64,000 nt of DNA from Moniliella sp. 'wahieum' (lineage: Eukaryota): NCBI GenBank assembly GCA_003971905.1, contig RSEE01000060.1:248001-312000 (forward strand), read 5' to 3'. Both the position numbers and the translations under genes were made by a program. How positions within the stretch are numbered: position 1 is the stretch's first letter; every line of letters starts with the position of its first letter. The notes beneath the pieces were generated by a model, which saw only the letters and a list, made by a program, of their open reading frames with translations, did not search any database and was not told the DNA's origin. This document shows, one piece after another, positions 1 to 64,000 of the stretch.

Positions 1-943
1 GGCCTCCCACTCGTGCCGCACGGCCTCTGGCCTGCGCGCCATCCACGTCTCCGCCCGCCTCAGCGGTCCAGGCGACGCTAGCTCCGCCGCTCCGCCGCCG
101 CTCTACCCTGGCCACGTACGCCTCTCAGGACTGCAGCGTGCCTTCCTGGCCTTCGGGGCCGCCGGAACCGCATTCCTCAACCCAGCGCGCGGGGATATGG
201 TCGCTGTTCTTTCGGAGGCGTCCGGTCCTTCCTTCCTGCCCCGCCTGCGCGACCAGATGATCTCCACCGCCGAGGGACGGCGCTTGCTGCTCGAAAAGCC
301 AACGATCAATACCCACACAGTCGACATGGCGTACCTCAAGTCTCTTCCCGACGGATCATTTGGTCGAGTCTACGTCGACTGGCTCAATTGGTGCAACGTT
401 TCCCCCGACACACGCAAGCCTGTACGTTTCTTCTTGTTACTCTTTCTCTTCTCTTCTCTTCGTTTCTGTTCTCTCTCCTCTGCTAACGCGAACACCACAT
501 AGGTGCGGTACATTGATGACCTGGAACTGCGCTACGTGCTGCAGCGGTACCGCGAGTGCCATGACTTTTACCATGTTCTCTGTGGCATGCCTGTCTCCCA
601 GGGGTGAGACGGTGACCAAGTGGTTTGAGGCAGCGCACATGCACCTCCCTATGGCCGCTCTTGCGTCGATTGCGGGGCCAACTCGGCTGCGGGGCACAGA
701 CCTAGTCATCTTTCCGCAACTGGCACGATGGGCTGTCCAGATGGGTCAACAGGCTAAACCTTTGATCGCTGTCCGATGGGAGTCCCGCTGGGAACAACCG
801 TTCGACCAGGTCCGCAGGGAACTCAACATGACTCCACCCCGGTCCAGTTGGAGTACACCCCTCGTCGCGGACCGCGCAAGCTTCCCTTCTCCACGCGCAT
901 TGTTGAGGCGCGCGACAGAGGGCTATGGCCGCGCCCCTTGTGA
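1..943 (+). CDS. COQ4: Ubiquinone biosynthesis protein Coq4 (5'-partial, one intron, apparent frameshifts)
   Basis: Translation gives [16 protein letters not shown]...[21 protein letters not shown]...SPDTRKP, then intron 422-502 (GTACGT...GCTAAC...ATAG), then [24 protein letters not shown] (Coq4 HDxxH motif) and [11 protein letters not shown]. The 3' end is approximate. Confidence 0.93.
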
Positions 944-3900
944 GTCTGGGCCTACGCAGTAGATGGGATGGGTAGGACACTTGGGTGCCATATCGCACTC
1001 TACCGTCCTGCCCCAGCAAAACGTCAAGGGTGGTCTGTGCAATGCAGGCAATGAAAGGATGCTCCCCGGGCGTCCCAAAAAAAGACGCATTCTCTTCGTC
1101 ACTATCATACATGCGCACCCCCCACTCCAGCTCTGTAACATGTAAGCCCTACTGCAGTATTTTGTAGTTGGCTACGATCGAGATCCACACAAGGGCCCAC
1201 GATTCTCTTGTGGAATCGCTCTGTCTCTCGCACCAATTCTCAGCGAAAAAAGTTAAAGAAGGATCTGGCCTGCCCATTGGCCCCCAAGGCGGTTCTAATT
1301 CACTGAGCTTATCTTCGACCTCTCCATCCGTCCAAGGACATAGACTGATGCTCGCGTCTCGAAGAATTTAACTTTGACATGGGACAACTCCTGGCTCCAT
1401 CGGTCGAGAAAAGAGTTTGTCCAAGTTCTGTTGACGGTGTTCTTGAACCCGATCTGGTCCAGCATGCATCGTCGCATTTTCGAGTTGGCGGTACGTTGTG
1501 TGCACATACCGCGGATATGACCTTAAGATTGAAGCTTGACGTCTGTTGCTTGCAGTCAGAGATATTGACTTTGGGTCATTTCAGCCCGTGGTTTTGGATG
1601 CATCGAGCCAGGAGGACTGGGTGCGCCAGGCTTCGTCATGGACAGCAAAGGTTTGGGGGGGGGTATAGGGACTAACACGCAAGCTGTCGTACCCATGGTG
1701 TCTCATCGGAAAGTCGTGAACCTCCTTCTGGCTGCAGCAATTTATGAGGAAATGTTCGGGGGCATGCACAGCCAGACTCACCTCCACCAGGGGCAGGGAA
1801 TCAGGATCCCGGGACAACCAGGTTGAGATCGGCGAGGATGTTGATGAGCTGCCACTGAGAGGAAGACCTCACTGGCACAACGAGCCACGCATCCGGAAAG
1901 GGCACCCAAGAGACGAAAACAATGACGCGTGGGCGGAGATCCAAACGTTGATTGACGATGAACCCCGCCCGTGTCATGGAGAAGTGCCGTGCAGAGAGCA
2001 GTGGTATACCAAAACGGTGGAATGGGTCAACGGAATTTCTGCTCTTCTTCACTTTTCTCCTCCTTCAGCAGCTATTTCAGGACTCTCACCAACCCCCCCC
2101 TCTGCCCTACTACGAAAACACACTGTAAGATGATCGCGAAGCCCCATTGCTTTGGAGGAGAACGTGGCCACACGAAAGATGTAGATATGTGGTCCTGTCT
2201 GCTGAAGGGGCATCGCATTTCAAGCGGAACGTTTAGGCTGCGATGGCGAAAGTTGATGTGGCCGCAGGTCAGAATGGACACCCTAATAACCCACCAAAAA
2301 TATAAGCGGTTGTGCCTGTCATAGTTTGGCTGATCTCGCTCCCATTTCCAATTTCTTCGTCTCGAGCGTCTCGCTCCTTCCTGTCCTTCCACTTCGCACC
2401 ATGTCCTCTGTTCTTGCTTCTTCCCCACGAACGATTGCTACACCCCTTGGCCTAGTCCGATCCTGGTCTCTCTCGCCTTAGCCCCGACTGTGACAGTGCC
2501 CCACACATGGAAACAGAACGAGTTGATCTTTGGGCGATCCTTCCCCAACGGAAGCAGACAAAACAACACGAACAGCTTAACCTTTTGGCAGAGCGGCTTG
2601 GAACAAGTTGAGCAGCACTGTGGGCATGTGGACCGTGCCCTCGCTCCAGCCGACCGGGCACAACACATTGCCCGGCCGCAGTCCGCTTGGGATGGTGCTG
2701 CGTATTGCGCTACAGACGCCCCATCGCGGCCACGCAACTGCCCTCGTGCCCCATCTCGCCCCACCCGTCGGTTATAGTCGTACAGCCGATCCTGCTCGAT
2801 CGTCGGCAATCTCGTTGGGACGCCGCTGGGCAGCCGCCTCGCTGCCCCCCGTCCCATCGCTATCGCCATCTCCATCGCCATCCCACCATCGCCATCCCCA
2901 CCATCGCCATCCCCACCATCCTAGCCCAAGCCCTACCGTCCCATCGCTATCTCACCAGCCCACCATGCCCCCATCCTACCGCCCGTCGACCTCCTCAATG
3001 ACGATCTCGTCAGCTATCTTGGCACCATAGTCGACCCCGATGATCCGCCGCCGCGTGAGGAAATTGACCCGATTGCTGTCGCCGGCAATGTCCTCGGTGC
3101 CGCCGACGAGGAGGAGACATCGATCACATCGAAGCGGTTGGCACCTCGCTCAAGAGGAACCTTGTCGGCGTAGTCAGGCCCAGGTCGAAGCAGACATAAA
3201 CTTCTGATGGACTCCTCGGAGCCAGACGTGAAGAAGAAAAGAAGACCCAGCGGATCATTGAGCACGCCAACCCGGGCCAGTGGAGGAGAAGATGCGCATG
3301 GTTCTGGGCCAAGTCAATCAATCCCACATCCCCCCCCGAGTGGGGCTCGGCGCGCTTTGACACCCGGCCGGCGCCCGACCAGCTGCCCCTGTGTGCGTTC
3401 CCAGTTGGGGAGTGGTGCGACCAAGACAAGCTGTACGCTATCAAGAACGCATTCTTACGAAGGGGCCAGAACCGAGACACTCACCGTTCTATTCCGAACG
3501 GCTCCTTGAGGACAAGGACATGGGAGCCGTGATTGCGTCGTTGATGCTTCCCGCCCCACGAGGCCAACCGCCTCGGGCACGAGTTATCACCGCACCAAGC
3601 CTTTTTTTTCCCTGTGGCAATTGTCAATGACATCCGTCTACCGGCGGACCCTGAGTCCCGTGAGTCCAGTTTTCATTCTTTTCCGAGCTCGCACCTTCTT
3701 TGTGTTGGATGAGTCCGTCGCAGAAGTTCCTTAGTCCAATACGACGTTTCAGGGCTCACATTCTATGGTAGTAGCGAGGCCGACAGGCAACGAGGGCGTT
3801 GGGAGTACCAGCATAATATGAAAACTACTGTTAGAGTGGGAATTGGGAGCACTCGCGATCCTATGGATCAGCTGCAAAGCAGTCTTCAGACAAGACGTGA

Positions 3901-6900
3901 AGGCAAAGTGATGAGCCACAAGTCTTCAAGCAACGTCTGAAGGGAAGGAGAAAGGAGAGAGAGAAGGGAGATGGAGCGAGCAGGGCGTGCGCGGCCTGCG
4001 AGCGTCACCGATATATTGAGGGCCGTGCAGGGGAACCCTAGCACTACCCTCCAACAACTAACTACAAGGAGGAGTTGCCTGTCCTGGGTTGGTCAATTAG
4101 TGAGGACGGGAGGGGAAGACACCAAGGACCATGGGGGAAAACCAAGAACCATTGTTTACAGACAGAGACTAAAAGAGAAACAAGAACACAATGGAGGAAG
4201 AACGGGGACAGGGAAGAATAGGGGGGACGGGTACCGGGCATGGACAACCTATAGAAAGGCAAGGTATAAACGGGTATGGTGCCAGTATCGTCGCAAAGGA
4301 GAATACTGGCAATTGGGTGGCCGTGGTGGCTACCGATTCACCTGGGTAAGAGGCGACTATTGCCACACACGGATACATTGGCCTGGTGATGTGGACTGGC
4401 TAGCCTCGATCATACTGGGTTGGATTTGGGACAAAACTCTATATATATTGTTGGGTAAGGCAGACGGGCCTCAGGCCTCAGTTGAGATCGGATCAGATCG
4501 AAGACCAATCTGGGGAGGGGGCGCACATAGGCGCGGCCGGGCTTGCCAGCCCGTCTTGGCCCGTGACAAGATCGAAGGAAGCATGTCCCGTTTAGGCGCA
4601 ACAGAGAGTAGATGGGTTGTTTAGGCGAGCCAGCCCACAGTGACCATATTGGCGCACCACCATGATCACAGACTGAAAGGAACATCGCAGAGCTTCCTTG
4701 GGTTCTTGGGCCAAGATGATATGGCCTTGTAAGAGCCTGGGTGTCACGGGCGGGCCCCGCTAGGGGCTCACCCAGGTATTGGGGTACAATCCCTTATAAA
4801 CGGAAGGACGACTCACGGTAGTTACGCGCTTGAGCTGATTGGTGTGTCCACTGCGGAGCTAAGGACAAGGAGAGGCCTCTCGGCGTATAGCAGAGGCGGC
4901 TGCAAGTGTGGCAAGGCTGCTTAACACCGGCTTGGGCGGAGTAGCGCGTGTCTGAAGCCTCGTGGTTCAGGGAAGGTGGAAGGCAGCGGAGGACCGACGC
5001 TGCTGAACTGGGGCTGGACTGAGACGGGGAGCGGCGTGGCGAAGAACCAGATCACACGCGGCTTAACTGGGCTGGACCGAGGCGTGGCACGAGGAGGGCT
5101 CACGCGGGCGGGGGAACTAGGAGTACTGAGGACTGAGGACGAAGGCTGGCGATCTAAGCCGGGGTAGAAAGGCGACTAAGAGCGGGAGGAGTTGCCTGTA
5201 CTGAATCGATTGGCGAGAAGCGGGCAGGAGGTGAAGAGAATCAACAGGCGGGGGAAGGACGAAGATGGGGGGTGGGGAAAGAATCCCCACCAACACCCGT
5301 ACAGGCTCAATCTAAAAGGAAAACAAACGCAGTAGATACAGAAAGAACGGGGGGACAGAAAGTAAGGAAAAAAAAGGAAACAGTGGGACAATCAGAAAGC
5401 GGGGAACAGGAGAAACAGGGGACCCACGCGGTTGCTACCAGCGCAACGCGGAAAAGTAAGATCACAAGCACGAGGCGACTAGCGTCGCAAGATCGCAAAG
5501 GGAAAACGGGGAGCAACGGAAAGCTGGGAGCGACGAAACTGGGGTCCTCAATCAATTGAGGCGGAAGGCGACTATTGTCGCTGAGTACGTAGACTTGGAC
5601 GTTGGTTGTCATTTGCGCCAGCCACATGATGGACTTGGAAAAAGACTTGGGAGCGAGCTCTTTAATCAGATAGAGCAGACGGGCCTCGGCTTGAAGATCA
5701 GAACTGGTCGGATCTGACATGGCCGTAACACTGGACTCGCACCTGGGGAAGGACGATCCGAAGTTAAGCATATTCTCCAAGTCGGCGTTCCGCAGATTCC
5801 ACCAACGCCTCTATAGCACTAAATAATGCACCATCATCACCGCTCTGTTACGGGCTGCGTTGGATCTGAGATGGTCTGATCAAAGCTATGACCCGCTTGC
5901 TCTGCTTGCACATACCCAGTAAAGCGCGCTCCGAAGTTCAATCAAGCTTGATGATGGTTGGTTAAACCATGTACGGTGGCGCGAGTGGCTAACACGCATC
6001 CGCACGACAAGAGTCGTCCTCCGCTCAAGTCGAAGTCTGTTGGCCTAAATGGGGCCACCAAATTTCGGATATCTTGCGAAGACAGTCGCCCCGTCACCAC
6101 TCTTATCCTTCTCGGTTGCGTCTGCGGCAACCAACCCCTCTTTTGACATGATGTCTCTTTCTTTCTACATCACCCCTATTGTGTCCGTTTTCCCTTTTGA
6201 TCTAGCCTGGAACCTGGTTGGGGTGGAGATCTTTTCCCCTCCTTCCATTCTCGCCCATTCCTGACTTTCCTGTTCAAGTCCTGCCCGTTTCCAACAGCCA
6301 CAATTGATTGAGTACATGCAACCTCGTCTCAACTTAGCTGTTGCCTCCTCGTCTGCCAACTTCGTCCCCCAGCTTTCCATCAATCCAGTCGCGCGAGCCT
6401 TACTTCAAGCTACGTCGAGTCTCATCGTACCAGCTTATCGCGTTCGAGCCCCTCAACGGTCGTCCCTGTTCCGCCCCGGCGCTCACAATGTTCGTTCTCC
6501 ATTGCTGCTACCCGTCCCTAAGCTCCGGACGCTTCAGACACGTTACTATGTCTCAAGCCGGTGCAGACGTGTGCTGTGCGGATGAACTGCATGCAGCACT
6601 GGGGACATACGACCAGTGGCATTGCAGCAGCAGCAGTGTTCTTATTTTCTTCCTCTCTCGCCCTGTGGATGGGAGCATACCCCTTGTGTGAGCTATGCAG
6701 TGAATCTTATGACTTTATGCTCGTCCTTAGCCCCGCTTGAATCCACCAACTAGCCCAAGGCCAAAACTATCGGGAGTCGTTCTTGCGTCTCCTAAGGGAT
6801 TGTACGTCACAAACCTAGATGAGTTCCCTGGCGGGGCCCGCCATGACATCCCCTCTCCAATACTCCGCACTTTTTCGTCCCCTTCTTTTTTCTATCCGGC

Positions 6901-9900
6901 GCCTCTGTGCCTCTGAGGGGAGGGAGGAGGAGAACGACAGCCATCTCAACCAAAGCTCAAGTTGCTTTTGGGGTGAGAACGATGATGCCAAACGTGACCA
7001 AAGTTCTACAGAGTGACCTTTTATTTTAACTTACTCCAGTGCAGAGCATGGTTGACATAGACGTCATGTCGATCGAGGGAGCACGAGCATAGATGGACCG
7101 CAATAGCTTTCTTGGAAGGCATCGCAGCATATCACCACATGCGCAGGGAATTCACAATGAACGGACACCGTGCCCGTTTCATTCCCTTTAAGCAATGAGG
7201 ATGCTTCGAACCGGACACCGTCGGTCACCTTCGAGAAGAGGGGCCTCTCGAGGGTTTAACACCTTTCCGGAGGAAGGCGAATCCCCTTAGAATACGCGCT
7301 TTGGATACCTTGTGCGAACCCAGACAACACGAAGACGCTCAACCATAACATCCAGCGTCAGTATCTGTTCTGGCGTTATTGTAACCTGCTCTGCACTTTC
7401 AGAGATACAATGGACGAGGTCACTCACTTGTACACATGATCATGCCCAGAATGAAGGGGGCAAAGCGTCAAGAGGTGCTCGCTAATTACTCAAAATGGAT
7501 GGATGTGTTCTGGTATTCTGATCCATGCCTCCCTTGTAATGCATGATGCAAGTGAAGATTTGAGTTGTTGTCAATGTTGCTAGGTGCTACAGTCAGTGGC
7601 CTACTCGCTTTCTAAAAGCGAGAATAAGACACAATGTGAACGAAGAGGTGGGGGCACAATCTCTTCCAGCGCAAGTGTGAGGACCATCGGATGGCATCCA
7701 TACTTGTTTCTCGGTGGACTAGAGATGAATTGGGAAGATACATGATGGTGCGACAAACAAAGAGGATCGGCAGGAGACATCGGGGAATAGCCACATCAGT
7801 CTTAGTTTCAGCACCGCAGCAAAAAAACACAACAGCTGAGGTTGAGAGCTGAGAGCGAAGAGGTGGACCTTGGTTTAAAGATAAACATCGCAAGACGTAG
7901 ATGACGCGGGTCTAGCAGGCTTATATGGCCCTCGTGGATGGCGTGAGTCAGATGGAGGAATTGAGAAATGGTCCAAGATGTCACCGCGTGTAGGGGCTCT
8001 ACCTAGTGATGCTATGAGAGAAGCTATCGATCGAGGCCATTAGGTGGCGGCAAGCTAAGTACTAAAGACTCCGCCTTCGGGAGTAGCGGCGGCGAAGGAA
8101 GCATTGTTGAATGTGGTGAATTAGTCAAAGTTCACCTGCCTCTTGAACTCACCGGAGGAAGGAGGAGCATCTGGGTTTTATCTCGGGGAGTTTGCGAAAA
8201 AAATCAGTTCTTCTCCCTGTTCAAAACTGTATCAGAAAACGAAATCAATAAAAATGACAGTGATAGAGCTGTTCAGTCTGGAAGAAAACGTGCCCACGGT
8301 ATGACGGGTATTGTCTGAGAGCACTTCTTATTTCACTGTTATTTTCAAGTCCATCTGCTGGGTTTGCTCGTTTTTTGGCGCTGGCCGCAACTTTCCCTTG
8401 AACTATGCCGGAATGTCCTCCCTTATGATCATACCTATATCATGAATACTCCCTATTTAACTTCCAAGTTGCGTCCATTTCACTGACAGGGCTTAAGGCT
8501 GGGACACGGGAATCGCTACGGCTAAATCGAAACGTTCATCTTGCGCGAGTTACTTGGAAGCCCCACCAAGGTTGGGGAACCAGGGAGCTTGCCCGGATAG
8601 CAGGACCCTCCGGTTCTCGTCATCCGGTTCCGCACCCTAGGAAGGAACCAATTCCATTTAGACTCAGTTGCCAAGTCGTCCCATTGCTATGTAAAAAATG
8701 GCTAAAATGCCCAACCATTCCCATCATCAGCTGCCCAGAAATCATTTTCCATCATTGCTAGAGACTGGCACTGACGTTTCCCTGGATGAAATCGGTTCTG
8801 CCTGAGGTCTCTAATACAGGACACACCAATCCAGTTAAGTTTATGGAAACATGCCGGACCCGAGCCCTGTTACACCTTTCAGGATCCGGCGTCCTATACC
8901 AGACAACGATTTGGGGCGTTCGATTTGACCGTGCGTGCTCTACGGTCTCTATTTGCTCTCTCCATATGACAATTTTGTTGGATTGATGCCGAGAGTCTCC
9001 TTCCTCCTGCAAAGATTGAACAAGAAAAGGTCCATACATTGTCGTGCTGCCTACACACGAGTGCTAGATCGACGGGGCTCTAACAACAGATACATGTGGC
9101 CCCGCTCAGGAAATTTTTGGAGAGTCAACAACCAACATCTAAGCGCCGTGATATGAACAATTGAAGAAATGTTAGTACGTCTTTACTTCCGCTCTTAGTC
9201 TAACCATAATAAATGGTCAAGATGCGGCCTCCAGATACTAGACAAAGTATTGCATCTAGTCAAAACTAAAGGTCCTTGGGAAATGGGCAGCGGAAAGTCA
9301 ATTATCGTTCCACGGTCAGCTTGAAATCCTTCGGAATCAGTTGGTCGCAACGTATTGCAATTCAGGGGTGTATGGAATGCATAACGTCACCACTAAGCTA
9401 ATGCTGAGAAGACATGGGGAGCCAAGTGATGCGTCAGTTGAGCTTTCAGTAAAGTTACTCTAAAGATCTATACTCTCCATCTGGCTTCCTTGAATAGTGG
9501 TTGACCGATTCGCGGGAAAACTAAGAATGATGGAATCTGTGCTCCCCTCACATTAAATTAGTTCTGATAGGAACAAATGAGAACGAGTGAGATCATGGTG
9601 TTGAAACAACGTCCCTTCTAGGATGATTTCCATATCAATCACCATTGCCAACTATTGAGTCCGGCACGATTATTTCAGTCAACCCCCTAGCATTGGTTTT
9701 GGTGCATCACAGTCATGTAGCCAACAGAAAAAGAAAGACTGAAGAAAAGGTTCTGATCCAAGTCCATCTCCTTCGCATCTGACAAGGAAGATGTGACACT
9801 TCCATAGCCTTGGAAAAGGTCAGATGGTGAATATTTGCTGCTGGTTTTTGGAACACCGGCTTCAGTGTTTCTGTTGTCATCGGTGACGCCTAGACTCAAT

Positions 9901-11338
9901 CCTCAAGTGTAAAAATAATTAAACACTTCTGGCATTCCTTTCAGCAGTGTTGCCTTTAAAATGATGCTAAAGGGTTCTGGTTCCAAACAGCGAAGGGGGC
10001 TTCCCATTCGGAGAGTAATACCCTTTTTGGCCAGCTGTGTGCCCCTCTCCCTCACCTTGTCATCTCGGGCTTTTCTCTTTGTTGAGTGAGACGCCACCTG
10101 CGGCCCAGCCCATTCCGCCTCCGGTTTATTCCGGAGTAGATCTTCCCGAGACCTCTGCCCCCAGTAATTCATTTCCTTAGTCCACCATCTCCCTCCTCAC
10201 CGGTAGCAGACCGCTGGGCAGATCTCCTCCGACACTCTTTTCAGACGAGGTCCTCCATGGGTTGGCTGCCAGTCAGGGAGCTCGCCCACTCAGGACAGAT
10301 TATGAGGTATCAACTCACATCAAGAGGACCTTTGGAGGCGGACTCCGGGGGAATTGAGGTACTTGTTTGCTTGGGGCTGAGGGTGAACCCGAAAAGGGCT
10401 CTGAAGGAGGTGAGGTTTTCCACAAAAATCATTAGCAGAAGTGCATGTCTGTGCAACAAGGCAGCATAGACACTGGTGTGTGGTTTCGGTAGTAGTATCA
10501 AGGGCTATCCAAATTCCAGCCGGGAAGAAAGGCAGAGGGAACTCTATTTATCTGAGATGTGTGCTGGGATTGGAGCAGGAGCTGTGTCGGGGATTGATAG
10601 TGAACTCTCAGTGGATCGAGCGCTGGAAGACTGGAAGCAGAGAAATCGCTGGATATTATGTCACAAGGCCCATAGCAGCCGCCATTATTATTTCCGTTCC
10701 AGGCGCTACCTCTTTTATCGCAAAATCCTGTATTCTATCTGGTGTCCCCTTGCGCAGGAACGCAAAATGGGATCTGCCTTCAGCCATATATAGTCTCTCA
10801 ACAGACCACTGCGGCTTGAATACATTCTGATTGTTACATTGCAGGGGGTCGCCTGTATGAAGAGACCCAGACCAACGCTATACTATAAGATGCATTTTGG
10901 AGACAGACGACCACCAACGTTTGTTTCCATCCTCACCTCTCAATACCAGCTTCGCCATGACTCAACCATGACTCAACTGAGGGAGACTACAGCTCATCAG
11001 CTGCAGAGGTTCCCCGCACTTTTAACGTACCAAGCTCTCCCTTCAGGCCCACGCCTTTGGTCCCCTTACTCACGGCGAACCGGAGGGGCTTGCCTCTCAT
11101 CCCGGACCCAGCAGTCAAGGATATCACCGCATGGCAGGCCACACCATTACGGAATGTACCTAACAGAAGGGAAGAGGTTGTCATTTCAATATCGACTGAT
11201 GAATGCAGACCGGGGGATCTCACACGTACTCGGGAATACAGGCAAGGCTTGAAAGGGACACAATGCAAATGATAGATGATGATGAAGAAAACGGGTTATA
11301 AAGTGATCAGGGCGGGGATCTGTCGACGGAGTGGGAGA

Positions 11339-11498
11339 TGTCGGCCTCGCTACTACCACAGAATGTGAGCACTGAACGTCGTATTGGACTAAGAAGCTTC
11401 TGCGACTGACTCGTCCAGAAGACTGGTGCGAGCTCGGAAGGAATGAAAGCTGACTCACGTGACTCAGGGTCCGCGCGGTCCTAGGACGGATGTCAACA
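11339..11498 (-). repeat. 3' LTR of the copia element (160 bp)
   Basis: Plus-strand TGTCGGCCTC...GGATGTCAACA matches 16233-16392 base for base on manual comparison. It is preceded on the element strand by a short purine tract AGCGGGGG (11506-11499, putative PPT). Confidence 0.97.
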
Positions 11499-14400
11499 CC
11501 CCCGCTGACCGGAGGGCCCAGTCATGTGGACTGGATCCATCTCCTCGACGCGGAGTTGAGCAAGATGGCTTGTCAGGGCGGGACGGCCGAGAGGCTTGGT
11601 GAGGACGTCCGCTGGGTTCCTTTCGCCGGGGATGTGTACAAGTATGGCCTCGCCCGAGTCCACGTGTTGCCGTACATTGTGGTACCGGATCTTCAGCTCT
11701 CGGAGCTTGCCGGTGCTGCCAAATTTGTGGGCGAGATCGACGACAGACTTATTGTCGCAATACCAATGAATGGGTGTACCCTCGCCGATGGCCCCAAGCT
11801 CGATCATGATGTTCTTGACATAGTTGGCGTCAACCAGTCCATCATATCCTGCCGTATATTCGGCGGCGGCGGTACTGGTAACGCTCTTCGGCTGAAGAAT
11901 GGATCGCCACGACACCGGCACACCGTACACCATCAGTAGGCATCCAGATGTGGAGCGTGCCTGGATGGGATCTCCCGCCAAGTCGGAATCTGTATACAGC
12001 GCAATGGCCGGTGCATCTGATGTTGGGGTCAACCTCAGGCCCTTTCCTCGAGTATGGTACAGGTAGCGAAGGAAGTCATCGACTGCTTGATGATGCTGCT
12101 GCGATGGGTCGGCAGCGGCTCTGCTGAGGGCCGTGATAGCGAAGAGGGAGTCAGGCCGGCCCATTCGTGCAGCCCACAGTCCCGATCCGATCTTCCCCTG
12201 ATATGCCTTGCGCAAGGCTGGGAGGGATGGGGGTTCAGGGTCGGCACGGGGCGGTATCATCCGTACGGGATGTGGGAGAGTCCGGATCCACGGGGCTTTG
12301 ATGTGGTGCTTTGCCACCACTTCCTCGATGAACTTTGGTTGGCTCAGGTACAGCCCCACCGATCCGATCGTATTGGCATCCCAGGTGGTAGTGAAGGGGA
12401 CCGTTACCACGAACATCAATGTGTGTGTTTATCTCGGCCATAAACTCCTCGTACTTTTGGTGTGACTTGCATGCGAGGAGCAGATCGTCGGTGTGGACCG
12501 CCAGGAGGATCTGCTCACCCGGTGGTGCAGCGCGCACGAACAAGCAGGGCTCGGTCAAGCTTTGCGTGAAGCCGAGCTTGTCACGCAGCAGGTTCCGGAT
12601 GTATCGTGCCCAGTTTGCTCCGCTCTGATGTAGCCCGTATAGACTCTTCTTGAGACGCCACACGCGACCACCCGCTTCGGGGAAGTAGGGGGGTGGGCGG
12701 ATGTAGACTGCTTCTTCGAGGGGGGCGTTCAGGTACGCTGCATTGACGTCCGCCGAGAAGAGGCCAAACTTATACTTCTCGGCCAGCACGACGAGGGTCA
12801 GGATGGCAGGTGTGCGCACCGATGGTGCGAACGTCTGGCCCCAAGTCTCGGCCGATTGTTGGTGTCCGCCCGCGACAAAGCGCGCGCGGTGGCGCAGGAA
12901 CCGGCCCTCGGCGTCCGTCTTTGTGGTGATGCGCCATAGTCCTATGAGGATTTGTGCACCCGGTGGTGGGTACGTAGCCTCGTAGGTGCCGTATCGCGCG
13001 AGTGTGGCCACCTCGTCGGCCATAGCCTGCTTGACCATGGCAAAGGAGGGGTGAGTCTCGAGACCCTTGAGCGTCTTGGGAGCGAGGGGTACGCCATCCT
13101 TGGTGAGCTGAACCGTGTCCGGGTGGATGGGTGCGCTGAGAGCAGTCATGGCGGCGTATTCGGGAGGTTGAACTGTGTCGGCAAACGGGGGGGCGGATGT
13201 GTCAGGTAGGGGGCGGGCGATGCCGATCTCTGGTGCGGCGCAGTGGGGCGTGGCGGCTGCAGCACGAGCATGGTAGTCGTGTGGTGGGGTCGTCAGCGAT
13301 TGGGAGTGTGTGCAGGTCGAGGGAGGTGCGGGTGGTGCGCTGGCGGAGGGGGGTAGCGGCGCGGAGGGGGGGTGGTGGTGGGAGCGGGTGTCTGGGGTGT
13401 GGCGGCGGTTCGGGGCATGGGTGCTGCCGCGGCTGGCGGAGTAGGGTTAGCGTCTTTTTCACTGTCGATTTTAATTTGAGGTGATTTGGAGATGTCGGGT
13501 GGGAAGTGGTCGGGGTGGGATGGGGGTAGATGGCGTTGCCCCATTTGTACGGTTTCGACCAGCGGTAGGTGAAGGTACCCAGGGATGGTTGGTATGTGGC
13601 GAAGAGCCATCCCTTTGATCCGCGCTGATGGTGGTATCCTACCAGCATACCTTCCTCTGCCCGCGCGCTGAGCTTGTGCTCGCGGCGTGACTCGGGCAGA
13701 TGGAGGTATGCAACGCGGCCAAAGGGTTGCATCGGTAACGAGTATGCGTGGCCTTTGTATCGCTCAAATCGCGATTTGTTGTCTTCCCCGGATGTTTTGA
13801 GTGGCATTTGGTTTTGGGTGAAGCACGCAGCGTGGAGGCTGTGTTCCCACCAGTCCGACGTCGGAAGACCTGTACCCAAGAGCAACTGCCTTGCACGAGT
13901 CGTTATGGTTCGGATGGCACGCTCAGCCACACCGTTGCTAGCACTCTGCCCCGGGATTGTCCGTTCTGACGTGATGCCTTGCTCGTCCAGAAAAGGTTGC
14001 AGTGCGCTTGTCAATTCGGGGGCGTTGTCCGTGCGCAAAGTCCGCAGCAGTCTGTCCGGGCCGTAGCGTTGCTCCCGCAATATGAGGTTCCGCAGTTCCT
14101 TCGTTGCAGCGCCCTTTGTCGGGATCGCTGTGGTGAAGACGTACCGCGTGAAGTCATCAACGGCGACGAGGGCGTATCCGTGCCCCATGCCGGTTACCCG
14201 GGGGAGGTCTACTACGTCGACGTGGAGGACCTCGAAAGGTCTTTTGGATCGGAGGCGGTCCCGGCTCGGATGGGGCGATGCTGTCGCTAGTGCCACCGCG
14301 CATGTTGGGCAATCCCACTCTGAACGACAGAGGGAGATATGCTTGGCTGTGACGCGGAGGCCTGCGGTTTCCGATCGTGTAAGCCAGGGGAGGAGGTCGA

Positions 14401-14932
14401 TGGCTGCGTGGTTCCAGCGTTTGTGGGCTTTAGAGACGTGGTCCAGGGCCAGGGATGCTGCGAGGGAGTTTGGGGTTGAGGGTGGGTCGGCCGGTTTGAT
14501 CGGTTTGGTCGCCATGGCCCGCAGGGGTGTGGGTGGCGTTCGCGGGTTGTGTAAGATCGTGAATTGATAGTCACTGCCGGTTACTTTTCGTAGGGTGGAT
14601 CCTGGGTTACCAAGCCAGATACCCTTCTGGTGTGGGGCGAAGTATGATGCGATTCCGGTGTTCGACAGGTGTGCTACACTGACGAGATTTCGGCTGAAAC
14701 GGGGCATGTATAGGCTGTTGGGGAGTTTTATCTCCATTTGGTGTCCTCCTAAGCATCGGATACGGATTGTGGCCGTGCCTCGTCCTTCCGCCTTTACATG
14801 TGTCCCGTTAGCAACCTCTATCTCGTCGTCGCAAGGGGTCATGGATGTGAAGACGGATTTGTCTTTCCAAATGGATGGGAATGCCCCACTGTCATATAAT
14901 GCCCGGATGATTCGCATTTCGCCCCCGAGTTC
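11493..14932 (-). CDS. pol: Copia Pol: aspartic protease, integrase, reverse transcriptase, RNase H (several apparent frameshifts)
   Basis: PR LYDSGA; IN HKRWNH...CPTC, LHVDVVD, RTDNAPEL, NGVAERAIRT; RT DVNAAYLNA, LKKSLYGLHQSG, VHTDDLL; RH YTDSDLAGD...RSTSG...AAAEY...CDNKS...NPADVLTKPL. The stop lies inside the 3' LTR. Confidence 0.95.
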
Positions 14933-16178
14933 CTAGTAGTCAGCTGTGCCCGCATCAACGTCAATCACTTCAGACTCGGGAGAGCTCGCTCTCTGAGCGA
15001 CGTGAGCGTTGGCTCGGCCTGGGTTGCGCGGAGGGACAACAGGTTTATTAGACGTCGCGCTGCGCCAGGGTTGGTTGGTGCGGTCTTGCCCCTTGGTCTT
15101 TGTGTCCGCGAGGTTGTCGTCGCCGGCTTTGCCCCCGCTGGAGTTTTTTCCCCCGCTGGTGGGTCGTCCCCCGCTGTCGGGTCGAGTCCAAGGCGTTCCT
15201 CCGTTGACCGGCTTGCCTCCGTTTCTCTTCCTTTCTCCACCGGGATACGTGGCGGCTGGTATGTCCATCACGGCCTGCCGTAACTTGTCTAGACTCGAGC
15301 GCTCTTCACGCTGGCGAATGCTCATGTCGCGTAAGCCGAGTAGGATCCCAGTGCGTTCCTGCTCTTCCGTAAGTGGGATGCCCGCTCGCGTCAGGCTTGC
15401 ACTGATCTCTTCCATGTAGTCGAGGTAGTCTCGACCCGATCGGTTTCCTTGGTCGGCCGAAAAGTAGCGAATGAGTAGAGGCCCTCTGTTTGCGGTAGGC
15501 GTATATCCATACCGCTGACGCAGCATGTTCAGCGTGTCCTGGGTGCATGATTTCGTGGTGGGTGCGGATCGTCCGGAAGAGGGTTGACGGCATGGCTTCC
15601 CTAAGAAGGTTGTGCAAGCGTCTGTCGAGGTCCTCGGTGAAGTAGCGGGAGCTGCGACCATTCTGGACGACGTCGCTTGCGTGGGGGTGGGCATCTGTTA
15701 TCGCGAAGAGAAATTCGTCTTCCCAAGCGCTGTAGGCGGACGGGTCTTTGTTCAGATCAGGCCACTTGATATTCTTGGTGGGAGACTCGCGTAGTGATCT
15801 GTAAAGGTCGTACTCGGGTCGCGAGGCTGCGCCTGTAGGTGCCCCCAAAGTTGCGTTGGGTTGAGTTTCCATTTGGTGGATGTTTTGCACCACAAAATTC
15901 GTAGCCCGTCGAACCCAGTTTGTCGTGATAGACGTAGGTTCGTCCTTCCATCCAAGCCACTCGGCTCTGTCGTGTATAGCTCTGTTGATCTTCTCTTTAA
16001 CGACATCGATGTCGTTCGTCTTCTTGAACCACAGGTGCGCTTCGGCGCAAAGCATCATGAGTTCCTCGTTGTCGGTGCCAATCGGTGGCGGATCGCGACC
16101 GGTTGGTGTCCAGTAATCGCGCTTGTTCACCATTGTGGTGTCGCTGACCGAGAGATCGGTGTTAGCGTTGGCGCCCAT
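14933..16178 (-). CDS. gag: Copia Gag (one apparent frameshift near 15540)
   Basis: ATG 16178 (MGANANTDLS...) just inside the 5' LTR. Capsid-like segments AYSAWEDEFLFAI and LNMLRQRYG...DYLDYMEEISASLTRAGIPLTEEQ...ILLGL. Ends at TAG 14935-14933. Confidence 0.85.
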
Positions 16179-16232
16179 GGTTGTGGGTGTAGTTTTGGCC
16201 AGCTCAGGGATGAGCAGATAAGGATGTAACTC

Positions 16233-16392
16233 TGTCGGCCTCGCTACTACCACAGAATGTGAGCACTGAACGTCGTATTGGACTAAGAAGCTTCTGCGAC
16301 TGACTCGTCCAGAAGACTGGTGCGAGCTCGGAAGGAATGAAAGCTGACTCACGTGACTCAGGGTCCGCGCGGTCCTAGGACGGATGTCAACA
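16233..16392 (-). repeat. 5' LTR of the copia element (160 bp)
   Basis: Identical to 11339-11498 and flanked by the GGAGA target-site duplication. Confidence 0.97.
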
Positions 16393-19300
16393 GGAGATGC
16401 TCTCCTCTGCAAACGGACAAGTTGTCCTACACATCTTCGATCGGAATAGTTTTAATGGGAAGAAAAGAACAGGCAGTGTGCAAGATGCGACTGTCTTCGC
16501 CAGGGATCGGCCAGAGCGACAGAGCCCTAGAGCCGATTTGTGCGGTGTAGCCTGTAACATTGATGCCGTAAGGAAATTGTGGCTCACTGCCATTTCATGC
16601 GAGAAGATACATACTACCGAGAATTTATCCCTTTTTGTACGAGCGTGTGCTGGCCGGTGACGAGTCCTGCAGACTCTTTTGGTGTCCAGGCATCTCGAAA
16701 AGGAGATCTTATTAGACCAACACCCTCAGTCATTGATGGAAAGAACTAGAACAAGTATATGCGAAGGAGACTATCCAAGAGGGGGGTGCAATGACTAATG
16801 ACTTTTGACATCCCTATTAATACCCCAAGAGGAAGGGGGGAGGGCGTTCCAGGCAATGACTTTGAGCCCCAGGCGTGGGCGGGGCCGACAAGGGCGTGGC
16901 CCCGACGGTAGTACACGCTCACCAATTGTCTGAAGAATCACTTTCTTTTTCTATTGTGCCCCGCTTGATGTATATCTCTATTCCCTTCGTCTCATCCCCA
17001 TGTCTGCGCCCTTTCTATCCTCTTCGTTGTTGCTGTCCACCCTATTTTTCCTCGTATCTCCACTGCAATCGAGTCCTCCTTTAGTCCACACTCCTTTTAA
17101 GCGTTCCTTAGCATGGCCACCTTTCGATCAGTTCGCTTTTGCCCTCCTAGTCCATAGGGTGAACCTCCCGACTTCAGATCCGGACCCTAACGTGTACCCT
17201 ATCCGTCAGATGCTGCCAGTCTCTGCTTGACGACCGGGAAGTCCATTTGCCACCTGGAAGGTTTAGATTTCTCGATCGCTCGTTTCTATCCCCTGTAGGC
17301 CGACTCCGAGGGGTATTAGGGAAGATGACTCCGACAGGGAAGTCAGTAACTCCGGTCACAGTACCCACTGATCCTTTAGTCAACGAAGGAGTGACGGATC
17401 ACACACACATTCCCACAGGATGTGGGTATGATCCTTGTTCTAGATCTTCCTTGCCCCCTTTTGTGTCTCTTTCCCCACATCACGCGTGGTCTACCGTGTG
17501 ATAGCTTCTCCTTCTCCTCTGGTATATAAGGCACCATTCCATGCAGCCTGAATGAATACCTGTCGGCATCCGAAGCAATCTCCCTCCTACAAGGAGGGAG
17601 AAATGGTGCGGGTGTGTATCGTGAACTCATATGTCTAGAAACCCAACGTACTTTTTGGGTAGAGGCTCATCCTCATCTGTGATTATAAAAGGTGTGGACC
17701 CACATCGTGTGGGGTAGAGCATGATGCCATGGGGACAGCGTGTTGGCAAAGTCCGTTTACCACCGTTGATGTCCAACTCCTCTCCATCAGAACTTTGTAG
17801 TAGTGTCGAGAGCACTGCGTCGCCTTTCGAACGCCAAGAGAAGGAACTGCTTCGGCTGCTGGAACAAGCAGAGAATGCGACAAGAACGCCAAGTACCACA
17901 GGGACGCACTCAAGAGCCGTTTCCCCCCTGGTTTTGACGACGCGAGGACCTTAACCCTGGTGGCGCTTCTACAAGCAACCCCACAACATGATTAACGGTT
18001 CGGTTTAGACGTAGCGTTCCCCCTGTCCAGCCTTAAGCTCTGTCAATGAAATGGATTCAGAAGAAGGGTGTGGTCCGTCCCCCCTTTTGCTGGTGCCTAA
18101 CCATTGCGCGCTCCCAAATTATTGATTGTGAAGAAACTTGCTTTCATCACTTGTTGTGAGCGGAAGACACGTTCTCGGCTAGCAGTCTGTGCATCTTATG
18201 CTCACTACTAATAACTTCAGTATCTACGGCCATTTTTTTTCCCTTTTGAGACGTGCTTTCATAATTAAAGACTTGTGGCTCATTCGTTTGCCTCCGCACC
18301 CTGGGCGGCTGGCCCCCGTTGCACACTTTTCCCGTAGGACTTCCAAGTATTTCCGAGTCGCACTGTAGCCCCTTAAAGAGGTTAAAGTAGGGTACATTTT
18401 CCATTATCTATAGCGAGAAAGCATAACGCTTCTGCTGAGAAAATGTCCTGTGAACTAAAGCGAGAGAACACCCCCTCATATGAAAACTGTCACCTTGCCC
18501 GGAAGTTTATTTTTGCTTCATCACCATTGTTTCGTGCCCTCTGATGTTCATTATCCCCTAACGCGTAACGCCCCCCCCACCCCACCCCTATGTGGGAAAG
18601 AAGGGCGAGAGAACACTCTTCTTGGCATCCAAAAATCCGGTATCCTATCCTAGGCGGCCCTTCGGTGGCTGATATACCCGCGATATACCCTCTTCTTTCT
18701 GCACCCCCATCAAAAGCACCAGTCCCGCTTCCATGACCATTTGCCCACAGTATGCGCGTACACAATAAAGGGCCGGGGAAAAAACGATACGCTTGTGGGT
18801 TGAAACGTCGGGGGCACGCCCATTCATCAGGTCATGATATGGCCCAGTCGCTCACGTCGTCCTTTTGGTGGTCCGACGATGTGATGCAGATATAGGCCGA
18901 TCCCATCCCATTCACATCTGTGGGTTATGATAGAGCAGCAGTTTCCTGAGCCATCTTGCACATTTGGGTCAAGACCGCCTTGTCCCACGTTTGGGAGATC
19001 AGAGAGCAACTTGGTCAATACGCGAACCACAGAGCGTCGCGACCATATCCAAGTCCAAGAGCAAGTCCTAGCTAGCTCTGTTAGCCCTGTGTCCGTCACG
19101 GGGGAGCGCTTCCTGATGCCCATCGCCCTAGCCTACCGCTCCGGCAGAAGCGTCAATCGTCGAGGTTAGAGGTGGGCAACGTGGCCCATGCGGAGGGCCA
19201 AGGCGGGCGCATTCTGTCCCCAACTCTGTCTCCAGGTGCAGATGCAGCGGGCGTGGGGGGAGGTGGGCATCCCGACGCTGTGCTGATGGCCCCAAGATTG

Positions 19301-19968
19301 GCAGCGCTGAGGTGGGTGGACGAGCTGGGGACACACTGGAGATGGAGCGCACGCAGCCACGCACCACCACCCCCGCGGAGTGGACGGACTAGGACGGTGC
19401 TATGCTGCAGATGAGACGCTGAGCGTGGTGAGCTCAGCTGAGCGGTGACCCCCAACACCGGATGGCTGACGTCAGGGGCGAGCGATGATCGATGAATCAC
19501 GTGATGCTTGGCCGCAGATGCCCGCAAGGCGGCTTGGCTTGGCTGGGGCGGACGCGTTTGGTTGGGGACATCGCCGCTAGCCCGGAAGCTTACGAGGATG
19601 GGAGGCGAGGGCGAGGGGGGAAGGGCGAGGGGAAGGGCGAGGGCGATCAGCGGATCGATGTGCCCGTCCATCGGTGAGGTGGATGCGCCCATCCTGGCGG
19701 GGCTCTCACTTCAAGGGGCGTCGCGTGTCAAGCTTCAAGCTCTTAGATCCTACGACGCATGGGGAGCACAGGTGATGGAGTGGGCCCACCCTCATATCAC
19801 GCATCTGGATCGGTGGTCCCGCCCGTCCTGTCGATCACAGCTGGGCAGCCGACCGCTGAGAACAATTTGGCCGCTGGCGGCGATATACAGAGCCACCCTG
19901 GGTTTTGCTGTGCTGCTTCCCAACCGCTTCTCCTCGCCCGTCTTCCATCTTGCCGCGTCCGTCTTGGC

Positions 19969-20550
19969 ATGTCCGATCCCTGGCTCTACTTTACCCCCGC
20001 CAGCGACGCCGAGGCGCAGCAGGCGCTCGTCCTCTGTGCCTCCGCCATCCTCGAGCGCGCCCGCACCCTCCTCCCGCTCATCCCCCCCGGCGGCCTCACC
20101 TTCCCCTCGCGCCTCCTGCCCGGCAGCACCGTCGGCAGCACCTGCGCCATGCGCCTCCCCTTTCTCCAGCTCACCTCCACCGCTCTCCTCGACGAGGCCG
20201 TGGTAGACTACGACTCCTCCCCCGGCCCACGCAGGCTCGAGTGGGACCTTGCCGCGTTGGAGGAGACGCTGGTGCAGGTCCACAGCGCAGTCCTGGCCCT
20301 CGCCCCCCACCTGCAACAGCAGGTCGAGGTGCATGCTACCACGCCCATCCGCCAGACCCTGCACTCGTCCATCGGCAGGGAACTCTGGTTTGCTGCTCTT
20401 CACGCCCTCCACCACTACACCTCCATCCGCACCATCCTGGCTGGAGAGCTTCATGTCCAAGGCATTGACCCCGACTTTGACTTTAACCCCGCTACCCTCC
20501 GCCGGCGGGAAGAACACCGAGATTCTCTTTCCCGCCGCGCCCGACTCTAG
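19969..20550 (+). CDS. DinB/YfiT-like superfamily protein
   Basis: LTFPSRLLPGSTVG(K)HLRHA (HLRH reachable with a 1-nt shift), VVDYD, and SSIGRELWFAALHALHHYTSIRTILAGEL...DFDFNPATL match the pattern of fungal DinB-like proteins. Confidence 0.72.
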   Translation: MSDPWLYFTPASDAEAQQALVLCASAILERARTLLPLIPPGGLTFPSRLLPGSTVGSTCAMRLPFLQLTSTALLDEAVVDYDSSPGPRRLEWDLAALEETLVQVHSAVLALAPHLQQQVEVHATTPIRQTLHSSIGRELWFAALHALHHYTSIRTILAGELHVQGIDPDFDFNPATLRRREEHRDSLSRRARL

Positions 20551-20974
20551 TTCCAAGTGTCTGTGTGCCTCCGCCATCCTGTTCCTCCCGTCCTGTCTGG
20601 TCCTGTCCCGTCCCATCCTGTCCCTTCCATCGCCTCTTCATAAGTTTCTCCGCCCTCCGTCGGGATGATTGTCGCCCCCCCCCGTCTCACTGTCACCTTG
20701 TCCGGTTGTTACCTTGGCACCTAACCCCTACAGGAGGTGGCCATCAACTCCATGATACCCTGCATCGCGATGGGACGGATGGTCAATCAAACAAAAAATT
20801 CATAGCAAACAGGTCCCGCGCACCCCGTTGCTTGAGTGACTAGTAACCGCGATGCACGAAACGTCCCCCGCCCGGCCGAACGGATGGGCCGGGAGCGGCG
20901 GACGAGGCGGCGACAACATGGCAGCCAACCTTTCTGGATCCTCTTCCTCCCTGCGGTGGCCGAGCCGGGGAAGG

Positions 20975-23918
20975 TCACCTCATCTTTGATGCCAGAGGAG
21001 GGATCGGCGCCTGAACCCAATGACCCCCAGGATGTTCAATGGGCGTAATCTCCTCGGGGTCGGGGTCGACCAGTGCGGCTGCCCGCACAGGATCCAGCTC
21101 CCTCAACGTCAGGTATGCCCGTAGGGCCCGCTCCACCTCAGCATCGCGCTGTGCCATCACAAGTTCCGTTTCGGCGTCCCACTCTGCCTCCGAATCCCAC
21201 CGCTCCTCCACGGGCCATCGACCAATCTGCGCAACCGCTCCCACAGACCGCCCTTGGACAGATCAATCACCACCCCTCCTTCAGGGGAATGGGTCCACGC
21301 CTCCGGATTTGTCCGCCTGTGCCTCATCCTCCGCCTCCGCCTCCTCGTGCAGCTCATCGTACAACGCCGGATCATCCTCTGGGAAACACACATCCTCTTC
21401 GGGGTGTGGGTCCAGTTCACATTCATCGGCTCCTCCAGGGGCGGGTGCACCTCCTCCGCCCCCTCCTCATTTCCCTGGCCGACAAACCGATCCCCTGAGC
21501 GATGCGGTGAAGCTCGGAGGCAATCCGTTTGATTAGCGCAAGGTCCTTGTCGTACTTGTGCACAGCGAGCAGTGCATGTTTCTGTACGTTGGTCATGCCC
21601 CCCGTCGCACCCCCTTCGCCGCCAAAGTAGGCGTCGCCACTTGCTTGCTCGTCCAACTGGGCTGTTGCGTCTTGCTCTTCCTGATCGTCCCTGGGGGCCT
21701 GGCCGGGTCGGCCCAGTGCGGTTCCAAAAGTGCTCGGAGCCGGAGCCGGGAGGTACCCCTTGCCCCTACGAGGCACGAGGAGGGATGCCCCTCTGTTGTA
21801 AACACATATTCGTCCAGAGAAATGTGAGAGGGAGGGGAAAAGAGGAGGTAATAGTACTTGAAGGTTTCGCAAACACAAACGATTCCATCGTGTCCTGCTG
21901 GACCACCGGTACCACATTCACGTCCTGTACGTGCGCAAACCCAACGGGCGTCATAGCATGGTGCACCCACGACGCAAACATTTGCCACCCCGTTCTTGCC
22001 AGATGTAATCGCCGGTAAGGCGGTACATGTACAACACCGACTCGATCGTCTCGGGCCGACCCTTGTACTCTTTGCCGGTACGTTTTACGCCAATTTGCGG
22101 GTTGCCACGCGGTTGTTCGGTTTCTGCTTGGAACCGATCGCGGTCCGTGGTGCGGAAAAAGGTGACATCTTCCGGCCCAAGTCCGGAAAGGGTAGCATTA
22201 TACGACCAATAGCACGTTTCGGTCAGCCGTTGTGCTGCTACCAAATCCTCTCGCTCTCGTTCGGGCAACAGCTTGGCGCCCAGTCCCAGCATGCTACCCG
22301 AAAGCAAGCGAGGTGCTCGAGTGTGAGGCTCAGACCGCCTTGTGGGCCATGTGCCTGGCCGACCACTAACAACGAGGTCCCCGGCACCGTTTTGATTTCG
22401 GCAAAGAGCGAGGTATGAGCGTCTCGAACGGCCGCCACATACTTTTTGCCATACATGTCCACCCGCCTCCCGTGATGTAGTGCGCCTTGATCAGATACTC
22501 GTAGTAGGAGTCGGCCATGCCGCCAAATGTATATGCGCCACTGGAGCCACTGCTTTCGGGGCGAAGGTAGGTGGGCAGCAAACTCCCCGTCTTGGCCCGT
22601 CCGCCATTTATTGGCTTGGGGAGGGAAATGTTGTGGGCGAGCCAGTCGGCGGTACCTGAACGGCAGTAAAGTAGGTCAGGTTTCCCGTCACCATCCAAAG
22701 GCGGGTGAATTCAACGACCAAGCTGCCCGCCTCGGCGAGGATGACGGTGCCAGCCGGGCCTGGGCGGACGGGGTGCCGAGCTTGAGTCGGCCGAGAGGCA
22801 CGCCACTAAATGTGGAGAACGCCGGAAGGAGCAGCTGGCCAACTCTTCGGCGCGATGGAGCATGAGCTGGTCGCCACTCAAGTCGTATGCGGCCAGCAGG
22901 CCACCCAGATACCGGATTGCCGTTTCAAACACGGGGATGCGGCCATCGGCTTGGCCATACGCGCTCCGCGCGCCACTCACTAGGGTAAAGTCAATGTCCC
23001 GCACGTGCTGGCGGCATAGGCATACTCTCGGGGAAGACCATGACCAACAAGGTGTCCAGCGCATCCACCACCGACGCGCCCCACCCATTGAAGGGGTCAG
23101 AGCTGCTGTTTGAAAGCGGACGCAGCTCGTCGTGGCCCCACGCATGGGTCTTGTACCCTTCCCAGGCGCGGATAAACGCATTGCGCACCATGCGCTGGCG
23201 CCACGCCGCCCTGCGTTCCCGTCCGGGCGACACAAGGCCACCGCCATAGCGTGTGGGATGGGGGAATGCATATTGTACCCGTGGCAGGGGAGGGCGTGGG
23301 GTACTGAGCTGCTCAAGCGGGGACGCCAGCCCTGGTAGGCACTGCCAGCGCGAAAATCTTCCCCCTCTGGCTGCTGCGGCGCGGGTAGGAAGCATGCTCA
23401 AACGCGGTGCGGCTGCCGTTGAGCAGCGGATCCCACCGGGGCGATTGCCACAGGTGAGCCGGGATGGGCCCTGCGGGCTGCGGGCGGGGAGGAGGACGAG
23501 AAGGAGCGGGTGTTCGAGAGGTGGAGGAGTGCGGGGCAACTCGCCTTGGTGCGGATTTTGGCCTGGTGGATACACGGGCGGTACGCCAGGCGCCAGGGCG
23601 GGCGGGAAGGCATTGGCGCTGACGGCGGCACATCCGACACATGTGACGCAGTTCCGGGTCAAAGGCGAGGGGTACGTCGCCCGCGGCGAAGCCGGTGGCT
23701 CCGCCGGCGGAACGGGCGCGAAGTGGGACCAGCAGGCAGATGGGCACAACGAGACACGCGAGCACGCTCAGCGCGGTGCTCCACACGTTTGCCCTGGTCG
23801 TGCGGGCGGGCGGGAATGATGGTGCTGGTGTGCGTGGCTGGTGCTGGTGCTGGTGCTGGTGCTGGGGTGGAGGCTCTGCGGCTTTTTGGTTGGGATGGTG
23901 AGGTGGAAGTGTCGGCAT
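20975..23918 (-). CDS. Glycoside hydrolase family 47 (class I alpha-1,2-mannosidase), type II membrane protein; multiple frameshifts, 3' end uncertain
   Basis: N-terminal TM (ALSVLACLVVPICLLV); AWEGYKTHAWGHDELRP, GWGASVVDALDTL, VFETAIRYLGGLLAAYDLS, GGMADSYYEYLIK, EHLACF, RPETIESVLYMYRLTGD, DTMESF, ETFKYYYLLF, YVFTTEGHP. Confidence 0.95.
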
Positions 23919-24137
23919 CCTCTTGCCACTTCCACGGCGGCGATGCGGGAGCAGCGACCATGGCCGTCGTCGTCGTCGATGGGAAGCGCACCCACGGCGT
24001 TTGGAGAATGGCTCGATTGCGAGATAATGGAGGCCCCATTATTTCCACGTGGCCGCGCCTGACGTAACCGCACGTGATGGTGGTGGTGGCCGGTCCACAA
24101 CACCGCCACCACCACCACCACCATCACGCTCGACTCA

Positions 24138-25692
24138 ATGCTGGCAGCCTGCATGCGCTGGCCGATGCCTGCCTCGTCTCGCCCTCCGCAGAGAGCCTCG
24201 ACACGCTCGCGACGCGCATCCGCTCCGATCCCACCGCCGCCGCCACAAACCTCCCGCGCCCCCTGCGCCCCAGCTCGCCACCGCTCTCCTACACGCCGCC
24301 CCGCCGCCGCCCCGGAGTGCTGCACTTGCGTTGCTCAGGAGCTTACACGCTTGCCCCAAGGGACTTCCCCGCTCGCCAATGCCGATGCCATCGACATCCT
24401 CATTCGCGACACCTTGCCTCTTACCCGCCACGACCCCCCGGCGAGCGACTGGGTAGTGGCCGATGGCGCCTCCGCATCTTGAACAACATCCTCCTCCTCC
24501 TCCCCGATGCCCGCGCCCACCTTGCCCCGCATGGCCCCCATTTCTTTTCCATTTTACCGCCTCCACCTCCACCTCGAATCCCAGGGGGAGCCGGCAGATC
24601 CAGATACCTCCAACCCAAGGCTCTCGAGGCGCTTTTCCTGGCCGCCCGCATCCTCTTTCTCGGCACAGTGCACGACTCCTTTCTCGCCTCCACGCTCATC
24701 CACGACCTACCTACTTTTACTCGCACCCTCCATGCGCTTGCCCACCTTCCCAGCGGGCCGCGGGACGTACCCCTGTCCGAATGTCTCCGATTGCTGTTCA
24801 ACCTCTCTCTCCACCATCCTGACGCGGATTGGATCCCGCTGCTGTACCTGGTCGCCGACCTCCTCCCTGGCTTGACGGTGGGGCTCAAAAAAGGGCAGGT
24901 TGTCGCACCGCTCAGCTCAGCAGTCAACGCACTGCTCAACCTTCCCCTGGCCTCGCTCCCGTTGAAGACGGGTGCCCAAGGTACTCCCGAGCGTACTTCT
25001 CTTGCTCGAGCAGGCCCTTGTCCGGTACTTTGCTTTGGACCCATCGACGTTGCGTGCGGTCATCCCCACGAGTGCATGGGAAGAAGATGGGTTGCCGTCG
25101 GATGGCTTGGTTCCACTATTTTCTCTAGTACGGCAATTGGCGTTACCCGTCTTCGCATGCCTATATCAAGCGTGGTTCCCGGCTACATTGGACCGTAGTG
25201 TGCCATTACGGGATGGGACGGGGTACCATGCAATCTTGGTGCGTCTCTTGGCCGATTCGAACCACATGGCAGCGGTGGGGGGCATGCTGCTTGTTGCTCG
25301 ACGGGCCGCAGGATTGGTCGACACACTCGGGTACGGGGCCAGTGCTGGCTTTCTCCTTGCGGCCGGATTGGCCGGGGAGGTGGTGCCGGGTCTGAACACC
25401 GAGGGACGGGATCGATCCGATCACAGCGGCTGCGCCACTTGCCTCGCAGGGCGGGGTGGGGGGGCACGGGCATGTCGGAAGCCGAAGCGGCGGAGGAGGC
25501 GGCACGGGTGATGGGGCTGCTAACCAACTGAACCAAACGGGCGTGGTCTCTGTCGATACGCAGGCCATCCGGGCCGAGGGGGAGAGGCACGAAGCGTGGG
25601 AGCAGGAGAGCGAAGCGCGTGGAGGAAGAGGATAGAAAAGAGGAGGAAGCTCTGCGGAGTTGCAAGCGTACAAGGATCGCAAGCGGGCCTAA
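24138..25692 (+). CDS. RIC8: Ric8/synembryn-like G-alpha GEF/chaperone (frameshifted, end approximate)
   Basis: LRILNNILLL, LFLAARILFLGT, LSECLRLLFNL, SAVNALLNL, LDRSVPL, LVDTLGYGASAGFL, IDPIT and MSEAEAAEEAARVMGLL..LNQTGVV match conserved Ric8 motifs (GYGxAxGFL, xPITG, MTxEEKEREAERL). Confidence 0.82.
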
Positions 25693-26192
25693 GAAAATGA
25701 ACCATGAGAGAAAGAAAATGGGTCGAGTGGCATATCAGCCTGTCTGGAGGGGGGCGTTTAGTTTAGTGTGGGTCTGCACTTGTTGTTGGTTGCATATGCC
25801 AGTCTGTACGTTAACCTGGAATGCTTTTACCTGTGTGGGTACCCTAGATGAGGTCAGGCTGATCGGATTGGACTGCCTTCACTATCAATCACTTCGCCTG
25901 CAACGAAGACCTGCCTCTTCGTCTCCCTGCCCAGCCAGTAGAATGCTCGGAATATAACAGACTGATGGGCAGCAGCAGGCCTCCGAAACCCGCAGCCGAG
26001 ACGACTACTAAGCAGGCTCTCCCAATGCCAACGCTAACCCCAACCCCAACACCCCCTCCCCGCTGGGGTCACAGCCCCCCATCAGTGTGGCTATAAGCGA
26101 CCTTTGCTTCCGATTGCCGAACCCCTGTTCTGATGGCGTGTTTGCATTTTCCCTTGGATGCGTCAGTCCAATCGAACCGCTCTGCCACCACC

Positions 26193-28353
26193 ATGGACAG
26201 CCACGCTCCGCTGCCTCGGGCGCGCATTCGTCGGCCTGATGAGGGGCCGCGCCGGCCCCTCTGCACTGCCAGCGAAACCGAACTGGAACCTCTTCAGCCG
26301 CCCCCTTCCCCGCCCCTGCGCCGTTGCTCTTCCTCAGCAGACTCCCACCTATCGTGATGCAGTTCCATGGCCTCCTCTCTTCGCGCACGGCCTCCGGTCT
26401 CCTCCACGCGCTCTCGGTCGTCTCCCTCTTTCTGCAGAAGGAGCGGGACCTCCTGCAGTACCCCCACCCACCTTGGTTTCAGCAAGCAACCCAGAAACGT
26501 ATTGAGCTGTTGGTCACGCTCAAAGCGGACTTGAGCCGCATGCACCAACGCTTTTCCCTCGAACACAGGGACGAGGAGCACTTATCCTTCGAACCAACTG
26601 CCCGCCCGTGAGCGAGATGGACAATATTCCTAGCAGGAAGTCACCGTGGCGTCGGTGGACCCCTGCTCCATCCATGCGTCAGCAGGACGGCCTGGGCTAC
26701 TCCCGACCATTAGGAGAGCCGTACTTTCCCGTCTCCCTGCTTCCCATCTACCGTCGTCGTTCTCCCCACCCCCACTTTTATCGTTCCCTATTTTGGACCA
26801 ACAAGGCCGAGTGGAAGAACCTGGGGTGCAAGACGACGGAACTCTTCCCGCATCTGCACCTCTTCCTCCGGATGCCCCGCGCCTGCCACATGCCAAGCCC
26901 CCCAAGCGGAGGAAGAAAAAGAACAAAACCAAAAAGCGAAAGAGAGTTTCACTGAGTTCTGGGCCCTGTGCAGCGCCCCTCCCCCGTGAAGGAGAAAGCG
27001 ATGATGCCGCCTCCCGGAGGGAAAAAGTCAAAGCATTATGATCAAACCAAAGGACAAGTCCTCTTTGCCGGAGATCGATGAGATGAGTATGGTTCGTCCC
27101 GAAGACAAGCCCAAGCCAGAGAACAGATCCTCCCCCGCTAGAGTGCCCATATGCGAGCCAGCACCCAAGTTGGAAGAGTCGCCCGTGCCTACTGGGGCTG
27201 CGGATGACCTTCCGGCTTCTCCTCTCCCTGTGATGCCAGACGGGAGGTTCTTCCCTCATCTAGTGTGACATCGGATCCGGCGGCTCTGATGAGCAGCCAC
27301 CCACCTATGCCCAAACCCAAAAAGTGTGGAGCAAAAAGGAAAAATCCAAGTCCAAGTCCAAGCAACAGAGGCACCCTCCCTCTTCAGGCCCATCCGCACC
27401 CATTGGGGCAGATCCGAGAAGGTTTGCTGCCCTTGATGTCTCTGCTGTGGAGGAGGACGTTCCACGGATTTCAAATCAAGATGGGGAGCCGACTCTCGAT
27501 GATGTTGGCAATCTTTTGGATGGCCCTCTCGCCGCTATCGCCATATCCCCCAAGCAGCAAGACGTGGGGTGTCAGCGGAACCTTCACCTCACCAGAGTCA
27601 TGATCACAGTCCTTCAATAGACGAGCACTTGCACGGACATTAGTCCAGACAATCATGTCCCTCCCTCGCGTTCGCGGAAGCACATAAGTAACTGTGGCTC
27701 TCCATCACCACAGCCCCTTCAGTCTCCTGCGTCCGTTACGATGATGAACTCTGCTGTGGTTCTCTCTCGTCAGCCGTCCTTGGGGAGCCCTAGTCTCTCC
27801 AGTAGATTCAGTACATGGTCGTACGCCGAAACGTCGAAGTGGATGATCACGCGGACTACCGTGGGCACTCGTTCGTCCCCTCCTCGCCGCCTCCGCTGAT
27901 CAAGTTGCCTTCATCCCCACAGTCTTTGGCAGACGGGGGTGGGCCGCCGGCCCTCGTCACGCGGCGACGCACGGCGTCCCTCCCTTCTCTTCCTCTCTGT
28001 GTACATGAACCAGTGCAACGCATCTTACCGCAGGCCATCGCCATCGCCTGTTGGGGTGCTCCAACATTCCTTGTCCCCTGAGCTTCTCGTCGCTCCGAAC
28101 GAACTTCATCTCGAAGAAGAGGGGGTGGGTAACACCGATCGTGTGGCTGCCCACGGAGCCCCCCTGGGATCGGTGGGTGGTGCCTTCCCCGCCGGGCCTC
28201 CAGCCCCTTCCCTTCGCCAGCGCCGCCAGGGAGGATTGGCATACTCTGAGCCCCCCTACCCCCGCCTCCAGAGACGAGTGGATAACCATCCCTACGCAGT
28301 ACTACAGGTACCTTGTCCACTGGAGTTCTCTCGCCCGGGGGACGCCTTATTGA
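26193..28353 (+). other. Possible orphan low-complexity protein gene or pseudogene
   Basis: Chain of overlapping plus-strand ORF fragments with Pro/Ser-rich and basic segments (KPPKRRKKKNKTKKRKR); no family recognised. Confidence 0.3.
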
Positions 28354-29436
28354 GCTGTGCGTGTCCCAAGTTGAGTAGCAGTATAGTCCCCTATACATCC
28401 GCCTGGCACTTCCCCCGCATTACTTTGTATCCAATCCTCTTACCGATTAAGGATGTGAACCGATGGGTACACCTGGTACATTCCACACGTTGGGTGGTCC
28501 TGGGGATCACTAGTCACTACTTACTATAGTACGTGTACCTGGTAAACGTATCAGTGTCACCTGTCAAGCGTAGTAGGTACTACTAGTACGCGTATAGGAC
28601 TTGAACACTTTCCGTTTTGTGTTGGTACATAGCAAGCACTGAGCTGTAGGGGGGCAAGCTGTAGGGGGGCATAAGGGACCGATCCCTGAGCCGGGCCTCA
28701 GCCGTGAGGCCGGAGGAATCGAGAGAATCTATCGGATTGGAGGGATTGGAGGGATTGGAGGGATGGGAGGAATCCGAGGAATCATCAATCGGAATCAGAA
28801 GAGGTACTGCAGTACCCGGGCCAGCGCGTCCACTGACTACATTCAAATACATTCCAAACTATCATGCTACTGAGCAAATATCGTCCCATCATGGTCTCCT
28901 CCTCTCTTCGGGTCTGGTCTCGTTTCTTCTGCTCTGGTCTAGCCTTCTGTCCTCGCATCTGGCTTAGGCGGTCTGTGGTCTGTGAGACGACTATCTGATA
29001 AGACGCCGCGAGTGCCGCTTCAAACCGACGAAAAAGGAGGTAAGTCAAATCAAATGAATGTTCAACGAGCGTTCAACGACAAGCGCGCCCGTAAGCGCGT
29101 AACTGCTCGCACTACCCTTCAGCAATGCACGAATGGGATGAGCATTCCAATGGACGGGGTGGGCATGCCAATGGATGAGGTTGCAGGTTGTGGGTTGCGG
29201 GTTGCGGGTTGCGGGTCTGCACCTCCAGGGTGAGTCCCACTTAAGGCGACAAGTTCGAGAAACGGAGCAATTTCCCAGGTTCCGCCCACACTACACTTGC
29301 CCTGATGTAGCCCTTTGCACTTCCGGCTGCCTTTGCCCATCTGCAACGAGGGAGGCAGTGCCTGACCGAGTGAAGATGAAGATGGAGACTAGGCGTATTG
29401 GGGTAGATGGGTGATAGTGGTCGTATGCGCACCGGC

Positions 29437-30984
29437 TCAATACGGTTTGCGTGGGGCAAAGTGAAGTTTGCCGCGTCCCATATCGTAGCCCACGACGACG
29501 GAGCGTTGCCAGACGGCGCCTAAGATCATGGCGTCGCTATTGGGATGGCCACCACTGGCAATGGCGCTGAAAACAGTATGCGGCACCGGGCAAGCCAGTC
29601 AATTGGCGTACGATCATATCGCGTCGATCCATGGGCCACTGTTTTCCACCAAACCCAACGATACCTCGGGCACCCGCGCATCGCACTCCACCGTCCAGTA
29701 CTCTTTGTCCTTGCCGTACGGCTTGGCCGGGGGGTCGAACAGCGCATTGATCCGGTGCGCCGCGGCAGTGGGGACAAACGTGGCGGCGGTGCCCGAGTCG
29801 ACGACGATACTTTGGTAGGTTGAGCTGTTTTGGTTGGCGCGTTTGGGGGAGGCGTGGTGCGTGGTGTGATAGTGGGTCCACGAGTTGGGACCGTGATTGG
29901 GACCGGTCTGGTTGGGCGCACGCCAAGAGAGGGTATGACTCAGTGCGTACAAGGTCAAGTTGCCCGGTTGCGACACGGTTTCTTCAATGGCGACGGTGGT
30001 GAGGGGAGGAGTGTAGAGGGAGGAAGGGACCAGACCGCCCAAGGCAAGTACCCCGGCAGGTTCGGATCTCGACGCATTCTCGGGCACGCGGTCAATCGCG
30101 AGGGTGAACAGGCCTGGTAAAGGAGAAAAAAAAAGAAAAAATGTGGTGTCAGCATACGCGGTGGACCGAGTAACATCAAGATAGAGATGGCGGAGGGGCA
30201 GAGAGAGGAGAACAAGATAAAAGAGAGATAACCAACGAACCTTCCTTGACCGCGCCTTGCTTGGTCATGGTAACAAACACGGGATCGTAGTGCGCCTGCG
30301 CACCGGACGTTTTGAAGGCACTCGTCAATGGCGGATAGGCCATGCCTACCAATCCGGACGTGTAGCCATCGCCGACAAAGGAGGAACGGTTGACCAGGGC
30401 GACCTTGGTCCGGTCCAAAGTGACCCGCCGAGGGAGAGCCCACTCCAGCCGATTTCGCCATGCAAGTGCTCGCCTTCGGGGAAATAATCGATATCAAAGT
30501 CTTCCGACGGAATGGGAGCAAAGTTGCCTCGGTTTCGATGGTACGCGGACCCACCGACACTCGGACGGCTGGGTGGGGCGATGGCTTTTCATGCTGACGC
30601 AGGTAAATCCAGACTCGACAACAAACGTGTCGGAACTGCCCGTGTCGAGGTAGTGCTGGAGCACTTGGTCGCCGCCAGGGCCCGGCCAGGTGACATTGAC
30701 TACGGGGTACACGCCGGCAAAGGCGGTGCCGAGGGTGCTGTCCTCGGGTGCGCCCGCGCCGGCGCGGCGGGGGGTGGTTGTGGCGGGTTTATGGTGGTTG
30801 TGGGGGGCGGGGCGGGGCGAGCGGAGGCGATGGCGGAGGTGGGAGCTGAGGTGGTTGGGGCGGGGTGCGGGAAGAGGGGCAGGGGGTGTGGGGGGCGTGA
30901 GGCAGGGCGTCGGTGGCGGGCGGGCGGCGGCGGGCGGGGGCGAGGAGGGGAGGGGGCGAGGAAGGCGAGGAGGGGCGTGCGCAT
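29437..30984 (-). CDS. Pepsin-like (A1) aspartic protease, probably secreted or vacuolar
   Basis: Catalytic motifs YLDTGSSDTFV and VVDSGTAATFV, SGLVGMAYP, and C-terminal ILGAVWQRSVVVGYDMGRGKLHFA. Intron 30114-30240 (GTTCGT...GCTGAC...CAG). Short hydrophobic N-terminus. Confidence 0.92.
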
Positions 30985-31494
30985 GGCGGCCACGGAAAGA
31001 GGTGGGGGGGAGGGGAGGGGAGGGGAGGGGAGGTGGTGGTGGTGGTGGTTGCGAGCAAATGCTGGAATGCGCATCCCTGATCGGGCAGGCGGGCGGGCGG
31101 GAACATGTGACGTGATTGTGACGCCACATGCGGGCTCGCGGGGGCAGGGGGGCAGTGTGGGGGCAGGTGCTCTGCGGTGGCGCCCACGTCGCTCCCCGCC
31201 GCAGCGACAGCGCTGGCATTTAGACTGCCTATGCATGATGCATGGCGGGCCGGTGACGAGCAGCGATCGACGGTTGACGCTAAAAATCTACTCGTCCTGA
31301 TTGATATTCGATGCTCCACCACGCCGATTAGATTTCAGACGGCGGTGCTGCATCTCAGTCTCAGATCCCAGCCCTAACCCTACGCCACCCACGTGACGCC
31401 TGCCCCGTGCCAGCTGCCGCCAGCCCCAAACCCTACGCCCCGGAGCATCCAGTCCACCCCCCCACTCCACTTCACCCCCACCACCGCCATCGCC

Positions 31495-34400
31495 ATGTCG
31501 CGGCCCTCGGCTGCGCCCGGCAGCGGCGCCCCCCGCCCCAGCCCGCCCCCCCCGCCGCACCCTCCCGCCCCGCACCCAGGTCATCGTCGGCCGCCACATC
31601 GTCTCCGTCGTCGCTCCTCGCCGACGGCGGCTTTGCCCATGTCTACCTCGTCGCCTCCAAGCAGCCCATCCCCATCCCGACATGGACTCCCACGCCGCCC
31701 CCTCCTCCGCCCGCCACCACCCTCGTCCTCAAGCACATCGCTGTCCCCGACAAACCCTCCCTCGCCCATGTCCGCGCCGAGGTTGAGGCGAATGTACGTC
31801 CCCTCTCCCTCTCTCTCTCTCTCTCTCCTCCCCATCCCATCCACCCACCGCTCACCCTCCCCCTCTCCTCTCCCTCTCCCTCTCCCTCAGCGCAGCCTGC
31901 GCGGCCACACCCACATTGTCACTTGTCGAGGCATCCGCCACTGCACTCCCCAGTGGCGCCGGGTACGAGGTGTTTATCCTCATGGAGTACTGCAGCGGCG
32001 GCGGTCTGCTCGACCTGATGAATGCCCATCTGCACGACCGCCTGCCCGAATCCCAGATCTCCATATTTTGCCGACGTGTGTCAAGCCTGGCGGTCATGCA
32101 CCACCTTTCCCCCCCGCTGCTGCACCGCGACCTCAAGATTGAAAATGTGCTCATTGCCCCGGCCCCCGCGGACGATCCGCGCCGTGGGCCCATCTACAAG
32201 TTGGCCGACTTTGGCTCCACCGTTCCGCTCCTTTCCCGGAACCCGCCACGTCCCTGGCGCAAGTAAAAGAGCTGGAGCAAGACTTGAACCGGGCCACAAC
32301 GCTACAGTACCGTGCGCCCGAGATGGTGGACCTAAGCCAACGCAAACCGATTGATGAAAAGGCGGATGTATGGGCCATGGGCGTGTTCCTCTACAAGCTC
32401 TGTTACTTTACCACACCCTTTGAAGGACCGGAGGTGGGGCGCTGGCCATCGCGAATGCCCGCTACCGGTTCCCATCGTTTCCTCGGTACACGGATCAGAC
32501 CAAGGCGTTGATTGGGTGGATGCTGCAAAAACGAGGGGAAGATCGGCCGACGGTGGACCAGCTCATCGTGCGCGCGTTCCATCTGAGGGGGTTGCATCCG
32601 CCTTCCTTGACGCAGAGGTACGTCCGCCTTGCGCTCGAAAGCTCCTCCCACCCAGCCCGACCGACAGGGACGTCCCATGTGCCCCTCCCCCTAGAGATGG
32701 AGATGGAGATGGAGATGGGTGTCGCGGGACAGTGGACGTCCCTGCGCCAAGGCCAGCCAGCCAAGGATCCATCGCTTATTTCAGCCCGATCGCCTCGCCC
32801 TCCCACTCGCATGGCACCCCTCGCACCTCTTCCACTCTCTTCCGCTCCCGCATCTGCATCCATGTCCCCTTCCTTCCTTGATGACGCGGCAACGCGCTTT
32901 CCTACGCTGGACCAGCTTGACGCTTCGATTTCCCATGTATCGGTCCCTGCTGCAGCAGGAGCAAAAGGACCTCTTCTTTCCACCTCGGCCTCCCCCTCCT
33001 CTCCACCCTCTAGGGCCTCGACGGCCTCGAAGCCAATCCCCCCGCGTTCTACGTCGTCTACATCCACCCCTGCCCTTACCGCTCATCCCGCTCCGAATTC
33101 AACTCCGCCATCTACATCCGCAGCTATATCCCGTCCATACCCACATCCGGACCTCCTGCTTCCTCTCGCCCCTCACACATCCCGCACGGATCGGTTTCGA
33201 TCCGAGACCGTTGGCCGCCGCTGCGGAGGAAGAGCGGAACCTGAACCGGAACGGGAGCAGGAGCAGAAGTGGGAGCGGGAGCGGGAACGGGAGCAGAAAC
33301 GAAAGCAGGAGCGGAAGCAGCGTTTCGAGGTTAGGTGCGGCGTCCATGGGCGACAGCACCATCTTGCTACCTCCAAATGGGACTGGAAAGGGAGCGCAAA
33401 ATGCTGCTCACAATGGGACATACCCAATCCCTCCTCTTCTGCGTCTGCTTCTTCCAAGATGGAGAGGATGGGACCAACCACGGGAGAGAAAGGTGAGAGC
33501 TTGAGCGGGACCGAGAAGGAGCACACGACACGAACGCGACCGCGACCGCGACCGAGAAGGAGAAGGAAAACGGACCGCTCGAGGCGCCGGCGCAAGATTG
33601 GTTGACCGGATCGGAAGATGTGTTGGGAGATACCTGTCCTCAGCTCCCATTGAGGCCGATGGGACTTTACTCAGGCCACGCAGCTCAGCACGCAGCTCGC
33701 CCCCGCTGGCTGTCCACTCTTCTTCCCCTGCCCACGATGTCTCCCCTTCCGACCGCGAGCCAGAAAGTAGCGATGACGACCTCCCGCCCGAACCTGCTGA
33801 GGGGAACCCATATTCCCGCCCGCAACGTGTACCTGTACCTGTATCTGTTCCTGCTACCATCTCACCTATGGGCGATATCTCTTATCCCCTGGAGGGGCAA
33901 GCAACGGGGCAGAGGAAGGGCAAGCGGAGCGGGATCTGGATCCGGAGCGTGTCTCCCCTCCGAGCCGCAAGAGAGAGGACAGTTTCGACCTGTACCTGCG
34001 TGTGGAACCGGAAGATGAGATGGACTTGGCCTTGATTGAAGGTCGTATCCCATCTGGATCGTATCCTTTATCTTCTTGGTCTGTTCCCGACTCATGGGCT
34101 CCTCTGCACTGCCAGCCTCGTCTGCCATACCCGCACGGGCACGGACGCCACCGAGTGCTGAAGCAGTTGCGCTCGCGCACAAATTAGGTGTGCTCACGGG
34201 TACCCCGATGCCACCTGTCTCGCCTCGTGGGACGGGATGGGCGGGCCGAGCGTACGAGACAGAGGGCACCATGAGGTCACTGCACCGTCCTCATCTTCAC
34301 CGACACCAAGTGCCCCAGTGGCATTGCCTTCAGGACAAGGCGCGCCGCCGCCGCCGCCGTCGCCACCGAGGACGACATCGATGGCGACAACGATCAAGGT

Positions 34401-35274
34401 AGGAACGCCGACGGTAGACGCGCCGAAGGTCGCAACACCCACGATGGGTAAGGCACTGGCGCACTTGAGCCTTGGTTCTGACTCGCCTACCTTTGCTCCT
34501 ACCCCATCATCTTCTTCACCTACCCCCCCTGCCACAGCTGCCGCCCACTCACCGGCTTCGCAACCTGATGCAGCAGGCCAGCTTGGGACCGCTGCGTCGT
34601 CGGCATCTGCGCCAGCTCCGACGCTGCAAGAGCGTGTACGCAAGCTGGAACGCGCTAGAACGGGGCAAGTTGCCTCCCCTAGTGGGGTTGGCCCTGGTGC
34701 TTCTTCCGACGTTGGTGCTGCGCTGCCTCGACCTACGCACAAGCCCGGATCGCGATCGGTTGCCTCCCCCCTTGCGGCGTTGCATTATCCGGTGCACTCC
34801 CATCCCACCCCGTCGGATCGTTCGTCGCCACCACCACGCGTTCGATCGCTCTGGTCTGCGGTGCGGGCGGGGAAAGTCCACGCTCGAGACGCCGCCCAAG
34901 CCCCCGCGCACTCGCACGCAGACGGGAAAGGTCGTGCGTCGCTCTTGCCATGGGAACGGGAAGCGTTGGTGGCGGAGGCGATAGAGAAAGGTGGGGTGGT
35001 GCGGGGGGAGATGCGAATGTTGGAAAGTCTGCAACGTCGGTCGGCTTCCCCTCCCGCGTCAGTGTTGGCGTCAGTGTCGTCTCCCACTGCTGAGAAGGAC
35101 GGTCCTGGTCCAGGAACAGGCACAGGGGAGAGGAAGGAGGGACCGAAACCGAAACCGGAACCGGAGTCGGAGTCGGAGTCGGAGTCGGAACCCGAACCGG
35201 AAACGGCTGGGTTCCATGGTGTCAACCGGTTGATTTCACGGTGGCAGCAAGTGAGCCAAAGTGGAATGCGGTAG
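31495..35274 (+). CDS. NAK-family (Ark1/Prk1/Akl1-like) Ser/Thr kinase with long low-complexity tail
   Basis: LADGGFAHVYLV, LVLKHI, intron 31794-31890, [78 protein letters not shown]. The tail is frameshifted and ends GFHGVNRLISRWQQ. Confidence 0.92.
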
Positions 35275-35409
35275 TCAGTCAGTCCAAGTACCAAGTACTT
35301 TCTTCTGTCGTGCTTTCTGCTCTCTCGGGGTTCCTCTCGGGTTTCCTCTCTCCTGTCCTGCGTTCTCTGCTTTCCGTGTAGGATGGGATAGGGAGGAGGT
35401 GGGGGGGGG

Positions 35410-35450
35410 GATGAGGTCGATGAGGTCGATGAGGTCGATGAGGTCGATGA
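35410..35450. repeat. 9-bp tandem repeat (GATGAGGTC)x~4.5
   Basis: Seen directly between the convergent 3' ends of the kinase and NVJ2-like genes. Confidence 0.9.
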
Positions 35451-35878
35451 GGGGGTTGGTTGATGAGGGGGTTGGTTGATGAGGACACCTTGCTTTTTGC
35501 CTGTGCATTTTACCTTTTGCATTTTGCATTTTGCCTTCTACCTTTTGTCTGTGCATGTTTACCTTTGCCTATGCCTAGCGCCTGCACACTATCCGAGCAA
35601 ACGAACGAGGTGCTAGGTGAACAATGACATTTCGCTCGCCGACCCAACGAAGGACCAAGGACAGGTGAATTAGATGGGTGGGAAAAGGACGGGATGGGAT
35701 GATCGATGAATAGCGAAGAGGAATGGATGCGAGGGGAGAGAGGCAAGACAAGTCAAGTCAAGTCAAGACAAATCAAGTGAAGGGAAGGCAGGTGAAGAGG
35801 GAAGACGAGGGGGGGGGACGAGGGGGAGGTACCGGCGGGAGACGGCGCGAGACGCAGGGGGGAGGAGGTTACAAGGAA

Positions 35879-38800
35879 TTACAACGCGCCCCAAGGAGCA
35901 GCCAAGATGGTAGGAGAAGGGGTATTGTCATAGTCATACTCTTCTCGGTCCACCTGGACGATCGGTGGCGCGTGGTGCAAGTTCCTTTTCAATTTCCTTT
36001 TCCTGTCAGTCTCGTGGTCGTCGCCATTCTCGTGCTCGTGGTCAGGCGCGGGCGGGGGCACGGTAGCCAAGGTAGCCATGGCCAAGCGCGGCTCGGTCCT
36101 CCGTTCAGTCCTCCTTTCGGTCCTCCGTTCAGTCCTCCTTCGGTCCTCCGTTCGCCCCACTGTTCGCCCCAAGGTTCGCTCCACCGATCACGTTCAGATC
36201 GTTCAGGCGAGCGGGCCAAGTGGGAAGCAGGAGCGACAGAAGGTCGAAAAGTAGGTTGGACAGCGGGATGAGCTTTGGTACCAGCCTGCGTGGCTACCCG
36301 TTCGTTCCGTTCGGGCGAATGGGCGAGGGCGACACGAGGCGGAGGGGGAGGGAGTACTGTTCCAGGTGGAGGACGAAGTGGGAGGAAGCGTCCGAGCGAA
36401 CTAGTACTGCCACTGGGACTGGCATTGGCACTGGGATTGAGGCTGGAGGTGAGATTAGCATTGGTGCTGGAGTTGGTGCTTGGATGGGGATTGGGATTGG
36501 GATTGGGGCTGCGGGTGGGACTGGGGTTGGGGCCAGGTAAGGCAGGCCCCAGTGAAGCGGAACAAGGTGGTGCGTGCTTGTGGGCTGTGGGCAGTAGGAG
36601 AAGAGAGGAGTTCCTCCTTATCGTTGCTCGACGCAAATGTCGTGGGGTGCTGTGCGGGTGGCAGGCGCAGACCCAGGCGCAGACCCAGGCACAAGCACAG
36701 GTACGGGCAGAGCGGTTCCCCCTGTTCAGGAGAAGGCAGAGCCGGGGAATGCGAGGGGGCATGGGGGGTGGCCTCGTCGCGTCCAGAAAGAAGGGAGAGA
36801 CCGAGGGTAGCACGAGGTCGTGGGGGGAGGAATTCAAGAGAAAGCGAGAAGAGGATGAGGTGGTAGATGGGGATCCAGTCAAGTCGGTGGGGGTAGCACT
36901 GTGCCGGTACGAGCGACGAATGTTAATGGAAGCGGCACGACGTAAACTGGGATGAGGAAGAGCTTCCTCTGAGCCGAGCGTAGTGAGAGGGAAAGGGTCT
37001 GAACTTTCCCCCCCCCACTTGCCTCTGGCTCGTCCGAGGGGGGAACCAGAACAACGTCGTTGATCACCGGGCCTACCATACTACGTCGGTTGGTCCACGC
37101 TGCGATGCCCCCGGCAGCACGACGCCAGGTCTTGAGCAGTGCTTGCCCCGTCTCGGTCGACAGGTCGGTGGTGCCTTTAGTCTTGCCCAAGGCGGAGACG
37201 AGGGCGATCCGCCGCATCCGTCAGGGGTGCAACATACTCACCCACACCGCGGTCTTCTACAGCTGCTGCACTGCTTTCGGGCTCCCCCGTTCCCGTTCCC
37301 GTTCCCGCTCCCGCTCCCGCTCCGATTCCCCCTCCTGTTCCCGTTCATGTTGCACCTCCGGCTGGGACGCGTGGGAGGCGAGCTGGACGTGAGGGTCTAG
37401 CGATTGAGCCGAGCTTGGTTCGGGCTGTTCGGACGACAGCAGGTCAGGTGGGGGCGTGATGTCAGATGTATCGGGAAACGAGGAGCGTTTGGTTTGGCGG
37501 GGGTGGGAGTGTGGTCGTGCTCGGACGGGAGATGGGGCGAGTGTAGATCGGAAGGGAGCGAGGGTAAGCTGAGGGTCGGGACTGAGGCGGAGAAGCGCAT
37601 TCCACCCTTGGGCGCGTGGGCCAGGGCGTGGGCGTGAGGATCGGCATGGGGATCGAGGACAGTGTCCAACTCGGACGGGGAATCATGTACGCTCTTACGT
37701 TGGAACCAGCTGCGTCGCCGGCCTCGTCAGGTAGAGGAAGAATGTCGTCGATGGGAGACGAGTGGGGCGATCGACCGGGACCAGATCGGCCTGGGCGGGA
37801 GCGACGTTGTTTCTGAGCGACGACCAGTTGGGCCGCATCGTTGCGAGCCAAAACGTCAGTCAAGGAAGCCTTGGCCGAAAGGGGCGAAGATTTATTCTTT
37901 GTCTTGCGTCGACGGACTTGGCCCGTAACCGGCGATGGGGTGGCACCTCTACCGCACTGGCGCTGGCCAGGCCCGCATCGCCCGCACTGATCGCCACGGT
38001 CGGACCTGAAGGGCTTGGAGCCGGACTGGGCGAGGAGGTAGCCGTTCTCTGCCCTCCTGGAGGAATGGGGATCGGGATGGGGATCGGAAGGGTGGTGGGA
38101 TCTTCCAGTAGCTCAGGGTCGTGGGTTCGGGTTGTATCTTCGTGCGGCTGGGGGGGATTATGTTCTTGCTCCGGAGCGCTCGGGCGCGCTGGGGAGCGGG
38201 CGGCGTCGGCCCAGATCCCACCGCGCTGAGCGTAGTCGGAAGAGTCGAAAAAGGTAAAGTCATCCATGTGGGGGAGAACGAGGGACTCGACGACCAACTC
38301 TTTGATTTTAGCCTCGATGGTGCGGGTGATCAAGGACCACTGAACCTGGCGAGCCGACACGCCAGGGATGATGGCAAAGTCCATTTGCGGGGGGCGGGTG
38401 AACCCCCACCACATGCGGTTGGAAGGAGGGGGCTTGATGGTGAACAGGGCGTTGCCCTCGAGTGAGCGCAGTTCGACCGCCAGAGAGAGGGGGACACCGT
38501 ACGTGTATGCCGGGTTCTTGAGCCCGGGAAGGCCCAGGGTTAAGACCGTGGCGATCACCACCTCATCTGGCCCTTGTAGTGGACTGAGGCCTCCATGGTC
38601 GCCTCGCCCTCTGGCGTGAGAGCCTTGAGCATCGGGCGACCAAAGAGCGGAGGCGCGGAACCAATGTTGACCTGCACCACCTCGACCGGTCCGAGGAGGG
38701 CAGGTGTCTTGATCCGAGAGAGTTTGCGACGAAGTTTAGCCGTCAAAGCCTGTTCCGTCCAGGCAGTACGACAAATGCCGACCCAATAGCGGCCCAACAA

Positions 38801-39841
38801 AGCATTGAACCAGCGCAGCGGCAATGGATCCGGCACGTCGTCCAAGCGTTGCATCAAATTGTGCATATCATCCTTGGAAAAGGCCTCGCCGACCGGGTCG
38901 CCGGGGTCGAGGTTCGCCTTGGCATAGGGGGCAGTCACACTCCCGCCCGGAGGAGGCTCGAGCGACGCTTTGAACAAGGCAAAGTACCATTCTCCAGGTC
39001 GGGCGCTGTGGGGGCAAATACGAACCACTCGTTCCGAGCGGTTGGGACGGGGAGTTCTGGGCTTTTTTCCGTGCCGCGCTGTGAGGTGGGAGCTACGATG
39101 CGGACCGCGTTTCTGCGGACAAACAGTTCTGCATCCAGCACCGGGCCCTCGGGCTGAGGAAGGGGATCGGGAGTGAGACCAGCGTGGGCATCGGGCGAGT
39201 GGGGGGAAGGACCGAGGGGTCCCAGAGCATCGCCGATCCAAGGCCCATAGATACTGACGCGCGTCCCACGCAGATCGATCGCAGCATACACTTCACCAGG
39301 TCCGGACGCGGGCAAGCCAGGGCGGTAGAGGTAGAGGATGAGGACGACTTGAGCACAGCATGGAAGATGCGTCGCCTGGGCGGGGCTTGGGGGCGTGCTT
39401 TCCCTTGCTTGCATTGGCAGACGAAGCCGGTGGCTCCTTTTCCGATCCAGACAGCAGGCCGGATCCGCCATCGTCCATCGCTGATCCCTTTTTGTCGCGC
39501 GGCTCGGAGCGCACCAAGCCACGGTACATGGCGCTGACGTAGCCGCCGCTGCGGGTCAAAAGGCCGTCGCGAGCGGCGGCGGGCGGCGGGGGCGGGGCGG
39601 TGGGGGGGCCATCGCGAGCCCAATGGCGTGTGACGACCAGAGGGCCGGCGCGGGTGGGGGCAGGGGCAGGGGCAGAGGAGGCGACTGGGTCGGCGGGCCC
39701 GTTGGGCAGATGCTCGAGCGGCACAGCATCCACCAGCGGCGGGGCGCGGCACAGCAGTAGGACATAAGCCACCGCCACACACAGCGGCAGGAAGGTCAGT
39801 GCGCCCGCCATGTACAGCGCGAGCGCAGTCAGCACACCCAT
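35879..39841 (-). CDS. NVJ2: Nvj2/TEX2-like membrane-contact-site protein (TM + PH-like + SMP); 3' end uncertain
   Basis: N-terminal TM MGVLTALALYMAGALTFLPL; PH-like FHAVLK...VYAAIDL; SMP WFNALLGR...KLSRIKTPALLG...PMLKALTPEGE, LRSLEGNALFTIKPPPSNRMWWGF, ESLVLPHMDD. Confidence 0.86.
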
Positions 39842-40847
39842 GGCGTGGTCGTGTGCGGCGCAGCGCCAGCGACCGTCGGCGGTGGTGGTGGGGGGGGCGG
39901 GCAGGGGCGGCGGCGGCGGCGGCGGTGGTGGAGGCGCTCGCTCGACGGAGTGGCAGGCGGCATGCATCATGCATCAGCCGTGGTGCATGATGGGTGATCG
40001 ATGCTGGGCTCGATGCTGGAGTACTCCGACTGAGCATTCAAGCATCACCCGCTGAGGCGGGGCGCGCGGTGGGTGACGCTGACGTGGCCACCACCCAGAT
40101 GATAAGAGCGCCCGGCCGCTCGGGCGGTCGTCTGAGGCCCGACGATCACGCCGGCCACGGCCCAGCTCAGCCGGAGCTCAGGCGCAGGGCTGACCGCGAC
40201 CACTGCTGGCGACAGAAGCAGCGACGACGGCGCTGGCCCTGGCTCTTGTGTGGATGGCGATGGGTGAGGGTCTGCTATACCCGAGCCATACCGCAGCTGT
40301 CCGCCGTTCCCCATGCTCAAACCAGTGCACCAGCACACCAAACTTATATAGCTGAGGGATTTTGTGTGCAGATTGCCTGGGCGGGTCGCTCGAAATGTCG
40401 TCCCAAGGGACGGATCCATCAGTTCAACGTTCATCGTTCATCGACATCCATCGTCAATCGTCTTTAACATTTCCCCATTCCTTCCGTGCGCCTGAACGAT
40501 CATGCGGATCTTGAGGTATCTAAGGGAACGAGCGCGTGGGCCACCACGCCAACAGGTGAGAAAAGGAGAGTAGTACACACGGTAGGGGGCGGGGGGGCAG
40601 GAAAAAAAATGCACTTCTCACTGACGTCACAGTGTTGAGATTGAGGGAGATCTGAGAAATAAACTGGTATGCCTCCGCCCAGGAGCGACGTTCAACGATA
40701 AACAAACAATATATACTGGTGCAGCCAAGAAGCCCAGAGTAACCCCCTCCCACGAAGCAGTCCCCCCACTGAATCGATCAAAACCGGACCAACATCCACA
40801 ACAGCAACAACCACAGCAACCACGACAACGCCAACAACAAAAAAATG

Positions 40848-40932
40848 CGCCCCACGTGGGACTCGAACCCACAACCGTGAGATGGACCTATTGGGTAAGA
40901 GTCTCAAATTCTACCGATTGAAATAGCGAGGC
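40848..40932 (-). tRNA. tRNA-Lys(CTT) with 12-nt intron (40884-40895)
   Basis: GCCTCGC-TA-TTTC-AATCGGTA-GAAT-T-TGAGA-CTCTTA[cccaataggtcc]A-TCTCA-CGGTT-GTGGG-TTCGAGT-CCCAC-GTGGGGC-G, followed by a T7 Pol III terminator. The intron is at the canonical 37/38 position. Confidence 0.92.
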
Positions 40933-41008
40933 GGACAAGCAAAGAAGCAAGACATCGGCAACGCTGCGACCATGCTCGTTGCGACTGGGGGTGCACGGAC
41001 ACTACGCT

Positions 41009-42419
41009 TTAAACTGTACGGGGATTGGGGACCAGAACAAGGTTGGGGAAAAGGGACGGGGGAAGAGAGGGGGAAAAGGGAATAGGGGAAGGGAGAAGGG
41101 GGGGTAACCGGTAACTCAGCGCAAAAGTTGAATACACCAAATCAAGAGAGCAAGGAGCAAAAGTACCGAACCGAGGAGCCCATGCAGCCCAATCCGCCGT
41201 AGGGCCCGAGGGGACGAGCAAAGTAAGCTTCCTGACGAGATATAGTACCAGTTCCAGTACTAAAATGAGTACGCTCAAGTTAGTTGGTCGGTACGATGCC
41301 CTGCTTCCCGAGCCGGGCCAACTTTTTCCATAATACGCTAACCGCGGCGCGCCGAGGGGAGCGGGGACGAAGGTGCAGTTAGGCCTGCCGAGCGAGTGGG
41401 CGCAGTGGAGGAGGAGGCAGGAGCAGGGGCAGGGGCAGGGGCGTAGGGGCGCGAAGGATCGGCGCAGAGGGTAAGGTGGAAAACGGTGACTGTTCCAGGG
41501 TGGAACTGGTTTGGGAGACGGGGGGGTGGAGGGAGGAGAAGGGGGAGCAGGGGAGTGGGAAGAGCCAGAGGAAGAGGAGCGGGGACGTGCTGCGGCGACA
41601 GCTAACAGGGAAGAAGTACTTGCTTTCATTCCGAGCTGGAGCACGGGAGGCGAAGGGTCCGGCTGCATTGAGGGTTGGTTTGGGTTTGGGTAGGCACGTC
41701 GGGAGGAGACTGCGACGCAGACCACCGTACAGGGTAAAGCGCGCATGGACTTGCGTTTATCGCTTCTTGTCTTTTTGCGTCCATAGATGACCAGTCGCGT
41801 TCGGGTCAAGGGACTGGCACTGGCCGCGTTGACGGCCGGAGTCCAGGTAGAGCCCAAGCCTTCGGAGGACGGGTGGGAAACGCGTCGGCCGCCACGTAGG
41901 ATGGCTTCCATGTCCCATGCCGACGGCGAGGCCGAGTCGAGGTGACCTGGACCGTAGGGGCGTGTTCGGACCGCATAGGATTCGCCCTCGGGCGTGCAAA
42001 GTCCTGCCACGGCTCTGGTTGGTTGACGCCCCACAGATCGGTGTGCTTGGATTTCTTGGAAGCGTGGGGCAGGCGCGCCCGTAGCCAGGGCGTGGAACCC
42101 GTTGCGTTGTCGTATTCGGCGGCAGGGCTGACGGGAAGAGTAAGGTCGAGGCAGGCGGGGTGGTGCGAGATCGGCCTAACGCGCGCACAGGCGGGGCGTC
42201 GGCACGATTGCGGTGGGGCGTGAGGGCGTCGTAGGGCGAGTCGTGGTGGACGTGGCCGCCTTCGGCAGGAAGGGTGCGTCGAGGCATATGACGTCGGTAC
42301 GGCCCGGGCGGTTCGAGCGGGAGGGCAGGAGGGGGTGGGAAAGGGCGAGGGGTGCAGCGGCGTCGGCCCGGGGACTGGGGTGGGGCCCGGGTTGACGATG
42401 CTTCATGGCAGCCAGCATG
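41009..42419 (-). CDS. Hypothetical protein (frameshifted ORF chain, hydrophobic C-terminal segment)
   Basis: The ATG at 42419 sits in a C-rich leader/GCCATG context like other genes here, and long overlapping ORFs follow. No family recognised. Confidence 0.3.
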
Positions 42420-45400
42420 GCGCGGGCAGCGTGGGGGGGGGGGGGGGGAGGCTGGTGGTGGGGGTGGTGGGAGGGTTGGGGGGGGGGGCTGGGAAGGGGG
42501 GGGTTGGGGGCAGCTGGGAGGCGGCGAAGACGGGGAGGAGGACAGGGGCGAGGTGCGGGGGCGCGGGAGCACGTGTGGTGTGGCGCAGTGCGGGGCTCGC
42601 TGTGCCGTTGCCCCAAGTCCGAAGAAGCACACCCGAGGGCTGCCCTGGCAGAAGAGCGCCCGTGCCCAAATGCAGACGCCTCGGCGCACCTCGATTGGCG
42701 CACCAGCTGGCGGCTGCACGCCTGTGCGCTGCTGTGGCGCGCCGCTGCGTTCGGCTGTCGCCCAAACGCCGCGCGCACGCCCACTGTCCCCCTGCGCCAG
42801 CTGGCGCTCGGCGGCCGCACGGGGCCAGTCTGCCACAGGAGGCCTGCCAGCTGCGGGGTACGCGCGGGGGAGGCAGGTGGCCGACTGGCGCTGTGCCGGG
42901 TGCAATCTGCCATCCCACACAGGCGAACCGAGCTGGAGCGCGGAGGCTCGGCGCACAGGACCAGTGTCCACTACCGATCGACGTCGGTGCTGCAAGCCGG
43001 TTGGCTGGCCTATGCTTGGGCCACGCTACGCAGCCTAACCAGACGCGACTCCTACCGCCCTGGGACGAAAGTCTGGCCATCGTGCTTTGGTAGCTCTACT
43101 TGGAATGCAGAATGGGCCATCCAGCTGGCATTAGCTCTCTGGTAGCCTCGGGTAGCCACCACCCCACCCCCTCACCACCCCCCAGCATTCCCTCGAGTCA
43201 GAAACCATGCCTCCACACTTTTATGTTGACCGGGAGGTCCGAGGGCCAATCACCTCTAAGCCACATTGACCTGGTCCCTTCTCACACATCAAACGCGCTG
43301 ACGCGCGTTCGATCGGATTCGCTCGGGCCTCAGACTGGTCTAGGCCCGAGCCGTTTCTTCTCCTTCTTCTCCTTCTTCTTCTTCTTCTTCTCCTCTTCTT
43401 CCTGTCTTGGGCCTAGTCCCGCATCCTGTCCTCGAACCATCACCTTCAGCCTCTGTTGTCCATCAGACTTGCTGGGAGACGTAGGCCAATATTTTACTCC
43501 CCCTCCGGTCCTCGGCTCCATCGTCAACCACCCCCTACCACCCCATGTCACATGTCACACCATTCCGTTCCAGTTCATTGGGCCCCCAACGCCCCTTCTG
43601 GACAACATCCGTGCCTTGATCACAAATCGAGATGACACTGCGGGGGCGTGTCAGCGTCAGCGTTCAGCGGGAGATCTTTCTGACTCTTGAAGCTTGGCGC
43701 TGTGTTGGGCACCAGGCGCAACCAGGTGGCTAATACCGTTTTATAGCGTTGTACATAGATGGCCACTAGGCAGGCACATTGTGCCGTTGTGTCAACAGGA
43801 CATGTGACTTGTGACGCGTGACGCGTCAGCGTGATGCGTAACAGGCTCTTTGGGACGGTATATATTCAGTGGCGCCGGTTACCGCTTACCGGTTCCCGGT
43901 TACTGGGTACCGGTTATCTTATGATTGCCCGGTTCCTTCCGGAGCCTCGAGTACCGGTAAGAACGCTGCAGTTATTCGCCAGCTCTTCGCCAGTCCTTCG
44001 CCTTTTAAATTTTAATAAGCTTTTGACAACACTGGAATCTACCAGTCTCCTTATCGCGCCGATACACCCATGTTTTTTCACCAAGCAATGCTCACATCTT
44101 CACTACCAAACGCATTTACTCGCTCCCTTTCTCGTCTCTCCCCAACGTCCAACAACACTAAACCTGTCTGTCGTTCTTGAAGTTGGCCCTAGTGGATCCT
44201 CGCGCGCTTCCCTCTGTCGCATGTTGTCACATGTCACCACATGTCACTACATGTCACTAGTAACTAGTAAAGTGCTTCTCAGCACACTCAGCCACGGCCG
44301 TTCGCTGGTCTCCCTATATAGTCCCCCCACCCTCCCCTTGCAGTAGGAGTCAAGCTGCTGTCCCCGCACATCCACCATCTGCAGCACCAAAGTAGCAGGC
44401 CAGATTAACTGATTAATGACTGTCCTGAGTAGTGATTTCACGCTGGCCTATAGGGCACGCCTACTTGGCGTGCTAACAGAAGACGAGTGGGGCAGCACTC
44501 AGGCTGCTCAAGCGCCAGCGTCGTCCGGCAGGCAAGTGTGCTAGTAGACTTGAACGTTCAAGCTCAAGATCCAAGATCCATGTCAATAATAAGCTTGCGC
44601 AGAGTACTGGCCAATAAGCCTGACCAGGCCGCGTTTTCGCATCGGGTTTACTGGCTGCATCATTCATTAATCCTTGCCCTTGCTCAGCTTGCTTCGCCTG
44701 CCCCATCACTTCTTCTTCTCTCTTCTCTCTTCTCTCTTCTCCTCTCTCTCTTTCCCTCTCTCTCTTTTTGATCCGATCGAGGCGCATGTGGCTGACTTGG
44801 CGCGCACAGGTCTACGTCCCGCCAGGCCCTGTAGACACGCAGGAGAGCGGCGCTTGTCCCTTGCCTCACCGCAGCCATCGTGACCACCGTCACCGCCTGT
44901 CTTCCCGTACAAGGGGAGGGGGGGCGGACAAGCCCGCGCGCCATGGGGGGGGGGGATTGGTCTCGTGGTTCGACCGGGGAGCGAGGGCTTGCAGTGCACG
45001 CTCCCGCTCGATTGACGCGCGCTCCATGAGGGATCGCTCAATCGGCGGTTGAGCCGGGGACGATCGAGTGGGGGGCGGTTTGTGCGTGGCTCGCACCCCA
45101 GAGGTGGTCGGACGACGATGGCAGGCGGGCGGGCTGGGTGCGCGGTCGGACCGCTCGGCTGCGCCGAGTGGGTACAGCGGCGCGAATGGGCCCAGTAGCA
45201 GGAGTCGGTCGACCGGAGCAGGAGCAGGGGAGAGCAAAGTGCGTGGGCAATGGACGGGGTCGCTGCGCAAGGCGGCGTCGGCGTTGTTGCGGCGAGGTGG
45301 GACGGTTTCCCTGAGCGGGGGGTATAGGATGTGTTTGGGGCGGCGCCGCAGCGCCAGAAGAAGATTTATCAGTGGTGCTACGGGCAAAGGCAGTGGGGTG

Positions 45401-45731
45401 TGGCCTGGGAGCAGCAGGAGCAAGAGAGAGAGAGAAAGAAAGAAAGGCGCCGATAGGAAGGCGAGTTAATTCCGACTGTAATGGTAGGCGCTCGGCAGCT
45501 GCTCTCCCCGCCGCCGCCCCAACCTTGCCCCGCACGTCCCCCAGCCCCACACTGCGCCAGTGCCCCCCCCTCTTCCGTCTGACCGGCTACCCGCGGCCCG
45601 GCCCCATGCCTCCTCCAACCCACCCCTTTAAAGTAGTCCACCCAAGCACCCACTTCGCTCTGTGTCCATCCCACTGGCCTCCGACCCACCTTTACCTCTA
45701 CCCCACCTCCACCTCCTCCACCCTGCGTGCC

Positions 45732-47649
45732 ATGCTATCCATCCTGCGCCCCGCGCGCCTCGCCTTCTCCGGTCCTGCCGCCACAGCGATCCGAGGGAGC
45801 GTACGCGCCTTGTCCACCTCGCCCTCGTCTTGCTTTGATGCGCTGGCCTCTGTCCTGCCCGACACGGTTGACCGTCTGGCGCCGAGCTTCCAGGCGAACA
45901 AACAAGACATGGACCGACTTGTCAGCGAGTACGATGCCACCCTCGCTGCCATCTCGCTTGGCGGGTCGGAAAAGGCCAGAGCAAAACATGTCAAGCGGGG
46001 GCAAGTTTGTGCCTCGGGAACGGTACGTTTCTATCTCTCTTGTTACTGCCTGCCTCCTCCTCCTATAACCCCCCCCCCCCTCCCCTGCTAATACACAATC
46101 TACGAGGATGGTGGTATACTAGGACCAACGCGCTAACCCTTCTGCTACCGTTCCCGTTACCGGTCACATACTGTGTCATGTCGATTGTGTGTGGGTAGCA
46201 TTGCCCGCCTTCTGGATCCTGGTTCACCGTTCCTCGAGCTGTCGCCCTTGGCCGGGCACGAAGTGTACCTGGGGAATCCGTTCCAGCCGCTGGGGTGATC
46301 ACGGGGGTCGGGCAAGTGCGCGGGGTAGGTGGTACCGTGGATGGTTGTGGCGAACGATCCGACCGTGAAGGGTGGAGCGTACTACCCACTGTCAGTCAAG
46401 AAAGCATTTACGTGCGCAAGCGATTGCGCGGGAAAACCGGTTACCGTGCGTGTACCTCAACGAGAGTGGTGGGGCTGCGTTACCGTATCAAGCCGAGGTG
46501 TTTCCGGACGAGCAGCACTTTGGAGCGATTTTTTACAATATGGCTCAACTTCGGCGCTGGGCATTCCGCAAATTTCCGTCGTACACGGTATGAGTGTTGC
46601 GGGGGGCGCGTACGTGCCTGCGATGGCGGACGAAACGATCATTGTGCGTCGACAGGGACACATTTACCTTGCGGGTCGCCGTTGGTCAAGGCGGCTTTGG
46701 GCGAGGTGGTGGACGACGAAGCGTTGGGCGGGGGGGAGATGCATACGTCAGTCAGTGGGGTAGCGGATCATTTGGCGTGGGACGATGGTCATGCGATCGT
46801 CTTGGCTCGGGAAGCGGTGGGTCACCTCGGTCTGGCCGGTGTGGAGGCGACGACTGCGGCGCCCTATGCCAGTGAACCGCCACTGTACCCGATGGAGGAC
46901 TTGCATGGCATCGTATCGAGCAACTTGCGACAACCATTTGATGTGCGCAGTGTGATTGCCCGCTTGGTCGATGGCAGTCGCCTGCACGAGTTTAAAAAGG
47001 CGTATGGCACCACGCTCGTTACGGGGTTTGCGAGGCTGGGCGGGTACCCGATTGGGATTGTGGGCAACAATGGGGTGCTGGTGAGTGATAGTGCCAAGAA
47101 AGCGACATCGTTTATCCAGCTGTGCAACCAACGTCAAATCCCGCTCTTGTTCCTGGTCAACGTTACGGGCTACATGGTGGGCGAGGCAGCCGAACGGGGG
47201 GGCATCGCTAAAGATGGCGCCAAGATGGTCCGGGCTGTGGCAACGGCCGACGTGCCCAAGTTGACTGTCAACATTGGTTCGTCCTATGGTGCTGGGACGT
47301 ACGGGATGGCAGGACGTGCGTACCGGCCTCGGTTCCTCTTTTCCTGGCCCAATGCCCGGACGAGCGTGATGGGAGGCGAGCAGTTAGCCAAGTGATGCAG
47401 ACGGTCAGTTCGAATGCGGCCGCTGCGGCGGGACTCAAGGACCAAATTGATCGCGAGAGTCAAGCGCGGTATGGATCGGCACGGTTGTGGGACGACGGGA
47501 TGATTCGGCCGCAAGATACGCGTTCAGTTCTTACGCTCGCCTTGGCTGTGGCAGAACAAGGGCGCGCGCGGAGCAAGCACTATGGCAGTGGCGATAGTCA
47601 CCCGGCGTGGGATGGGAACGGGCATGCTGGAGGGGTGTACCGGATCTGA
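45732..47649 (+). CDS. MCCC2: 3-methylcrotonyl-CoA carboxylase beta subunit (mitochondrial)
   Basis: Mitochondrial-type presequence; [14 protein letters not shown]; intron 46023-46198; [102 protein letters not shown]. Confidence 0.96.
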
Positions 47650-48181
47650 ACGCGCAAACTGCCGTGCAAACGTAAGGCAGGACGAGGAGGTCAACCACCT
47701 CGCGTTGCTAACCGGAAGAGGATTTGTTGCGTCGATCGCACGTTCCATGTATTGAATAGTCCATGAAGCAATCAACTCAGATGAATCGGGGATGATAGCA
47801 GCAAGTTCGCTTTCCTAGCTGTCAAAAGTATAAACCCTGGACGAAAACGAAGAAAGACGAGAAAACGACGATGGATCGGGTGAAACTTGGTCCTCGACTC
47901 TATAGTACCACCTGCAAAGGTAGTACTGTTAGCGGCGTAGCGATTAGCGCACTTATCCCCCACACCCGTCCTAACCTGCCGTGCATTTTGCCGGCCTAGT
48001 AGCACCACCTATCCTCAACGTTCACGCACGTAGTGTGATATATGAGCTGTAACCAAACCCAACACACTGGGGGGGGGGGGGGGGGGTCGTTTGTATCTTC
48101 GTTTCTGAGCCACCGTAAGTACGCACTAGGACACTGGTCCTACTCATGCTGCAAAATTCCAGTCGAGTTGCACCTCAGGGC

Positions 48182-49759
48182 TCATACATCACTTCCCCTT
48201 CTACAGCGGGGGACGACATCCAAGACCAACCAGGACGCGAATCCCGTGACCAAAATGGCCGTTCCGATCGTCGGGCCCATCCAGCTCGGAACGGGGGTAG
48301 GATGTGTGCAGGCGCCCAAGGGGCAAGGACCAAACCGAGGCTGATCAAGCCGAATATGGCCGCTGCCCAAGTAGGCGCGACAAAGTGATCTTGATCTTGT
48401 TTCCTCTGTAGTGGTTCTCCCTCTGCACAGGGGGTGTGGGCCCAGGCTCAGCTGCGACGTCGTACGGTCGGCGACGGATAAAGTACAGTCCGATGGTGAC
48501 AGCTAGGAAGAAGGCAGAGATAGTGTACCCTTCCACGTCTAGGATCAGGCCATACGCCACTGGTCCCGCAGGCAGGAGGAGTAAGTAGCTAGCTGAGGCA
48601 GCCCAGTGAGTTGCAAGTGCCGCGGCCGGGCGCCGTGGGGCCAAGTGGATAGCAAGACCTTTGGAGCAGTTCCATCGGCACCGAGTTCGCGCAAAACCCG
48701 GCTAGCGGCAAACGAGACGTTGAGCAGTACGCCCAGGGCCGAGACTGCGACGGCGGCGGAAACGCCACGTTGGGCCGCGGGACCAGCGAGCGTGTTGGCA
48801 AACTGGGCGGCGACGGCGATCGTCTGTTTCAATTGGTCGGTCGGGATGGCACTGGCGTACGCTACGTTTACCAGGAGGTACAAGCTCGTGCATAGGCCCA
48901 GTCCACCCATTGATGCCCATACGATCGTCCGACGAGCATCGCGCATTTCGCCAGCAATGTATGCGGCCGAGTTCCAGCCGGCATAGGCGTTGAAGGTACG
49001 GAACAAGGCGGATGTCCAGAGCGAGGGGGCGGTGGCCGTGCCCACCCAGAGTGTGGACCACTGTAAGTTTTTGGACGGGTCCTGCACGCGAGTGTGGCCG
49101 GTCAAGACGGCGATGCCAGCGACGACGATGCCGGAGAGAATGGCGACTTTGAGAGCGGCGACCGAGTCCATGAGTCGGACGCCCCAGCGCGGAGCGAGCG
49201 AGTGGAGCAGGATCACACTGCTCAGCGCGCCGAGCGCGACGAACTTGTGTTGCCACGCAGACATGTGTGCGCCAACGGCGGCTTCTACGTTGGTGGCCAA
49301 GATAATCGCCGTGGACGGGGTGCCAGGGATGAGGAGGGCGCGAATGGCAAATACACGTGCGGCCATTCTGCGCGGCCAAGGATACGCTCGTTGCAGATAC
49401 ACTTTTTCCCCACCATTTTGGGGGAAGCGAGTGGCCCATTCGAGCCAGACAAACAGCCCACAGAACGCGCCCACGCCACCCACCAGCCAACAGAGCAACG
49501 CCCCGCCCAACGAGCCGACCGATGCGACGATCGGGCCGGGCGTGCTGAAGATGCCGGTGCCAATGATGCGGCCGACAACGAGGGCAAGCGCGCTCCCGAG
49601 GCCAAGGGTCTCGGTGGGCCGATGCGGCACGATAGGTACGTCCGACCCGGCCGCATCGTCCACCGTGGTGGGCGGCGTGACGGCCAGGGCACCATACCGG
49701 TTTGGATACCGCCCGGGCGGCTTGGTGTGCAGCGGAGCCTGCTCGTCGGGGGACGCCAT
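48182..49759 (-). CDS. APC-superfamily amino-acid permease, LAT/Mup1-like (3' end approximate)
   Basis: LVVGRIIGTGIFSTPG, SVGSLGGALLCWLVG, PQNGGEKVYLQRAYPWP, AYAGWNSAAYIAGEM, LYLLVNVAY, SRVLRELG, with many TM segments. Confidence 0.9.
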
Positions 49760-50587
49760 GGCGGTGGGATGGGGAAGGAGGCGTGCGGGAGGGCGCGGGC
49801 GAGGGGATGGATGGTGTGGGCGTCGGGCGGGGCGAGACAGGAGAAGCGGTGGGTGGCCGTCCGCCATCAGCCATCAGCCGTCGGCCATGGCTAATCAAGG
49901 CGTGCTTCCGACGGCGATCGATTGATAAGACCCAAGGGTGAACAATTGAAAGCGGAGCAAAAAAAGTGACTACGCCCAGAATCGAACTGAGAATAACAGA
50001 GCTCAGGAGCTGTACGATCGTGAAGCCACAATCTGTCGTGATACCTTTTCACCACGTAATCCTTGCGGACGCCTTTGTCTGTCGGCCAAGGCAAGACAGG
50101 AGATGGCCGTGGGTACGTGCTAACGCAGGGCGCCTTGGTATAACACCAGCCCTGCCCCTGGACAATAGATTGGGTGGCAAGTGGATGAGCGCTGAGCAAA
50201 TGGGCCAGTCCTGGGCACTCCGACGGAGCCAGCAATGGGGGTTGGTGGATGGACGCTTATCGATTAGTGATTATCGATTGCGACCCGCAGCTATCGATTA
50301 TCGCAGCGCTGACGTCAGCGGGGTGCTGCAGCGGACCGCGGCGGAATGGGCGGGGGGCGGGCGGAAGGCGGCGGTCTGTGCGCCTGGCTACGGGGGCAGT
50401 GTGCGTGGCGGCTGCGCTGGCTCTGGCTAGCAGAGGCTGCGCTGAGCCTGAGCGCTCACCAGGCGGGCGCTGCGCTGGGGCTGCCTCCCCCCCTCGCCTC
50501 TCTCCTCTCCCCCCACCATCTGGAGTAGACTGCTAGTCCTCCCCTCCCGTCCCCGTTCCTCCTCCTTTTCGTTTCCCCTTTCCCGCC

Positions 50588-51853
50588 ATGCCGCCGCAAG
50601 TCTTCCATCTGTCCTTCAGCCCGCTCACCGCGCACGCGTTCAATGCCGACCGGAGCCGCGTGGCCGTGTGCGAGAACACGAGCGACGTGGTGATCTACCG
50701 CCGAGCGTCGACGGCGAGTGGGTGGGAGCGCGAAGCGACGTTGACCGAGCACGATAAGCTCGTTACGTCCATTGACTGGGCGCCCGTATCGGACCGTCTG
50801 GTGACGTGTTCCCAAGACCGCAATGCGTACGTGTGGCAGCAAGTTGGTGGTGAGTGGCAGCCGACGTTGGTGCTACTGCGGCATCAACCGGGCAGCGACG
50901 ATGGTGCGTTGGTCGCCTAAGGAAGATAAGTTTGCCGTTGCGACAGGTGCGCGCGTAGTGGCCATCTGTTCGTTTGAAGAGGACAACGATTGGTGGGTGG
51001 CCAAGCACCTGAAGAAACCGTTACGGAGCACCGTGCTGTCCTTGGACTGGCACCCGAACAATGTCTTGTCTCGTCACGGGCAGTGCGGATATGCGTACGC
51101 GCGTCTTTTCTGCCTTTATCAAGGGTGTGGATGCGCGTCCGGCAGCGAGTGTGTGGGGCGAACGTCTGCCCTTTGGCACGCTGTGCGGTGAGTTCACCAC
51201 CCCAGCTGGCGATGGGTGCATGGAGTCGCATTTAGTCCGTCGGGTAACGCGATTGCGTTTGTGGGTCACGATGCGAGCTTGACGGTGGTGTACCCTTCTG
51301 GACCGGACAGTGCGCCGCACGCGGTGCACACGTTACGTTTCCCCACCCTGCCGCACGTGGCGCTCACGTTTATCCGGAAGATGCGCTGGTGGCAGCGGGC
51401 CACGGGTGCCAGCCTATCCTATTTGAAGGCTCGGTGGAAGGATGGAAGGCGTCCAAGACGTTAGATGCGGCAGGTGCGTTGGCTGGCAAGGCTCCGCCTC
51501 CGCCTCCGCCTCCGAAACCGTCGGGTCTGGCCTCGGGCGGCGTCGGACGACTGAACACGGCTGCCTTTGCCCGGTTCCGCGCCGCTGACGTCCAGGGCAC
51601 ACCGACTCCCGGTAGTGGCGCTGCGGCTTCGGCTGGCGCGCTGCGGTTGGGCGCCGTGCCAGGTGCGAGTGTCGGTGCCGATGGCGAGTTGCACACCACC
51701 CACCAGAACACCATTACTTCTGTTCGTCCCTACGAAGGGGAGCCGGGCAACGTGACGGCCGTCTCGACCTCGGGCGTGGATGGGCGTCTGTGTGTGTTCC
51801 CGACCAACGCCGGTGCGCCGCTGAGCAAGGCGCTCCAAGGTCTGCGGATCTAA
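50588..51853 (+). CDS. ARC40: Arp2/3 complex subunit 1 (p41, WD40)
   Basis: [121 protein letters not shown]. Confidence 0.97.
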
Positions 51854-52186
51854 CCGCTGAGCGTCGCTCCTGCTGTCCTGCACACACTGCACTGCCTCGA
51901 TTGCGCCAGCCCGCCGCAAGAGACGGAATCAACAACATTAGAGCCTAGAGCCTATTACATGGACTCGTTGTGTTCCCTACGTAAGTGGGTCCATATACCA
52001 TAGCAAATGAGCGCAATGAGCCTCATCACGCAGTACGATAATCAAACAGAGAGATTGAAAATGGTGCGTAGTGGAGCGCTCAGCGCCCAGTGAGGCCTGA
52101 AGCTCCGTAGAAGGGCGCGAGGGGGGGTAGTAAAGAAGGGGGTACAAGAAACAAAAAAAAATACCAAGTACAGGAGGAGGAGGAGG

Positions 52187-54565
52187 TTAGCAAGAGGTCT
52201 GAGCCAGGCCGTCGAGGCCGAGCGCGACAGCGAGGATGACATTGGTAAATTCATCAGCGTGGGAAAACACGTCCATCAAGGGCGCGCCGTCGTTCATGTA
52301 AGTACGTGCACGCAGTAAGTCACGGAGCGTCGGTAACCGATCTGCCGTCTCGGCCGGTTCACCCAATTGGACCAAGGCATCTGTCGCGCGCGTGCGAGCG
52401 GCCATATAGGCGCGTACCCAATCGGTCTCCGTAGTCACATTGAACGTTTGGTCGTCTGCTGGCAAGCCCACGTCCAGGACCAAGTCCGATCCGGCCAGGG
52501 CGACCTGCAGACCCTCCACGCCTTCGCGGAGGCGTTGCAGAACAAGGAGGGTGTACGAGGCAAAGAGAATGCGTCGCATCGACTCGAGCAAGCCCCAGCC
52601 TTCAAAGCTCATTTCAGGTTGCGCGTTGCGTATCCGCATCTGGGCGCGTTGGCGGTCCATGTCCCGGACGCGGATGGACAAGGACGAAGCGAGCGTCGAG
52701 AGCGCATGCAAGCCCGTGTTGACCGCATGATCGTCGATCGATTCGGCCGCGACCGGTTCTTCAGTGAGGAGAGCCAGGACGAGGTAGAGCCACAAGGCGG
52801 CGGTAGAGGCAAACAGGTTCATGTCATCGCCCGCTGCGGTTTGGGGAGCGGAACGAATGAGGTTGTGCAATTCACGAGCAATGTTGACCCATACTGTGGG
52901 CAGGCTGGCCGGGAGACGCACAAGGTACCCGGCTAGCACGCTGCGGGCAATAGCGAGGCTCGCAGGGAGTGCGACGCGTACGCGCGCGAGCCAAGGTCGA
53001 AAGACAAAGGGGGGCACAGGGGAAGTGGGTTCGGGCAAGACCATGAGGGTGGGGTAGGTAATCAGCTGAGCTGCAGCTGCTCGTGCCAAGTTCTCAGGAA
53101 GGTCTTGCACATCTTGAATCCCATGTTGCCAGATGTGCCGAGCCACGGCCGCGGTCTGGGCTTGCGGGTCGTCCATCTCCCCGCCGCCAGGTTGCGGGGG
53201 TTGCGGGGGTTGGGCAGGCTGGGCCGATGGGGTGGAAGTAGAGGTGGAGGTAACGACGAGTTGGGGGACAGACTTGGTACTGTTCTCGTTCGTTCTGGAC
53301 CGTACGCGGGGGGATGTCTTGCTCTTGCGCGGGCTCCGTCGTCTCGGTAGGTGGAAGAGGGTCCAGTGGAGGTTCCAATGCCGATGGGAGGGGGAAGGTG
53401 AATGCGGCGCCGAGAGACTCGCGAAGGGCCGAAAAGGGTCCGAGGCCCTGAATGGGCGAGGGAATAACGGGTTCAGCAAGCCAGCTTTGCGTGGCGTCCA
53501 GCAAGGCACTGGGCACTTGCAACGCATTGCTGCGGGCGGAAAAAGGGCCTGGGGTCAAGCCCGTGCTGGTTGGTGGCAAGGCACCTGAGCCCGTGACGAT
53601 AGGGGCCAGCTTGGGGCGCGATCCGGATCCGCTGCGGACAGGGTAGGGGCGTCCGGACGACGGAGCAGGTGCCTCGACGGGCGGAAGGACGACCATGGGG
53701 GAAGGAGAGAGGATATGCGAGGCGGTAATAAGAGAATCCAGCTTGGGAGTTGCGCCATTCTGGTGGGCGGGCAAGGGTTGGGTGCGGACATGGTCGATGG
53801 CCATGCGCGTGGGAGGCGTCGGATCGGCGTCATCGGGCGCGTACCGTGCCGGGGGCGGGTACCAACTGTTGGACGGGGCCGAGCCCCAGGTGTACTCGCG
53901 CGCCGGTTCGGCCCAGTTCTGGACTGGGACTTGGGCAGGGGCAGGAACAGGGGCAGGGACAGAGGGTGGGGCATGGACAGGCGCAGGCAGCTCGGCTGGC
54001 GGTTCGGGCGAGTAGAAGGAGCTGGTGGAGTGCGAGTCGTCGCTATCGTGCGTGCGGCGCGAGCGCGAAGCGTGGGTCGGCACGTTGGAAAGCGCGCGGG
54101 CACGGCCAGGAGCAGGAGCAGGGCCCGAGGCGGGCGTTCTGCTTCCTCGGTCGCGGGCGGTGATCGCGTCGGCGCGCTTGGCGCCCATCGAGTTGCGCGC
54201 ATACACCTGCGGGGAGAAGGTCAGGGGGAGGGGGGGGGAGAGGGAGGCGGGGCGAGGGGCGAGGGCAAGGGGACGCACACATTGCTTGTTCTTCTTGCGG
54301 CAGCGGCTGCAGGGGAACTCGAGGTCGCAGCGGGCCTTGGAGCGGGAGCACTCGTTGCATGACTTTTGGCGCGGCAGGCGCGGGGCGGCGGCGGCGCGTT
54401 GCTCGCGGGCGAGATGGCGGCGCAGCAGGTCTTCGCGCCCAAATGCCTTGCCGCAGTTGGGGCAGGGGAAGCCGGGGGCGGTGGTGGCGGCACTGGCGGT
54501 GGTGGCGGCACTGGCGGTGGTGGTGGTGGCCGCGGCGGGGGGCGGTCGGTGGCGAGCTCGGCCAT
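52187..54565 (-). CDS. Fungal transcription factor with C2H2-like finger plus Zn(II)2Cys6 cluster
   Basis: FPCPNCGKAFGREDLLRRH, then SCNECSRSKARCDLEFPCSRCRKKNKQC; intron 54207-54278; C-terminal region with WGLLESMRRILF (fungal TF 'W..ES.RR' motif). Confidence 0.88.
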
Positions 54566-54826
54566 GGGGGGCGGGCGGCGGGCGGGGCGCGGGCGATGGC
54601 GGCGGGGGCCGTGGGGATGGGCGATGCGGGCGACGCAGGGCAGCAGCATCCCCGCGCCCGCCTCGCATGGCTGTTGCTGGGCATCCCAACGCAGTCGAGC
54701 CAGCGCGCTGAGCTAAGCGCCCCGCCCGCCCGCCCGCACGGCGCCACCCTCCGCCGCTCGCCCAGCACCGCGGGGGTCCGACGCTGGGTTGCGGCTGCCG
54801 GGTACCCTGGCTGCTAACAAAACATT

Positions 54827-57500
54827 TCATTTCGACTTGTCGAGGCGGTTGCGGGACCAGCTGAGCCGCTGGCGCAGGACGCCGTCGAGGATCAGCTCGG
54901 CGTTCCACACCGCCACGTCGGCCCATCCGCCCCACGCCTTGGCGTCCTCCGCCGACGACACCACGTGGTGCGTCGTCCCCGCCGCCCGCACCGCCGCTGC
55001 CGCCGCGTCCATCGCGACTCCGCTCGGCGCCTGCCCCCCCGCCGCCCGCACGATCGCCCGCAGGATCCGCGCCCGCGGCCGCACACGCGGGGTAAAGTAG
55101 AACGTGTGCCCGGCCAGCACGCCGCGCCCGGCCGCCCGCCGCGCCCCAGCACCCGCCGCTTCAGCCCCGCTCCCGCTCGCCCACCCGGTCGCGCAGGGGG
55201 TAGGACGCTGGCGGGAGCACGCGGTGGGTTTGCGCGCTGAGCACGGCCCAGTCGGGCGTAACAATGTGCATCCCGCGCGCAATCGCACACAGCATCTTTT
55301 CCGTCCGCGTCAGTGTAGCCGCCACCAACACACTCGTCTTTTCCGACACGGTTGCTGCACGGTGCCAGCCCAGCTGGCCCAGCGTCTCTTCCTGCATCGG
55401 TGTCAGGTCGAGCCCGGTGGTGACATAGTACTGTGCCTCAGTTGGCGCGCTCGTCCGCGTGCGCATCCCTGGCGACCCTATCTCAGCTTGCCATCGCGCC
55501 ATCCGCTGCGGCGTGGTGCCCAGCACGCTCATCACACTCACCGACGTCTCCACCGTGCGGACGAGGGGAGAGCGCGCGCCCTGGTCCCCTTCCAACTCAC
55601 AAGAATGAGAGGAACGATGGCGCGTCCGCTTGCGCGTCGTTGGATCCGAGGCGCTGCTTGTGCTTCTTTCCGCCTGTCGCTTCGGGGAACCGGAACGAGA
55701 ACGAGACCGGGAGCCAGAACGGGTGCGAGACCGGGATCCAGACCGGGGATGGGAGCTTAGTCTACGCCGTCGGTTCTCAATCTTTGTATTCCAGCTTGGC
55801 CGAGCGAGTCGTGTGCCTGTTGCACGCACTGCGCCACGGCGGGCGGGAGGACGGGTCCTCCGACGCGCTGGACGGTCGCCGGCGCGGGAGGGGGAGCAAA
55901 GTGCTCGAACTTGGGTAGGGCGTGAGTCTGCACGCATCGTTGCAGCCATTCATACGTGACGACCGGTACGCCCCACGCGTGGGCATGAGCGACCTTGGGT
56001 CCCTGTGTACTGGCCGACACCAGCAACGCGTTTTCCCTCGTCAGTTCGGGGGTCCATGTGCGTGGGCGAGACGGACAAGCGTCTTGAGGTACTGCCGCAT
56101 GGGTCCTGTGTACCCACTAAAGCTGATAGGCGATGGCATCTGGTCCACTGCGCTCGAAGCGGGGGGAAGTGGAGGATGCTTTGTTGGGGTTCAGTGGGGT
56201 GGAGAAAGCTGGCGTCCCAGAGCCAGAGGAAAGTGGCGATCCGTTTGGATTGATGCAAGGCCGCGAGGCGGTAGGGCTATCGCGCGTCTGGCAAATCACC
56301 ACGTCTGCCTGGTCCACGCGTGAGGTGAAGGGGGCACCCACACCCCGCCTTGCGCCTGCACGTGGTGTGCCACCATCGCGATCGCACGGGGAGAAAGCGC
56401 GTTGGCCTCAGCGACGAGGATCCTGAGTCCAGCCAAGCAGGGCCGGTTCCAATTGATCTCCCTCCTGCCCTTGGGTGGCGGGAGAAAGCGCCGGTCCACG
56501 TCTGAATCGGACTGGGGTGGGGGAGGAAGAGTAAGGGGTGCAATGCAACTATCTTCATACGCGAGGGAAGCTGGTCCTTCCCCCCCTTCAAGAGACCATC
56601 GGAACAGCTTGGAGTCAGCGAGGCGGTGGGACTTGACAGACTCGTACACCCACGCCGGATGGACAGGCTCGATTCTCGCTTGCATCGAGTCGGACTGGCA
56701 CAGCGCCTTGAGCTTGCCCGACTCGAGCGTTGGGCTGAGCAGATGGGTAACTTCCTTGGTGAGAGACGTGCGATATGTGCCGCCCAGCGCGGTGACCAAC
56801 GAGATCACCAGTTCGCTCTCCACCCCGTCCATGTGGCTCAGGTGCACACCACACCGCTAAAGATGCGATCTGGGTCAGGGGAGAAGTAGCGCTCGGATTG
56901 GCGGGTGCCTAGTGCGTCGGAGCGGTACATCCACATCGGCTGCGTTTCCTATTAGTATTTGGGACTTTCTCGCACGCAAGCCGCAAGCGCGCGGGGGGGG
57001 CGGGGGGGAGCAGGAGAGTGGACAGGGGAGGGGACGTACAGAGACCAGAGTAGCGTGCTGAAGGTCGTGTACGGCCACTACTCCATCTGCTTGAGGGTGG
57101 CAACAGCCTCGTACTCGGGTATGTCCAGCGATGAGGTCACGACATGAGTCACGAGGCTAGGGTCGAAGCGCCACGTAGCCAGCACCCTCTCTCCCGCGCG
57201 TTTCCTCCACCAGGGGACAGGAACCCACTCACGAGCCCACCGCGGTTGAGGATGCTGCGCAACTGGATCGGAGTCAGGACAGGGCCAGAAGGGTGGGTGT
57301 GTGTGGTGTGTGGGGGGGGGGGCTTACCTTGTCATGCTCCGGGGCAAGGTCAGGGTCGAGAAAGTAGATGAAGGGATCAAAGTCAGGGCCGGCCGGGGCG
57401 GGGGGGGCGGCGGGGGCGGCGGGGGCAGACGCCGTGTGCAGGAGGGGGACGGGGGGTCGGTAGAGTCGGGGTCAGCGGGGGGCTTTTTGCGGTGCGGCAT
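54827..57500 (-). CDS. Multi-BRCT DNA-damage scaffold, Rtt107/Brc1-like (introns, frameshifts)
   Basis: Repeated BRCT motifs: ALGGTYRTSLTKEVTHLL...VHPAWVYES; GPKVAHAHAWGVPVVTYEWLQRC; LTRTEKMLCAIARGMHIVTPDW...YPLRD; C-terminal ELILDGVLRQRL. Intron 57263-57327. Confidence 0.83.
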
Positions 57501-57916
57501 GGCGCTGCTGAAGGTGCCGGTGGGGATGGGGATGAGGATGGTGGCGAACGTGTGCCTACCCGCGCTTGGCAGACACGAAGCACGCTGGAAGAACGCGCCC
57601 CCAGCGCGAAAAGCTGACCCCTGGACGCGAAGCGATCCACCCGAATGCGTAGCATCACCAGGCGATCGATGATCTGTGGTGTCGACGACCGATCCGATGA
57701 TCAACATGATCAACCCTATGGCCGAAGGCCTAATGGCACCTACTTTATCTACTACTGGGATGCAATTTTTTACCTTGATCGCCAGACCAACCACCACCTC
57801 CAGCCTCGCATCCATCGTGTCCCCACGCACTGCCACCATCGGCACTGCGCACCTCAACGCCCGCGCACGGCGGCGTGAGCATGTGCAGGCCGAAGCGCTG
57901 CCCCCGTCGGCCGCGC

Positions 57917-59804
57917 TCAGGCAGTGGAAAGCGGCTTGTTACGGAGCCAGTGGGAGAAGAGGTCCAGCGCGGCTTGGGGCGCATCAAACGGGACCATGTG
58001 CCTGCGTTCCATACATTGACATAGGCCAAATCGCCAAACGACTGGTTCCCCTCTTGTGGCTTGCGGCGCGTACCGTGCCCACTGACTTTCCTCCCACTTG
58101 CCACTCCTTCTCGTCGTTGCGCGCATACTCTTCCTGCAGCACCGAGGGCAAGTTGACTACCCACCGCTCGTTCCCAATTGCCGAGCACATCGCGTCGGTC
58201 ACGCCGGCATAGATCAACACCCGCACCCCATCCTCCACAATGGCAGCAACAGTTCGGACGCATCGTGCATACTGTCCCCGTGCAGGAGGAAGGCGCCATT
58301 GACCTTCGTGTTGCAGCTCTGGAACTCGACCGAGTCCGGCACGCCGAGCGATGCCTTGACGCCCGGGAGGTTGAGGTAGGACTGCACGTACTCCATTTCC
58401 TTGTAACACAGTGGGCCATCCTTTTCGGGTGAGCGGATCGCACGAGCGCCGGACATCGTACAGGTTCAGTCCTGTCTGCTGCAGCGGCGAGTAGAGTCCG
58501 GCCCAACAGACCAACGCCGCTGGCGTGCAAATCAACGGCGAGTCGTACTTGTAGCACTGTTGGATCAGCATGGCAACGCTCCGCCTTAGTGGCCAAGTCG
58601 GAACAGGTCTCGCTGTCGGGATCAAACATGTGGTACTTGTTGTCTGCTCCACAGGCAAAGTCGACCACCGCAGGGAACTGAATCGCCGGTGCCGTCAACC
58701 CATTACCAATGATTACGCTCTCGAGCTTGATCAGCAGCGGCTGGGGCGTAGTCGTAGTCACCGAAGTGGCCGCATCCAACTCTTGGTTCTTTTTCCAAAT
58801 GTAGTTGCTAAAGTGGGGGGCGTAGATCCCCGTACGACTCGGCGGCGATACTAAAGTCAGCGTGGCGTAGTGAGGGAACTTGGCAAAGAAGAGCTGGAGA
58901 AACGCGTACACGTCCACCGCCTCGGGAGTATTGTTAATCACACCCGGCTCGTCACTGTACGAATAGCCCACGCCGTTGCGGGTTGGTCGAGGAAGATCAT
59001 GTTGGCCACATTGGTCCAGGAGTGGGGGTTGTCCTCCACCCTGTCTCGTTAGCAATCCGGCAAGGGCCCAATTCAAATAACAGTCCGGTCGAACTGGAAC
59101 AGCCAGGACCCCCGTTTAGCCATAGCTGTGGAGGAGAGCATGAGAGTTAGCTTGATGTTGTCTCATCTGTCCAAAACGCAGATCTAAGGAGACGTACCAC
59201 CAGCGGGTCCGATCCAGGCTTTCCACGCGACTCGAAAAAAATAAACCAGAGATGACGATTCCGAGACATCAAGGTAGCCCGAGACGGACTTGACGTTGGG
59301 GTCGCAAAGGCGCCACTGCCCTTGCGTGCAACACGGCCTCCTTGGTCGCGTCGGGGAGGTGTTGATGCCGTTCGGTCGGTCGTGATGCGCAAAGCGTAGT
59401 CTGGGAAGAGCGGGTGGAGGATTTGGTTGTACACACATTCCCACCTGCGTCTGGCCCTGGACAATGAACCCCGATGGTACGCGCTGGGCCTGGCCCAACT
59501 TCGAGGCCATCGTGAGCCAGTTCTTTGGCCGAGGCGGACTGCATCGTGGGAGCGTGCATCTGCCCAATCCGAGCCATCATCTCAGCGAACTCTTCTGCCT
59601 GCTGAGGCCGGGCGGGAAAAGTCGGGCCGGCCAAGGCTGGAGGCGGTGGCGAACCCGGATGAGGCAGAGGAGCCAACGGCGGGACGGCGTCCAGGTCCCA
59701 GACCATGTTGCCAGGGCATCGAGTTCGATCTGGCGATTGTTGTGCAGGGGCGACGCAGAAACCAGGGCCGCACAGACCAGCAGGACGAGCTGAGACGCGA
59801 GCAT
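57917..59804 (-). CDS. Serine carboxypeptidase S10 (carboxypeptidase Y-like) precursor
   Basis: Signal peptide [42 protein letters not shown], intron 59126-59197, [63 protein letters not shown]. Confidence 0.95.
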
Positions 59805-59907
59805 CGTAGGGACGGAGGAGGCGGAGGGGGGTGGAGAGGAGGGGTATGGAGAGGACGGGGGATGGAGAGGACGGGGGATAGCGAGAAGGGGCTGCGCTCT
59901 GGGAACC

Positions 59908-59916
59908 ATATATATA
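59908..59916 (-). promoter_or_regulatory. Candidate TATA box of the carboxypeptidase gene
   Basis: Isolated TATATATAT in GC-rich context about 105 bp upstream of the ATG at 59804. Confidence 0.55.
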
Positions 59917-60321
59917 CGCTGCCGATTGTAGCGCCTGGCGGTTCGGTGGCGGGCTGAGCTAGCTGTCACATGTCAGGCCGACGCACTGACGGCCGACGGC
60001 GGTGTGAGGAGGCATAGGACCAGTGTGCGGATTGGGGGTGCACGATGGTGCACGGACGACAACCCTAGTCCCCTGCATGCTATGCTATCTATTAGAACAC
60101 CACCAGCTATCGCCTAGATCACCTATCGACCTGCCGACGATTGCGATCACTAAGTTTTCCATTGCCGCCCGCTCAATATCAAAATGTCAAGCGATCAAGC
60201 GATCTATTGAATCCGCGCTACCGGTTCCCAGCCCTCCAACAGATCTCGGGCAGGAGCGTTCGCTATGCGGATTCCTTTGCCCGGGGGAGAAGGGGTGGGA
60301 GTGGGGGGCGAAGATGAACCT

Positions 60322-60424
60322 GATGAAGTCGATGAAGGCTTTTCACAGATGAAGTCGATGAAGGCTTTCACAGATGAAGTCGATGAAGGCTTTTCACAGA
60401 TGAAGTCGATGAAGGCTTTTCACA
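60322..60424. repeat. 26-bp minisatellite (GATGAAGTCGATGAAGGCTTTTCACA)x4
   Basis: Four head-to-tail copies with no spacers; copy 2 lacks one T. Confidence 0.95.
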
Positions 60425-61889
60425 AGATGGAGGGGTACCAATAAGTGTGATGGACAAAAAAAAGGGATCCATAGTGGCAAAAGAGACCCGAAGAAGAAGG
60501 GCCGCAAAGGGGTGGTGGAAACCAAAAACCCATTTATCGAGCGCACCATAACACTACACGCTTTTGAGGGTGTGTATGGACGCGGACGCAGTAAGGAGGA
60601 GGAGAGCCAATGTATCATGTCTTGTATATATATAGTGCGCGGAAAGTGCACCCCCCTCTCTCAAACTCCCGCCGCCAGGAGGCAATGAGCCATCAAAAGG
60701 CCGAAGAGACACCCAAAGGAGGGCCTGGGTGGGGCGCATCTGTGCCACTCACGCCTTTCCTCAAGAGTGGAAAGAGTAACGACCTGCGAGCCGTAAAGCT
60801 CTTGACTGATCCCACATCAAAAGGGGGGTAGAGAGTTTGGCATCGGGTGGTGTGTTGAGGCGGGGCGGCGGCGGGGCATGGGTCGGCGTCGGGGTCTGGG
60901 CCGTTGCCTGAGCGGGGGGAAGGGGACGGAGGCGCAGACCGGCTGACGACGGGGTGGTGACAGTCCGAGCCACAGCAGTGGCCACCGGCGCACGGAGCGT
61001 AGCACGGCCCGTGTACTGGCTCAACATGGGAAGGCTGGTGAACATCTTGTAACCGTAATGTGGCGGAGAGGAGAGATGGGAAGGACGATGCGGAGACGAG
61101 AGATCTGGGCGCTTTCTCTTAGTGGTTGTACGCCGGCAGCTTATATATGTGCGCTCTGTGGTTCTCTGGGTCTCTCTCTCTCCGAGGGCAGAGTGCTGTT
61201 GCTACACACATATGCAAGGGGGAAAACGGGTGGTGCAGGCCACACCATCCCCAACGCTTCGTGTATAGAATTGGAGCTTGAGGGATGGGAAGGGGCGCCC
61301 CAAACACTCATAGAAGGGGTGGGACTGCGGCGGGGGGCAAGTGGAGCTGCGCTGCATGGGGGGTGGGAAGCGCACACAGATCAGACGCGGGGCCGTGGAT
61401 TGCTATAGCCAAAGACGGGATTATAGCCGAGCTCACAAAATAAAACGGAAAAGGACTGCGATCTGGGATGCTAACACAAGCGATTTGCGTGTGGACCTCT
61501 TCAATTGCTTCTCGGCTGTCGGCCGCAGCGGTTGCGTCGCACAGTCCGAGCGGCGGCGATGCGCTGGTGTCTGTTAGTATTGTATTGAATGGCAGCGGTG
61601 GGGCAGCCAGGCCCCAAAGAGCTTTGAGTACAGTGCGCACAAAACAAATCGCTCACACCTCAGTCGGTCGGTCATCGGTCATCTGTGTTGCATATACAAA
61701 AGAGAGAGGGAACAAGGTACTGTCATTGGAACAATGGTCAATCTGTTCGCAGGCAGGTAAAACAACGAGGAGAGCGCGCGCGCCAAAGCAGCGCTGCAGG
61801 TGGTATCAATGACGGGCCGGGTTTTTGTGGGGGAGGGGTTTTTGGTAGATGCAAGAAGAGGAAGGGGAAGAGGGGGGGTTGAAGGGGGG

Positions 61890-63911
61890 GGGGGGGGGGA
61901 TGCGTCAGGTGGCCACATATGTGCCTGCCTCCGAAGAGCGTGTGGGTAAGGTCAGCGTACGGGTTCCCTCTACAAGTGAGAGGCCCACTTGGGACGAGGT
62001 AAAGGGCGTGGTCCAGGAAGCCGTGAGGGTTGCGGGGAAGACGTGCCAAAAGCGGCAGCGCAATTTGGTTTCCCCCTGTGGCAGCGTCCAGCGAGCCGTG
62101 CGGGTGGACGATCCCACTGACCCGGGGGAAGGGATTGCATGCTGTCCACGGTTCCCGGGGCGAGGAGGTCTGAAGGACCAAGTCCTGTAGCGGCTTGTGC
62201 ATGATATTCGACCAGCAGTCTAGGTGGCCCTTCCCCTCCCTCCAATGCGGCGCGAGAGTGAGCGGGACATGGTCCGCCGTCTTGCTCGCTGGATCCACTT
62301 GGACTTGGTACTTGGCCAACACGCATCTACCCGAACCAATAAGTCCAGCAAGGGTCAGAACATATTCTCCCTCCTTTGCGTTCGGCTGAAAGAAAGCTGG
62401 GTTCAATGAGAACCGATCTAGCCCAGCGGCATTTTCGAGGCGGACGGTAACCTGTCGGCTACCATCAACGCAGGGTCCAGCTGAGCTAGCATCTCCCCCA
62501 CAACCAACAGACGATTGACCTCCCCGCCCACAAAGTATGCGTTGACTTTCTCTTTGACTTGGAGGTTCAGCCCCCGATGTCAGGAGGGAAAGATTGAGAG
62601 GCGGGGCGTGGAACGGGTTGTCCCGCCCCAAGCGGGGGGACGAACGACGGTGTGGGTTGCTGCTGCTCGAGGGGGCCAAAGTACCACGAATCGACTGAAG
62701 TGCCGCCTTCTGATGCAGGTGAAATGGGGGTTGAAGGGATTGGCTCAGAAAGATGGTATGAATGGCTATTTCCCATACGGGCATGCCCAATTCCCCTTCA
62801 ATCCATCTCGCGAAACTGCGAGCCTAGTGTCTGGAGACTGGGGCGGGAGGAGAAACGAATCACCCGACCCCTCGTCACCTCGGGTGGAGGTGGGTCATGT
62901 ACCGATCACTTAACAGGCAGAACCTTCCCCCAAGACGGAGGGGAAGGTGGGCATGTCCCCCGATCCGACGAGAAAAGAACTTGCTACACGTTTACCCGCA
63001 AGCATGGTACGTCCACGACGAATCAAGCTGGTTGGCTCCTCGGTTTCGGGCGAGTGCTCCTGGAACCCGGGAGAGGTGGTGGTCCTTATGTTGCCACCCG
63101 AGCTTGGTCAACGCACCTCGTATTCCAGTCTTCTCCGGGAGACTAGGTACAGACGAGCTGCGCTGGTCGCGCGAAACGTGACCGCGTGCTAATTCAAGGC
63201 TTTTGTAAGTGGGCGCTGGGCCGCTTCCTGAAAGCCGGAGCGGGGGAGCAGGACGACGGTGCCTCCCGCTTGCCTGGACAAAGGCGAGCAGCTCCTTCTG
63301 TACATCAAACGCGAGCGAGGCCTGTAGAGCTAGGTCAGCTGCACCTGCCAGCTGGGTACTGGTGTCAGCTGCGCCCGTCTCAAAGCGAGTCAGACGACAT
63401 CCTTGATGAGGGTGAGGCGTTGCTGGTCGGCCTGTTGGGCAAGGCCAAAGGCCGGCATCGCCTCCTCCCGCCATCGATCTGGGTCGGTGTCGGCCAAAGG
63501 AAGTGCCTGCCGGAGCCTGGCTTGGATGGCAGGGACCTGGGCCCATGGGCCGTTGGAGGGAGCGTTGCGAAGAAGCTGAACACAGTGTTCGACCGTTTGC
63601 TCACGGGCACGGTGGACTTGGACCAAGGCATCCACCTCGCTCATCAGAGCGTCGAGGATGGGACGGACGTCGTCTGGGACGATATGGTCGTGGCTAAAGA
63701 AGGGGCGCTGGGCCAGCTTGGAGAGGGCGCGTGCATGATCCGCGTCGATTGCGCGACGGGCTGAAAAGTACTCAGCTAGCTCGTCCGTCAGTGTGGCAGC
63801 TTGGCGGAAACGCTGCTCCAGCCGCTGGATGGCGTCGGCAGGGTCGGAGGACAAGAGGGCCTGGGCATAGGCTTGGGGCGATAGGTCGGCGCTCTTCATG
63901 GGGAAGAACAC
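61890..63911 (-). CDS. SYP1: Syp1/FCHo muniscin: N-terminal F-BAR and C-terminal mu-homology domain (ends approximate, frameshifted)
   Basis: F-BAR: AIQRLEQRFRQAATLTDELAEYFSARRAIDADHARALSKLA...DQQRLTLIKDVV.TRFET. muHD-like: VRLENAAGLDRFSLNPAFF...GEYVL...AKYQV...VPLTLAPHW. Confidence 0.8.
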
Positions 63912-64000
63912 ACAGGTCGACGTGGTTGTTGAGGGGAGGCAGAAGAAGAAGGAGACGAGTGGAGGGACTACACAAAAGCACTAACGATCCCCACAGAAAA

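Follow-up and report, generated by a model that had tools for sequence, protein, structure and literature searches.

How does a retrotransposon make Pol when gag ends in a stop codon and pol continues behind it in the same frame? The question is raised by an element in a 64,000-nt stretch of DNA from Moniliella sp. 'wahieum' (GenBank assembly GCA_003971905.1, contig RSEE01000060.1, positions 248,001 to 312,000), called the window here. An earlier, sequence-only reading had placed the TAG at 14935-14933, with pol in the same frame, the protease catalytic Asp 14 codons on and an AUG at +16. It proposed that UAG readthrough, stimulated by a local H-type pseudoknot, sets the Gag:Pol ratio. On re-reading, all of these positions were right, as were the letters and positions of the segments proposed to pair: CUCGGG (+4..+9) with UCCGGG (+26..+31), helix S1, and AAUGC (+15..+19) with GCAUU (+49..+53), helix S2. 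Numbering starts with the first base after the stop (+1, window 14932).

A copia element with a stop between gag and pol

The element lies on the minus strand of the host contig, from window 16392 to 11339, and is a Ty1/copia LTR retrotransposon. Its features, all on the minus strand, are as follows.

16393..16397: target-site duplication, left copy, 5 bp; the same 5 bases stand at both flanks
16233..16392: 5' LTR, 160 nt, TG...CA; 100% identity with the 3' LTR
16225..16232: primer-binding site, whose 8 bases pair without mismatch with positions 33-40 of spliced tRNA-Tyr(GUA); pairing extends over about 30 nt, and 0/500 shuffles were as stable
14933..16178: gag, 415 codons when unbroken; one private frame break near 15550 in this copy
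14933..14935: in-frame UAG, end of gag; in 57/57 copies of family A, 20/20 of family B and all eight families
14926..14932: 7-nt spacer; G+1, C+6 and G+7 (also G+9 and G+11) invariant in nine stop-bearing sequences
14903..14925: long-range stem, 5' arm, +8..+21 and +26..+30; computed pairing
14634..14658: long-range stem, 3' arm, +275..+299; near the end of the protease domain
14880..14929: proposed local pseudoknot, S1 +4..+9/+26..+31 and S2 +15..+19/+49..+53; not supported
14891..14893: codon of the protease catalytic Asp, the 14th past the stop; the Pfam Pol_BBD match begins at residue 13, and DSGA is invariant in the alignment
11493..14932: pol, with protease, integrase (about 13946-14245), reverse transcriptase (about 12358-12969) and presumed RNase H
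near 13500-13280 and 12355: private frame breaks in pol of this copy, from copy comparison
11499..11506: purine-rich tract adjoining the 3' LTR, seen in the sequence
11339..11498: 3' LTR, 160 nt, from LTR comparison
11334..11338: target-site duplication, right copy, matching the left one

The TG...CA LTR pair, the 5-bp target-site duplication, the primer-binding site and purine tract adjoining the LTRs, the Pfam order of protease, integrase and reverse transcriptase, and the copia-type reverse transcriptase (RVT_2) are all those of Ty1/copia. The gag frame matched no Pfam family. Its Atlas look-alikes were copia Gags (0.87-0.90; Ty1 TYA 0.90, Retrotran_gag_2 0.88), taken as a lead only; its position upstream of pol fits copia, and it could be aligned across five families. 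The reverse transcriptase active-site motif, at about window 12490, reads HTDD; the usual copia form is YVDD. Both LTRs carry two TGAGTCA boxes around a CACGTG (window 16340-16360 for one of them), which include a donor-like GTGAGT and which we take to resemble AP-1/Gcn4 and E-box sites. Elsewhere in the window, 43 nt at 3706-3748 are 91% complementary to the LTR and may be what is left of an old solo LTR in the opposite orientation, and a short tandem repeat with units of about 25 nt occupies 60322-60419. The host is fungal by gene content (Zn2Cys6 and Pal1 genes). A host enzyme shares 70-76% identity with its smut and agaric orthologues and lies outside both Tilletia (92-96% within the group) and the Thecaphora/Pseudozyma flocculosa group (87%), which places the host among the basidiomycetes and no more closely.

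The element's family, family A, is a young one. A 701-nt query had 40 scored matches in the same genome, 33 of them identical. In six of 32 aligned copies, pol ran open for 1146-1199 codons past the TAG, and in three of the six gag was unbroken as well; the layout of the family is therefore gag-UAG-pol. The frame breaks of the window copy are private, since 26-32 of the 32 aligned copies differ from it at each one, and such scattered private indels look like long-read errors. The stop had been held to be no error of that type, and this was borne out: the 71-nt junction was letter-identical in 39/39 other fetched copies (7 of these loci, not delimited end to end, were left out of the difference counts). 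A genome-wide pattern in which the stop codon was left free found TAG in 57/57 family A copies. It gave 58 matches in total, and the one outside family A was a 2-mismatch match at control level.

The same stop was found in related families of this genome. Family B had TAG in 20/20 copies, and the sister families B, C, D, E/F, F2, G and H all had TAG at the same boundary. These families are 49-80% alike over 270 nt, and 50-66% to family A. Where their frames could be read, the TAG sits 13-16 codons ahead of the protease Asp. The UAG was followed by G in nine of nine stop-bearing sequences, and G+1, C+6, G+7, G+9 and G+11 were common to all nine. Both C+6 and G+9 fall at the third position of a codon, and the residue encoded by the codon ending in C+6 varies among Leu, Ser, Tyr, Gly and Cys. 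Among control columns, the third base was invariant in 0/52 across families A-E and in 7/103 across A-D. In a reverse transcriptase tree, A-F formed one clade (100/99) with the halves A/B/C and D/E/F; F2, G and H were placed with D-F by their junction sequences. The nearest outside proteins in this tree, P0047, P0066 and P0081, are pol-only calls of 1052-1117 aa, and P0047 begins 7 residues ahead of the protease Asp, which hints at a split gag/pol layout beyond this genome.

The distant copia elements that could be assessed lacked such a stop. Among 80 metagenome loci with 28-51% identity, 38 were assessable (42 were not). In none of the 38 did a long open frame end in a stop 40 codons or less from the protease, and 32 were open for at least 100 codons. 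An earlier set of alignment-based scans, of metagenome and viral contigs, found no relative, and a second metagenome scan gave only these 80 loci. Contigs of two DNA runs matched three short pol pieces at 99% identity or more, outside the junction, which is thus known at the DNA level from a single, error-prone assembly. One Logan contig protein, known as protein alone, is nearly identical to family B pol. By sequence comparison, we regard the gag/pol UAG as inherited, old and selected, and its role as a programmed stop at the Gag/Pol boundary is supported. UAG is not a sense codon in these elements, since no in-frame TAG occurs in the 1146 and 1160 pol codons, in which 38-41 Gln and 36-41 Tyr codons are present.

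Family D was the exception to a fixed stop. Copies with a sense codon at this place, which the sequence-only reading had named as evidence against itself, were absent from family A and were found in this sister family. The 30 family D loci (2 unreadable, 2 duplicates) had TAG at 6 places, a sense codon at 3 and an 81-nt in-frame deletion at 17. The deletion takes out the stop and the 5' arm of the hairpin described below, so that the frames fuse directly, as in the sense-codon alleles. We considered whether the deletion was a spliced retrocopy and rejected this, as its ends are not GT-AG and are flanked by imperfect direct repeats. The stop-bearing state is likely ancestral in family D because all sister families have TAG. 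Stop-less copies (20 places) outnumber stop-bearing ones (6), which shows the stop to be dispensable in cis there; these copies may be mobilized in trans. The variants also show a fused frame to be the natural join of gag and pol.

Predicted, conserved pairing downstream of the stop

In family A, the RNA from +8 to +30 was predicted to pair with +275 to +299 (window 14925-14903 with 14634-14658) in an interrupted stem of 19 bp, composed of the helices +8..+15/+292..+299, +16..+21/+281..+286 and +26..+30/+275..+279. Between the stop and the stem lies a 7-nt spacer, and the stem was predicted again in B and C, two families only 59-66% alike. In an unbiased duplex scan of +9..+20 against 4 kb around the stop, the best partner was at +281 in both A and B, and the partner at +286 in family C was second best. 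Long-range pairs with P>0.5 numbered 20 in A, 22 in B and 23 in C, starting at +8, +9 and +8. Four pairs were common to the three families. One of them is compensatory (G-C in A and B, A-U in C); at two further stem pairs only one of the two bases changes, and the register of the upper helices is not the same in all families.

The pairing was compared to several backgrounds. With the protein held fixed and synonymous codons redrawn, z was -3.5 in A, -4.0 in B and -2.6 in C, and 1, 2 and 15 of 2000 draws paired as well. The stem window pair came first of 5151 aligned pairs, with -24.1 in its weakest family versus -18.1 for the best pair listed elsewhere. The 311-nt fold of family A had z -5.09 (0/100 shuffles). 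A separate estimate from 30 shuffles gave this fold z -3.68 in A, the best of 15 element windows (the other 14 ranged from +1.56 to -2.88), -3.44 in C and an unremarkable -1.67 in B. Both arms were kept in all 39 copies. Computed folding and alignment of the sequences together show a conserved potential for long-range pairing in family A and two relatives.

The A/B/C stem was absent in families D-H. Here a local hairpin, from +4/+6..+14 with about +30..+40, was predicted. These hairpins were in the top 0-3% of their own pol windows, with z of only -1.05 to -2.22 against synonymous nulls; these nulls did not include G and H, each of which is a single copy with frame errors. The hairpin arms are 7- and 12-nt invariant runs across the five families, among the longest invariant runs. 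The hairpin starts at +4 to +6, which is inside the usual spacer. Families F, F2 and H also have a second long hairpin after the first, at about +46..+130 past the stop.

Readthrough could be real and the stem could nevertheless serve another function, such as packaging, dimerization or RNA stability, leaving the stop context or a distant element to drive recoding. The D-H subclade keeps the spacer bases in the absence of the long stem, and distant elements were proposed for Tca2, a copia element of Candida albicans, in passages of PMC2194720. We consider this explanation unlikely because the stem starts 7-8 nt past the stop in all three families, the spacing described for known stimulators in part of PMC3159437, and because D-H have another structure at the same place.

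Routes past the stop

Splicing is a serious rival, since TAG/G could be an acceptor and family A has a branch-point-like motif. By this account, the TAG is a 3' splice acceptor (YAG/G), and a minor spliced RNA without the stop encodes Pol or a shortened Gag-Pol. The motif just upstream is GCTGAC in A and TCTGAC in B, and D-H have pyrimidine-rich tracts. If a donor-like LTR site were joined to +1, the spliced RNA would still have the AUG at +16 ahead of the protease Asp, a route that is conceivable for family A alone. B, C, D and F have no AUG before this Asp. The gap from motif to TAG is 3 nt, at which none of 38 host intron candidates (picked by motif, not confirmed introns) fell; their gaps peak at 12 nt (7/38). 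No in-frame donor is conserved: no donor of the types listed is in phase in family B, and the LTR site is the only one in A. An acceptor would also not be expected to show conservation as far as +11, or a stem in the exon. Splicing is disfavored on these grounds and appears improbable.

Pol could also be made apart from Gag, by re-initiation, from an internal promoter or by an in-frame hop over the stop. Re-initiation at the AUG at +16 had been raised as an alternative in the sequence-only reading. It fails as a rule for the clade because the first in-frame Met lies past the catalytic Asp in the other families, at codon 155 (B), 32 (C), 58 (D) and 92 (F), and in family A the AUG is buried in the predicted stem. 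A weak promoter is described at the Tca2 junction in portions of PMC2194720, and a passage of PMC5009743 treats an in-frame hop as conceivable, no natural example being known. We judge separate synthesis of Pol to be highly unlikely.

The H-type pseudoknot that had been proposed as the stimulator did not hold up. Both helices can be drawn (S1 -6.7 kcal/mol, S2 -2.9 kcal/mol), S1 had P 0.95 when 70 nt were folded, and a comparable H-type topology was found in only 2/111 other pol windows. However, its stability is average: about half of 347 pol windows were as stable over the first 42 nt, and the local fold had z +1.07 against synonymous redraws. It also has competitors. The GCAUU arm of S2 is the 5-nt loop of another 5-bp hairpin (P 0.97), and when 363 nt are folded, most of S1 and the 5' arm of S2 find partners about 270 nt downstream, so that the long-range stem outcompetes both. 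Stimulators described in parts of PMC13517186 and PMC3159437 begin after about 8 nt or more, and the start of S1 at +4 therefore counts against it. In relatives, S1 is weaker (5 bp, -3.9, in family B; 6 bp, -4.8, in family C) or absent. Local folds of 45-150 nt showed nothing unusual in A, B or C, and an Rfam scan returned no match at E<=1. As judged from helix energies and competition, there is very little chance that this pseudoknot is the stimulator.

That the stop is an accident, such as a lesion spread by a non-autonomous burst, or that UAG is a sense codon of the host is scarcely credible. Indel errors are frequent in the assembly, and junction variants have spread in family D. Against this stand the same stop at the same boundary in eight families, which counts as a refutation unless host genes prove to have internal TAG codons, and the absence of in-frame TAG from pol, as given above.

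The explanation that we favor, and consider probable, is programmed UAG readthrough stimulated by RNA structure, which would set the ratio of Gag to Gag-Pol. Of the original proposal, the programmed stop stands, conserved in eight families, with readthrough as the likeliest bypass; the stimulator would be a different one. Most ribosomes would stop at the UAG and release Gag. In families A, B and C, the RNA beginning 7-8 nt past the stop would pair about 270 nt downstream, so that much of the protease-coding sequence forms a large loop. While the UAG occupies the A site, the stem would lie at the mRNA entry channel and, together with the G+1/C+6/G+7 spacer, delay termination. A near-cognate tRNA, most likely tRNA-Tyr, could then read the UAG in a few percent of passes to give Gag-Pol, by analogy with murine leukemia virus (MuLV) and alphaviruses. 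Tyr made up 92% of the residues at UAG in one yeast context described in PMC4150775 (in part). In the D-H sister subclade, the short local hairpin would serve at the same place. Against this explanation count the limits of the stem (three families, one clear compensatory pair, register shifts in the upper helices and an unremarkable whole fold in B), the moderate scores and early start of the D-H hairpins, a hexamer, UAG-GAA, outside the listed type III set, the majority of stop-less copies in family D, and the failure of a look-alike signal, that of Tca2, in a yeast reporter (passages of PMC2194720).

Comparison with known systems

The gag-stop-pol layout is already known from Tca2, VdLTRE5 and Tj1. 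Tca2 and VdLTRE5 (Verticillium dahliae) are likewise copia elements with gag and pol in one frame and one stop, and the element here shares with them a single in-frame stop at the Gag/Pol boundary, fixed in its family. VdLTRE5 is described as having no CARYYA motif in the portion of PMC3441728 that deals with it, as is the case here. The stop is UGA in both, in contrast to UAG here. Tca2 has a predicted local pseudoknot, whereas the conserved structure here needs about 300 nt downstream and has cross-family backing. The sequence-only reading had cited Tca2 as a described case of readthrough. Its junction, with 150 nt on each side, gave no readthrough in an S. cerevisiae reporter in the experiments covered by the PMC2194720 excerpt, and how its stop is passed "remains to be determined" according to a passage of PMC7175516. 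The nearest named pol proteins were those of Ustilago copia elements (22-32%), in a comparison that held no named Tca2 sequence.

The fission yeast elements Tj1, Tcry1 and Tosmo1-3 also have a conserved in-frame stop and conserved flanking bases across families, as described in part of 10.1101/2022.12.06.519325, in which the Tj1 stop is reported to be essential (citing Guo 2015). They are self-primed Ty3/gypsy elements with a UGA-CU context, unlike the copia UAG-G here. A distant copia element on metagenome contigs (L234:1757, L229:106) carries UGA-CUAG in frame, 62 codons ahead of the protease Asp and behind a stretch rich in Cys and His; in L234 the frame above it is open for 268 codons. Since UGA-CUAG is a named readthrough motif, this element is a separate readthrough candidate.

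Two viral systems resemble the signal in different respects. The 3' stem-loops of the alphavirus/tobravirus type have a long stem, a 7-12 nt spacer and a loop of at least 100 nt, and were recognized by conservation with compensatory changes (from sections of PMC3159437); the stem predicted here has at least 10 bp, a spacer in this range and a long loop, with one compensatory pair and two one-sided changes among its three families. Loops of 101-154 nt in alphavirus cases and of 268 nt in one Drosophila gene are given in the same sections, and the arms here are about 245 nt apart. Those elements follow UGA-C in RNA viruses, in contrast to UAG-G in a retrotransposon. Moloney MuLV (type III) likewise has UAG-G at the gag/protease boundary, a structure from +8/+9, a G-rich 5' strand and conserved spacer bases. 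It has a compact 50-nt H-type pseudoknot, UAG-GGA and conserved G1 and G5 (excerpted from PMC13517186); in the window element the stop context is UAG-GAA, the invariant spacer bases include C6 and G7, and a pseudoknot is not supported. None of the type III hexamers (UAGGGV, UAGGUA or UAGGAU) matches UAGGAA of the window, with UAGGGA present only in family E, and a compact H-type pseudoknot after an 8-nt spacer is likewise unsupported. The signal is MuLV-like in UAG-G and spacing and alphavirus-like in its long loop, and it fails a defining feature of each.

No match to the 3' end of a tRNA follows the 5' LTR. Instead, the primer site (window 16203-16232) is complementary to the anticodon arm of the intron-free host tRNA-Tyr(GUA), across the splice junction, and the match falls in the 5' half of the spliced tRNA. 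Of 43 genome pattern matches, 30 were the tRNA-Tyr D-arm/anticodon stretch, and ARAGORN named 3/4 fetched ones Tyr; three sites matched by a first tRNA-Tyr pattern had been discarded as non-tRNA. Perfect pairing from the first base covered 8 nt in A, 14/14 in C, 11 in D and 9 in F, and 13/14 bases matched in B; 0/500 shuffles paired as well in any family tested (A, B, C, D, F). The copia lineages Osser, Bryco and Bianca are also primed by tRNA halves, cut in the anticodon arm, to which their primer sites are complementary. They use half tRNA-Met or half tRNA-Ile, according to part of PMC6317226, whereas this clade matches tRNA-Tyr(GUA).

A search for suppressor tRNAs, in which 63 of 2133 candidates were scored, yielded about 40 identical tRNA matches, of which the 23 that were read are tRNA-Ala(AGC) genes; a suppressor tRNA may yet exist among the other candidates. 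These 23 genes are identical, intronless and scattered over the genome, with mostly unrelated flanks. Another tRNA family has identical exons and variable introns, and ARAGORN calls it Leu, Gly or Trp by intron placement.

It may be a coincidence that the primer tRNA is also the likely reader of UAG. A double role for tRNA-Tyr(GUA), in which the intact molecule would read the gag UAG under the long-range stem and its 5' half would prime reverse transcription, is a long shot. If it were true, host tRNA-Tyr splicing, modification or cleavage would, speculatively, set Pol output and cDNA synthesis together.

In the literature searched, which left most subscription papers outside, neither a long-range readthrough stem in a retrotransposon nor a half-tRNA-Tyr primer was found. 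The clade provides a defined cassette, with its partner strand 275-299 nt downstream, beyond the 150 nt of the Tca2 reporter. Behind a single conserved spacer it has two natural structural solutions, and sister family D adds natural alleles that lack the stop. If confirmed, readthrough by a long-range stem would extend from RNA viruses to retrotransposons and to the UAG-G context.
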